From Phallusia mammillata (Eukaryota), in NCBI GenBank assembly GCA_965637545.1, contig OZ281495.1:20026001-20090000 (forward strand): a stretch of DNA of 64,000 nt, given 5' to 3'. A program made the translations under genes and the position numbers. This document shows, piece by piece, positions 1-64,000 of this stretch (the stretch's first letter is position 1; every line of letters begins with the position of its first letter). The notes beneath the pieces are model-generated. The model did no database searches. It saw only the letters and a program-made list of their open reading frames with translations, and was not told where the DNA came from.

Positions 1-512
1 TTTAGCTAGAACATTGTTCAGTGGCACCCTAGGTGACAAATGTAAAAGAGTCCATTCCTGACCAATGTAAATCACTTGTATTTAAAAAAACTGCACAACA
101 AACAATTTTTTTCCTCACTGGACTATATAAGTTCCAGGTGAAGGGGTGAAAATGAGTAATCCCAACTAAACATACAAAATGCCTAAAAATACTATAAAAT
201 GCAAAAACCAACAAAGACACAAATTCCCAGGTTATTTATTTTAGCATTTGATGCATTTTTTCTAATTTCACAAACATTTTCCTGGAAAACCTTTTTCCAC
301 ACACAGCTTATGGTGTTAGCCTTATTTAACTTCTTATTTTTTTTGTGCATCAAAATAACTATGCAGCCCTTTGGACCTTTTTTAGTACTGCAAAACTTGC
401 ATTAACTAATATGGAAAGTATTATGTTTTTTGCTGACATCACCCCTTCAAGACATATGATGAGGAAGTAACAAACATCCTTTTGCAGTACCAATGAGCAA
501 GAGCTCACTTAC

Positions 513-1121
513 CGTTTTAAGCACAGTAAAGTTATTTCCGCTAAAATCAGCAGATCTTACATCTTCAGAAAATGAACTTGGAAGTTCAGTAATGCCTGTA
601 CAATTTAAGACGCTTTCTTTGCATTGACAATGGTCATTACTGCAACAAAAATGAAACATATTTCAATTGACATTTTGTAGGGAAAAAAAGTAAACCAATA
701 TTTAGTTTACTTTGCGTAGTGAAAAAAACAACATTGTATCACAATAAAACTAAAACAATAGATATATTTTCCATTGTACAGTTTAAAGCTATAAATTGGA
801 GATTAAACATTATTGGAAGGTTTGTCTTTTCATTGCAGGGCACTTTGTGACAAAAGACCATTTCAAACAACTTTCCCATGCAAGATTTTAAAGGCAAACT
901 ACACATGATAGGCTAAATTACACATAGTAAAACCATACTGCACATTATATTCAACAGCTTTAATCCTCATGATGTCAAGGAGTAAGAACGTGTCCCCGGA
1001 CTCATACGTCATCATCAACTTACCTTTTTGCATCCACACAGTCAGCAGTGGTTGTTGTTGGTTTCACAAAACAAGGATTAAATAATAGCACAAACAAACA
1101 CAATGAGCACTTTAAATACAT
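513..1121 (-). CDS. 5' coding exons of a secreted/membrane leucine-rich-repeat protein (signal peptide + LRRNT cap + first LRR); the rest was not traced and probably lies beyond the window start
   Basis: Exon 1121-1024 reads MYLKCSLCLFVLLFNPCFVKPTTTTADCVDAK and ends at a GTAAGT donor in phase 2. Exon 639-513 continues in frame as SNDHCQCKESVLNCTGITELPSSFSEDVRSADFSGNNFTVLKT, which fits the LRRNT pattern C..C.C....C and an LxxLxLxxNxF-like repeat. No convincing next exon was found in 1-512. Confidence 0.65.
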
Positions 1122-2310
1122 GATGAAAACTGTAAACTGTTGTAAAAATAAAACAATTTAATATCTATGGACAATTTGCCTAATAATCAACACTAAATAA
1201 AAATTAACTTTAAATTCCATATTTGCACGCAGAGTTTGCACCAGACCACAGTTGTACGATGTAGAGCAGTGTGTTTTTTTTTTATTTTTTAGTATTTGCG
1301 AAACTTTTAAACCATAATTGTGCAAGAAGCTGCAAAAACACATACATACTAATGATATTTATATGCATATACACAGTGTTTTTTTAAGGTGTTTTGATTT
1401 TTTCTCCAGCGGTTTCCCAAAATTTGAACTTGCAAGCAAATAAGCAAATATGGCTATTTTTTGGTATTTAAATGAAACACTTGCGGTCTCTTAAAACTAC
1501 TTAGCGGTCACCCAAACCAAACCTTAAAAAAAACCTGCATATACATATATATGAATTCTACAATGGCTTTCAAAAAGGTTTGACAAACAGATTATCCCCA
1601 ACAAGCAAGATGTGGCTCAAACAGCCAAGGTTACAAATCACAGAAAAATGATTTTACAAACAGAACATACGTGCATGGGGATAGTTTTTAACAAGAATGT
1701 ATTTGATAATAGCTGTAGTGTTTGCCCACTGTATTTTATTGTCAAAAAGGGAAAAAATCCAATTACCAAATATTCAACCAATTGCACACAGTTATAGTCG
1801 TCTTGAATAAAGTTAGATTTCTGTTAATTTCATGTGAACTTGTGCACAAATAATTTTCTGATGTCTGTTGCTATAAGTTTAACCTGGTGGTTCATTTCAA
1901 CAAGATTATTTTTACTGTCCTTTTACTTATAACAAACCCAGTTTTTTATTTGTAAAGGTAGACCTGTCGGCTTCCGGTTTGTTGTCTGAGAAGCCAGTAA
2001 AAAAAATCAAGGTACAAACAAGTCTTCATTTTGTCTTTTCTTCTTCGCAACTTCTTTTAACTGTGGTTTCCTTCACATAGTTTCAAGCGTGGTCATCGGA
2101 GCTAGGCTGACAACTTTAAACTTTCTGATAAAAGCGGTCATGAGACATTACATTACACCTGCGCCGAAGAAAGAAAGTGACGACAATCTCGACTCGTCTC
2201 TCAACGAAGCTGCGAGCTACACCACAAAAGCCATGACGTAATGCGGAATAGTCCACAAGAATCAACGAAAGTGAAAAACTGAATTGTGGCCGTAAAATGA
2301 ATTGTATAAG

Positions 2311-2670
2311 CAGGGTTCCCACCGACATGGAACTGGAAATAAGGACACACGAACAATTGGATTTCATATCAAACGAAACAGACGTTTTTGAACAAATCTT
2401 TGTATTTATTCGAACCTCGACATATCACATGTCATATTTTTTTGCCAGGAACAATCTGTTCCAACTCCTTGTTCGTAGAAAATACTTACAGCCCAGGTCT
2501 AGGTTTACTTTTAGGAGGGATTTGACTTGTAATTGTTAAAAATAAGACAAAATAAGGACTCAAGTCAAAAACAAGGACATTTCTTAAAAATAAGGACAAA
2601 AACATTTTCTAAGACATTGCCCTTCAAAATAAGGACAAATCTTCGAAATAAGGACAGTATGGCAACCCAG
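2311..2670. mobile_element. hAT-type MITE with internal AAATAAGGAC repeats
   Basis: Imperfect TIRs (CAGGGTTCCCAC / GTATGGCAACCCAG), an exact 8-bp TSD TGTATAAG on both sides, and several AAATAAGGAC subterminal repeats. Confidence 0.8.
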
Positions 2671-3883
2671 TGTATAAGTCTATTAGATAAAAGTTGCAGC
2701 AAAACAAGCAGTTCTAAAACAACCTGCACACATAACGTTGGAACTACGCAAACAACCTTCGCGTTGTTTTTGTTCCGCTGTCAGTGAAGTTTTTATACTG
2801 CGAAATCTACCACAACAAGAATAAATTTTAAATCCCAATTTTGCATTGTATTGCTGTCCCGATACAGTAATTACAGTTGTCCACTTGCAAAAATTTATGC
2901 CGAGAATGAATCAAACTAGCATGTAGCATCGGACAGTGCTGGCCTTCCTCCTCCTTCACCATCGACGATCCGTCTATGCAAGGAGTCGAACCGCTTGTCA
3001 TATGGGGACAGGGTTGGTTCGGGTTTACTATGTATTGTTTTTAGGTGTTGGGGTGTTGTTCCGGTTCGGGCAAATTAGCCGGTCCGAACCGGTTAAAATC
3101 TCCTTGTGTTTAATTTTAAATCTTTCCATTGCGAAATGACATTTGAAAGGGAATAGCGATGGCTAACATAACTTTAAAAAAATGATTTTAAGCAACAGCG
3201 CAACATTTTGCAATTTTTCACTTTTGGCACGCACTAGCCCAGGGTTGGGTAAACTACGGCCCGCCAAATGTTAGTAAATTTTAAAGGGAAAGTAACCGAG
3301 TAACGCTGACTAGTATTATGAGCGTAGGTGTAGAGTTTTAAAAGATACCGGAGTGCGACTTGATACCTATACCATGTGCAGTATCTGTATCCGTACCACA
3401 CTTTGCAACTAAACACAGATACTCTTTACGTGCTTTAGCCTGTTGTTTCTGCCACGTTATAATGCAAATCGTCACTTGACACAATTTCTTCGTTCGATAA
3501 AAGTAAAAGCGATTCACGTTTTCAAATACAGCCCATGCACTTTGCACTGTAGAGTGTAGACGACAAAACTTTGGTCACTTTGGATCAAGTTTAGGTCGTT
3601 GCAGTACTTTGCAAACGGACATTAAACACGGCTTTAGAATCGTTAACACAGACCCGCACAACACCTAAAGATGGATACTAAAAGCGACTCGCATTGTTTA
3701 ATGTTGGCGTAAGGAATCTATTAACAAAAAAACGTGGGGTAGCCTATGTTTGCAACAAATTCTTGTTCATTTTGAAACAACTACAATTGTTTCGTTTCAA
3801 CCAATGTTTGTCCAATCGTTGAAGTGACACCAACGTATTTGCACATAGCTGAAAATATGCTATGTTAATATTTTTGGCTAAAT

Positions 3884-4550
3884 CAGGGGTGTACAACCTG
3901 CGGCCGTATGGCCACATGCGGCCGCGGAGACTAGTTTGTGCGGATGTGACTATGCATATTTAAATACATGTACTGGCGGCCGTGACGTAACTAAAACTAT
4001 TTTGCCACATATTTTGATTTTCAAATTGTTGAAAACAGATTTTGTGAGACTGGAAAAAAGATTACCAGCCTAGTAACCACATGCGCCAGGGTTTTTATCC
4101 GCTTATTGTGTACAAAGAATACGAAAAATCAGGCACCGCTATCGTCACAATACAGATTATGACGTCATAAACAGTATGCTCCGTTCAGCTAAACTTATGC
4201 ACCAAGTTAGAAATTGGGTTCTTAACCAGAGGTGCGAGAACTGTTCTTAGGGCGGTGCGGAGATGCTGAATCATTAAAGTTGATTAGGTTTATTCTATAT
4301 AAATACAAAAACCCAGGGGAAAAAATACAAAAACCCATATATATAAATACAAAAATGAATACAAAAACCCAATAAGCATTTTAGGCGACTTTAAAGGGTA
4401 TATATATGATATAAACCTAATTCTTTACACCAGTTATTTTAAAACAAAAAACAAGCAAGCAATTGGCGGCCGTTGGGTAATGCTATGCGGCCCCATAAGA
4501 TTGAGAACTTTTGAATGCGACCCTTGCACTGAAAAGTTTGCCCACCCCTG
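3884..4550. mobile_element. hAT (Charlie/Buster-like) non-autonomous element
   Basis: Ends are CAGGGGTGTACAACCTGCGGCCG and AAGTTTGCCCACCCCTG, with GCGGCC subterminal motifs and internal AAATACAAAAACCC repeats. No matching TSD was seen. Confidence 0.65.
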
Positions 4551-4944
4551 CATGCACTATATAGCTGATAACTCGCGGTTTCTTGGGTAGCCTACGTTGT
4601 GCTGAAATTAATAATGTTTGTGATGGCAAAAAATACAGGTTGTATTTTTCCTGGTTTAGTTCCAGTTTTGGTTTTACCTGATGTTTTTTAAACCAACAAA
4701 AAGAAACTCGTTTGAAACCAAATGTGTTACCATGTATGGAACGACACAGGACCCTTTAGGCCTACGCAGGCGTATTGGAACACAACTGCATTTAGCACCC
4801 TTTTCCGAGACCTGTGTTTTTTTTTGTTTTTTTTTAAGAGTTTCGATCGAAACGTTCATTCACAAAAGTTTGATTGCAAGCCTGGCTGGAGAACTGACAC
4901 ACAAAGATGCAGACACGCATAAATTTGGGGTGCATCTAAAATAT

Positions 4945-5880
4945 ACAGGATCACTTGGTTCACTTGGATTGCTGGGATCGCTTGGATCACTTGGATCGCT
5001 TGGTGCATTATTCACACCGCTTGGAGCACCTTTATTTCACTTGGTGCACCTTTATATCACTTAGTGCATCTTAACATACTTTTGAGCACATTTATATCGC
5101 TTGGTTTACCCTTCTATCGCTCTGTGTACCTTTATTCCACTTGGTGCACCTTTATATCGCTCGGTGCACAATTTTGTAGCTCGGTGCTCATTTATATCAC
5201 TTGGTGCACCTTTACGTAACTAGATGTGTCTTTATACCGCTTGGTGCACCCTTACATCGCTTGATGCATCTTTATATCGCTTGATGCACCTTTATATCAC
5301 TTGATGCACCTTTATACAACTAGGTGTGCCTTTATATCGCTTGGTGCGCATTTATACAACTAGGTGCGCCTTAACGTCGCTTGGTGCACCTTTATATCGC
5401 TTGGTGCAGCTTTATACAACTATTAGGTGCACCTTAACGTCGCTTGGTGCACCTCTATATCTCTTGGTGCATCTTAATATCGCTTGGTGCACAATTTTGT
5501 TAATTAGAGCAGGGGTCGGCAACCTTTTTTGCACTGCGGACCGTTTTTGAAACTGAAATTTTATCGCGGACCGGTCTTCAAAAAACTACAAATATTTAGC
5601 AATGAAAACGCTTAAATTAGTTTATCATCCTCGGGATACATGGGAAAAATGTTTCAAAGCATTTAACCTGAAACATTATACGGCCCGGTAACGAACTCCT
5701 CGCGGACCGGTACCGGGCCGCGGACCGGCGGTTGCCGACCACTGAATTAGAGCACAATCGCTTGATGCACATTTGTATTGCGTGATGTACCTTTGTGCAA
5801 CGTGGTGCGCGTTTATACCACTTGGAACTTCGTATCGCTCGGTACACCTTTATATCGAAATAAACAATCACATTCACATG
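4945..5880 (+). repeat. Minisatellite array: 9-bp GGATCRCTT units, then 20-bp CGCTTGGTGCACCTTTATAT units (left arm)
   Basis: Read directly from the sequence. It also explains the frame-cycling ORFs such as LGAPLYRLVHLYIAWCTFIS. Confidence 0.9.
5510..5744. mobile_element. hAT MITE inserted into the left foldback arm
   Basis: TIRs CAGGGGTCGGCAACC / GGTTGCCGACCACTG and an exact 8-bp TSD AATTAGAG. Confidence 0.9.
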
Positions 5881-6299
5881 GATCGCTAGCTATCTGTTTC
5901 GTCCAGTACGATTTGCATTTTACTGCAGCACCATTTATATTATATGAACGAATTTTTTTTTGTAAAATAAACCCCCATGTATTTACGATAAGCTGATGCA
6001 AACAAGTATTACGAATTAAAAAACGAAAATCACACAAACACATCTGGAAGAACACATCTGGTTATATGCTAGGATTTGAACGCAAACGCACGTGGTTCAG
6101 GTCGAAATAGAAACAATAACATAACTTTAGATTTTGCAATTAAATGCATAGAATACAAATTAAGGTTTCTTGTCATATTGTCCAGTGGGGGTTTCCACAA
6201 AAAGTGTATACTACACAAAAAGGTACAAATATTAGATCATAATTTATTTTAAAACGATACAAAGGTTACTCAAGTAATATTTTGGTGTAACAAGCGACA

Positions 6300-6915
6300 A
6301 GGATATAGCAAGCTATATAAAGTGGTATAAATGTACACTAAGCGATGCAAGGGTAGCCTACACCAAGCGATATGAAGGTGCACCAAGTGATATAAAGGTG
6401 CACCTAGTTATATAAAGGTGCATCAAGCGATATAGAGGAGCACCAAGCGGTATAAAGGCGCACCAAGCGATATAAAGTTGCACCAAGTGATATAAACGTG
6501 CACCTAGTTATATAAAGGTGCATCCAGCGATATAAAGGTGCACCAAGCGATATAAAGGAGCACCAAGCGGTATAAAGGCGCACCAAGCGATATAAAGTTG
6601 CACCAAGTGATATAAAGATGCACCAAGTGATGCTAAGGTGCACCAAGATATAAAGGCACACCTAGTTGTATGAAGGCGCATCCAGCGATATAAAGGTGCA
6701 CCAAGCGAAATAAAGGTGCAGCAAGCGATATAAAGGTGCACCAAACGATATAATGGTGCACCAAGCGATATAAAGGTGCACCAAGCGATATAATGTTGCA
6801 CCAAGCGGTGTTGAGGTGGAACACGCGATATAAAGGTTGCACCAAGCGATCCAAGCGATCCAAGCAATCCAAGTGATCCAAGTGATCCAAGCGATCCAAG
6901 TGATCCAAGCGATCC
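6300..6915 (-). repeat. Minisatellite array (reverse complement of the 4945-5880 array; right arm)
   Basis: ATATAAAGGTGCACCAAGCG 20-mers followed by ATCCAAGYG 9-mers. Confidence 0.9.
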
Positions 6916-7185
6916 TGTATATTTTATATGCACCGATAAATTTGTCGTTTTGGTCACTTTCTCCACACCACTGCTGTTGTTCGAATGACATTTGAATGTA
7001 AATAGCGATGGCTAATAGCCCAGCTGCTTTTTCTTTGGAAAATCTTGAACACCTTACAAGCAGATTTAAGTGAGAGCTGAGAGTGAAAGAACACAAACCA
7101 ATATTCCGGTAGTTGCCAAGAAAAAAGGTTTCACGTATCCAAGCGGTGTGAATATAACTACACCACGCACTGCTGTGCACTTACG

Positions 7186-7222
7186 CGTTCTTTTTCTGCG
7201 GCCTATCGGTTTATTAGGATAG
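7186..7222 (+). promoter_or_regulatory. Probable non-coding first exon of UBA52 with a 5' TOP-like pyrimidine tract
   Basis: A GTTCTTTTTCTG tract at ~7187-7198, a GTGAGC donor at 7223 and a TTCAG acceptor at 7310, just before the ATG at 7317. TOP tracts are typical of ribosomal protein genes. Confidence 0.5.
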
Positions 7223-7265
7223 GTGAGCGTCTGTAAATTAACAATCTTTTTGTAATTCATTGTAA

Positions 7266-10621
<3,356 letters not shown>

Positions 10622-11533
10622 ACTAAGCTACGCAAGATGCGGTTTTTCATGAAATAAACCACAATTTGCATTTGCGTCTGTTGGTCTTTGTTACGAAACT
10701 GTCTATTAAGATCAGCGGTTCTCGAACTTCAAGTTTGTTGATATTTAAGATCACTTATTTTACAACCAAGGTGTGATTAATGTGACGATGGCAACTGGAA
10801 GAAGTAAAAAAGTGAGCTTGAGCGTTGTTATTTATAACCGTTGCTGTCTTTTTGCAATATATTCGAGGGTCTGTTTTGCCTGATGAAAGAAGACATAGCG
10901 ACCTGTACAAAACTAAATCAATCACAAAACCTGAAAAAACTGCGGATTAAGACGCTTCTGTATTTGCGCTGGTGTGCTGATGAACCATCTTGAGAATCGA
11001 TGGCCTAGTTAGAGTCCGGTTTTAGTCACCAATTTTTTTTGAAAAAATTGCTTTGAGAGTTATGCGTGCACATTTCGCCACACTTTTTGGAAACTATTTT
11101 TTGCTTTCTCAACGTTGCAAAGGTAAATTCTTGAATAAGTATTAAAATGCAAACGATAAGTAATTAGGCTATGAGTGAATTATAACTGACGCATTATCTT
11201 GCAGCAGTTATGCAAGCCGGTTATTGCAAAACAATAACTTTGTTTCTTATGTTAAGGGCGTTCTCGAGTGGCGAATTTAACCTACTATACGTGAAAAACC
11301 TTGCAAAATTACATACAACTTTAATAAACAACTGTGGTCATAAGAAAACGAGCATAAATTGAACGTGATCAAGTGTACAGCAAGATTCAACTTAAAGACA
11401 AAAATATAAAGTAAAAAAAACTCGGCAACAAGGCAACAATTAATAGCTGGCAACAGTTTGAAAAAAAAAACAGTCAGTGCTTTTTTTACTTTGAGATTAA
11501 ACGTGTGCGAAGCAACTAATAACAAAAACTAAG

Positions 11534-14500
11534 TTACGATTTGTGCTTGTGAGAATGTTCCTTGCACAGATCCCAATCACTCGAACTGTTTTTAGAAATC
11601 AATCCAAGATCCTTACCCATTTCTGACACAAAAGGTAGTCCTGGGACTTCCGAATTTAAACGGTTTCGATACTTGATCATGTCCACCAACAGCAACCGCC
11701 AATCTCGGTCGTCCAGGTTAAAACTGTCATATTTGTATCCGAAGAGTTCCTGTCCATAATAACTAGTTATGACGTTTGACACCCCCTTTCTGAGAGTCAC
11801 CTGAAACGGGTTCATAGAAGCGTTGCAGAATGGGGACAGAGGCATTTCTATTGCATGAAGAAGGTCTTCGGCTTTTTTCATCATTTTCTTTCTTGTTTTT
11901 GCAGCTTTAATTTTCTAAAAATCATTTTTAATGTGTTAATGTCAAATTTTCGAAACGTTTTGCACTAAGCGCTGTTTAAAAAGCCTTGTGTGCCGTTAAT
12001 TATCTGTTATATATCTTATGAAATGACGGTTGATCTGCACAAGGCTTTAGTAAGTTACATTTAGCCAATCTTTAGTATGACAAAGGAGTTAAAAGTTCAT
12101 TGGCCATGTTTTGGCGTACTTCCACCAAATTAATTACTTTACTGGATTACCTTTTATTCTGACTTAACAAAGCGACTTGTGTCATTGCTGTTAAACGCTT
12201 AGGCCAGGGGTGTCCAAAGTGCGGCCCGCGGCGGCATTTCAAGTGGCCCGCAGCTGTTTTTTTTTCAAATTGTACCCGCCACCGTCCGGATTAGGTGTTT
12301 ATGATTTGGCGACTTGCGACTTCACGCAAAAGCCTTCCATGGAACTTTTTCCCGGTAAAAAGGAAGTGTACATCGTTCTGACGCAACAAAATCCCACAAT
12401 TTCTTAAATCCCGTATATTTGTGTTCTAATTCTACAAACACGTTGGCCCGCGGGCGTCTTCACTTGGTAAAAATTGGCACCCCTGGCTTAGGCCTACATG
12501 TCTTACCGGTTTGTAACTATCGAAAATATATTCTTTGGTCCAGTCTTGAATTTGAAGTTCTTCTCTAAGCACACGATGCAAGGTGTAGATTCGATCAACT
12601 TGACTGTGATGAATCATAAAAGCCGGATCCCACGCTGCAAAGTCAACCGTCGTCATCCCGTAGCTACATCTATCTGTACCATTGCACAGACAGCCGTGAA
12701 CCTGAAAAACATTGACATAATCGTGATTGCCCTCTGTCGATTGTACTGAATTAAACTCGTCTTAATCTTTTTGATTATAATCGGTTCTTATGGAAAGTCT
12801 ACTAAAACAATAACTCACAACAGACAAGTTTGATACATACCGTTAGGTGGCGCAAAGACCATCCCCAAATATTTCAAACGCCATTTGTATAAAAATTAGC
12901 AGGAACTTTGCCGTATGGTCCGACGCGACTGACCCATGTACAGACAATAAAAAAGCTCGATTGGTATTTGTACCCGGGAGCGCAACCTAATCACTAAGTT
13001 TCTTACGTTAAACTTAGTTCTTAACCTTAACCCAGTCTCACTGTTAATTTAAATAACTGCGCTCTTCACGCCATCTATCGGTATTTATCAAACTATTCTG
13101 TTGTGATTTATTATTATTGTGTTAGTAGCTCTACCGGTTATTCTGGAATATTAAGGTGGTCAAAGTGGATGATTTCCTGACGAGTGGCGTTTACGGGCAA
13201 GATTTTTATGTCTTATAAAGTTCGTAAGTTTTGATAAATGTAAGATCAATTGAACTTTCAGTCTCCGGAGTTTTGTTGGAATTATTTTATCTCCTGAAGA
13301 GAATTAAATGCATTAAAAGTGTCTTGCACGCATAAAGTCTAAATGTACAATACAATCCGGCTTTGTCGTTCATTCTGTATGTGGATTTGAGAGATAGATT
13401 ACTGTAGATTAATTTCAATCTATTGAGTTTACTTGAGGCAGTCACTTGACATGGGAATCATCCTACAAATTCTTACCAACGTTGCTTATGTTAAAAGCTC
13501 ATTAAAAGTTACTTACAACATTGTGTGGCGTTATTTCAAAGTTGCGATCGAAGAACCGAAAACTATCCGAGGTCAAAGCTCTGATGACACCGCGTAAAAA
13601 ATATGCGTGTTGCCTCAATCCATCGTAACCAACTCTCCGTTGTGAGTAGCTGAGCAAGAAAATGGAACTATAAACAAACCCGCCACAATTATGATACCAT
13701 CACAATATCTCTTACGTAACCTACAAGATTATTTTTCAAAAGGCATTAAACTCCTAAAAATGTAAAATAACAAGAGATATGTGTTTTTTTTAAAAACTTA
13801 CAATGGTTCCCCATTAAAAAGTTTCAACGGTTTGTGGCCCCGAACAAGTGAACGGTAAAATGGATTTTCGACCGTAATATTTCTCTGTGTATCAAAAATG
13901 GTTTTGTTCCCAAGAAGAGGAGGTAGACCTTTCCAAATAGATTCCGTCCAGTCCCAGTAAGGAATACCGAGCGTCTTGTTACGCATATATTTGCTCAATC
14001 CTTTAAAAAATGTTTTAAATTTGTTTAACACCATTTTTATTCCCTAAAAAATATGCTACACCAGAAATTACGTTTGCAGAAAAGTTAAAATCATAAAAGT
14101 ACAAACCTCTTTCGAGCTGCACAACAATTAAGCGATGCCAGGCAGGAAATCTAACGTCCATATGGAAACTACAGTGTCCATTTTTATGACCTTTGTATTG
14201 TTTATTCCAATGACATCGAAATGGCCAACCATGCCAGCCCACCAAATTCTACAGAAATCACGTTGGTAAAATGATTTCTAACCAACCAAAAAACTTCAAC
14301 TTACATCGTGCCCACTAACTGAAAGATCGTTTTTGAACTTTGTCATTGCCTGCACCAAATCCTGAACTTCTTCGTCGCTGAGGTGTCGCACATTTTTTCG
14401 GATGAAGTAGTCTGATAACAAGTAAAAACTTACGACGTAAGCGGGAATACGAGATAAAAGTTAAACATCTACTAGATTAGAGCATTGGTTAATTTTTCAA

Positions 14501-17311
14501 TATTTTGCACAACAAAACCTTGTCATTTTCCCTTGTACACCTGGTCCAGGGTGTATATATGATTAGTACTACTTGTATCCATATTGTTAGTTGTGATCAA
14601 ATGAAGAAGCGTTGACGCGCAAACTTATTACTGAATTTGAGTTAATTTGCAATTGAAGTTAAAGTCTTGGCGATCCCCACAAAAATTCTTAGTACATGAA
14701 TACCTTGGGTAGGAATCAGCAAATGCTTTTGTTTTTGTGGGGTGGAGGGCCACTTAAAAGTTGCACGCATGTCGGATGCGGTCCGCGGGCGCATGCGGCA
14801 TTTCAGGACACTAAGTGCGGCCTTCGATGTCAAAATACATTTTAGGCCTAGGCGCCGACTTTAAATTTTTCCCGGGTATGCCATATATTTGACGTCACAA
14901 AATGACGTCATGAAATACCAAATTCATTTCCTGTCGCTGCATATGATGAGACTACGTTAAAGCTCGCAGTACACACCTTATAGTTCCGCTGCCAGGCCCT
15001 TCTGCTAGTGTTGCAATTCGACGCATGTTTGTGCGCGGTAACGCGGTAACATTACAAAAAAATAGGACCCACTTGCCGAAATTACGGGGAGGCGGAACAA
15101 TAAAGATAAAAAATAGTTTGGGTCGGAGGTCACCTTACGTCTCAAATTACATACTTCGCTGTGCGTTACAAATTACTTTAATGTTTAACATTTATTTTCT
15201 CTGTAATAACTATTACAAAAATACTTCACGCAACAAAGCGCACACACTTCCGCTGGACTAGCCATTACAAAAATCGTTTTGTATGTTATAAAGTCGTTTG
15301 TTTCGTTTACAATGTGTTCCCTATTTAACGCAGTGAATCATATGTGACGCATTATTAACTTTAAAGTTTAGTGTACTTCAAACGATGTTCTAAACTGCCA
15401 GTAACTTTCGATAAGCTAACACGTTAATATGAATTTGTAACGTAACAATAAGCGTTGTTGTTTTTTCGGTTGAAACTAGACAGTCGTCATTCTTGCGTTA
15501 ATGACAGTTAGAACAAAGATTGGACTGTATTCTCAAAATTTAGCACAAACGATAAAATTGTATCACGTAGTTGTTAACGTTCCCCCTTCTCCCCTAAGCG
15601 AACGCCAACACCCCGTTTTATTTTTTTACCACCCTTCAATGTTCAAATTCCAATGCTTTTTAAAGACGTTACAATTGTAATGAATGCGAATAATTCATGG
15701 TTGTGAAACAGTAACCACATATTGGTTCGTATCAGAATAATTTCCACAGCATATAACGCATGACTAACGTTGGTCCGATTCTTGGGTATGCGGCATACCC
15801 GAGGTTTTCGTTCGGGTATGCCTGGCATACCCGGCATACCCGTGTTCGGCGCCTATGATTTTAGGATGTTGATATTAGAAATTGCACCAAGCGATAAAAA
15901 TAGACAGAAACGTATTTCTTTATCTTTAATCCCCATTACTATTTGATCAGTTCTAGGGCAGCGGTTTTCAAACTAGAGCCAAATGGTCCCGTAGTTGTAC
16001 ACATAGCGGTTTCCACAGGACTACGAAGGTTCTACAATCTTAATTGTGTTGCAAAAGAACAATTGTTTGCGCATAATCGAATATCTTAAACTCGTCTGTG
16101 ATGTCACAAGTTGCTCTTAAATTATTGATATTTGTAAACAAACGAGTTTCTAAGTTCCTTAATCCTGAATGTTGTAGTTAAGGTGGAAATGTAATACGGA
16201 TCTTTATTTAGCTTGGACCGTAAGTCCTACAACTCTACGAGGGAATAGCAAAACGACCATTCTGTAAAGTCAAAAAGTTTGAACACCACTGTCTTTCGCC
16301 TGGGAAATAGTCTATGCGGCCTAAACGAGTGTCGATAAACCGTTTTGTGGCCTTTATAAACAAAAAGGTTCCCCACCCCTGGTCTAGACTCTTTAGACGC
16401 TTATTAACGGAAGTGAAGGAAATCGAAAATGATCTTACCACTTGTGACGCTGGAGCACGTTCTGCTTCTAGTTCCTTCTCCCAGACACCGTCCATTTGCG
16501 CTGACGTGCTTCTTGGTTAAACATTTTCTTCTGCGTGTCTGGAGACCTCCCCATTCGGTTGCCAAACATTTTGTCCACGAACTCCATGCGCCCCAGGTGA
16601 CTGAAATTGTTTTTCTTTGAGTTACTTTTTTAGGCTTACTATGCTAACCACACAGGATATGACGATGTAAACCATCCTAAATTTCGATCGTAAACTATGC
16701 CAAAGAAAAAAACATTTGACATTTTTGATGCATTTAAAATTTGACATAATATTTGTGTGACCCCAAGTATACAAACTGTGACTGCAGCGAGCAGTCACAG
16801 TTTTATTAAGCTAAAACATTTACCTAGATTGCAACTTTTTTTGTCTTCATCCAAAACGTAACCTCTGCGACATGTGCACTGACAACAATGATCCGAAAAT
16901 GCAAGCTTATGTTGTTCGCAGCTGACCCAGCAATGTTTCCGATCTGTAAAATATTTTGTCAGAGACTTAGATCTGTGAAACACAGCATTCTTGTAATAAA
17001 TCTTGGGGGATAAACTTACTTTGTTTTGAGTTGCAATTTACGCCCTTGGTGATTGAAAGAAGCGAATGTTTCAAGACGGTGGCTTGGTCCGGCTCAATGG
17101 CGCTGATCTGAAGGTTATCTAAAAGTTCAATAACAATCGTAGCCTGGGTGTTTAACGCACGACTAATATTGAGTTATTTAAAGTATGTTGACGTTTTATA
17201 CCAACCTTCATCTTGATCGCTTTCGAAATTGTCTGCTTCGAAAAACAGAAAATTCTCTGCACAGCATAGGTAAATTAGGCAGACAATTATCACATTTCTA
17301 AAGATTTTCAT
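11534..17311 (-). CDS. Secreted type-3 copper phenoloxidase/tyrosinase with EGF-like and TSP1 domains (tuphoxin-like), ~547 aa
   Basis: Ten phase-compatible exons: 17311-17206, 17118-17020, 16943-16824, 16600-16439, 14411-14305, 14248-14107, 14000-13802, 13649-13517, 12701-12507 and 11914-11534. They encode a signal peptide (MKIFRNVIIVCLIYLCCA), an EGF-like module (CQCTCRRGYVLDEDKKSC), a TSP1 repeat (WGAWSSWTKC...QTRRRKC), CuA (WHGWP, CSFH, FPAWHRL), PYWDW, ENPF, CuB (FEITPHNVVH, DPAFMIHHSQVDRIY) and the GYKYD motif. Confidence 0.9.
12205..12485. mobile_element. hAT MITE in the last intron of the phenoloxidase gene
   Basis: Ends CAGGGGTGTCCAAAGTGCGGCCCGCG / AATTGGCACCCCTG with an exact 8-bp TSD GCTTAGGC. 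Confidence 0.9.
14847..15857. mobile_element. ~1-kb non-autonomous hAT-like element in phenoloxidase intron 4
   Basis: TIRs CCTAGGCGCCGAC / GTTCGGCGCCTATG, an exact 8-bp TSD ATTTTAGG and GGGTATGCC/GGCATACCC subterminal repeats. Confidence 0.8.
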
Positions 17312-19463
17312 TTTTCTCTTGTCCGGCGTCAAAATTTCAAACTGATTCTGAAATGCAAATAAATATATTTGCTCATTATCTAAGGATTATAAAGGCCTTC
17401 TTGGCCGTCATGGCATGAGTTTCACTAAGCCAACTTGACGCGTGCTGTGACTTGCAGTTTTTTTTCAAAGTCTATTTCGTTTTCGCAGAAGTTTAACAAA
17501 TAACCAACGTCGCAATGATATTCGTCCTTGTCGGGCTTTTGTAACGCTTTTTTACTTTTTGTTGAGAAATAAAATACTGCAATATTCATCGCAGCGACGT
17601 TATATCAAGCATTTTGTGCAGTTTCATGAAAAGTAATGAATACAACACAAACGAATGCCCACAATGTATGTAACACTTTTTCACAGCTACACGGGCGTCT
17701 ATTTTCATCTTCCGTTTTCAACCAATCTTTTTAAATATACATTATATAGCTGACGTCAGTCGATAACGTTTCGCGAAACAAATGCGCCCTGGTCTCGTTT
17801 GATGGCGATGAACCTGAACGTGATTTCAAAGACTACACTATGGACGGTCAATAACACATAACACGTTTTTAAAGTTTAAATTGTTTTGGCACTGTGACGC
17901 AAGACATGCCGCTCACGCGAGAATCTTAGCATAAATTTTTTAATACAATTGTACATCTGAACTTTATTGGTAAATTATTTCCAATTCCTATCCATGGTTT
18001 TGGGCAGGCAGGTGCAAAGTAGAGAATAGTACCGCTTAGCCCAGTGGTTCTCAAACAATGGGTAATAAAAACGGTGTGCTCTAAAGCTATTTCGATTCAT
18101 AATATTATATTAAAACATAAGTTATCATTAGTCTGTGGCCGTACAATTAGAAAGTTCTTTTAAAAGTTTGGTGCATTTAATAAGCCACAAACCGATTTTT
18201 TGGAACATATAATTAAAATGTTGGGAAAACACGGGCTTTGTTCTAAATTTAAAGTGAACTTTCAGCATGTTGCAAACTACGAAAATATAATCACATAAAA
18301 CTTTTGCGAGTGTCTAATTTAGTTTTGGCCTGATCCTACTTTTTTGTAACTTGTATGCTAAAAATCGGTTCTGATCAAACTACGTACAGTATTTAGATTG
18401 GTTTCACGTAAATTCACATTAACCATATTCACATAAACGATAAGTGACAAATAATTGCGTCATTAAAATATGGCTAAACTGCGTCACAGGCAATGCGAAA
18501 CTATTAACTCATGTTTAACTCAAAGACAGCTGTTCTGTTGTCACCGCACGCCCGCCGTTTAAATGGATGCAAATTATAGTCTGGTTCCAACTCCCATTTG
18601 GATTAGTAACAACACAAAACTGGAAGTTATCCAAAATTAAACAAATTGGGAAGTGTTCCAAAAATGAAATACATGTTTTTACCATAACAGTAGTTGGGTA
18701 TCTTTTTCAGATGTTTGTATTTTTAGAGTTGTTTTTCACATTTTCATGCAAAACGTTTTGTTTGGTCGACTATATATTCTCAAAGCATAATAAAGCGTTT
18801 TGGAAATATGGCCAAATTGCCTAATAAAATATGATGGTGTAAAATAGGCACATGCAGATAACCCTCTCAAGTTTTTTTTTTATAATTAAACTTATCCTAC
18901 TTTTAACCTACATCGTGTATCTTAAAAGCGTGCTGACGTCCGATGTTTTCTGATTTTCGAATTAATTCTTTTCTGAAAATGTGACAACCAATGTTCAATA
19001 GAAAGCGATCAATATTTTTTACAACTGTACATTAAATGCAAATAGCGGTATATAGACAGCAGCGATGAAATAATGTTTGCAATGTAAAACGCGGGTTGGG
19101 TGCCAGTTTGGTTGCATTTATCTATTTGTCGAAACAACGACAAGACACTTGCTTTCGAAATGTTACATCAAAAGTAGTCAAAAGAGTGTAAAAACACAGA
19201 AACGACAGTTTTCACAACAAGCGAAGAAGTTCTGTAACAAATAGACTATCAAACTTGTCAAACCCGCAAATGGTAATGAGACAAACAAATTTCACCAAGA
19301 ACTTAACAAGCCATCTAATAGATTGGGTAGTTTCCGCCGTAGTGCTGACGCAGCGCAACCATTACTCAGATGATGTGGTGGTGCTGCCAGTCCCACGTTT
19401 TATATTCTTTTATCATGCCAGCATTTATGGATGTAAATGTTTTTACTCATAGCGAAATTCGCT

Positions 19464-22400
19464 CTATTTGGTTTCGACTGGTTCTTCTATGACTTTTTCG
19501 AGGGTATCTCCTTTCCCAGAGTCTTTATCAGTTGGTTGTTGGCTTTTTTCTTTCGGGGTTTCTCCGTTTTCATCACTGCCTTCCTTAACTTCATTTTCGT
19601 CGTCACAGCTGCAAATAGATCGCCAATTATTACCAACTTTGTACACAGTTCTTGCTTTTTCAAACTTTAAGGCAGACTATATGTGGTTAACTAATACAAA
19701 ATATGTGTTTTTGTTGATTTAGAACTTTTTTGCAGACACTGCACACCGTTTCGACCCCTAAGGTATCGTCAGTGCAGCTCAGTCTGCAGCTAATGGCTTG
19801 ATTCTTCTACATAAAACTTTTCGTGATACAATATGGTATTATTCTTCGAAAAGCCTGTTACTTTACTAAAAAAAATCTGCTAGAAGAGTAACAACTGTTC
19901 ATAAAATAAATACACAGGTCATAAAACTTATACGCTTCGTCAACACAAATGATGGAGTCTGTTTATGTTCGGTTAAAAACTTACGATTCTTCTTTAAGTT
20001 CTTGCTTGTTTCCACGACAACATTGAGTTGGCAACGAGATCTTCAACTTCTTTTTGCTTGTTTTGGGTTCAGCAGCTCCATCAACCTCTTCCTGTGCTTT
20101 GTCATCAGTTCCGTCTGTATAACAACAGAAATATGTTAACATTTTAAACAAGTGCAAAAACAATGGAAAGTTATCAATAACTTACCTTCCGATTTGCTAT
20201 CGTTTTCAGCAGCTGGTTTTTCCTCAGCTTCTGTTAATTTCTGTTTTTCCTCAGAAGTCCCTTCTTCTTTTACTTCTTTCACTTGGTCGCCTTCTACCTC
20301 TTCCCTGTAATGGAATTAGGATTAAAAACAATCCCGATGAAAATGTGTAACAGTGCTATTGCAGAAATGTATTGTAGCTTTTTAAATTTTGTTTGAGAAA
20401 CGTTGGCCTGCTGGTGCCGCAATGTTTAATCAACAAACATACCACATATTTTCAGTTAAAGAATTTTTAACCGTTGAACATTGTCTAGGATACAAAGTTT
20501 ATAACCTCTTCAAATTGACATGATTTGCTTACTGGATTTCGTCTTTGGTAGTTTTGTTTCCACAAGGGGTCGCAGCGAAACATCCGGGAGCGCAAATCAC
20601 GCAACCAGATTCTGTGTCACTCGGTTTCGTAACATCTACATCCTTTTGTTGGCGTCGGGTCAAAGAAAAGAAAACGATAAAGAAAACGATCGCAAGCAAA
20701 ACTAGAACCGCCATAACAACTCCAACAACCAATGCTGTGTTTGCTTCGGCTACAGCTGCATTTATGAAAAAGGTATATCTGTTAGTACACATGCTTTTAT
20801 TGACAAAATTGTATTTCATAGTTACATATTTTTTTTCTAAACCTCAGAGAAAAATATTTTATTGAGTAGACCAAACGTAAAGAATAAAAGGCAAAACGCC
20901 TTTTAGCTTTTGAAATGGATTCATTCTGTGGTTAATACTTACGATATCGAATGTAAAATTTTCTTTCCTCCTTTCCGAGTTTGTTTTCGGCCGTACACTC
21001 AGCACTTGTTGGCTTTTTGTCTAATCCGCTAGAAGTTATGTTGACAACTGATCGAACAATGCCTCCCAACATCTCCTCAACCACTTCGAAATCACTTTCA
21101 TTCAAACCCTCAATTGACCAGCGAATGTCTAGACACAAAGGCAAACAAATAAAGATTGTCAAACCAAAAATTTTTGCGAAATATTTTTACTTACTGGGTT
21201 TGGGTTTCGCTTCGGCTTCGCAGGAAATCTCAATGTTCGACATAGTTGGGTTCACCAGAATTTCTTCGCTCTTATTTTGAAATTCAAGTGGAACTTCCAT
21301 CTCTGGTGGACCTGCTCACAACAATAGAATTAGTGCTAAAAATATTTTTAAACAGTGAAACCAAAATGTAAGTATTTAAAAAAGTAGGAAATTGAAAAAC
21401 ATGTAGGTGGTTGTGATATATATATATATATACATCATTTACATGAAGAACAATATGTCAGCCGACGCATACAGTATTGGGAGGTAAACGAAAACTGATT
21501 AAACGCCGTGTACGCGTTTGAGGTGACGTAATACAACATCCTATTCCCACACAAGTGGAACATTTAAAGAAAAAACAGGCGACTTTAAATATCTGCTTGA
21601 CGCTGAACTTGAGTGCTTTAAAAAGCTTGTTGTCAATACAGATGTTCAAAACCACTTGAATATTTCACGATCACGGGAACGTTAGAGATAAGTGGAGTAT
21701 TTAAAATTTTGTTTTTAAGTTGTTCCAACTGGGATCGTATACTACTCTTTTTTCTACGTATTATTTAACGGTCTTTTGAAATAATAATCGTTGGTTAAAT
21801 ACCTTGTACTGAAATGCTAAACATTCTGCTAATTTTTCCGGCATTGTTTGTTCCTCGGCAAGTGTAAGTTGCAGCATCATCAAAAGATTCGATAGAAACG
21901 CTGAGGACGACAATTCCAGTGTCTGTTACAATCTGAAAAATGCATAAATTTCAGTTAAGTTCCATTTATATTTCATTTGGACAACATAGTGTCTGTTTGT
22001 TGGTCTTGCTATCCTTGTCAGACAGAATTCTAAAGGGTGTTTTTGGTCCACAAGTTCGCTTTTTGTGTAAATTGACGATTTTTCGTTATGTTACGAAATA
22101 GTCAAACCAATATAAACGAACATCATTTGCAATATTTTTTTACCTTCTTTCCGTTGCGATACCATGAAACAGTGGGCGTAGGTACACCAGCGATGTTGCA
22201 TTTAAACTGCGACTGAGCACCTATTTCCATGGTAACCACTGCGTTATCGTTCGGTGTGGGAAACTCCACAACATTGGGCGAGGCTGTAAAGCAAAAAAAC
22301 GCTTAGTCGTGTAGTTGAACTTTCGGTCACTCAATCAAGCCATGAAACAATTCAAGCTACTTGCAGCACAACAAGAGCTATTAACGTTGCGCATAATTTA

Positions 22401-25241
22401 AGCGTTTGTTTCTCGACGGGCGCCCTGCGGTTTTGTCATTTAAGTCCGCGAGCGGTTGATTGAACTTTCACCACTGACCCAAATTCTCTGCATGGGGCCT
22501 TTTGTCTTTTCCCACGCATTGATGTTCACGGCCAATTAGGCACACGCGGCAAAGAGGTTAAATGCATATTGTTCCAATTTCAGAACGGGATTACGACTGG
22601 CAAGACAAAAGCGTGCACCTTGATTCTGTTCGCGCTTTCGGATTACGGGAATGCACGCGAACGCAGATGTCACACGTTCGTCCTTATTAAAACGGAATTA
22701 GTGATTCAGGTGTTCCAAAAACAACTTATCAAAACACATCTAAATCGATGCGCAAACGGGACAGTCTTTCTATGGCATGGCATGGCAGCTTGGTTTTCAT
22801 TAAAAAGTTGGCTAAATAAAGCAAATGTAAGTATATTTAGTTTTCTAGTTCTATGTTTTTATTCACCCAACGGCAAGTCTTGCACGTAGATGAAGAGTTA
22901 ATACTTAATTTAAAACACGACCAGTGTGACGCTATTGTCTGATAATAAATTCGTTTGCTGTCAATCATGCGACATGCAACGTGCGTTCAGTCAGTCATGC
23001 ACACGAACGCTTACTTACCCTGGGGGGTGGTGGTCTGGGGAGTGGTTGTTGTTGCTGTTGTGTGAAGCATGAAAGGACGGTTAGTTTGAAGTGCATATAA
23101 ACGGCAACAAACGCCAGATTATACAGTATAAGTTATTAAAACGTGACACAATGCTCACATTACAGAAATGCCTACCACCGTACAATACACCACACCGCCA
23201 CCTAGCGGTGACAAATGAGCTACAACAAGATCGACAACATCTACATCAACGTTTAGCAGGTGGATATTGTCCTTTAAAGTATAACGCACCTGAAACAGTG
23301 AGAACGACGTCCGTCGGGATTACGTCACCAAAAGCGTCTTCAACTACGCAAGTGAAAGTGCGTCCATTGTTTCTCTCGGGGTCTGGGTGAATAGTTAAAG
23401 GTAAAACGGCGTCGAAGAGGTTGTTGAAAGTTGGGTTTTCAGATTCCACTCGAAAGTTGTCTGGCACCACTTCGTCGTTCATGTCCGTAACCCTGCGTTC
23501 GAATATATGATGCAAACGATGCTATATATGGCAAGTTTGTTATTCCACTTTCAATAAAGCGCTTGAGTAGGTATCAAGTACGAAGGGATGAATTTAAAAT
23601 CAGCTCATAATACAATTTTTTTTCACAAAAAAAACAACCAGTCTTTTCAATCCCAAACATCATGGTTATTGTTTGTTTTTTAAAATCATCAAGTCGTAAA
23701 CAAACCATTTCATGGAAAAAGGTTTGCTTGCACCCGTTGCTTTGCACTCTGCCAGTTTTTTGGTCTGACCGGTTCCGTCATCAAGAACATCAAATGCCTG
23801 TGTTTCCACTTTGGGTGAAGCTGAAAGAAGGATGTATTCGTTAAACACAAATTAAAACAAAAAGAATTGCGGTATTAGGCACAAAGTGAACATTTAACGT
23901 GTGGTTGTGCAATGTAAAAACAGCTAATTGTTTTACCGGTGACATAGCTATGTGTGCATGTGAGCGATGTGCACCCAATCGGATTGCCAATATATTTGTC
24001 GGAGGAGAGCTGCTTTCGGAACCACCGTATCAATTATTTATAACTCATGCGTCTTACTGTGGAATTTTCATTCCATAATACTTAGCTCATGCATTTTGGA
24101 GTATACACTACCTTATGGGGCGGTAGTTTACAAACAAAAATGCTTTTTGTAGTCACCTAGAACACTCAGGGAGTTTTGGGATGTAAAAGGGCCTGAACTT
24201 GATGTAACTGTGCACTTGAACATTCCGTCATCGTCGAAACCAAGGTCGTTCAATGTCAACGTATAGCTAACTTCATCGAATTCTGCCCTAGATCTAAAAA
24301 AATCATTGAGTGTTATTTAATTTTAAATTTGAAATGAACAAGTTAAGTTTAAACATACGCGTAGTCTTCTTGAAAATGTGCTATGTTTGCTCCATATGTA
24401 ACGACCACGGCTCCGTTGTGATTCCACGTCACAGCAAACACTGAAGCAGACTAAAAAATGAACATTATCGTTTCTACATGACTTTCATTCAAGAACGTTG
24501 GAGGTTCTTATTAAATTTTAATGCATAAGGTTGAATGAGATAATTAGGCAGTAACAGTACAAACCTCAGGGATGCTGACATTACATGGAATAGAAGCACT
24601 TGACAAGTAGCTGGCGACCAAGTCGTTTCCCTGGACAAGTGAAACTGTAAAATGAACAAAAGATTCATGGTTTCAAGTTTCAATTCATCAAATTCAGGTT
24701 TTTTTTCGTTGTGTGTTGACAAACGAGCATCGCTTTTTAAATTCCCACAGTCCAAGTGTCGTTATCAAACTGCTATCCCGCCGTGCAGAAAGGTACATTG
24801 CTCAGCGGGAAGCGTCTCGTAGGGAGGACAAAGATTTCATGGGTTATCAATTTTTCATATTGCTACGAAATTAACGTCACGGACAGTGGGACCGACATGT
24901 CCCGAGCAGATCAACGGATCAGGATCATAATGCGCTTATATCAAACACTCTCGTGGAATAAGTACCAAAAATCTGAGCGCAATACACCACGATGAAGTAT
25001 TTTTTAATCTGTAATCGCCTATTATTGCCTGCCTTGGATGTATGGGATCGAGGTATTGCGATATCAAGGGTATTATTAGACCTTTCAGATTTCACACGCC
25101 AGTCGCCACCAATATGTATCTTAGTACGCGAGAAAATTTAGTAATTTAATAGTTTATTTATCTCAGTGTTATTTATTTAAGAAAAAATCACTTACCTGCA
25201 GAAAGTAGAACAATTACAGATGCAATATGAAACGTCGCCAT
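19464..25241 (-). CDS. Single-pass immunoglobulin-superfamily receptor/adhesion molecule (V + C2/CD80-like + two I/C2-like domains; nectin/CADM-like)
   Basis: About 15 spliceable exons. They encode a signal peptide (MATFHIASVIVLLSA), a V-set domain (SIPCNV..VTWNH..DDDGMFKCTV), a C2 domain (AECKA..KW..GRTFTCVV), Ig3 (FKCNIAGVPTPTVSWYRNG..DAATYTCRG), Ig4 (ISCEAEAKPKP.IRW..AECTAENKLG), a TM helix (ALVVGVVMAVLVLLAIVFFIVFFSL) and an acidic tail ending PVETK*. Confidence 0.88.
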
Positions 25242-25689
25242 CTTCACCAATAGTTGTTTTTGTCACGATTGGCAATAAGTTTATACAGTTGTAATATATT
25301 AAATGTATTAATGTACTCAATCTATTTGTTCAGAATCTGCAAGTGCAAAATTATGTTCTTTTTCAAAGAACCTATAAAATGCTTTGGAGCGTGCCGTAAA
25401 CGTTAAGTGCTCAACGCTTAATATGGAATTAACGAACAACAAGCCACTTATTTTATAATGTCATTTCCCGCACCAACCATCATTCTCCACACAAACCTAG
25501 TTAAAAAATTATTTAACAATATGCATAAGGAACACTACTAGTACTTATACGACTGGTGGCTCTTTCCTCTACACTGAAAACTGCTACACTGATGCTGCTT
25601 CGCTCGGTCTCACTCCAATATACGCTTCTCCCATCTCATCGCCGATGCGTATTGTTCTCGACCCATTTGCTCTGGTGGGAAAAAGAAGT

Positions 25690-25880
25690 CAATGCGCGCC
25701 CTTTTAGCTGCGCGTCACGTGACCACCTCCAACCGAAAGCGCGGCGGGCGCTCGTCGTCCCAACCCCTCCCGCTGTTCCCCGTGCGCGAGGCCGAATGGC
25801 GCTTTGATCGCAACTGGGTGAAGTGGGGACGCGACAAACACAGAGCCAGCCAATAAGATTTACAGTGCTAATGAGCGTCG
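25690..25880 (-). promoter_or_regulatory. GC-rich putative promoter of the IgSF gene
   Basis: A locally GC/CpG-rich island (GCGCGTCACGTGACC, GCGCGGCGGGCG, CCAAT) ~450 bp upstream of the ATG in otherwise AT-rich DNA. Confidence 0.4.
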
Positions 25881-28375
25881 CCCGCTCATTCACTCCTTTA
25901 TTCGTATCGTTTTGGCAACAGCAATGAATTGGTTCATTAATTATCGGCCGGTGTGAATGTGTGCCCCTCTTGTTTGCGCAAAGGAATTAACCTTGCTGAT
26001 TGACGCCCTAATCCAACCGGTAAACACATTTTGTCGAAGCAGACGATTTTCAGCTCGTGTTTATTTACACCTCGACCTTGATGTCAACAAAAGTCAAACC
26101 CGTTTTAACCGTGGTCCTAATAACAAGCAGAGATATTGGGCATAAGTATGATCAAAATGTCGCTGTTTTTACAGTAGCGGCTGGTGTTGGAAGTCACCGC
26201 CATACTCAGTATTTTCTCTTTATTTTAAACCTTTTTACCAATACTTTGTTTCAAGCAAAGTCACGAGACATTGTTATCGCAGAAACACTAGAAAACCTAA
26301 AGTATAATGTTTATTGCTGCGAAAGTTTTGAAGCGAAATATTCTGTAGAACAATAAATTTCTACCAAGCCGGAAAAAGCATTACCTCTTTCCGGTACAAA
26401 GTCTAACCCTAGTTGTTTGCAGGTGATGGCAGACCATTAATGCACGTTGACCGGTGTAACATATTCTCTACATGTTGATCTTCCGGATTAAGACTAATTT
26501 CTACAGCAAGCGAAAACTTGAAACTGCTTATTAGACGTCTGCTACATGTATCACAGAGACAGCAAATTGTTTGTGACCCTACTTTACTGACTCCAAGATT
26601 ATCGGATTTGCAATTAACAAGTCAGCGGTTTCATTTTACCGTTTGTTCTTGTTCGCTTATAAGTGCAACACATTTTTTTTTAATTATTCAATTAATGCAT
26701 TTTGAATGTAGTATTTTAATCTATACCGCACAATATAAATAAAAACAATATAACAAATCTGCATACCTATGAGTATAAGCGATATTATATTTTACAAAAT
26801 ATTAGCATTTCAGCGTGACAAAGTTTTAGCAAAGCCACAAATATTGTCAAAAGTATATAAACTTAGAAACACGTCATGACAGTAACGCAATATATTTCCA
26901 AACTAAACCCTTTCACCAAACTTGTCCGAACACGTCTAAGCAAAAAGTGCTGGTTCTCAACCCAAGTCCACCCTGCCAATAAGTGTATTGCGGGGGCACA
27001 CGTCGACACTCGCCGTCTCCATAGTAACCGATTCTTTCAAAAAGCGAGAGCTCTTAAACAAGAGAGTCCTCGAGACACTCGACGGCCACTGTGGCCCTAT
27101 TTTCCAATAGCTCTTTGGGACTGAATCCTTACATCCGACTGGTTTTCCATCACGCATCGGTACACTTGTTGTCTTTCGTCGACAGTTTATCGCAACCACG
27201 ATGCCATCCACAAAAATATCGGCGACTCGAGTAGGCGCAATATATTACAAAACAAAAAGATAATTGTTTGTGCAGATCTCCACAACGGACCCAAACAGCC
27301 TTCCCGATAAATGCTACAGTGTGGTAAAAAGACAATTCACAGTTCAAACATATAGAATTGTAGCCCTTCGGCAGTCAATCAGTTTTTGATGTGTGATTTG
27401 TAATTTGTATTCACAAATTATCAACTATAGCTTTTGTGCAATGACTTACTGCATAAACAGGGAGACGTTTTTGAGAAAATTAACCAATTTGAAGCAAAAA
27501 TCTGTTTTCATACAAGTATTTTTACTTAAAATTTCAAGTTCGACAGGTTTTGATATTGTTTTTGACTCACTAGGTCTTAAACTCTATTGATTTTAAACAA
27601 CCGCATACTATGCAATTAACACGAATATCCAACTGTGGACAACGCATGACCAGATCAGGATTCACTTTCGAACAATAGAAATCAATCATTTTTATGTCAC
27701 AAGGTATGCATGAACTACATTTTTATTGATTTTACTTCAAAAAACTCGACCTGTTTGCCGGCATGTGACCTTTTGTACACAAAGAAGACCGAGACAGCGA
27801 AAATCTTTTGTCCAAAGCTAGGTTTTATAATTCCTTCACATACACATTCTTTGCCGCCTTCGGAATAAATCTTTACACTTATAATACGATTAACGTCTGA
27901 TTTTATTAAACAATGCTGGGAACATTGTGAACATTCATCACATTTTGGAAAATAAAACTAGATTTAAATTTCCGTTGGCATGTTTCTACATCAAGTAAAT
28001 TGCTCAACTATTGCCGTACAATTTACTGTATATTTCCAGGCACAAATAGTTCAGAAAGTTTGCCCATGCAAAATTACTATCATTCGGTATAATCCATTTG
28101 AACCCGCACGCCCCACACTGTACAAGTTCGCACATGACTTCAAACTGATCCGATCGAAATATATGGGTATAAATACAAATCTCATCATCAACGCTGTTAC
28201 GCAGTGGATGTATGAATCACCGCCGTCAAAGTGCTAAAATTTTACAGAATGTATGCGATATACGCTTGCAGATTTTGCTGTGAATGATTTAATGGTTTTA
28301 AGCTGCACCATAGCGAAATGACACCGTACAACGACAGGTGGTGTATACCGTTATTAACCAATTTTTTTTGTTTTT

Positions 28376-29713
28376 ATGTCATATCCTATCGTTAAAGTAA
28401 AAAAAAGTGAATTCGTTACTTCTGCAATGGATGACTTTGTTCGTTATGACGTGATATGTTTGGGAACTGGATTTGTCGAATGTGTTTTGGGCGGAATTCT
28501 GTCGACCGAAGGCAAGCAGGTGTTGTTTGTGGACAGAGAGCGATTTTGCGGAGGAGCTAACGGGTCGATTTGTTCCCTTGCTGAACTTGAGATAAAATTT
28601 CCACAACAAAACAGTTGTAGGCCTATATGTGATGAGGAATTCGCATTTGATTTGGTGCCAAAGTGTTTTGTCGGGCGCGATAGGATGGTCCGTTTGTTAG
28701 AATATATTGGAGTGGATGTAACACAACTTACACAGAGGATTCACAACAACTACATTTATATTGAAGACAAATTAATGCCTGTTAGGCCAGACAACTTACA
28801 TTTTCTAGTTGAAGGGGAACAAGTTAAAAGCCTAATTGAATTTGCTAAATCATGTCGCGTGTCAAACGGAATAGCAACATACAGACAGACAGAAATCGAC
28901 TGCAACGAATCTGTTTCAAAACTGCTGAGAAGCTTCAAGGTAACAAGTGAAAAAAGTAGAAGGTATGTGATTCATGGACTCGGTGGAGGAGGGTCAAGCA
29001 GCCAAGCGCAGACCAGTGGCCAACTCATTGATCGCATAAAACGGTTTTGCGAGGGCCGACCACACCAGCCCACTTCTTGCCACTATCCCCGTTACGGACT
29101 GGGCGAAATGACTCAACAAATTCTGAAGTGTGTCCAGAAACGTGGAGGAAGATGTATGCTAAACAGGCCTGTTAGCAACATCCAGAAAAAGAGAGGCGGT
29201 TATGTGTACTTGAGCGCACGCGATCTGAAGGCAAAGGCACCAGTCATTGTTGCCGATCCTTCATACTTTCCAGAATTGGTAAAAGTGCAAGGTCGAGTTG
29301 TTAGAGGAATCGCCGTCCTCAATCATCCTGTCCCGAACACTTCAAAAAGCAAATCTTGTACCATAGTTGTGCCACGACATAATGGTGACAGCAACTTTAC
29401 CATAAACGTCTTTGGTGAAGATCACAATATGGCGCCAAAGAGCAAGTTTGTGGCTTACGTCAGTGCTGCTGTACAAACTGAAAATCCTCAAAACGAAATT
29501 CAGGCCGGGTTTAATCTGTGCGGTGATGCCTTAGCCAAATATACCTACGTTACAAATATCTCCAAACAGATTGATAACGAAAATGAGCACCATATATTTG
29601 TTTCCAACAGTTTCGATGCCTCTGCTGATTGGGAGTCTGTGTGTGATGACGTCATGCGTTTGTACCAACGTATCACCGGCAAAATGTTCACATTCCTACC
29701 TACTAAATTGTAA
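28376..29713 (+). CDS. Intronless, divergent Rab GDP-dissociation-inhibitor-like protein (445 aa), probable retrogene
   Basis: One uninterrupted ORF with GDI-family blocks: YDVICLGTGFVECVLGGILS..GKQVLFVDR..CGG, DLVPK, YPRYGLGEM..GG..MLNRPV, ADPSY, NHPVPNT and IFVSNSFDAS..ESVCDDVMRLYQRITG. Confidence 0.9.
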   Translation: MSYPIVKVKKSEFVTSAMDDFVRYDVICLGTGFVECVLGGILSTEGKQVLFVDRERFCGGANGSICSLAELEIKFPQQNSCRPICDEEFAFDLVPKCFVGRDRMVRLLEYIGVDVTQLTQRIHNNYIYIEDKLMPVRPDNLHFLVEGEQVKSLIEFAKSCRVSNGIATYRQTEIDCNESVSKLLRSFKVTSEKSRRYVIHGLGGGGSSSQAQTSGQLIDRIKRFCEGRPHQPTSCHYPRYGLGEMTQQILKCVQKRGGRCMLNRPVSNIQKKRGGYVYLSARDLKAKAPVIVADPSYFPELVKVQGRVVRGIAVLNHPVPNTSKSKSCTIVVPRHNGDSNFTINVFGEDHNMAPKSKFVAYVSAAVQTENPQNEIQAGFNLCGDALAKYTYVTNISKQIDNENEHHIFVSNSFDASADWESVCDDVMRLYQRITGKMFTFLPTKL

Positions 29714-30035
29714 CTGACGTTTGTGAATTCTATATAGCTTACAATTTCACTTCTGTATCGTATTTTACTTATCCTTTTCCAAAATTACGCGGAATCCGAA
29801 CAAAAATCACGTTTATTGTCTTGTAGTAGGTCAGTGTTTACGATTTTTTGCAAAAACGAACTTGATAAATAAGATTGGAGTCTCGTTTTGGCCATTGGAA
29901 CTGATGAGCGGCCTCGGTCTGACCATAGAAGTTCTGAGATATAAACACATGTTTTGTCGATATCGAATCATCCTACTGCATGCAAGAACAAGTTACAAAA
30001 CATAAATAAACAGTCTACAGACTACTACAAATGGG

Positions 30036-30874
30036 CTATGTCCATACATAAAATAAGTCAGTCAAAACTTCAATCTCGTTCACCTTTTCAATATTTAAAG
30101 GTGGCAGTTTTGGGAGTGCAGACGTTTGAATATCCACCCACTTTTGTAGCATGTGATACCGATCAACGTAATCTGTCCTCATCAACGACGTGTCGGTTAC
30201 GAATTCGCGTTTATAGTTTCGAGGTTGCGGACCAATTGGGACTGCGTTGAGCAGATGTATGTTCTTTCGGTACAAAAGTTGTACACGCTAATATTATCAG
30301 CTAAAACTACACATTATTTAAATAAACAATCCTTGCCATGATATTTTCGAGTTCCTTTTTGCGATGTTGGTAAACTGTAGTGGTAGTTGTGGGTGACAAC
30401 TTCCCAAATGAAGCCTGAGCAATGCTTTGAGGATATTTTGTTTGAGTTCGATGGAATATCTGCAGTTGTAAGTTGTAAATTAGCATAAAGAATGCAAGAA
30501 AATAAAATTAAATCACCTCTGCGGGGGCCAATTCAAACCTTTTCGTTTTTCGCACAGAACCGACAGGCCTGCCAAGTTCGAAGCATTCGTGGTATGTTGT
30601 AGTTTTAGGTTCCTGCAAAAGTACTGCATCATGTCATTAAGTTTCGTAAACCTTAGATGATATTGAAAACAACTAACATTATTGTCCCTCTGATGTCTAT
30701 GTATACATCATTTATACCTACTCGAACAGTGCATTTCGATTTTTCACATTTGCAAATACAAACAGAAGGGTTGTTCGTTAGCAAAGCCAAGAAAAGTTTT
30801 ACCTGGTAATGTCCAAGTACGACACTTGTGCGTGCGACACTGCTTGTATTCACCCGAGGTCGATTTAGTGCCAT
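30036..30874 (-). CDS. Small uncharacterised protein (~172 aa), possibly an axonemal microtubule-inner-protein type
   Basis: Four phase-0 exons: 30874-30803, 30612-30517, 30459-30337 (needs a GC donor, GCAAGG) and 30263-30036. Short motifs TTTYHECF, TTTTVYQH and DTSLMRTDY recur. The function is inferred from the motifs only. Confidence 0.55.
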
Positions 30875-31125
30875 CACTTTTGCTTTTAAAATTAACGAGA
30901 TTGTTAAAAAGAAAGCAAGCCAAAAAATCAACCAAGTCATTACCATTAAAAAAAGGGAACAAATAGGCATTGTTTTGTCACAAATACAAACACAGATCCG
31001 AAAAACTTTCATTGGTTTGTATTTTTGGTGCATTCAGTAATCAAGTACCGGTAATAAGTCATTTGTCCTCCCAGACGTGGGACGTAAATTTTAGGGAAAT
31101 TGCTTGAAAGTAAGTTAGGTTTAAA

Positions 31126-31238
31126 ATGTCGCAAATATCCAGTTCCGTGACAACTGCTGAACAAAATGGCCAATCAGTTGGAGATCAGGTTCCCAAGGAC
31201 AATCGTCGTCGCAGAAGAAGACGTCGCACTAGGGCTGT
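31126..31238 (+). CDS. Putative alternative 5' coding exon with a poly-Arg tract, in frame with the Sp17-like gene
   Basis: ATG at 31126 gives MSQISSSVTTAEQNGQSVGDQVPKDNRRRRRRRRTRA and ends at a GTAAGT donor in phase 2. The acceptor at 32086 continues in frame as VDYEEMSVRY. Confidence 0.55.
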
Positions 31239-32102
31239 GTAAGTACAAGCCCTGTTTCGTAGAAGGGAGAATTTGTGAAGTTATTTCTTAATTACAGTGT
31301 CATACCTATTACAAACAAGCTGTGATGTTAGTGCAGTTTTGTCGTTACGGTCTATCGCGTTGCCATCAGTAATACTGGGCGTGATTTACAAAAGGATTCC
31401 AGTCTCTAGTTTCACACAGAACAATAAAAGCAACGCGCGGCACTAAACCGCCATTCTGTACGAAAGCGGCTTCGGAGTAGCAAAGCAATAACAAATGTCA
31501 GTTTATTCAGAGCACGGTTTGCCTTACATAAAAAATCTTTTTTAAGCACTTTTTTAACTATATGCCACGTGAGTCTTGTAAACTAGGAAAACTTTAGTGT
31601 ATGAACATTTCTACAAGTTGATGTTATGGTGATCCCAAACTGATAGAGCAAGCGTTTTATAGTTCATGTTGTACCAATACCTTTGACAGAACAGGCTACC
31701 ACATGTTTAGTGGTTCCAAAAAACGTCGTTATCAGGCAGTATAATTTAATAGCAGACGGGGTAAATAAACGCAGTTTGGCCGTAGTCTCATCTGTTGATA
31801 CACCTACCATGATCTGGCCGCCATGACAACGCGTGTAAACAACTCGAGTATGGTGAGGCCTTCAGCTGTCGCATGTCTTGTCTTGATCGGCTATAGACAG
31901 GGTTCATCACGCCTTACACCCAACATCTTTTGTTGGTCCTAACCAAGTGTGTGTACATATAGTCAAGTGCTGCGTTGACGTGATTTAATAAGTTCCATTA
32001 ATGGTTCGAAAACTAGTCAGATAACATTTTCAAAAAAGTCAGTCTTATTATTGAAAAACTTTACGGTAAGCTATTTTGTTTGGCAGGGTTGATTACGAAG
32101 AA

Positions 32103-35100
32103 ATGTCTGTGCGTTACGGTGCAGTAAAGCTGCAGGTACCGCCTGGCTTTAAACAACTGCTTGAAAACTTGTCACGTGAGGTGCTGCGTGAGCAACCGAA
32201 AAATATTCCTCGCTTTGCAGCAGCGTACTTTAATCGCCTGTTGGAGAGAAGGGAGCGTAAGTAAATGTTTTCGCTTGGACACCATAAAAGAAATGTGTAA
32301 TATATATTTTTATGGCTGTAGAGGGCTACGCCGATGGGTTCCTTGTATCGGAGCGAATAGTGGAAAGTGCTCCATCTGCAGAGGAGGCAGCACAGAAAGA
32401 GGAGGAAACATCTGTTGTACAGGTTGCTTCTCCACAGGTTGAAAGTAAACCTGCACCTGCTGTCGCAGAAGAGGAAGAAATGCCCGACCTTAGTAAGACT
32501 AGTTGTTGGCTGTGGTTTGCTCCAAGCTACCATGGTCTACTAAACTGTCAATTATTTTTTAGACGATCCAGATGTTGAGAAGGCAGCGACATTAATACAA
32601 GCAAGTTTCCGCGGCTTCAAAATCCGAAAATCGGTTACACCCGATAAGGCTCCGGTGGGTATAGCTGTTTTTTGGTTTTATTTGTTGCTGTGTGTTTTGG
32701 TTTCGTTTTGGTGATTTGTTTTGTGTGTTGTTTGGATACTAAACTCTTCCAGACAAGCGCGGAAATCAAGCAACTGCAAACGCAACACGACGACGAACCG
32801 AGTACATCATTGGGCATCAAAGAGCAACATAGTCTTGCAAAACACTCCCTTATTAATGCGCTTTTGGAGGAGAGCAACGAGAATCTTACAGATGAAGTTA
32901 CGCCAACCGAATCTCCAGTTCAGTCGTCTGCGCTTGTTGAGGAAATGGCTGCTGGACTTGAGGAACAGGTCGAAGAGATGGCATCTCCTACTGTCGAATG
33001 TGGGATGAGCGAAGCAGAAGAAGTTGTGGTCGAGGCCGCTGCAGTAGTAACGGTGGGTTAAAAACATCGTTTACAAACAGTTCAAACAACGATGTAAGAA
33101 ACGTTGTTGGTGCAAAAAGATCGTTTTCGAATAGGTTGTTTTTTTTGCGGAGGAGAGCAAAGTAACATTGTAAAACTAAATGTCTAGTAAATACATATGT
33201 TCAATGTTTGTTGTTTAGGAAAGTGCCCCAGAACGCACACCATCACCAGAAGATGTGCCAGTTGAAGGAGCTAAGGTAATTTAGGAAAAAAAGATATACC
33301 TGACCCGTAACACCAGTTAAATTTATAGAAAGTTAAAAAACTTTCTAAATATATTTAAAAACGCTAGAATGTTTTGTTTCTTTTTCAGAACCCCCATAAC
33401 TAATGTTTTCACGATAAATGCAAACTATCCCAGTGGTATGGGTTGTTTGGGTATTATTTTTTGGTTGTAGTGGTGTGACCTTGTTTCGTTTGGAGTTCAG
33501 TGTGTGATATTGAATTAAATATTTGTAGCACGACATCACCAAAACAAATGACCCAGTCACAGTTTTGGCATCAGAAGTTGTTTCGCGAGCTCAGACCTCT
33601 GTTAACTACGGTTCAAGTTCGAGCAGTTTTGGAAGCAGCACTGCATCATCAGGCACATTGGACGCGGAATCTAGCGGGGGGAGCGCAGAAACCGTTAACG
33701 TGGAAGTTAAGTTAGTGGAGACCGAAGTAGAAGAGGTCAAGGCAAATTTAATCGCAGAAGCTTTGCCGACTATGGGAGTTAACCTAATGACAGGAGTGGA
33801 AATTAGTATAACACAGCCATCTGCAATGAACTTTGGTACGAAAAAAAGCGATTCAGAGATTGAAAAATCTGAGTCTGTAGATGTAGAAGAATGTGCAGAG
33901 GCAACCGAAAGCGGGGTTTCTCCATCACAGCCAATAGAGGAAATCTTAGAGGCAGAAACAGACCCCATAGAGGAATTAACAATCGAAGAATGGCCACCTA
34001 AAAAGCAGGATTTCGATGAAAATGCTGCGGATAAAAGCAAAGAAGATCAGACCGTCACAGATTTAGAAGTAACTGAAACAGTTGTAGAAAACACAGAAAT
34101 ATATGAAGCAAAGGAACAGCTTGCTCAGATGGACGAAAAGCCAGAAGCACAAGAAGAGGAAATTTTACCAGTCGAGGAGGCTGCTGTTGTTAAAGAAGAA
34201 TCGACAGAGGCAGCAGAAGTTGATGAGGATAAATCTATACAAGGTGAGGTTTCTTACTCTCAACCAGACCCTGATGTCGCAACAGAAGATGTCACGTCAA
34301 CAGCGGAGGAGTCAACAGAAGCGAGGGCCGTGATAGTCGAACAACAAGGGAGCGAGGAAGCAGTCGTTCAGGATGAATTTACTGCGTCCAAGGAAGTTTT
34401 CCAAGAGAGCAGGGAACATGAAAATGAAGAAGAGAGTGCGCCACTAGAAGTAGCAGTCCAGGAGACCGAGGTTGCTGTCGTAGAGACCATATGTGAGACA
34501 GAGGAAACCATATGTGAGACCGAGAAAGTTGACGAAAAGCTTGAACCACCACTGGAGGAGGAATCTGCTCCAGTTGAAGCTGTCGAAGAGACAGTTGCTG
34601 TTGAGAAAGCTGCGGTAAATGAGGCAGAGGTTGTTCAGGATGAGTCTTCGACAGTGGAGTTAGGACAGACGAAAGAAGCATCATCAGAAAAAGTTGAAGA
34701 GGTAGTAGTGTCAGAGGAAGAAGCAGTTATGTCAGAAGAGGTAACAAAAGACGCAGTTGAAGATGTCCCAGCACAGGAAGAAGTGATGACTGAACTTGTG
34801 CAGGAAGCTGAGGAGTCACAACCTAACGCAGTTGCTGAAAATGCGAGCGAAGAGGTAGAAAAAGTTCTTTTAAGTTTAAAATCATAGGCATATTGTCAAA
34901 ACATTAATAATATTCTGATACAAAAAAATTATTGCAGAACGACAAGCTCCCCGAAACGGTTGCCGGAGAAAATGAAACAGGTACTAACAATTTATCACTT
35001 TGTAGGTAGGCTTATGCTCATTCAGATTTATGCCGATACGTCTCGTCTAGTATACATCCGTTTCTAAGCACTATGTCTAAAGTTGTTTTATATATACATT

Positions 35101-36130
35101 TATCTGTTTTACAGCAGCCGAAACGAAGGATGAAAAAGAGAGCCCAGCAGATCCAGAAAATGTGGAGGTAACTTTTCGAAACAAGGTGGCATAAACACTA
35201 AAATACTAACACCTTTCTGTGTAATAGGCTGAAAGCAAAGAGGTCGTTGCAGAAACTGAGACGGCGCCGGTAGATACAGGCGTTATTGCTGAAACAGAAC
35301 AAGTTGAACCAAAAGCGGAAGAACCAGCCTCCGAGTCACAACCCGAAGAACTACAATCCACAGAGCAGCCAGCAGAAGAAGCACCTGTGGAAGAGAAATC
35401 AGCAGATGAACCACCAGCTCCGGGGCAACTAACTGCAGAACCACCAGTTCCAGAGCAACCAGCAGAAAATCCACCAGTTACAGAGCAACCAGAAGAAGAA
35501 CCAACAGTTTCAGAGCAACCAGCAGAAGAACCAACAGTTTCAGAGCAACCAGCAGAAGAACCACCAGTTACAGAGCAACCAGAAGAAGAACCAACAGTTT
35601 CAGAGCAACCAGCAGAAGAACCAACAGTTTCAGAGCAACCAGCAGAAGAACAACCAGTTGATGAGCAGCCAACGGAGGAACCATCAGCGGAGAAACTGTC
35701 ACCGGAAACACAGGCAGAACCCATAACTGAAGCTGCGGTCGAGGAAAGTGCCCCCACTGAAGCACTGGATGCACAAGCACCAGACGAGGTGCAGGTTGAT
35801 CCAGCGACTGGGGCGAATGATACGGCAGAGGCAACAGACGAGAAGACGGCCGAATCTCAAGAAGTGCCAGAAGTTAAGGACGACGTGGATGGTGCAGCGA
35901 CACAAAAAGATGACCCTGCTTCAGAATCACAACCAGAGGAAGAAAAACCATCAACGGAAACTCAAGTGGCAGAAGAAGAATCTACGCCCACAGTCGAAGA
36001 ACAGCATGAAGCGCCAAAGGAAGAACCCAATGACACCGCACCTGAACAACAAACTGAAATAGCAAAAGATGAGACTCAACAAAAACCTGACGGAGAAAAA
36101 GTGGAGCCGGCCCAGGATGCGACGGAATAA
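32103..36130 (+). CDS. Sp17-like protein: RIIa dimerisation/docking domain + IQ motif + very long Glu-rich tail (~1030 aa)
   Basis: Exons 32103-32256, 32322-32492, 32563-32654, 32753-33052, 33219-33275, 33529-34854, 34939-34981, 35115-35167 and 35228-36130 are phase-compatible. The N-terminus MSVRYGAVKLQVPPGFKQLLENLSREVLREQPKNIPRFAAAYFNRLLERRE is an Sp17/ropporin-type D/D domain, and AATLIQASFRGFKIRK is an IQ motif. Confidence 0.85.
35451..35670 (+). repeat. Coding 30-bp tandem repeat (EQPAEEP[T/P]V[S/T])
   Basis: About 7 copies of CAGAGCAACCAGCAGAAGAACCAACAGTTT in the last exon of the Sp17-like gene. Confidence 0.9.
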
Positions 36131-36483
36131 TGCAATGATAGTTCAGTGTTTTTCTTGTTAATAAAAGAGAGTCTATTTTCTAAAATACTTTTTTTAAATT
36201 ATTTATTTGCGTCACCTAAAATTCGTACCACCATTAACTTTTTTCCCACAATAATCTTCAAAGGCACTCAAGTCTCCAAAGTGAAAAGAGGTCGATTGAA
36301 AGAAAAAGAAAATTGCATGATAAATTTTAAGAACACCGAAATTCAACAACAAAAATGGCTCGCAAGTGTTAAGTAACAATAAATTGCACGTTACTCAAAT
36401 ATGATTAAATTAGTCAAGTGCGCGTCATGTAAATACGATTAACACCTAATACAAACACGATGTTTGAAATGAAATCACGATCT

Positions 36484-40085
<3,602 letters not shown>

Positions 40086-40728
40086 TATCAAACTTAAAAA
40101 TGTTATGTTTTATTGTTTCAAATATATCTAGTAAGAATAAAAATAAGCTCACAGTGAAATAAACTGCTGACTAATCTGGCCACTAGTTGCAAATGATAGT
40201 AAAAAAATGTGTGTTGTAATAGGTTTTCACCAAGTTAAAAATTAAGAAAGTTTGTTTGCACAACACAAACAAACCTTGTGAAACACAAACATATTTGAAC
40301 ACAACCACAATCACAGAATATTGTACGAATATAGCAAACAAAAACTTTTAATACAGGCCGAATTCTATGTTGAAAGTAAGCATGTTTGTATTAGTACGTG
40401 TTGACACAAAATTGTTTTGCTTAGTGCAACTGGATTGTGCTACAAAGTCTAACTCTGATTTAACATCTCATGTTTTATTGTGTGATATACCAAATCGAAG
40501 TTGCTCTATAGAGTTTAACCCAATTAAACATGATGCCATTTAAAGTAACAATGATCATAATGAACTCAGGTGTGATTCCCACCTCTGAAAATAACAAAAA
40601 AAGCACAACCAGCAACACACAAGAACACATACACAAATCAAGCTACAATTGCCTTGCTGTTAAGTCACATTAACATGTAAAGAAACATCTTGCAAAAGAA
40701 TTTTGAAATATATAATATAATAAAGTGA

Positions 40729-42002
40729 TCATAATGAATCTCCAACATAAAGCAATGCATCAATAAGATTTCCGCCACAATGTTTTAGTCCACGAATTGC
40801 TTTATTTCTGTCAACATTTAGCTGTTTCACAATTGTGTCAATATCACCAATATGCATTCCTTTTTCAGACTCTTGTGCTTCACCAACTGCCTGAAATACA
40901 TGCACAGCCAACCTAAGTTATTTTGTTTTGATAGACACAGTAAGGATGCATTTACAAGTTAATCAGCAGGAAAAAAACAATAACGATACATGTAAGTTGA
41001 ACTATACTAACAAAGTCAAAATTAACTCACCATAAATTGCCTAATCTTCATTCTGAAGACAATATCAGAAACATTGTCTTCATTTACCACTTTGCCTTTT
41101 GCAATTAGGTTAAGACTATCAAGATGTATAAGAAGCTCCTCAGATATTATGTTTAAAATACACTTGGGATTCAGGAGAGTTTGTGGAATCAAAACACAAT
41201 GCTTTTCATGATTGTGTTTGATGAACAGCTTCACTGGCTGATTCTGGCTTTGCATATTGTTCTTTTTGTCCAAAAAGCTGTCTTTTTCTTTCTTTGTACA
41301 TTTTAGCTTATGAACTGTCCAATCTTTTATTTGGCACGACTTTGAACTAAACATTAAAAGCACAGGAAACCATATTGGGTTACATAAAAAACTATGTCAT
41401 TAAACGCAACTATAAAATATTATTTATTGACGAAAAACTCACCAATAGATGACTGCTTTGCATTGAACGCATCTTTTCATACATCGATCAGTTAAACCAG
41501 TGGTTCCCAACCGACGGTCCGCGGACCGGTGCCGGTCCGCGTGAATATTTTGCCGGTCCGCAAATTATCTTACTTTATGCCAAGCTACTTTTTGAAATGA
41601 AATGATAAGTTGGCCTATTGCAAAGTTTTGGGAAGGGGAAAACTCATTTTATGCTTGTCTGTAAAACTGTGGTAGCTCTCCACCGTTGATCCCGCAAAAT
41701 TGTTTAATAAAGCTTTTGTGACGTTTGTGATTGTTTTGTCATAAACTGCGTGTAGTATTCAACATTTGGGTTGAGTTGATGGCCGTTTGGTTGCAATTTT
41801 TTGTCCTATATACATAGGATATGACTAAATCTTGCATTATGTCGCGCAACGACAATTATGGTGAACAAAAAGCTCACAAACATCTGTTACATTCACCATA
41901 AGCTTTTGTTGCCGGTCCGTGGATTTTTTTTTAATTTTTGCCGGTCCCACGGTGTAGAAAGGTTGGGAACCACTGAGTTAAACCACAAACCGAGGAAGAC
42001 AT
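40729..42002 (-). pseudogene. MYND-UBL-UBA gene, copy A, disrupted by a MITE in coding exon 1
   Basis: Same exons as 50762-51529, but the first MYND Cys is Ser (ATG TCT TCC TCG) and the 41498-41975 MITE sits between the G-L-T and DRCMKRC codons. Confidence 0.8.
41498..41975. mobile_element. hAT MITE, inserted after the duplication (copy A only)
   Basis: TIRs CAGTGGTTCCCAACC / GGTTGGGAACCACTG and TSD AGTTAAAC. The empty site is present in copy B at ~51503-51510. Confidence 0.92.
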
Positions 42003-42104
42003 GCTTTTTGCAAAACAAACTAAGCAATAATTTGAGCATGTATTCTTCATGCAACCACAAAAACCTTTGAGGGGAAACCCCCTCAGTATTTTATCACTTT
42101 GAAA

Positions 42105-42345
42105 CAGGGAGTCGAACCGTAGCTGAACACGAACCTGAAAACCCGTTTGCGCGGTTCAAACCCGACCGTAGGCTACACAACGATTTCCTTGAAAAAAACG
42201 TTCAGGTTTAAGAAAAGTAATTTACGGTTCGGGTTCAAATCGGGTCCGGTTCGTGCCAGGTTCGTGTCCAAATCGGATCCAGATCGGGTTTAATGAATTT
42301 TAAACTGGTTTGCGTGTTCGGGTTCAGTACCGGTTCGACTCCCTG
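42105..42345. mobile_element. hAT-like MITE (CAGGGAGTCGAACCG family) upstream of the MYND-UBL-UBA gene, copy A
   Basis: TIRs CAGGGAGTCGAACCG / CGGTTCGACTCCCTG. It is present in both copies, so it predates the duplication. No TSD was seen. Confidence 0.8.
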
Positions 42346-42886
42346 CATGCTCAGAATTATAAGACGCAAAATGTAATATCAGCATGGGAGAAAACTTCTT
42401 CAATGTTTAGCCTATTATACACAGATATAAACATACATTCTTCGATTGTAGTTAAAAATTGGCTAAATGCACCAGTAAGTTTTAGGTTAAAGTGTGATAA
42501 TTTCACATAATCTTGCTAGCCTTTTGTATTTGTTTTGCTAGTAGCCTACCGTCCGCAACACGTTAGCCGACAAAGTTGTTTACGCGGACAATTCAACTGT
42601 AGGCTACTTTAAAAGCTGTCTGTTTGGCATTGAGCTGTTTCAATCTATAACTAACCAAGACTAGGTTAGGCCTAAGAATTGAAGTTTGTTGGTAAAGCGT
42701 TAAAATCATCATACACAAAACCAAGCACAATTTCAGCCGTGGTCTACGTCATAAAATGCAGTTTGGAGTAGTTTGGATAATGGTAAAATACTTCTGTCAT
42801 TAAATGGTATTGAATAAGAAAACGCGTAGGATTAAACATCGTAATACAATAACCTTCTTTGCTCTATTTACCAAAAATCGGTACAA

Positions 42887-45795
42887 TTAAGCTTTGCTTT
42901 TGATGGCTGTTAATTGCAATTCCTTTCTTTCATTTTTTTGCTTTCTTTTTTTAAAGTATATCTGAGCCCCAAATAAAGTTGCGACAGACAAAGCTAAAAC
43001 ACCCAACTGAATGTAAATCTTAACGTAAACACAAAAGCTCGTGCTCCACCCGCCGTTAGTGGCTATTCCCAAGTTGGTGATGAGGTTTTTGATGCTGAAC
43101 GCGATTCCAAGTTTAGTTTTGAAGAAGACTGCTGTCACTCCTGAAACAACGTAGTAGCAGTTAAAGAAGAGACAAATAGTAAACTGCAGATCGGACATGT
43201 GCACACTGTCTTGACGTGTAGGCTGTAGTGGTGCGAGGCTACAGCACTCCAGTTTGTTGGACTATAACACGCTAAAAAGTCATGCCTCATCAACCCTGTT
43301 TCGTATTACAACTAGTCACAAACCATAACGTAACTGACTCCACAATGACCACAACTGCTTGGGAACCATAATAACGTTGGCATTATTCGAAACAATTTGG
43401 AAATGTACCAAATTTACGTAACGTGGCAACACATTAAGCGTCTAAATCAGTGGTCGGCAACCACCGGTCCGCGGCCCAGTGCCGGTCCGCGGCCCAGTGC
43501 CGGTCCGCGAGGAGTTTGTTAACGGGCCGCGTACATTTTCAGATTAAATGCTTTTTAAATATTTTTCGGGTGTCTCCGGGGCATGGTAAACTATTTTTTC
43601 CGTTTTTGTTGCTGAATATTTGTATTTTTTGAAAGCCGGTCCGTGATTAAATTTCAGGATTAAAACCGGTCCGCAGTACAAAAAAAGTTGCCGACCCCCT
43701 GGTCTAAATCAAAGGGATTTTCACTGCGTTTTGTCATTTTTGTTTTGTTATTATCTTTAGGTAGCTGGAGTAACTTACATTATCAAAGCTACTTAATCTG
43801 AATAAGGAAGAACTTTAAAATGTGTTCTCGATACGAACCTTCACTGACAATAGTAATCACGTTTTCGCCAGTACCATACACCATTCCTAGCAGATACACA
43901 GACCACAGGTTGCTGGTTGTTGGAACCCAAAATAAGCCAAGAAGGTATCCGGTTAAATGTATAATCACCAGTAGTACCAAAAACTTGTTTAAACCGATCC
44001 GAGGCAAAATAAACGAAAAAACTACTGAAGATACGGTGGCACTCAAACGATGGACTGTCATTGCCAAACCAACCTAAACATAAATGTAAATCAATAATCT
44101 AAGCAGACGTTTTTTTGCATTGGCGTGTCTGATTACGCACTCCAAAATTCTTTCACGCATGTATCACGACTTACTTGCTCTACGCCGAGAGTACATGACA
44201 CGTAGGCTCGTGTGTATTCAGTAATACTGTAACCGAATGTCAACCCATAGTAGAAAAATGTTGACATCGCCAGTAAGTGCAATGGCGAGAATATATGACG
44301 GAAAATAGCACATAAATGAGCATAAAAACTGTGCTTTCCAGGTCGCACAGGTTCCTGAGATTGTGCGTTGTCGCCTGAAAATCACAATTCGTAAAACTTA
44401 CTTTAAGGGTTAAAGCAACTAACAACATGAAAAAACTTACTGTTTAACATTTCGTCGTTTTCCTGACGCTCTAATACTTCCACCGAAGACTCCTGGTATG
44501 ATGGTGGATTAGGCAAATAGTAGGCTTGAACACCCATTACGATCAATATTGCAGTAATGAAGACTGCCAACAACAAATTTATTCCAAGAGCACTTGGTTG
44601 ATATTTTTCAAGTTGATCTTCCGTTCCGTTGTAAATATAATTTCCCTGTAATCAAGTATGAACACTTTACAAACACCAAACATGGCGAAACATTAGTAAG
44701 TAAAAAATGCTTACTTGGCAATCATTCGCGCCACAAGTTTGTAACTCTTTGTTTCTCTCGTCTATTGATGTTGCCACAGTGAAATTTTCAAATATGTTTA
44801 TCAATGTTTCATTGTGCATTGTGTTGACAATTTCTTTTTTGAAAGCACGCAGAAAAACAGTGATAACGCTGTTACTTATAGCCTGCAAATTCAACATGGC
44901 GATCATAGATATTTTCATTTGTACTGTGATAATTTTGCAAATAAAAACGTACTGCTCCAAATGCGACCATTGCATAAAACCGTGCAAAACTTCGATGTAC
45001 ATAAAATTCCGCACTCCTTGATGATTGTTGTTGTTGTGATGCAATTTGCGAAGCAGCCCAATATTTTTCACCAAAATACGCCACAAAAACGGACACTGCA
45101 GCCCATGGCGCACTTTCCAAAATGCCATGAATGACAGATACGGTAATTAGAACTCCCCAAGCTGAAAGCACGATCGTCGATTATTATGTATGAAAAACTC
45201 AACAAAACCAATTGTTGTTATACTTGGATAAAAGTTTCCAGCAATGTAAACGACAAATCCAAGTTCGCCCAAAATTAGCGTCCACTTTGCTCCAAAGTAA
45301 TCCACCAAAAATGGAATGATACATAAACAAGAAAATGCTGACGTAACAAAGATGACAAGTACACTGGTTGTTCCTAATCCCTCCTCGACGTTTATGCTGC
45401 TTTCCAGGTTTAAAACTCCTGTGCACATTTTGCGTCAGAAACAGCGTTCTTTCCTCGTGATGAAAACCAATTACGTCAAGGTTAAATTAAATACGAACGT
45501 TGTTTTCTTCACCTACCTTCATAAGCCCCGTTACCCACCATAAAAGTTACATAAACAATCCATGTGAACTTGCTGACATCCTTCTTCATATAGGTAGGAT
45601 CAACGGCTGTCGATAAATAGTGTAATTAAAAGAATATCACTTGCGCAGAAATTTATCTGGCCCAGCCAAACTTTTGTTAAAGCAATTAACTACAGATACA
45701 GATTTATGAAACTAACAGCATGCACAATGACTTCAGGGTTTAGCATGGCGTGTAAGCACAAAAAATAAGGCAAAAAAATATTACTTACTTTTCAT
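42887..45795 (-). CDS. UNC-93-like MFS membrane protein (UNC93A-like), copy A
   Basis: ATG micro-exon 45795-45789, then VDPTYMKKDVSKFTW.., GVLNLESSINVEEGLGTTSVL..GAKWTLILGE..YIAGNFYP, TCGANDC, EYTRAYVSCTLGVEQ and the C-terminal STSFCVYVKIYIQLGVLALS. These are UNC-93 family motifs and the exons are phase-compatible. Confidence 0.85.
43448..43701. mobile_element. hAT MITE in the last intron of UNC-93-like copy A (absent in B)
   Basis: CAGTGGTCGGCAACC / AGTTGCCGACCCCCTG with TSD GTCTAAAT. It is the same family as 5510-5744, and the empty site is at ~53026-53033. Confidence 0.9.
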
Positions 45796-46247
45796 TTCCG
45801 TGTTTAATGTTGTCTAGCCTTTGCTTGTTTCCTTTACCTATACTTTTGTACTAGCCTGAAAGAACCCAATAAAAACTTAACCGATCTTATCCAAACAGAA
45901 TTAACTCAATTTCATGTTTCTTGGCGGCTGTACAAAGTCGCCAAAGCTCGAAATCTATTGCTACCAATGTTAACAGCTGTTATAAATAGCCACCAATATT
46001 GAAAGGAGACATAAAAAAACGAAATGCAAAAAATCGCATACATTAGGATATCAACATCAATATTACAAGGCATAGATAGTTGTACGAAGGTAAATATATT
46101 TTGTGCGAAACTTTATGACCACGTCTAAGTATGAGTGCACGACAAGGTGCTGAGATTGCAACTCTTCAAGACCTCAACATGTAGCAACAGTGTCATTTTT
46201 CATGTCAACGGCATGTTTTTGTCGTCAGTTTATAGCAGTGTCTAGTA

Positions 46248-46649
46248 CAGTGGTTCCCAAACTTTTTCATATTTTTTTCAAAACGGTCCCTTTGTCATTA
46301 TTTCGAGGGCTCGCGGTCCTTAAGCTTAAATGTGTATTTCATAAAAACGAAAGTTGATTGCAGGATTTTAGCTAGTTATGCAAAATTGCGCTTAACAATA
46401 ATGCAAAGACAGCATTTAACATCACAAACAGGACAAAAACATTACGATTGTGCGCGAACAATTGCATTTTTGATAGTTGTCATTCAACAAAGGCCATTGT
46501 TTAGCAATGGAGACAGTCGGTTTTCAATTCTACTTTGATTTAAACTGATTTAGTGGCACAAACTGACGCCAAATAAGATTATAGAATTACTTCAACCGCT
46601 TCGCGGTCCCCCCAAAATTGCCTCACGGACCCCAGTTTGGGAACCGCTG
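46248..46649. mobile_element. hAT MITE upstream of UNC-93-like copy A (absent in B)
   Basis: CAGTGGTTCCCAAAC / GTTTGGGAACCGCTG with TSD GTCTAGTA. The empty site is at ~63105-63112. Confidence 0.9.
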
Positions 46650-47821
46650 GTCTAGTATGACGTCTGGTACAATCAAACTTAAAGCCTCTATGTTGCTTTC
46701 CGCACCAGAAAATTGCAAACGAACCCTTGAACAGCCCGAGACCAGCGGTCGCCAAACTACACCCCGGCCTGCGAAGGCATTTTATCCGGCCCTCGATTAA
46801 GGTATTTGGTCTTTATACATAATAAAAATATAGCTATACCGTTAAAAGTTAATTTACTGCAAACATAACCGCGCAACAACATACAGCAGTGAGTTCACCT
46901 AATTTCACAGACGCTTAAATATTGTACAATGCCAGTTTATTACATCACACGCAAGACTGCCTTTGTTATTATGCGCGAACATAAGCTTTTCTTTTGTTAA
47001 TTGAGATGGAATAAATGAGTATTGGCATTCGAAGGTCACTGATTTTAATTTGTTTGTCGGTAATAGATGATGAGGACATGCATGTAAAACGAATGTGCGT
47101 TTGTATTTGCACTAGCTCATTGTGTGCGAACGATACAAAATAAGCAGGTAAAACAATGTAAATCGTGACGTCATAAACAGCTAAAGAGTGATCAGCAATC
47201 TGCTCAGTTTAGTTTATGGGTAAAGGTAAAAATCTTAAAGGCACGAGGATACGGGACATTATCAAATAAATCTTTTTTTTTAAACAGTAGTTTGTAAACA
47301 TTGGCTACTTTTCATGAAATACGACCCTGTGATGCGGCCCTCAAATCGAAAAAAAACTGATGGTAATTTTGGCGTGAGCACCTCAGCCTGACGTTCTGGT
47401 TGTGACAGAACCAGTACAAAAAAGAACTGTCGAAAAGTGGAACCGGCCCAGGATGCGACGGAATAATGCAATGATAGTTCACAGTGTTTTTCTTGTTAAT
47501 AAAAGAGAGTCTATTTTCTAAAATACTTTTTTTTAATTATTTATTTGCGTCACCTAAAATTCGTACCACCATTAACTTTTTTCCCACAATAATCTTCAAA
47601 GGCACTCAAGTCTCCAAAGTGAAAAGAGGTCGATTGAAAGAAAAAGAAAATTGCATGATAAATTTTAAGAACACTGAAATTCAACAACAAAAATGGCTCG
47701 CAAGTGTTAAGTAACAATAAATTGCACGTTACTCAAATATGATTAAATTAGTCAAGTGCGCGTCATGTAAATACGATTAACACCTAATACAAACACGATG
47801 TTTGAAATGAAATCACGATCT

Positions 47822-50439
<2,618 letters not shown>

Positions 50440-50761
50440 ATTGCTGTGGTTAGTGCAACTGGATTGTGCCACAAAGTCTAACTCTGATTTAACATCTCAT
50501 GTTTTATTGTGTGACATACTAAATTGACGTTGCTCTATGGAGTTTAACCCAATTAAACATAATGCCATTTAAAGTAAAAATGATCATGACAAACTCAGGT
50601 ATGATTCCCACCTCTGAAAATAAAAAAATAAAACCAACCAGCAACACACAAGAACACATACAAGAATCAAGCTACAATTGCCTTGCTGTTAAATAAGTCA
50701 CATTAACATGTAAAGAAACATCTTGCAAAAGAATTTTGAAACATATAATATAATAAAGTGA

Positions 50762-51529
50762 TCATAATGAATCTCCAACATAAAGCAATGCATCAATAAG
50801 ATTTCCGCCACAATGTTTTAGTCCACGAATTGCTTTATTTCTGTCAACATTTAGCTGTTCCACAATTGTGTCAATATCACCAATATGCATTCCTTTTTCA
50901 GACTCTTGTGCTTCACCAACTGCCTGAAATACATGCACAGCCAACCTAAGTTTTTTTGTTTTGATAGACACAGTAAGGATGCATTTACAAGTTAATCAGC
51001 AGGAAAAAAACAATAACGATACATGTAAGTTGAACTATACTAACAAAGTCAAAATTAACTCACCATAAATTGCCTTATCTTCATTCTGAAGACAATATCA
51101 GAAACATTGTCTTCATTTACCACTTTGCCTTTTGCAATTAGGTTAAGACTATCAAGAGGTATAAGAAGCTCCTCAGATATTATGTTTAAAATACACTTGG
51201 GATTCAGGAGAGTTTGTGGAATCAAAACACAATGCTTTTCATGATTGTGTTTGATGAACAGCTTCACTGGCAGATTCTGGCTTTGCAAAAAGCTGTCTTT
51301 TTCTTTCTTTGTACATTTTAGCTTATGAACTGTCCAATCTTTTATTTGGCACGACTTTGAACTAAACATTAAAAGCACAGGAAACCATTGGGTTACATAA
51401 AAAACTATGTCATTAAATGCAACTATAAAATATTATTTATTGACGAAAAACTCACCAATAGATGACTGCTTTGCATTGAACGCATCTTTTCATACATCGA
51501 TCTGTTAAACCACAAACCGAGCAAGACAT
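50762..51529 (-). CDS. Small MYND zinc finger - ubiquitin-like - UBA-like protein (~177 aa), intact copy B
   Basis: Exons 51529-51456, 51361-51064 and 50923-50762. They give MSCSVCGLTDRCMKRCVQCKAVIYCSKSCQIKDWTVHKLKC (complete MYND), then VKLFIKHNHEKH..LNLIAKGKVV..FMAVGE (UBL-like), then DIDTIVEQLNVDRNKAIRGLKHCGGNLIDALL (UBA-like, NAC-alpha/HYPK type). Confidence 0.8.
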
Positions 51530-51714
51530 GCTTATTGCAAAACAAACTAAGCAAAAATTTGAGCATGTATTCTTCATGCAACCACAAAAACCTTTGAGGG
51601 GAAACCCCCAATTTAAGATTTTCCAGAAATGGCCCTTTTACCAATTTTAATAGCTTGTGCACACGCTACATTGCTGTTTTTTAACGTTCTTTTCAGTATT
51701 TTATTACTTTGAAA

Positions 51715-51956
51715 CAGGGAGTCGAACCGTAGCAGAACACGAACCTGAAAACCCGTTTGCGCGGTTCAAACCCGACCGTAGGCTACACAACGATTTCCTT
51801 AAAAAAACTTTCAGGTTTAAAAAAATGTAATTTACGGTTCGGGTTCAAATCGGGTCCGGTTCGTGTCCAAATCGGATCCAGATCATGTTTAATGAATCAA
51901 ACCGTTTAAACTGGTTTGCGTGTTCGGGTTCAGTAGCCTACCGGTTCGACTCCCTG
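51715..51956. mobile_element. hAT-like MITE, copy B counterpart of 42105-42345
   Basis: Same TIRs CAGGGAGTCGAACCG / CGGTTCGACTCCCTG at the equivalent position. Confidence 0.8.
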
Positions 51957-52476
51957 CATGCTCAGAATTATAAGACGCAAAATGTAATATTAGCCTATTA
52001 CACACAGATATAAACATACATTCTTCGATTTTTGTTAAAAATTGGCTAAATGCACCAGTAAGTTTTAGGCTAAAGTGTGATAATTTCACATAATCTTGCT
52101 AGCCTTTTGTATTTGTTTTGCTAGTACATACCGTCCGCAACACGTTAGCCGACAAAGTTGTTGCCAATTACGCTGACAATTCAACTGTAGGCCACTTTAA
52201 AAGCTGTCTGTTTGGCATTGAGCTGTTTCAATCTATAACTAACCAAGACTATAAGTTATAAGAATTGAAGTTTGTTGGTAAAGCGTTAAAATCATCATTC
52301 ACAAAACCAAGCACAATTTCAGCCGTGGTCTACGTCTACGTCATAAAATACAATTTGGAGTAGTTTGGATAATAGTAAAATACTTCTGTCATTAAATGGT
52401 ATTGAGTAAGAAAACGCGTAGGATTAAATCGTAATACAATAATCTTCTTTGCTCTATTTACCAAAAATCGGTACAA

Positions 52477-55400
52477 TTAGGTTTTGCTTTTGATGGCTGT
52501 TAATGGCAATTCCTTTTGTTCATTTTTTTGCTCTCTTTTTTTAAAACATATCTGAGCCCCAAATAAAGTTGCGACAGACAAAGCTAAAACACCCAACTGA
52601 ATGTAAATCTTAACGTAAACACAAAAGCTCGTGCTCCACCCGCCGTTAGTGGCTATTCCCAAGTTGGTGATGAGGTTTTTGATGCTAAACGCGATTCCAA
52701 GTTTAGTTTTGAAGAAGACTGCTGTCACTCCTGAAACAACGTAGTAGCAGTTAACGAAGAGACAAATATTAAACTGCAGATCGGACATGTGAACACTGTC
52801 TTGACGTGTAGGCTGTAGTGTAGCGAGGCGACAGCACTCCAGTTTGTTGGACTAACACGCCAAAAAGCCTTGCCTCATCACCCTTGTTTCATATTACAAC
52901 TAATCACAAACCACAACGTAACTGGCTCCACAATGACCACAACTGCTTGGGAACCATAATAGCGTTGGCATGATTGGAAACAATTTTGAAATGTACCAAA
53001 TTTACGTAACGTGGTAACACAAGCGTCTAAATCAAAGGGATTTTCACTGCGTTTTGTCATTTTTGTTTTGTTATTATCTTTAGGTAGCTGGAGTAACTTA
53101 CATTATTAAAGCTACTTAATCTGAATAAGGAAGAACTTTAAAATGTGTTCTCGATACGAACCTTCACTGACAATAGTAATCATGTTTTGGCCAGTTCCAT
53201 ACACCATTCCTAGCAGATACACAGACCACAGGTTGCTGGTTGTTGGAACCCAAAATAAGCCAAGAAGGTATCCGGCTAAATGTATAATCACCAGTAGTAC
53301 CAAAAACTTGTTTAAACCGATCCGAGGCAAAATAAACGAAAAAACTACTGAAGATACGGTGGCACTCAAACGATGGACTGTCATTGCCAAACCAACCTAA
53401 ACATAAATGTTAATCAATAATCTAAGCAGATGTTTTTTTGCATTGGCGTGTCTGATTACGCACCCCAAAATTTTTTCACGCATGTATCACGACTTACTTG
53501 CTCTACGCCGAGAGTACATGACACGTAGGCTCGTGTGTATTCAGTAATACTGTAACCGAATGTCAACCCATGATAGAAAAATGTTAACATCGCCAGTAAG
53601 TGCAATGGCGAGAATATATGACGGAAAATAGCAGATAGATGTGCATAATAACTGTGCTTTCCAGGTCGCACAGGTTCCTGAGATTGTGCGTTGTCGCCTG
53701 AAAAAAAAAATTTCGTAAAACTTACTTCAAGGGTTAAAGCAACTAACAACATGAAAAAACTTACTGTTTAACATTTCGTCGTTTTCCTGACGCTCTAATA
53801 CTTCCACCGAAGACTCCTGGTATGATGGTGGATTAGGCAAATAGTAGGCTTGAACACCCATTACGATCAATATTGCAGTAATGAAGACTGCCAACAACAA
53901 ATTTATTCCAAGAGCACTTGGTTGATATTTTTCAAGTTGATCTTCCGTTCCGTTGTAAATATAATTTCCCTGTAATCAAGTATGAACACTTTACAAACAC
54001 CAAACATGGCGAAACATTAGTAAGTAAAAAATGCTTACTTGGCAATCATTCGCGCCACAAGTTTGTAACTCTTTGTTTCTCTCGTCTATTGATGTTGCCA
54101 CAGTGAAATTTTCAAATATGTTTATCAATGTTTCATTGTGCATTGTGTTGACAATTTCTTTTTTGAAAGCACGCAGAAAAACAGTGATAACGCTGTTACT
54201 TATAGCCTGCAAATTCAACATGGCGATCATAGATATTTTCATTTGTACTGTGATAATTTTGCAAATAAAAACGTACTGCTCCAAATGCGACCATTGCATA
54301 AAACCGTGCAAAACTTCGATGTACATAAAATTCCGCACTTGTTGATGATTGTTGTTGTTGTGATGCAATTTGCGAAGCAGCCCAATATTTTTCACCGAAA
54401 TACGCCACAAAAACGGACACTGCAGCCCATGGCGCACTCTCCAAAATGCCATGAATGACAGATACGGCAATGAGAACTCCCCAAGCTGAATATATGTTCG
54501 TAGATCTCTATGTATGAAAAGCTCAAAAAAACAATTGTTGTTATACTTGGATAAAAGTTTCCAGCAATGTAAACGACAAATCCAAGTTCTCCCAAAATCA
54601 GCGTCCACTTTGCTCCAAAGTAATCCACCAAAAATGGAATGATACATAAACAAGAAAATGCTGACGTAACAAAGATGACAAGTACACTGGTTGTTCCTAA
54701 TCCCTCCTCGACGTTTATGCTGCTTTCCAGGTTTAAAACTCCTGTGTACATTTTGCTTTAGAAACATCGTTCTTCCCTCGTTATGAAAACCAATTACGTC
54801 AAAGTTAAATTAAATACGAACGTTGTTTTCTTCACCTACCTTCATAAGCCCCGTTACCCACCATAAAAGTTACATAAACAATCCATGTAAACTTGCTGAC
54901 ATCCTTGTTCGTATAGGTAGGATCAACGGCTGTCGATAAATAGTGTTGTAAGAATTTATCTGCGCTCTTATTAGTTGTTTATGGGACCTCATGTTATACG
55001 CTTCATTGCGCATTGCACAACAAACGCTTGATTGTTGCGTCACTCCTGCGCATGCGCGAACTGTAGCGTGGTTGATATCATTTCCAAGTTAGTGTGTCAG
55101 GGTTTGTCTGTTTTTGCCCGTGTCGATTGGTTAGCGATTCGAATTCATGTTGTAATGCTGTCGTAGTTGTGTAAGCTAACTTGTCTAGATATTATTGCAG
55201 CTGTGAAATATAGTGGCGAACTGTAAAGATTAATTGGATTGTATTTAACTGAAATTCGATTGGCGATCTTGTGATTCTGTGCATTGCTGTCGTGGTAAGC
55301 TTTCTTGCATATGTTTCTAACTTAAAGTGTTCGAATTTAATCTAACTTTGAATGTAAATATTACAGTTGTGACATCCGATCGCCTGTAAACTGCACAGTC

Positions 55401-58400
55401 GTGTTGACTGCAAGTACATATTGCTGGTGAGTGAATCGTATGTGCTGTGACGTCATAATGCCTTATTCATGTGTGATATGTTATTTCAGCTTTGCCACTC
55501 ACTGAGTTACCTCTGTGGGCCATTTCTCACAGTTAAAAAACTGCATGGCTACGTGACTGACTTTTCTCGTATTCGCCGATTAAAGCATTTCATTTGAGAG
55601 TGTGCTGTCGGTGTTTTGGTGAAGTACACGGGGAGTAGTTACGTACATGCGGTAATTACGGAGATTGCAGAGGTGACCTGTTACGCCGTCCGAAGAAGCT
55701 GGCCACTTTTCCGAAAAGACTGCGTTACATCGTTTTTTAACTGTGATTGTCGCAATGTCTGCCGACAAGTCAAAAATTGTGTCCGCCTTGAAGGCGCTGC
55801 AAAATAGTTATTTGCGTGCCGAAAACCTAATGATTAAACCTTAAGGTGCAATTCCACTAAAGGAATTTCTACCTATGCTTGATTCGGATTTCAAAGTCGT
55901 CATGGACTTGTGTGACGAAATGTCAGATTCGGATACGCTACCCGAAACAGCTTGTCGTAAAGCCGATTGCCGTTGGGAAAAGGAAGAATTTGACGAAAGG
56001 GTGCAGCAATGGTTTGCAACTCTGGAAAGAGGAAAATCTCCAACGCCAGAACCGAGTCACCATGTTCCCGAGGATAGATTGTCTGTTCGCTCCAGTCGAA
56101 ATTCAACTACGAGTTCGATTCGAAGTGAGATTCGCCGAAGTCGCGTGAAGGTAAAAATTGCGCGACTCGCTCATGATCAAGAAGTAGCAAACCAGCGACG
56201 AGCTTTTGAAGAAGTTGAAAGACTGCGCCGTGAAGCGGAAGACAAGGTACGTCGCACACGGGAAGCTGCCCGGCGTGCTGCAGAGGAAGAAATTGTAAAG
56301 GCCCAGCGTGCTGCTGAAGAAGAGATTGTAAAGGCCCAGCGTGCTGCTGAGGAAGAGATTGCAAACGCCCAGCGAGCTGCGGAGGAAGAGGTCGCAAGGA
56401 TGAAAATGGAGGCTGATCGTATCGAAGAGGATGCACGAAAAAATACTCAAGATAGGCGCTGTCAACTTCAACTCGCCGAGGTTGAAGCTCAAGCTTGGGA
56501 TGAAGAGTCCACGTGTGAATCTCCTCAAAATTCGCAGGTGCACCCGATGAAGACGGGCAGCATGCAGGGACTAATGCCTGCAACAGAAAATAAGCAGTAC
56601 ACGGCGGCGTCGCCCCAAATATTTCCTAAATTACCACACGACAATAAGCACTCACTAGAACGCGATAAGCCGTTTGTAGGTATTTCAAAACCATCCCACG
56701 AACAGCCCTTACCATTTGCTAGAGAGCTTGCGCTATCGAGACCTGTTGATCATGATTACCCTGAAGTGGGTGAACGCTTTTTACCCAGACCTGTAGTGAA
56801 GAAATTTGATGGAGACCCCATGAACTACTGGTCGTTCGTGCGCCAGTTTGACGTGTATATTGCAAAAAAGTCACGGAGTGATGATATGCGTTTGTTGTTT
56901 CTGCAACAACACTGCGAACCGCACATCTGCGAAAAATTGGAACGTTTTAACGCCAAGGATCCCGTTGAAGGATATAAGTTGGCATGGCAAACTTTACACG
57001 AAGAGTACGGCCAACCGCATGTTATAGCACAACGATGCGAGCAACATCTCAAGGCGTCTCCAGTCGTTGAGACCCACGATCCGGAAGGACTGATGAAACT
57101 ATCTGTGTTACTAGATAAATGTTACACGGCCTTGCATGATATAAGATATGCGTCTAGTGTAGACCGTCGCAAGAATACTTCCCGTGACCCTGCGTGATGA
57201 ATGGATTGCGAGGGCCACCGACATAGAGAAGAAGACAGGGAGAAGAGCGGACCTTGCTGCGTTGACTAAGTTTATTGGTGAAAAGAGTCAACAAGCGAAT
57301 TCCATTTTTGGGAAGGCTCTATTTCCCCCAAAGGAAGCATCCAAGGCTGCGAATCGACATACAAAGGTTACAGCTCACAATACCGTCGCTTCGGAACCCT
57401 CGTCTTCTGTAAGATGCGTATTGTGCGCCTACCCACATGAAGTGTACGACTGTCCTGCCTTTAAGGAAAAGACATACTTAGAGCGGCGAAGGGTTGTTCG
57501 TACAAAAGGACTGTGTTTTAGATGTCTTAAGGGCGATCACATTGCCAGTGATTGCAACGCAACAAGTACCTGCAAAGTTGAGGGCTGTCCTGGAACGTCC
57601 CATCACCATCTCTTACACGATCCGGCCTTTAAAGCTAAGCCGCATTTTATCGACAACGGAAACCCTGCTTGTACTGCGATTCAGACGCAGGAGTACAGTG
57701 CCAGTGCGAATGCTGCGAGCGTATACTTGAATGTGGTTCCAGTTGTGGTGCGACATGGAAACACAGCAATCGCGACATATGCCTTTCTCGACCAAGGGTC
57801 CACTACCACATTTTGTGAACGTAAATTAATGGATAAATTAGGAGCCTGTGGCAAACCTAAACAAATACTGTTGAATACTCTAACGACGCCACGTCATTTG
57901 AACACTGTTGCTATATCCGTTGCAGTTGAACCGCTGGGTGGCGGAGAAGCAATTGATCTTCCCGAGGTGGTTGTGGTCAACAAAATTCCTGTGATGCCAA
58001 ACGTTGTGCCCGACACACGGACGTTAAGGGCGCATCGTTCTTTGCAAGACTTGACGTTATGCAATGTGCCAGGGGGATCGGTTACGTTATTGATTGGAGC
58101 AATATTCCTGTCGCACATCGAGTAAAGTCTGTCCGCCCGGGGAATGAATATTGCCCGGATGCAGTGAGGACGCCTTTAGGTTGGTCTTTACTTGGACAAA
58201 CCTTCGAATCAAAAAATCCCTCTGCCCATGTCCATTTCGCATCTGCTGTTGAAAATGCTCACGCCATGTTCTTGAGCGATGAAGGAGATTTTTTGCCTAC
58301 TGACGGAGAAGATGGGGACGTGTTGGGTACTCCATTTTCGACTGAAGATAGAAGAACATGTCGGATGATGAAGGATTCTGTTAAATTTGTTGATGGACAC

Positions 58401-61400
58401 TATGAATTGCCGCTTCCCTGGAGACACGACCACCAAATTATGCCTGACAACTTTAAAATGGCGACAAAACGGTTAGGCTGCCTAAGACGCCGTCTAGCAA
58501 GGGATGACGAGATGATGTCGAAATATGGAGAGCAAATGCAAGCCACAATTGACAAGGGGTATGCTGAAGAAATTTCTACAGAGGAATTAGGTACTAATCA
58601 ACGCGTTTGGTACATTCCCCATCACGGTGTTGTAAATCCCAGCAAGCCAGGTAAACTCCGCGTTGTATTTGATTGCGCTGCTCAATATCGTGGCTTGTCA
58701 CTCAATCAGGCTCTGATGCAAGGCCCCGACTTTGTAAATAGTTTAGTCGGTGTGCTGTTGCGATTTCGCAAGGAACCTATTGCTCTTGTGGCCGATATTG
58801 AAGCCATGTTTTATCAAGTTCGTGTGGCTCCGCGTGACCGCGATTGCCTACGTTTTTTATGGTGGCCAGGAGGCGATCTGTCAAGGGCCCCAACTCCGCA
58901 CAGAATGAAGGTTCACCTGTTTGGCGCAGCTTCGTCCCCGAGCTGTGCTGCATTTTGTTTGCGACAAGCTGCCAGTGAATTTGAACCGCTTGTCGCGTCT
59001 ACCGTGGAAAGAAACTTTTATGTGGACGATTGTCTCACGTCGGTTTCGGATGTTAGCACTGGTCTGGAACTCGTTGCAGGACTGCGCTCCCTGCTTGCGA
59101 AAGGCGGGTTTCGATTGACCAAGTGGCTATCCAACAGCAAGGAAATTCTGGATAGTTTACCGGCTGAGGAGCTGTCCAAGTCTCTGTTGACGCACCCCCT
59201 AGATGCAGATCTACAGGAGCGGGTGCTTGGTGTCCATTGGAGTGTTCAAGCCGATGAGTTTAACTTCACGGTTTCTTTGCCGGTCAAACAGTGGTAGTGG
59301 AAGCACGGTTGATCTACCGAAGTTTATGTCAGCAAGAAATCGAGTGGGACGAGGAAATGCCGCCAAAGGACCTACGGAAATGGGAAAGGTGGTTATTCAG
59401 GTTATCAAGTCTACGCGACATCAGTATCCCGCGTTCGTTTAACTTGCACGCCTACGACAATACACAAGAAAGCCGATTGCATGTATTTTCCGATGCATCG
59501 AAGGAAGCATATTTTACCTGCGCTCTACAAGAAAGGACTCTGTCACGTGTACTCTCGTCATGAGTAAATCTCGACTGGCCCCTCAAGGAGAAGTTTCCAT
59601 TCCTCGGCTTGAACTAATGGCTGCTGTTACTGCTGTGAAGATGGAGCAGACAATCAAGGGGGAACTAGGGTTAGATCTGCGTCCGTCAATATTTTGGACG
59701 GATTCTTCTGTGGTGTTGCAAAGCATACACAACGATCGACGAAGATTTCCGCTTTTTGTATCCCGTCGGCTTGCTTTCATTGAGAAAAATACGTGCACTC
59801 GGAACTGGAAGCACGTGCCGACAAAACAGAATCCGGCTGACCTGGCGTCTCGGGGTGCACCAGCTGATACTCTTGCAAAGTCGGATATGTGTTTTTTTGG
59901 TCCAGTGTTTCTGAAAGATGAGCCTGCAAAGTGGCCGAATATGTTCGAGAAACAGGACGTCGAGGTCAATGCTAATGTGTTTGAGAAGAAACCTGCTGAA
60001 ATATTTACGGTTGTGGAGTCTGCTTGCCCAATGGACCGACTGTTAATGAGGTTTTCTTTTCTATACAAGTTAAAGTCTGCAGTCGCTTGGATGCTGCGCT
60101 TTAAATCTTATTTGTTACAAAGAGTGCGGCGCCAACCTCAGCCAGTTTCAAACACGACTTTGACAGTTCATGAGTTAAGGCTTGCTGAGATGGAATTGGT
60201 CAAATATGTGCAAAGATGTCACTTTGCGCAATGGATGTTTGGCATGTCCGGAGAAGGAAGATTGAAAAAGATGACTAAGTCATCACCAATATTTCGATTG
60301 GATCCATTTCTTGTTGAGGGAGTTTTACGCGTTGGTGGGCGACTGGAGAAAGCCCCAGTTTCGTACGAGGCACGCCATCCACCGATTCTCCCTCACAACT
60401 CGTGTTTGACCGATATGATCATTACTGATTTCCACGAGCGTGTTGGTCACTCTGGATTGAATCACACATTGACGACTCTGAATCAACGTTTCTGGATCGT
60501 GGGGGGAGCAGTTGCCGTTCGCCGCGCGTTAAGTCGTTGCCTGAAGTGCCGACACCGCGATGCCAAGCCCGCGAAGCAGCTGATGTCTGAACTCCCACCT
60601 GCTCGTTTACAAATGAACGTCCATCCATTCGCTTATACTGGTGTTGATTATTTTGGCCCTCTGCTAGTCAAACGAGGGCGCAGCGAAGTGAAAAGATATG
60701 GATGCCTATTTACTTGCCTTACAACACGTGCAGTTCATTTGGAAGTTGCATGTGACTTGAGTACCGACGCCTTCGTCAACGCGCTCCGCCGCTTTGTTGC
60801 GCGACGAGGTGTGGTTTTGCACATGTACTCGGATAACGGCACCAACCTGGTTGGTGCGGAACGTGTTCTGAAGGATGGAATTCGAAACTGGAACCAGCAC
60901 CAGATCGAAGAACACTTGAAGCAGAAGGAAATACAATGGACCTTTAACCCGCCCAGCGCTAGTCACATGGGAGGAGCCTGGGAGCGGATGATCCGTTCGG
61001 CAAGACGCATACTTTCAGCTTTGGCAAACGAACGGACGCTCACTGATGATCAACTGCAAACTCTGCTGTCGGAAGTTGAATCAATTCTGAATTCTCGTCC
61101 TCTGACACCGGTCACCTTGGACGTTGATGATGAAACTCCACTTACCCCGAACCACTTGCTCAGGGTAAACCCTTTTGGTGGCCTTCCGCCGGCCGCTACA
61201 AATGACCGTGACTGTTATGCCCGCCAAGGTTGGCGCCACGTCCAATACCTTTCGGATCAGTTCTGGAAGCGCTGGTCGAGAGAATATTTGCGTACTATTA
61301 TCTCACGTCAAAAATGGCATGATGAGAAAAAGAATCTCCAAGTGAACGGCGTTGTTCTTTTGGTGGACAACGCATCCCCGAGATCGTCGTGGTCGATAGG

Positions 61401-62660
61401 AAGAATCGTCGCCGTCCATCCTGATGAGCATGGAGTCGTACGAAACGTCGAGGTTCGATCCAAGGGAAACTGTATTCGAAGGCCTATACACAAGTTGTGT
61501 TTAATTGTTCCTACTGATGAGAAAGTTCATGCGCAAGCGCATGACGACCCAGTGGCTATTGCTTCACCTGTAAACGAATTGTAAATGACATTTTGCGGTT
61601 GTGGTGTCTACTCGACGAGCGCGTCAAAATATTTTTGTGTTGCAAAATTGAACGTGAATGTGAACCACTTGTCAATTTTGGGGGGGAGTGTAAGAATTTA
61701 TCTGCGCTCTTATTAGTTGTTTATGGGACCTCATGTTATACGCTTCATTGCGCATTGCACAACAAACGCTTGATTGTTGCGTCACTCATGCGCATGCGCG
61801 AACTGTAGCGTGGTTGATATCATTTCCAAGTTAGTGTGTCAGGGTTTGTCTGTTTTTGCCCGTGTCGATTGGTTAGCGATTCGTATTCATGTTGTAATGC
61901 TGTCGTAGTTGTGTAAGCTAACTTGTCTAGATATATTATTGCAGCTGTGAAATATAGTGGCGAACTGTAAAGATTAATTGGATTGTATTTAACTGAAATT
62001 CAATTGGCGATCTTGTGATTCTGTGCATTGCTGTCGTGGTAAGCTTTCTTGCATATGTTTCTAACTTAAAGTGTTCGAATTTAATCTAACTTTGAATGTA
62101 AATATTACAGTTGTGACATCCGATCGCCTGTAAACTGCACAGTCGTGTTGACTGCAAGTACATATTGCTGGTGAGTGAATCGTATGTGCTGTGACGTCAT
62201 AATGCCTTATTCATGTGTGATATGTTATTTCAGTTTTGCCACTCACTGAGTTACCTCTGTGGGCCATTTCTCACAGTTAAAAAACTGCATGGCTACGTGA
62301 CTGACTTTTCTCGTATTCGCCGATTAAAGCATTTCATTTGAGAGTGTGCTGTCGGTGTTTTGGTGAAGTACACGGGGAGTAGTTACGTACATGCGGTAAT
62401 TACGGAGATTGCAGAGGTGACCTGTTACGCCGTCCGAAGAAGCTGCCACTTTTCCGAAAAGACTGCGTTACAAGTGTAATTAAAAGAATATCACTTGCGC
62501 AGAAATTTATCTGGCCCAACCAAACTTTTGTTAAAGCAGCTGTCGAAATTAACTACAGATACAGATTTATGAAACTATAACAGCATGCACAATGACTTTA
62601 GGGTTCAGCATGGCGTGTAAGCACAAAAAGTAAGGCAAACAAATATTACTTACTTTTCAT
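52477..62660 (-). CDS. UNC-93-like MFS protein, copy B: exons appear open, but intron 1 carries a 7.5-kb LTR element
   Basis: The coding exons match copy A with substitutions and no stop or frameshift was noticed. The ATG micro-exon (62660-62654) is separated from exon 2 (~54929) by the BEL insertion. Expression is unknown. Confidence 0.6.
54947..55729 (+). repeat. 5' LTR (783 bp)
   Basis: Differs from the 3' LTR at about 4 substitutions and 2 small indels by manual comparison. Confidence 0.95.
55755..61584 (+). pseudogene. Broken gag-pol polyprotein of the BEL/Pao element
   Basis: Split over ORFs 55875-57197, 57184-58125, 58059-59297, 59291-59563 and 59560-61584 by frameshifts and deletions. 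Confidence 0.88.
61689..62472 (+). repeat. 3' LTR (784 bp)
   Basis: Follows the polypurine tract, ends GCGTTACA and is followed by the TSD AGTGT. Confidence 0.95.
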
Positions 62661-63354
62661 TTCCGTGTTTAATGTTGTCTAGCCTTTGCTTGTTTCCTTT
62701 ACCTATACTTTTGTACTAGCCTGAAAGAACCCAATAAAAACTTAACCGATCTTATCCAAACAGAATTAACTCAATTTCATGTTTCTTGGCGGCTGTACAA
62801 AGTCGCCAAAGCTCGAAATCTATTGCTACCAATGTTAACAGCTGTTATAAATAGCCACCAATATTGAAAGGAGACATAAAAAAACGAAATGCAAAAAATC
62901 GCATACATTAGGACATCAACATCAATATTACAAGGCATATTTAGTTGTACGAAGGTAAATATATTTTGTGCGAAACTTTATGACCACGTCTAAGTGTAAG
63001 TGCACGACAAGGTGCTGAGATTGCAACTCTTCAAGACCTCAACATGTAGCAACAGTGTCATTTTTCATGTCAACGGCATGTTTTTGTCGTCAGTTTATAG
63101 CAGTGTCTAGTATAACGTCTGGTACAATCAAACTTAAGGCCTCTATGTTGCTTTGCGCACCAGAAAATTGCAAACGAACCCTTGAACAGCCCGAGACCAG
63201 CGGTCGCCAAACTACACCCCGGCCTGCGAAGGCATTTTATCCGCCCCTCGAAGGTATTTGGTCTTTATACATATTAAAAATATAGCTATACCGTTAAAAG
63301 TTAATTTACTGCAAACATAACCCCGGAACAACATACAGCAGTGAGTTCACCTAG

Positions 63355-63432
63355 TTTCACCATAGATATTATAAAGTATCTATGGTTTCACAGATAGTAT
63401 CTATGGTTTTTCTAGTATCTATGGTTTCACAG
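63355..63432 (+). repeat. Short local tandem expansion (GTATCTATGGTTT x3) specific to copy B
   Basis: Three GTATCTATGGTTT units at a site where copy A (~46903) reads only TTTCACAGACGC. Confidence 0.7.
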
Positions 63433-64000
63433 ACGCTTAAATATTGTACAATGGCAGTTTATTACATCACACGCAAGACTGCCTTCGTTATTATGCGCGA
63501 ACATAAGCTTTTCTTTTGTTAATTGAGATGGAATTAATGAGTATTGGCATTCGAAGGTAACTGATTTTAATTTGTTTGTCGGTAATAGATGATGAGGAAA
63601 TGCATGTAAAACGAATGTGCGTTTGTATTTGTACTAGCTCATTGTGAGCGAACGATACAAAATAAGCAGGTAAAACAATGTAAATCGTGACGTCATAAAC
63701 AGCTAAAGAGTGATGCAAACTGCTCAGTTTAGTTTATGGGTAAAGGTAAAAATCTTAAAGGCACGAGGATACGGGACATTATCAAATAAATCTTTTTTTT
63801 AAACAGTAATTTGTAAACAAACAGTTTAAGTACATTGGCTGCTTTTCATGAAATACGACTCTGTGATGCGGCCCTCGAATCGAAAAAAACTGATGGTAAT
63901 TTTGGCGTGAGCACCTCAGCCTGACGGTAGAGCTACTAACACGATACGTTTCTCCTGATCCAAAAGTGCTTAATTTTCGATAGGTGGCGTAAAGAGCTGA

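What the first reader, a model, noticed from the sequence alone, without database searches (positions are those of the whole stretch)
50762..51529. Compact MYND-finger + ubiquitin-like + UBA-like protein: a candidate new ubiquitin shuttle/adaptor
Seen: three exons give ~177 aa with a complete MYND finger (C-S-V-C, C-V-Q-C, YCSKSCQ..DW..HK..C), a ubiquitin-fold-like middle (LNLIAKGKVV..FMAVGE) and a C-terminal three-helix UBA-like segment. Known: a UBL plus a UBA is the layout of proteasome shuttles (Rad23, Dsk2/ubiquilin, Ddi1), and MYND fingers bind PxLxP-type motifs. I do not recognise a characterised protein with all three domains and no catalytic domain. Inference: it may recruit PxLxP-bearing clients and deliver them to ubiquitin/proteasome machinery. 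It is also the copy that survived after the duplication.
Basis: partly seen in the sequence, partly recalled or inferred. Interest (0 to 1): 0.7.

Follow-up and report, generated by a model that had tools for sequence, protein, structure and literature searches.

The report
MYND–UBL–UBA adaptor gene, ZF(MYND)-8
This is a real, expressed sea-squirt gene for a small protein built from a zinc finger, a ubiquitin-like domain and a ubiquitin-associated-type domain; it is already catalogued as ZF(MYND)-8 and conserved across many marine animals, but its function has not been studied in any paper I could find.

Summary
On the minus strand, three exons (51529-51456, 51361-51064, 50923-50762) encode 177 aa. 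RNA-derived contigs from four independent studies join them exactly at GT..AG introns.

The domains are:
- a complete MYND finger (Pfam 39 bits);
- a divergent ubiquitin-like domain, supported by an AlphaFold model with pLDDT 87, fold matches to ubiquilin, BAG6 and Dsk2, and a family profile that hits the ubiquilin-2 UBL at E 4e-5;
- a C-terminal three-helix UBA of the NAC-alpha/HYPK subtype (Pfam UBA_HYPK; NACA UBA Z 10.1, rmsd 0.6 Å).

The gene is not new. It is 99% identical to Phallusia mammillata "ZF(MYND)-8" and orthologous to Ciona ZF(MYND)-8. The same architecture occurs in cnidarians, molluscs, brachiopods, nemerteans, echinoderms, hemichordates, tunicates and sturgeons. I found no functional literature on it.

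The shuttle idea is plausible but untested. The documented partners of this UBA subtype are Naa15, SRP54 and NEDD8, not polyubiquitin.

The tandem paralogue at 40.7-42.0 kb is broken by a 478-bp MITE in exon 1, so this is the intact copy in this assembly.

Verdict: an ordinary annotated gene that belongs to an interesting, uncharacterised adaptor family. Earlier notes of this scan held nothing on it.

The parts
51456..51529 (-). Exon 1 coding part (Met1 to the first two bases of codon 25). It holds the first half of the MYND finger (C3, C6, C16, C19).
   Evidence: Sequence; zf-MYND profile positions 1-22; splice joint 51361>51456 in 4 runs.
51530..51608 (-). 5' UTR as far as the contigs reach. 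It contains an in-frame upstream ATG at 51577 that would add 16 non-conserved residues; the database model P0001 uses it.
   Evidence: ORF 51452-51577; contigs reach 51605-51608; P0001 N-terminus; residues 1-14 of the model have pLDDT <50; orthologues start at the downstream Met.
51362..51455 (-). Intron 1 (94 nt, GT..AG). It splits the MYND finger between Tyr24 and Cys25.
   Evidence: Genomic-ORF relatives from other species start at the same point (SS[KR]xCQ), which suggests a conserved intron position.
51064..51361 (-). Exon 2: second half of the MYND finger (to 51313), variable linker (residues 42-55), and most of the ubiquitin-like domain (from about 51267).
50924..51063 (-). Intron 2 (140 nt, GT..AG, phase 0).
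50762..50923 (-). Exon 3 coding part: last UBL strand (AVGE, 50923-50912), acidic connector, NAC-alpha/HYPK-type UBA (three helices, about 50884-50771), and stop TGA at 50764-50762.
   Evidence: Pfam UBA_HYPK 30.4 bits, above the cut-off of 27; NACA UBA by sequence at E 2e-4; Z 10.1, rmsd 0.6 Å over 45 residues.
50352..50761 (-). 3' UTR as far as the contigs reach. It runs across the deletion junction at 50439/50440 into a remnant exon of the truncated GH1 copy.
   Evidence: Contig pieces 50352-50922 and 50412-50922; duplication map.
40732..42002 (-). Tandem paralogue (copy 1) of the same gene. Exon 1 is split after codon 9 by a 478-bp MITE (41498-41975, perfect 15-bp terminal inverted repeats, 8-bp target duplication GTTTAACT). 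It also has a Cys3>Ser change, a 6-aa insertion in the linker, and P>H and E>K changes.
   Evidence: tblastn, blastn, sequence, TIR search.

Best explanation
The locus is the intact, transcribed copy of the ascidian gene ZF(MYND)-8. It is a member of an old metazoan family of small non-catalytic proteins. Each member has an N-terminal MYND zinc finger, a variable disordered linker, a ubiquilin-like UBL and, about ten residues later, a NAC-alpha/HYPK-type UBA. Shown here: the gene structure, its expression, the three folds and the family conservation. Inferred: it works as an adaptor. The MYND finger would hold a partner through a short proline-rich (PxLxP-type) motif. The UBL, whose Ile44-equivalent strand (IPLxKLKLIHKGK in the family) is the most conserved part, would dock onto a UBL/ubiquitin receptor such as those of the proteasome. 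The UBA would bind a ubiquitin-family protein or another helical partner. My estimates are about 0.95 for identity and architecture, about 0.7 for 'non-catalytic adaptor' in general, and about 0.3 for the proteasome-shuttle version specifically.
For: - Splicing and expression: four studies.
- Identity: exon 2 matches P0001 at 99% identity, E 2e-52; P0001 is P. mammillata ZF(MYND)-8.
- Family: 28 relatives at E<=1e-3 by exhaustive phmmer, plus 20 proteins at E<=1e-3 by profile search, some already among the 28. All full-length members have the same layout.
- Pfam over 35 members: UBA_HYPK in 34, zf-MYND in 29, ubiquitin (PF00240) in 18, best E 1.8e-6.
- AlphaFold with a 35-sequence alignment: pLDDT 87.4; beta-beta-alpha-beta-beta-(alpha)-beta at residues 79-148 and three helices at 160-197.
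- Foldseek: ubiquitin, ubiquilin-3, BAG1, BAG6 and Dsk2 UBLs, TM by target 0.67-0.77.
- VIA-align: NACA UBA Z 10.1; UBLs Z 8-9.3.
- UBL profile against PDB: ubiquilin-2 at 4.2e-5, then ubiquilin-1 and -3, BAG1, BAG6, Rad23 and Dsk2. The alignment maps ubiquitin I44/G47/K48 onto conserved I/G/K.
- Conservation peaks on that strand (0.70) and in the UBA (0.60), against 0.21 in the linker.
- No catalytic domain is detected.
Against: - No binding or functional data exist for any family member in the literature I could search.
- The UBA is not a canonical PF00627 UBA (1 of 35 members matches). From my own knowledge of canonical UBAs, the MGF/Y loop position reads L-N-V here. The documented partners of the NAC/HYPK subtype are Naa15, SRP54 and NEDD8.
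- The ubiquitin Leu8 equivalent is Asn, so the classical hydrophobic patch is only partly kept.
- pLDDT is high through the short UBL-UBA connector. This may mean the two domains form one rigid unit rather than two free arms.
- No client of the MYND finger is known.
Confidence: 0.45

Rival explanations
1. It is a co-translational factor in the manner of NAC-alpha or HYPK. The UBA docks on Naa15 (NatA) or on the SRP54 NG domain at the ribosomal tunnel exit. The MYND finger and UBL bring or regulate a further partner there.
For: The C-terminal 45 residues, including the acidic lead-in (E-x-G-[LVM]-x3-DI), are homologous to the NACA C-terminus: E 2e-4 and Z 10.1, rmsd 0.6 Å, 31% identity. UBA_HYPK matches in 34 of 35 members. 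NAC-alpha UBA binds Naa15 and SRP54 through an exposed hydrophobic patch, and HYPK UBA binds Naa15 (PMC11372111, PMC12716357). Lingula relatives are auto-annotated 'NAC subunit alpha-like'.
Against: There is no NAC beta-barrel domain: no Pfam NAC hit, and the middle fold is a beta-grasp with a helix. NAC-alpha and HYPK use a 'contact helix' before the UBA together with the UBA to bind Naa15. That helix is absent here: only about 10 residues and no helix lie between strand 144-148 and helix 160. No ribosome-binding motif was identified.
Confidence: 0.2
2. It is a receptor or scaffold of the p62/NBR1/HYPK kind. The UBL-UBA pair acts as one module that recognises a ubiquitin-family mark (ubiquitin or NEDD8) or self-associates, and the zinc finger selects cargo. 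An alternative version is a closed, auto-inhibited UBL-UBA pair.
For: Structural matches include the NBR1 and p67phox/p40phox PB1 domains at Z 9.0-9.3, tied with the UBLs. p62 and NBR1 also combine a beta-grasp domain, a zinc finger and a C-terminal UBA (my own knowledge). HYPK UBA is reported to bind NEDD8 in aggrephagy (bioRxiv 10.1101/780379, abstract). The connector has high pLDDT. The Atlas models of this protein and of a mollusc cluster align over 121 residues spanning UBL+UBA (residues 75-198).
Against: Sequence profiles pick ubiquitin and ubiquilin UBLs; no PB1 is among the 60 best PDB hits shown. No acidic OPCA-like cluster was noticed by eye in the conserved consensus; this was not formally tested. 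No conserved LC3-interacting motif is seen in the variable linker.
Confidence: 0.15
3. It is a transcriptional co-regulator. The gene was catalogued among ascidian zinc-finger genes, and MYND fingers of ETO, BS69 and DEAF1 recruit co-repressors.
For: The name ZF(MYND)-8 comes from zinc-finger gene catalogues. Eight of 35 members also match the ZMYND11/ZMYND8-type MYND model.
Against: No DNA-binding or chromatin-reader domain was detected. The rest of the protein is UBL + UBA. MYND is a protein-binding finger, not a DNA-binding one (established knowledge).
Confidence: 0.08
4. It is not a functional gene: chance ORFs or a decaying duplicate.
For: It lies in a recent tandem duplication whose other gene copies are decaying.
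Against: Spliced transcripts are seen in four studies. The frame is intact and all zinc ligands are present. The family is conserved across phyla.
Confidence: 0.02

Closest known systems
Ciona intestinalis zinc finger protein (MYND)-8 (NP_001123342.1 / Q1RL57) and P. mammillata ZF(MYND)-8 (A0A6F9DUR9)
   Same: Same gene family and same MYND-UBL-UBA layout. Exon 2 is 99% identical to the Phallusia entry. The Phallusia entry P0001 is 41-44% identical to the Ciona protein over 91% of its length.
   Different: The window allele lacks a 6-aa linker insertion present in the database entry. That entry starts 16 codons further upstream. The database entries carry a name only; I found no described function.
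Ubiquilin/Dsk2 and Rad23 (UBL-UBA proteasome shuttles)
   Same: A UBL plus a C-terminal UBA and no catalytic domain. By profile the UBL is closest to the ubiquilin-2, -1 and -3 UBLs, and also matches the Rad23 and Dsk2 UBLs. The Ile44, Gly47 and Lys48 equivalents are conserved.
   Different: The UBL is internal, not N-terminal. There are no STI1 repeats or XPC-binding domain. The UBA is the NAC/HYPK subtype rather than a canonical UBA. The UBL-UBA spacer is only about 10 residues. A MYND finger is added. Proteasome and polyubiquitin binding are untested.
NAC-alpha (NACA) and HYPK
   Same: The C-terminal UBA with its acidic lead-in is homologous.
   Different: There is no NAC barrel domain and no contact helix. 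No heterodimer partner or ribosome anchor is evident.
p62/SQSTM1 and NBR1
   Same: Overall logic: a beta-grasp domain, a zinc finger and a C-terminal UBA in a non-catalytic receptor. The NBR1 PB1 domain is a structural match at Z 9.3.
   Different: The domain order differs and the finger is a different type (ZZ versus MYND). Sequence profiles assign the beta-grasp domain to the ubiquitin family, not PB1. No LIR motif is seen.
MYND-finger proteins (ETO/RUNX1T1, ZMYND11/BS69, PHD2/EGLN1, USP19, SMYD)
   Same: A complete C4-C2HC MYND finger with the conserved CQ..DW..H..C core.
   Different: In those proteins the finger accompanies catalytic or chromatin domains. Here it heads a UBL-UBA module.

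Membership tests
zf-MYND (PF01753) | Eight zinc ligands with C-x2-C ... C-x2-C ... C-x3-C ... H-x3-C spacing, and a profile match above the gathering score | tested here: met
   C3, C6, C16, C19, C25, C29, H37 and C41 in the spliced product. P0001, identical over this region, scores 39 bits against a cut-off of 22.7 over profile positions 1-39/39. The two exon halves match profile positions 1-22 and 24-39.
Ubiquitin family / UBL (PF00240) | Beta-grasp fold (beta-beta-alpha-beta-beta-beta) with sequence-profile similarity to ubiquitin | tested here: met
   The window protein alone gives no Pfam ubiquitin hit. Eighteen of 35 family members do, best E 1.8e-6. The family profile hits the ubiquilin-2 UBL at 4.2e-5 and many other UBLs. 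The AF2 secondary structure fits, and Foldseek/VIA matches are TM 0.67-0.77 and Z 8-9.3.
Ubiquitin-like modifiers (conjugatable) | C-terminal Gly-Gly exposed or exposable for conjugation | tested here: not met
   The UBL ends in an invariant G-E and runs straight on into the UBA. There is no di-glycine.
UBA_HYPK (PF19026), the NAC-alpha/HYPK-type UBA | Three-helix bundle matching the HYPK/NAC profile above the gathering score | tested here: met
   Exon 3 alone scores 30.4 bits against a cut-off of 27. It matches in 34 of 35 family members. NACA is the best PDB sequence hit at E 2e-4. Structure match: Z 10.1, rmsd 0.6 Å, 45 residues. In the full-length P0001 the score is 26.9, just under the cut-off.
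Canonical UBA (PF00627) | Profile match; MGF/MGY loop between helices 1 and 2 that contacts ubiquitin | tested here: not met
   E 0.13, 12.6 bits against a cut-off of 22.4. One of 35 members matches. The loop reads L-N-V-D. The role of the loop in ubiquitin binding comes from my own knowledge.
NAC alpha subunit | NAC beta-barrel dimerisation domain (PF01849) upstream of the UBA | tested here: not met
   No NAC hit at E<=10 on exon 2 or at E<=0.01 across the family. NACA is not among the PDB hits of exon 2. The middle domain is a beta-grasp with a 12-residue helix.
UBL-UBA proteasome shuttle factors (Rad23, Dsk2/ubiquilin, Ddi1) | The UBL binds proteasomal receptors (Rpn1, Rpn10, Rpn13) | not testable with these tools
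   Indirect evidence only: the closest UBLs by profile are ubiquilins, BAG1, BAG6, Rad23 and Dsk2, and the Ile44-equivalent strand is conserved.
UBL-UBA proteasome shuttle factors (Rad23, Dsk2/ubiquilin, Ddi1) | The UBA binds polyubiquitin | not testable with these tools
   The UBA subtype differs from that of the shuttles. The published partners of this subtype are Naa15, SRP54 and NEDD8 (PMC11372111, PMC12716357, bioRxiv 10.1101/780379).
ZF(MYND)-8 orthologue group | Same three-domain layout with full-length alignable sequence in other tunicates and other phyla | tested here: met
   Ciona intestinalis and C. savignyi, Clavelina, Styela, Glandiceps, Strongylocentrotus, Lingula, several molluscs, Tubulanus, Exaiptasia/Actinia and Acipenser/Huso. 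Identity to the first sequence is 26-46%.
PB1 domain | Profile similarity to PB1; OPCA acidic motif or basic cluster for front-to-back pairing | tested here: inconclusive
   The structural Z of 9.0-9.3 is tied with the UBLs. No PB1 appears among the 60 best sequence-profile hits shown or among the Pfam hits. The OPCA motif was not formally tested; no acidic cluster was noticed by eye in the conserved consensus.

The most novel reading that the evidence does not exclude
ZF(MYND)-8 proteins are a so far unstudied class of proteostasis adaptor. They would combine a client-selecting MYND finger with a fused ubiquilin-like UBL and a NAC/HYPK-type UBA. This could link proline-motif clients either to the proteasome or to the nascent-chain machinery (NatA/SRP) that NAC-alpha and HYPK engage. 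The family runs from cnidarians to basal vertebrates. It did not appear from mammals, teleosts, insects, nematodes or fungi in my searches, which would explain why it has not been studied.
Probability: 0.2. Interest if true: 0.65.

Novelty: new variant of a known kind. Interest (0 to 1): 0.4.

Why it matters
UBL-UBA adaptors (Rad23, ubiquilins, Ddi1) and the NAC/HYPK UBA proteins are central to protein quality control. This family joins elements of both to a peptide-motif-binding zinc finger. It is conserved over a very wide span of animals, yet it carries only automatic names. It did not appear from the standard model organisms, so its function has not been examined. Ascidian embryos (Phallusia, Ciona) are tractable for mRNA injection, knock-down and proteomics, so the question can be tested directly. 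For this window, the practical result is a verified annotation and a clear example of reciprocal decay after a tandem duplication.

Tried and rejected
- **NAC domain in the middle region.** The end of the domain ('FMAVGEAQ') resembles the end of the NAC barrel of NACA as I recall it. I rejected this: there are no Pfam or PDB sequence hits, and the AF2 model is a beta-grasp with a helix.
- **Word-index protein searches with exon 2.** Both the 99-aa and the 107-aa queries found nothing. The first excluded 177-aa proteins by its length window. The second also missed the 199-aa database entry, which lies outside its window. These blanks therefore said nothing; the exhaustive phmmer search found the family.
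- **Single-sequence AlphaFold of exon 2.** The model was poor (pLDDT 51) and I used it only for the beta-beta-alpha pattern. The alignment-based model replaced it.
- **Fusion with the neighbouring GH1 gene.** I considered whether the three exons are 5' exons of GH1, or nested in it. This is rejected: there is an in-frame stop, and the mRNA contigs are separate. The GH1 contigs laid here come from the other copy; they show 6-nt and 31-nt indels relative to this copy.
- **Literature searches.** Four searches found no paper on the family: MYND + Ciona, MYND + UBL + UBA, MYND + HYPK, and MYND + ascidian.
- **Earlier notes of this scan.** Nothing was found near the place or under these words.
- **Full-length spliced protein.** I did not type the spliced 177-aa sequence into any tool. 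Full-length analyses used P0001, the database protein. It is identical to the window product except for the 16-aa N-terminal extension, a 6-aa linker insertion and one linker residue.

Full report
**Observation**

The minus strand between 51529 and 50762 carries three exons: 51529-51456, 51361-51064 and 50923-50762. They are separated by introns of 94 and 140 nt with GT..AG ends. The spliced frame is open for 177 codons and ends in TGA at 50764-50762.

I laid Logan contigs of four runs from four different studies on window 49000-54000. Each run has a contig of about 860-1050 nt. The contigs of three runs cover 50352/50412/50506-50922, 51063-51361 and 51456-51592/51605/51608. The X1 contig covers 50440-50922 and 51063-51361 and crosses the same second joint. 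All of them skip precisely the two predicted introns, with ends CT..AC on the plus strand. The runs are only guessed to be RNA, but precise intron removal shows that the contigs derive from spliced RNA. The transcript is separate from that of the glycosyl-hydrolase-1 (GH1) gene downstream. An in-frame ATG at 51577 lies inside these contigs and would add 16 residues. Orthologues start at the Met that corresponds to 51529, so the true start codon is open.

**What the protein is**

By exon, Pfam finds the two halves of a MYND finger in exons 1 and 2. It finds a UBA_HYPK domain in exon 3 at 30.4 bits, above the curated cut-off of 27. The best solved-structure match of exon 3 by sequence is the C-terminal UBA of human NAC-alpha, at E 2e-4 over 43 residues.

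The word-index searches with exon 2 were blank. That was due to their length windows: the exhaustive phmmer search of 1.84 billion representatives found 28 relatives at E<=1e-3.

The best hit is P0001, at 99% identity and E 2e-52. It is "ZF(MYND)-8 zinc finger protein" of Phallusia mammillata (CAB3266879.1, A0A6F9DUR9), which identifies the genome. The others include:
- Ciona intestinalis zinc finger protein (MYND)-8 (NP_001123342.1, Q1RL57);
- Clavelina and Styela (tunicates);
- the hemichordate Glandiceps;
- Strongylocentrotus (sea urchin);
- Lingula (brachiopod), auto-named "NAC subunit alpha-like";
- several molluscs;
- the nemertean Tubulanus;
- the cnidarians Exaiptasia and Actinia;
- sturgeons (Acipenser, Huso).

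No mammal, teleost, arthropod, nematode or fungus appeared. That is absence of evidence only. All full-length members align from end to end in the same order: MYND, a variable low-complexity linker, a conserved domain of about 75 residues, and the UBA.

**The middle domain**

I first suspected a NAC barrel, because the last strand of the domain resembles the end of the NAC domain. That is not supported. Across 35 family members Pfam finds UBA_HYPK in 34, zf-MYND in 29 and the ubiquitin family (PF00240) in 18, with a best E of 1.8e-6, and no NAC hit.

AlphaFold2 with the 35-sequence alignment gives mean pLDDT 87.4 for P0001. The model shows:
- a MYND finger at residues 17-57;
- a disordered stretch at 63-73;
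- a beta-beta-alpha-beta-beta-(alpha)-beta unit at 79-148;
- three helices at 160-197.

Foldseek's best matches are ubiquitin and the UBLs of ubiquilin-3, BAG1, BAG6, Dsk2 and ubiquilin-1, with TM by target of 0.67-0.77. VIA-align gives the NACA UBA at Z 10.1 (rmsd 0.6 Å, 45 residues, 31% identity). For residues 74-150 it gives a set of tied beta-grasp domains at Z 8-9.8: the doublecortin C-terminal domain, the NBR1 PB1 domain, the BAG6 UBL, UFM1, Dsk2 and ubiquilin.

Sequence breaks this tie. A profile of the middle domain alone hits the ubiquilin-2 UBL at E 4.2e-5 in the PDB, followed by ubiquilin-1 and -3, BAG1, BAG6, Rad23, Dsk2 and UBL4A. No PB1 is among the 60 best hits shown. The printed alignment maps ubiquitin Ile44, Gly47 and Lys48 onto conserved I, G and K. 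These are window residues I100, G103 and K104, within the family motif IPLxKLKLIHKGK. Leu8 maps onto Asn. That strand is the most conserved part of the whole protein (0.70 mean top-residue frequency, against 0.21 for the linker). The UBL ends in an invariant Gly-Glu, not Gly-Gly, so it is a built-in UBL and not a modifier.

**How it probably works**

Shown: this is a small protein with three interaction modules and no catalytic domain, expressed and conserved across phyla.

Inferred: it is an adaptor. From established knowledge, MYND fingers bind short proline-rich motifs. The conserved CQ..DW..H..C core, including the tryptophan, is present.

The UBA is the weak point of that idea. It is the NAC-alpha/HYPK subtype and not a canonical UBA (PF00627 matches 1 of 35 members). 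The papers I read report other partners for this subtype:
- NAC-alpha UBA docks on Naa15 of NatA and on the SRP54 NG domain (PMC11372111, PMC12716357).
- HYPK UBA docks on Naa15 (PMC11372111).
- HYPK UBA binds NEDD8 (bioRxiv 10.1101/780379, abstract).

A co-translational role is therefore a real rival. Against it, the family lacks the NAC barrel. It also lacks the "contact helix" that NAC-alpha and HYPK use together with the UBA on Naa15: only about ten residues, without a helix, separate the last UBL strand from the first UBA helix. The high pLDDT across that connector suggests that UBL and UBA may form one rigid unit, which allows a third reading: a closed module or a p62/NBR1-like module. 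I put the generic adaptor reading at about 0.7 and the proteasome-shuttle version at about 0.3.

**The duplication**

A unit of about 8-9.5 kb is tandemly duplicated: 36097-45623 matches 47433-54946 at 90-99% identity. It carries the GH1 gene, this gene and an UNC-93-like transporter gene.

In copy 1, exon 1 of the MYND gene is split after codon 9 by a 478-bp element (41498-41975). The element has perfect 15-bp terminal inverted repeats and an 8-bp target duplication. The first zinc ligand is also changed to Ser. Copy 2 (this finding) is intact. However, copy 2 of GH1 lacks the equivalent of 39649-40410 of copy 1, where a further upstream GH1 ORF lies in copy 1, and it carries frame-breaking indels. 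The two copies have therefore decayed reciprocally.

The database cDNA P0001 mixes features of both copies: the 6-aa linker insertion and one linker residue of copy 1, and the other residues of copy 2. One contig in run X1 joins a copy-1-like 3' UTR to a copy-2-like exon 2. Either further haplotypes exist or that contig is chimeric.

**Comparison and novelty**

The gene is already annotated and named, so it is not a discovery as a gene. Its three domains belong to known families, and each membership was tested and met. What appears undescribed is the architecture and its function. I found no paper on it in four full-text searches, and database names are automatic ("MYND-type domain-containing protein", "uncharacterized protein"). 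The ESM Atlas likewise holds it only as a cluster of "putative MYND-type domain-containing protein". I file it as a new variant of a known kind (UBL-UBA adaptors), with moderate interest.

**Limits**

I did not type the spliced 177-aa sequence into any tool. All full-length analyses used P0001, which is identical to the window product except for a 16-aa N-terminal extension, a 6-aa linker insertion and one linker residue. I could not read model coordinates, so the UBL-UBA contact surface is not described. The mapping of the ubiquitin Val70 equivalent rests on strand-pattern reasoning only.

Noticed in passing
window 36097-45623 and 47433-54946: Tandem segmental duplication (90-99% identity) carrying a GH1 glycosidase gene, the ZF(MYND)-8 gene and an UNC-93-like MFS gene. 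Decay is reciprocal: the MYND gene is broken in copy 1, and GH1 is 5'-truncated and frame-broken in copy 2.
   Followed up: partly
window 41498-41975: A 478-bp non-coding element with perfect 15-bp terminal inverted repeats (CAGTGGTTCCCAACC) and an 8-bp target duplication (GTTTAACT), which looks like a hAT-type MITE. It is inserted in exon 1 of the paralogue. A one-mismatch copy of the terminus lies at 46248-46262.
   Followed up: partly
window 50439/50440 (compare 39649-40410): Copy 2 lacks about 760 bp that copy 1 has between GH1 and the MYND gene, including at least one upstream GH1 ORF/exon (39788-39991). As a result the 3' UTR of the MYND mRNA runs into a remnant GH1 exon (50322-50439).
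   Followed up: partly
window 50440-50922, run X1 contig: One 1046-nt contig has 22 substitutions and a 4-nt gap in the 3' UTR and continues into copy-1-like sequence, yet it matches copy 2 perfectly in exon 2. This is either another haplotype or a chimeric assembly. The database cDNA (P0001) is also a mosaic of copy-1 and copy-2 features.
   Followed up: no
window 51577: An in-frame upstream ATG inside the transcript would add 16 hydrophobic, non-conserved residues. Whether it is used, or removed by trans-splicing, is unknown.
   Followed up: no
window 55875-58125 (+): Two long overlapping ORFs (440 and 313 aa). The second has a weak, below-cut-off match to a retroviral-type CCHC zinc knuckle (zf-CCHC_5, 22.9 bits against a cut-off of 27), so this is probably a retroelement gag region. 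54947-55729 is repeated at 61689-62472 (99%).
   Followed up: no
window 35387-36130 (+): A 247-aa ORF made of Pro/Glu-rich decapeptide-like repeats (PAEEPTVSEQ type). Its only Pfam match is weak and extensin-like.
   Followed up: no
P0002-P0005, P0007, P0013 and P0021 (relatives from other species): ORF-called genomic fragments of relatives begin at the same point inside the MYND finger (SS[KR]xCQ), which suggests that the position of intron 1 is conserved across phyla. Some run on through the UBA without a second intron.
   Followed up: no
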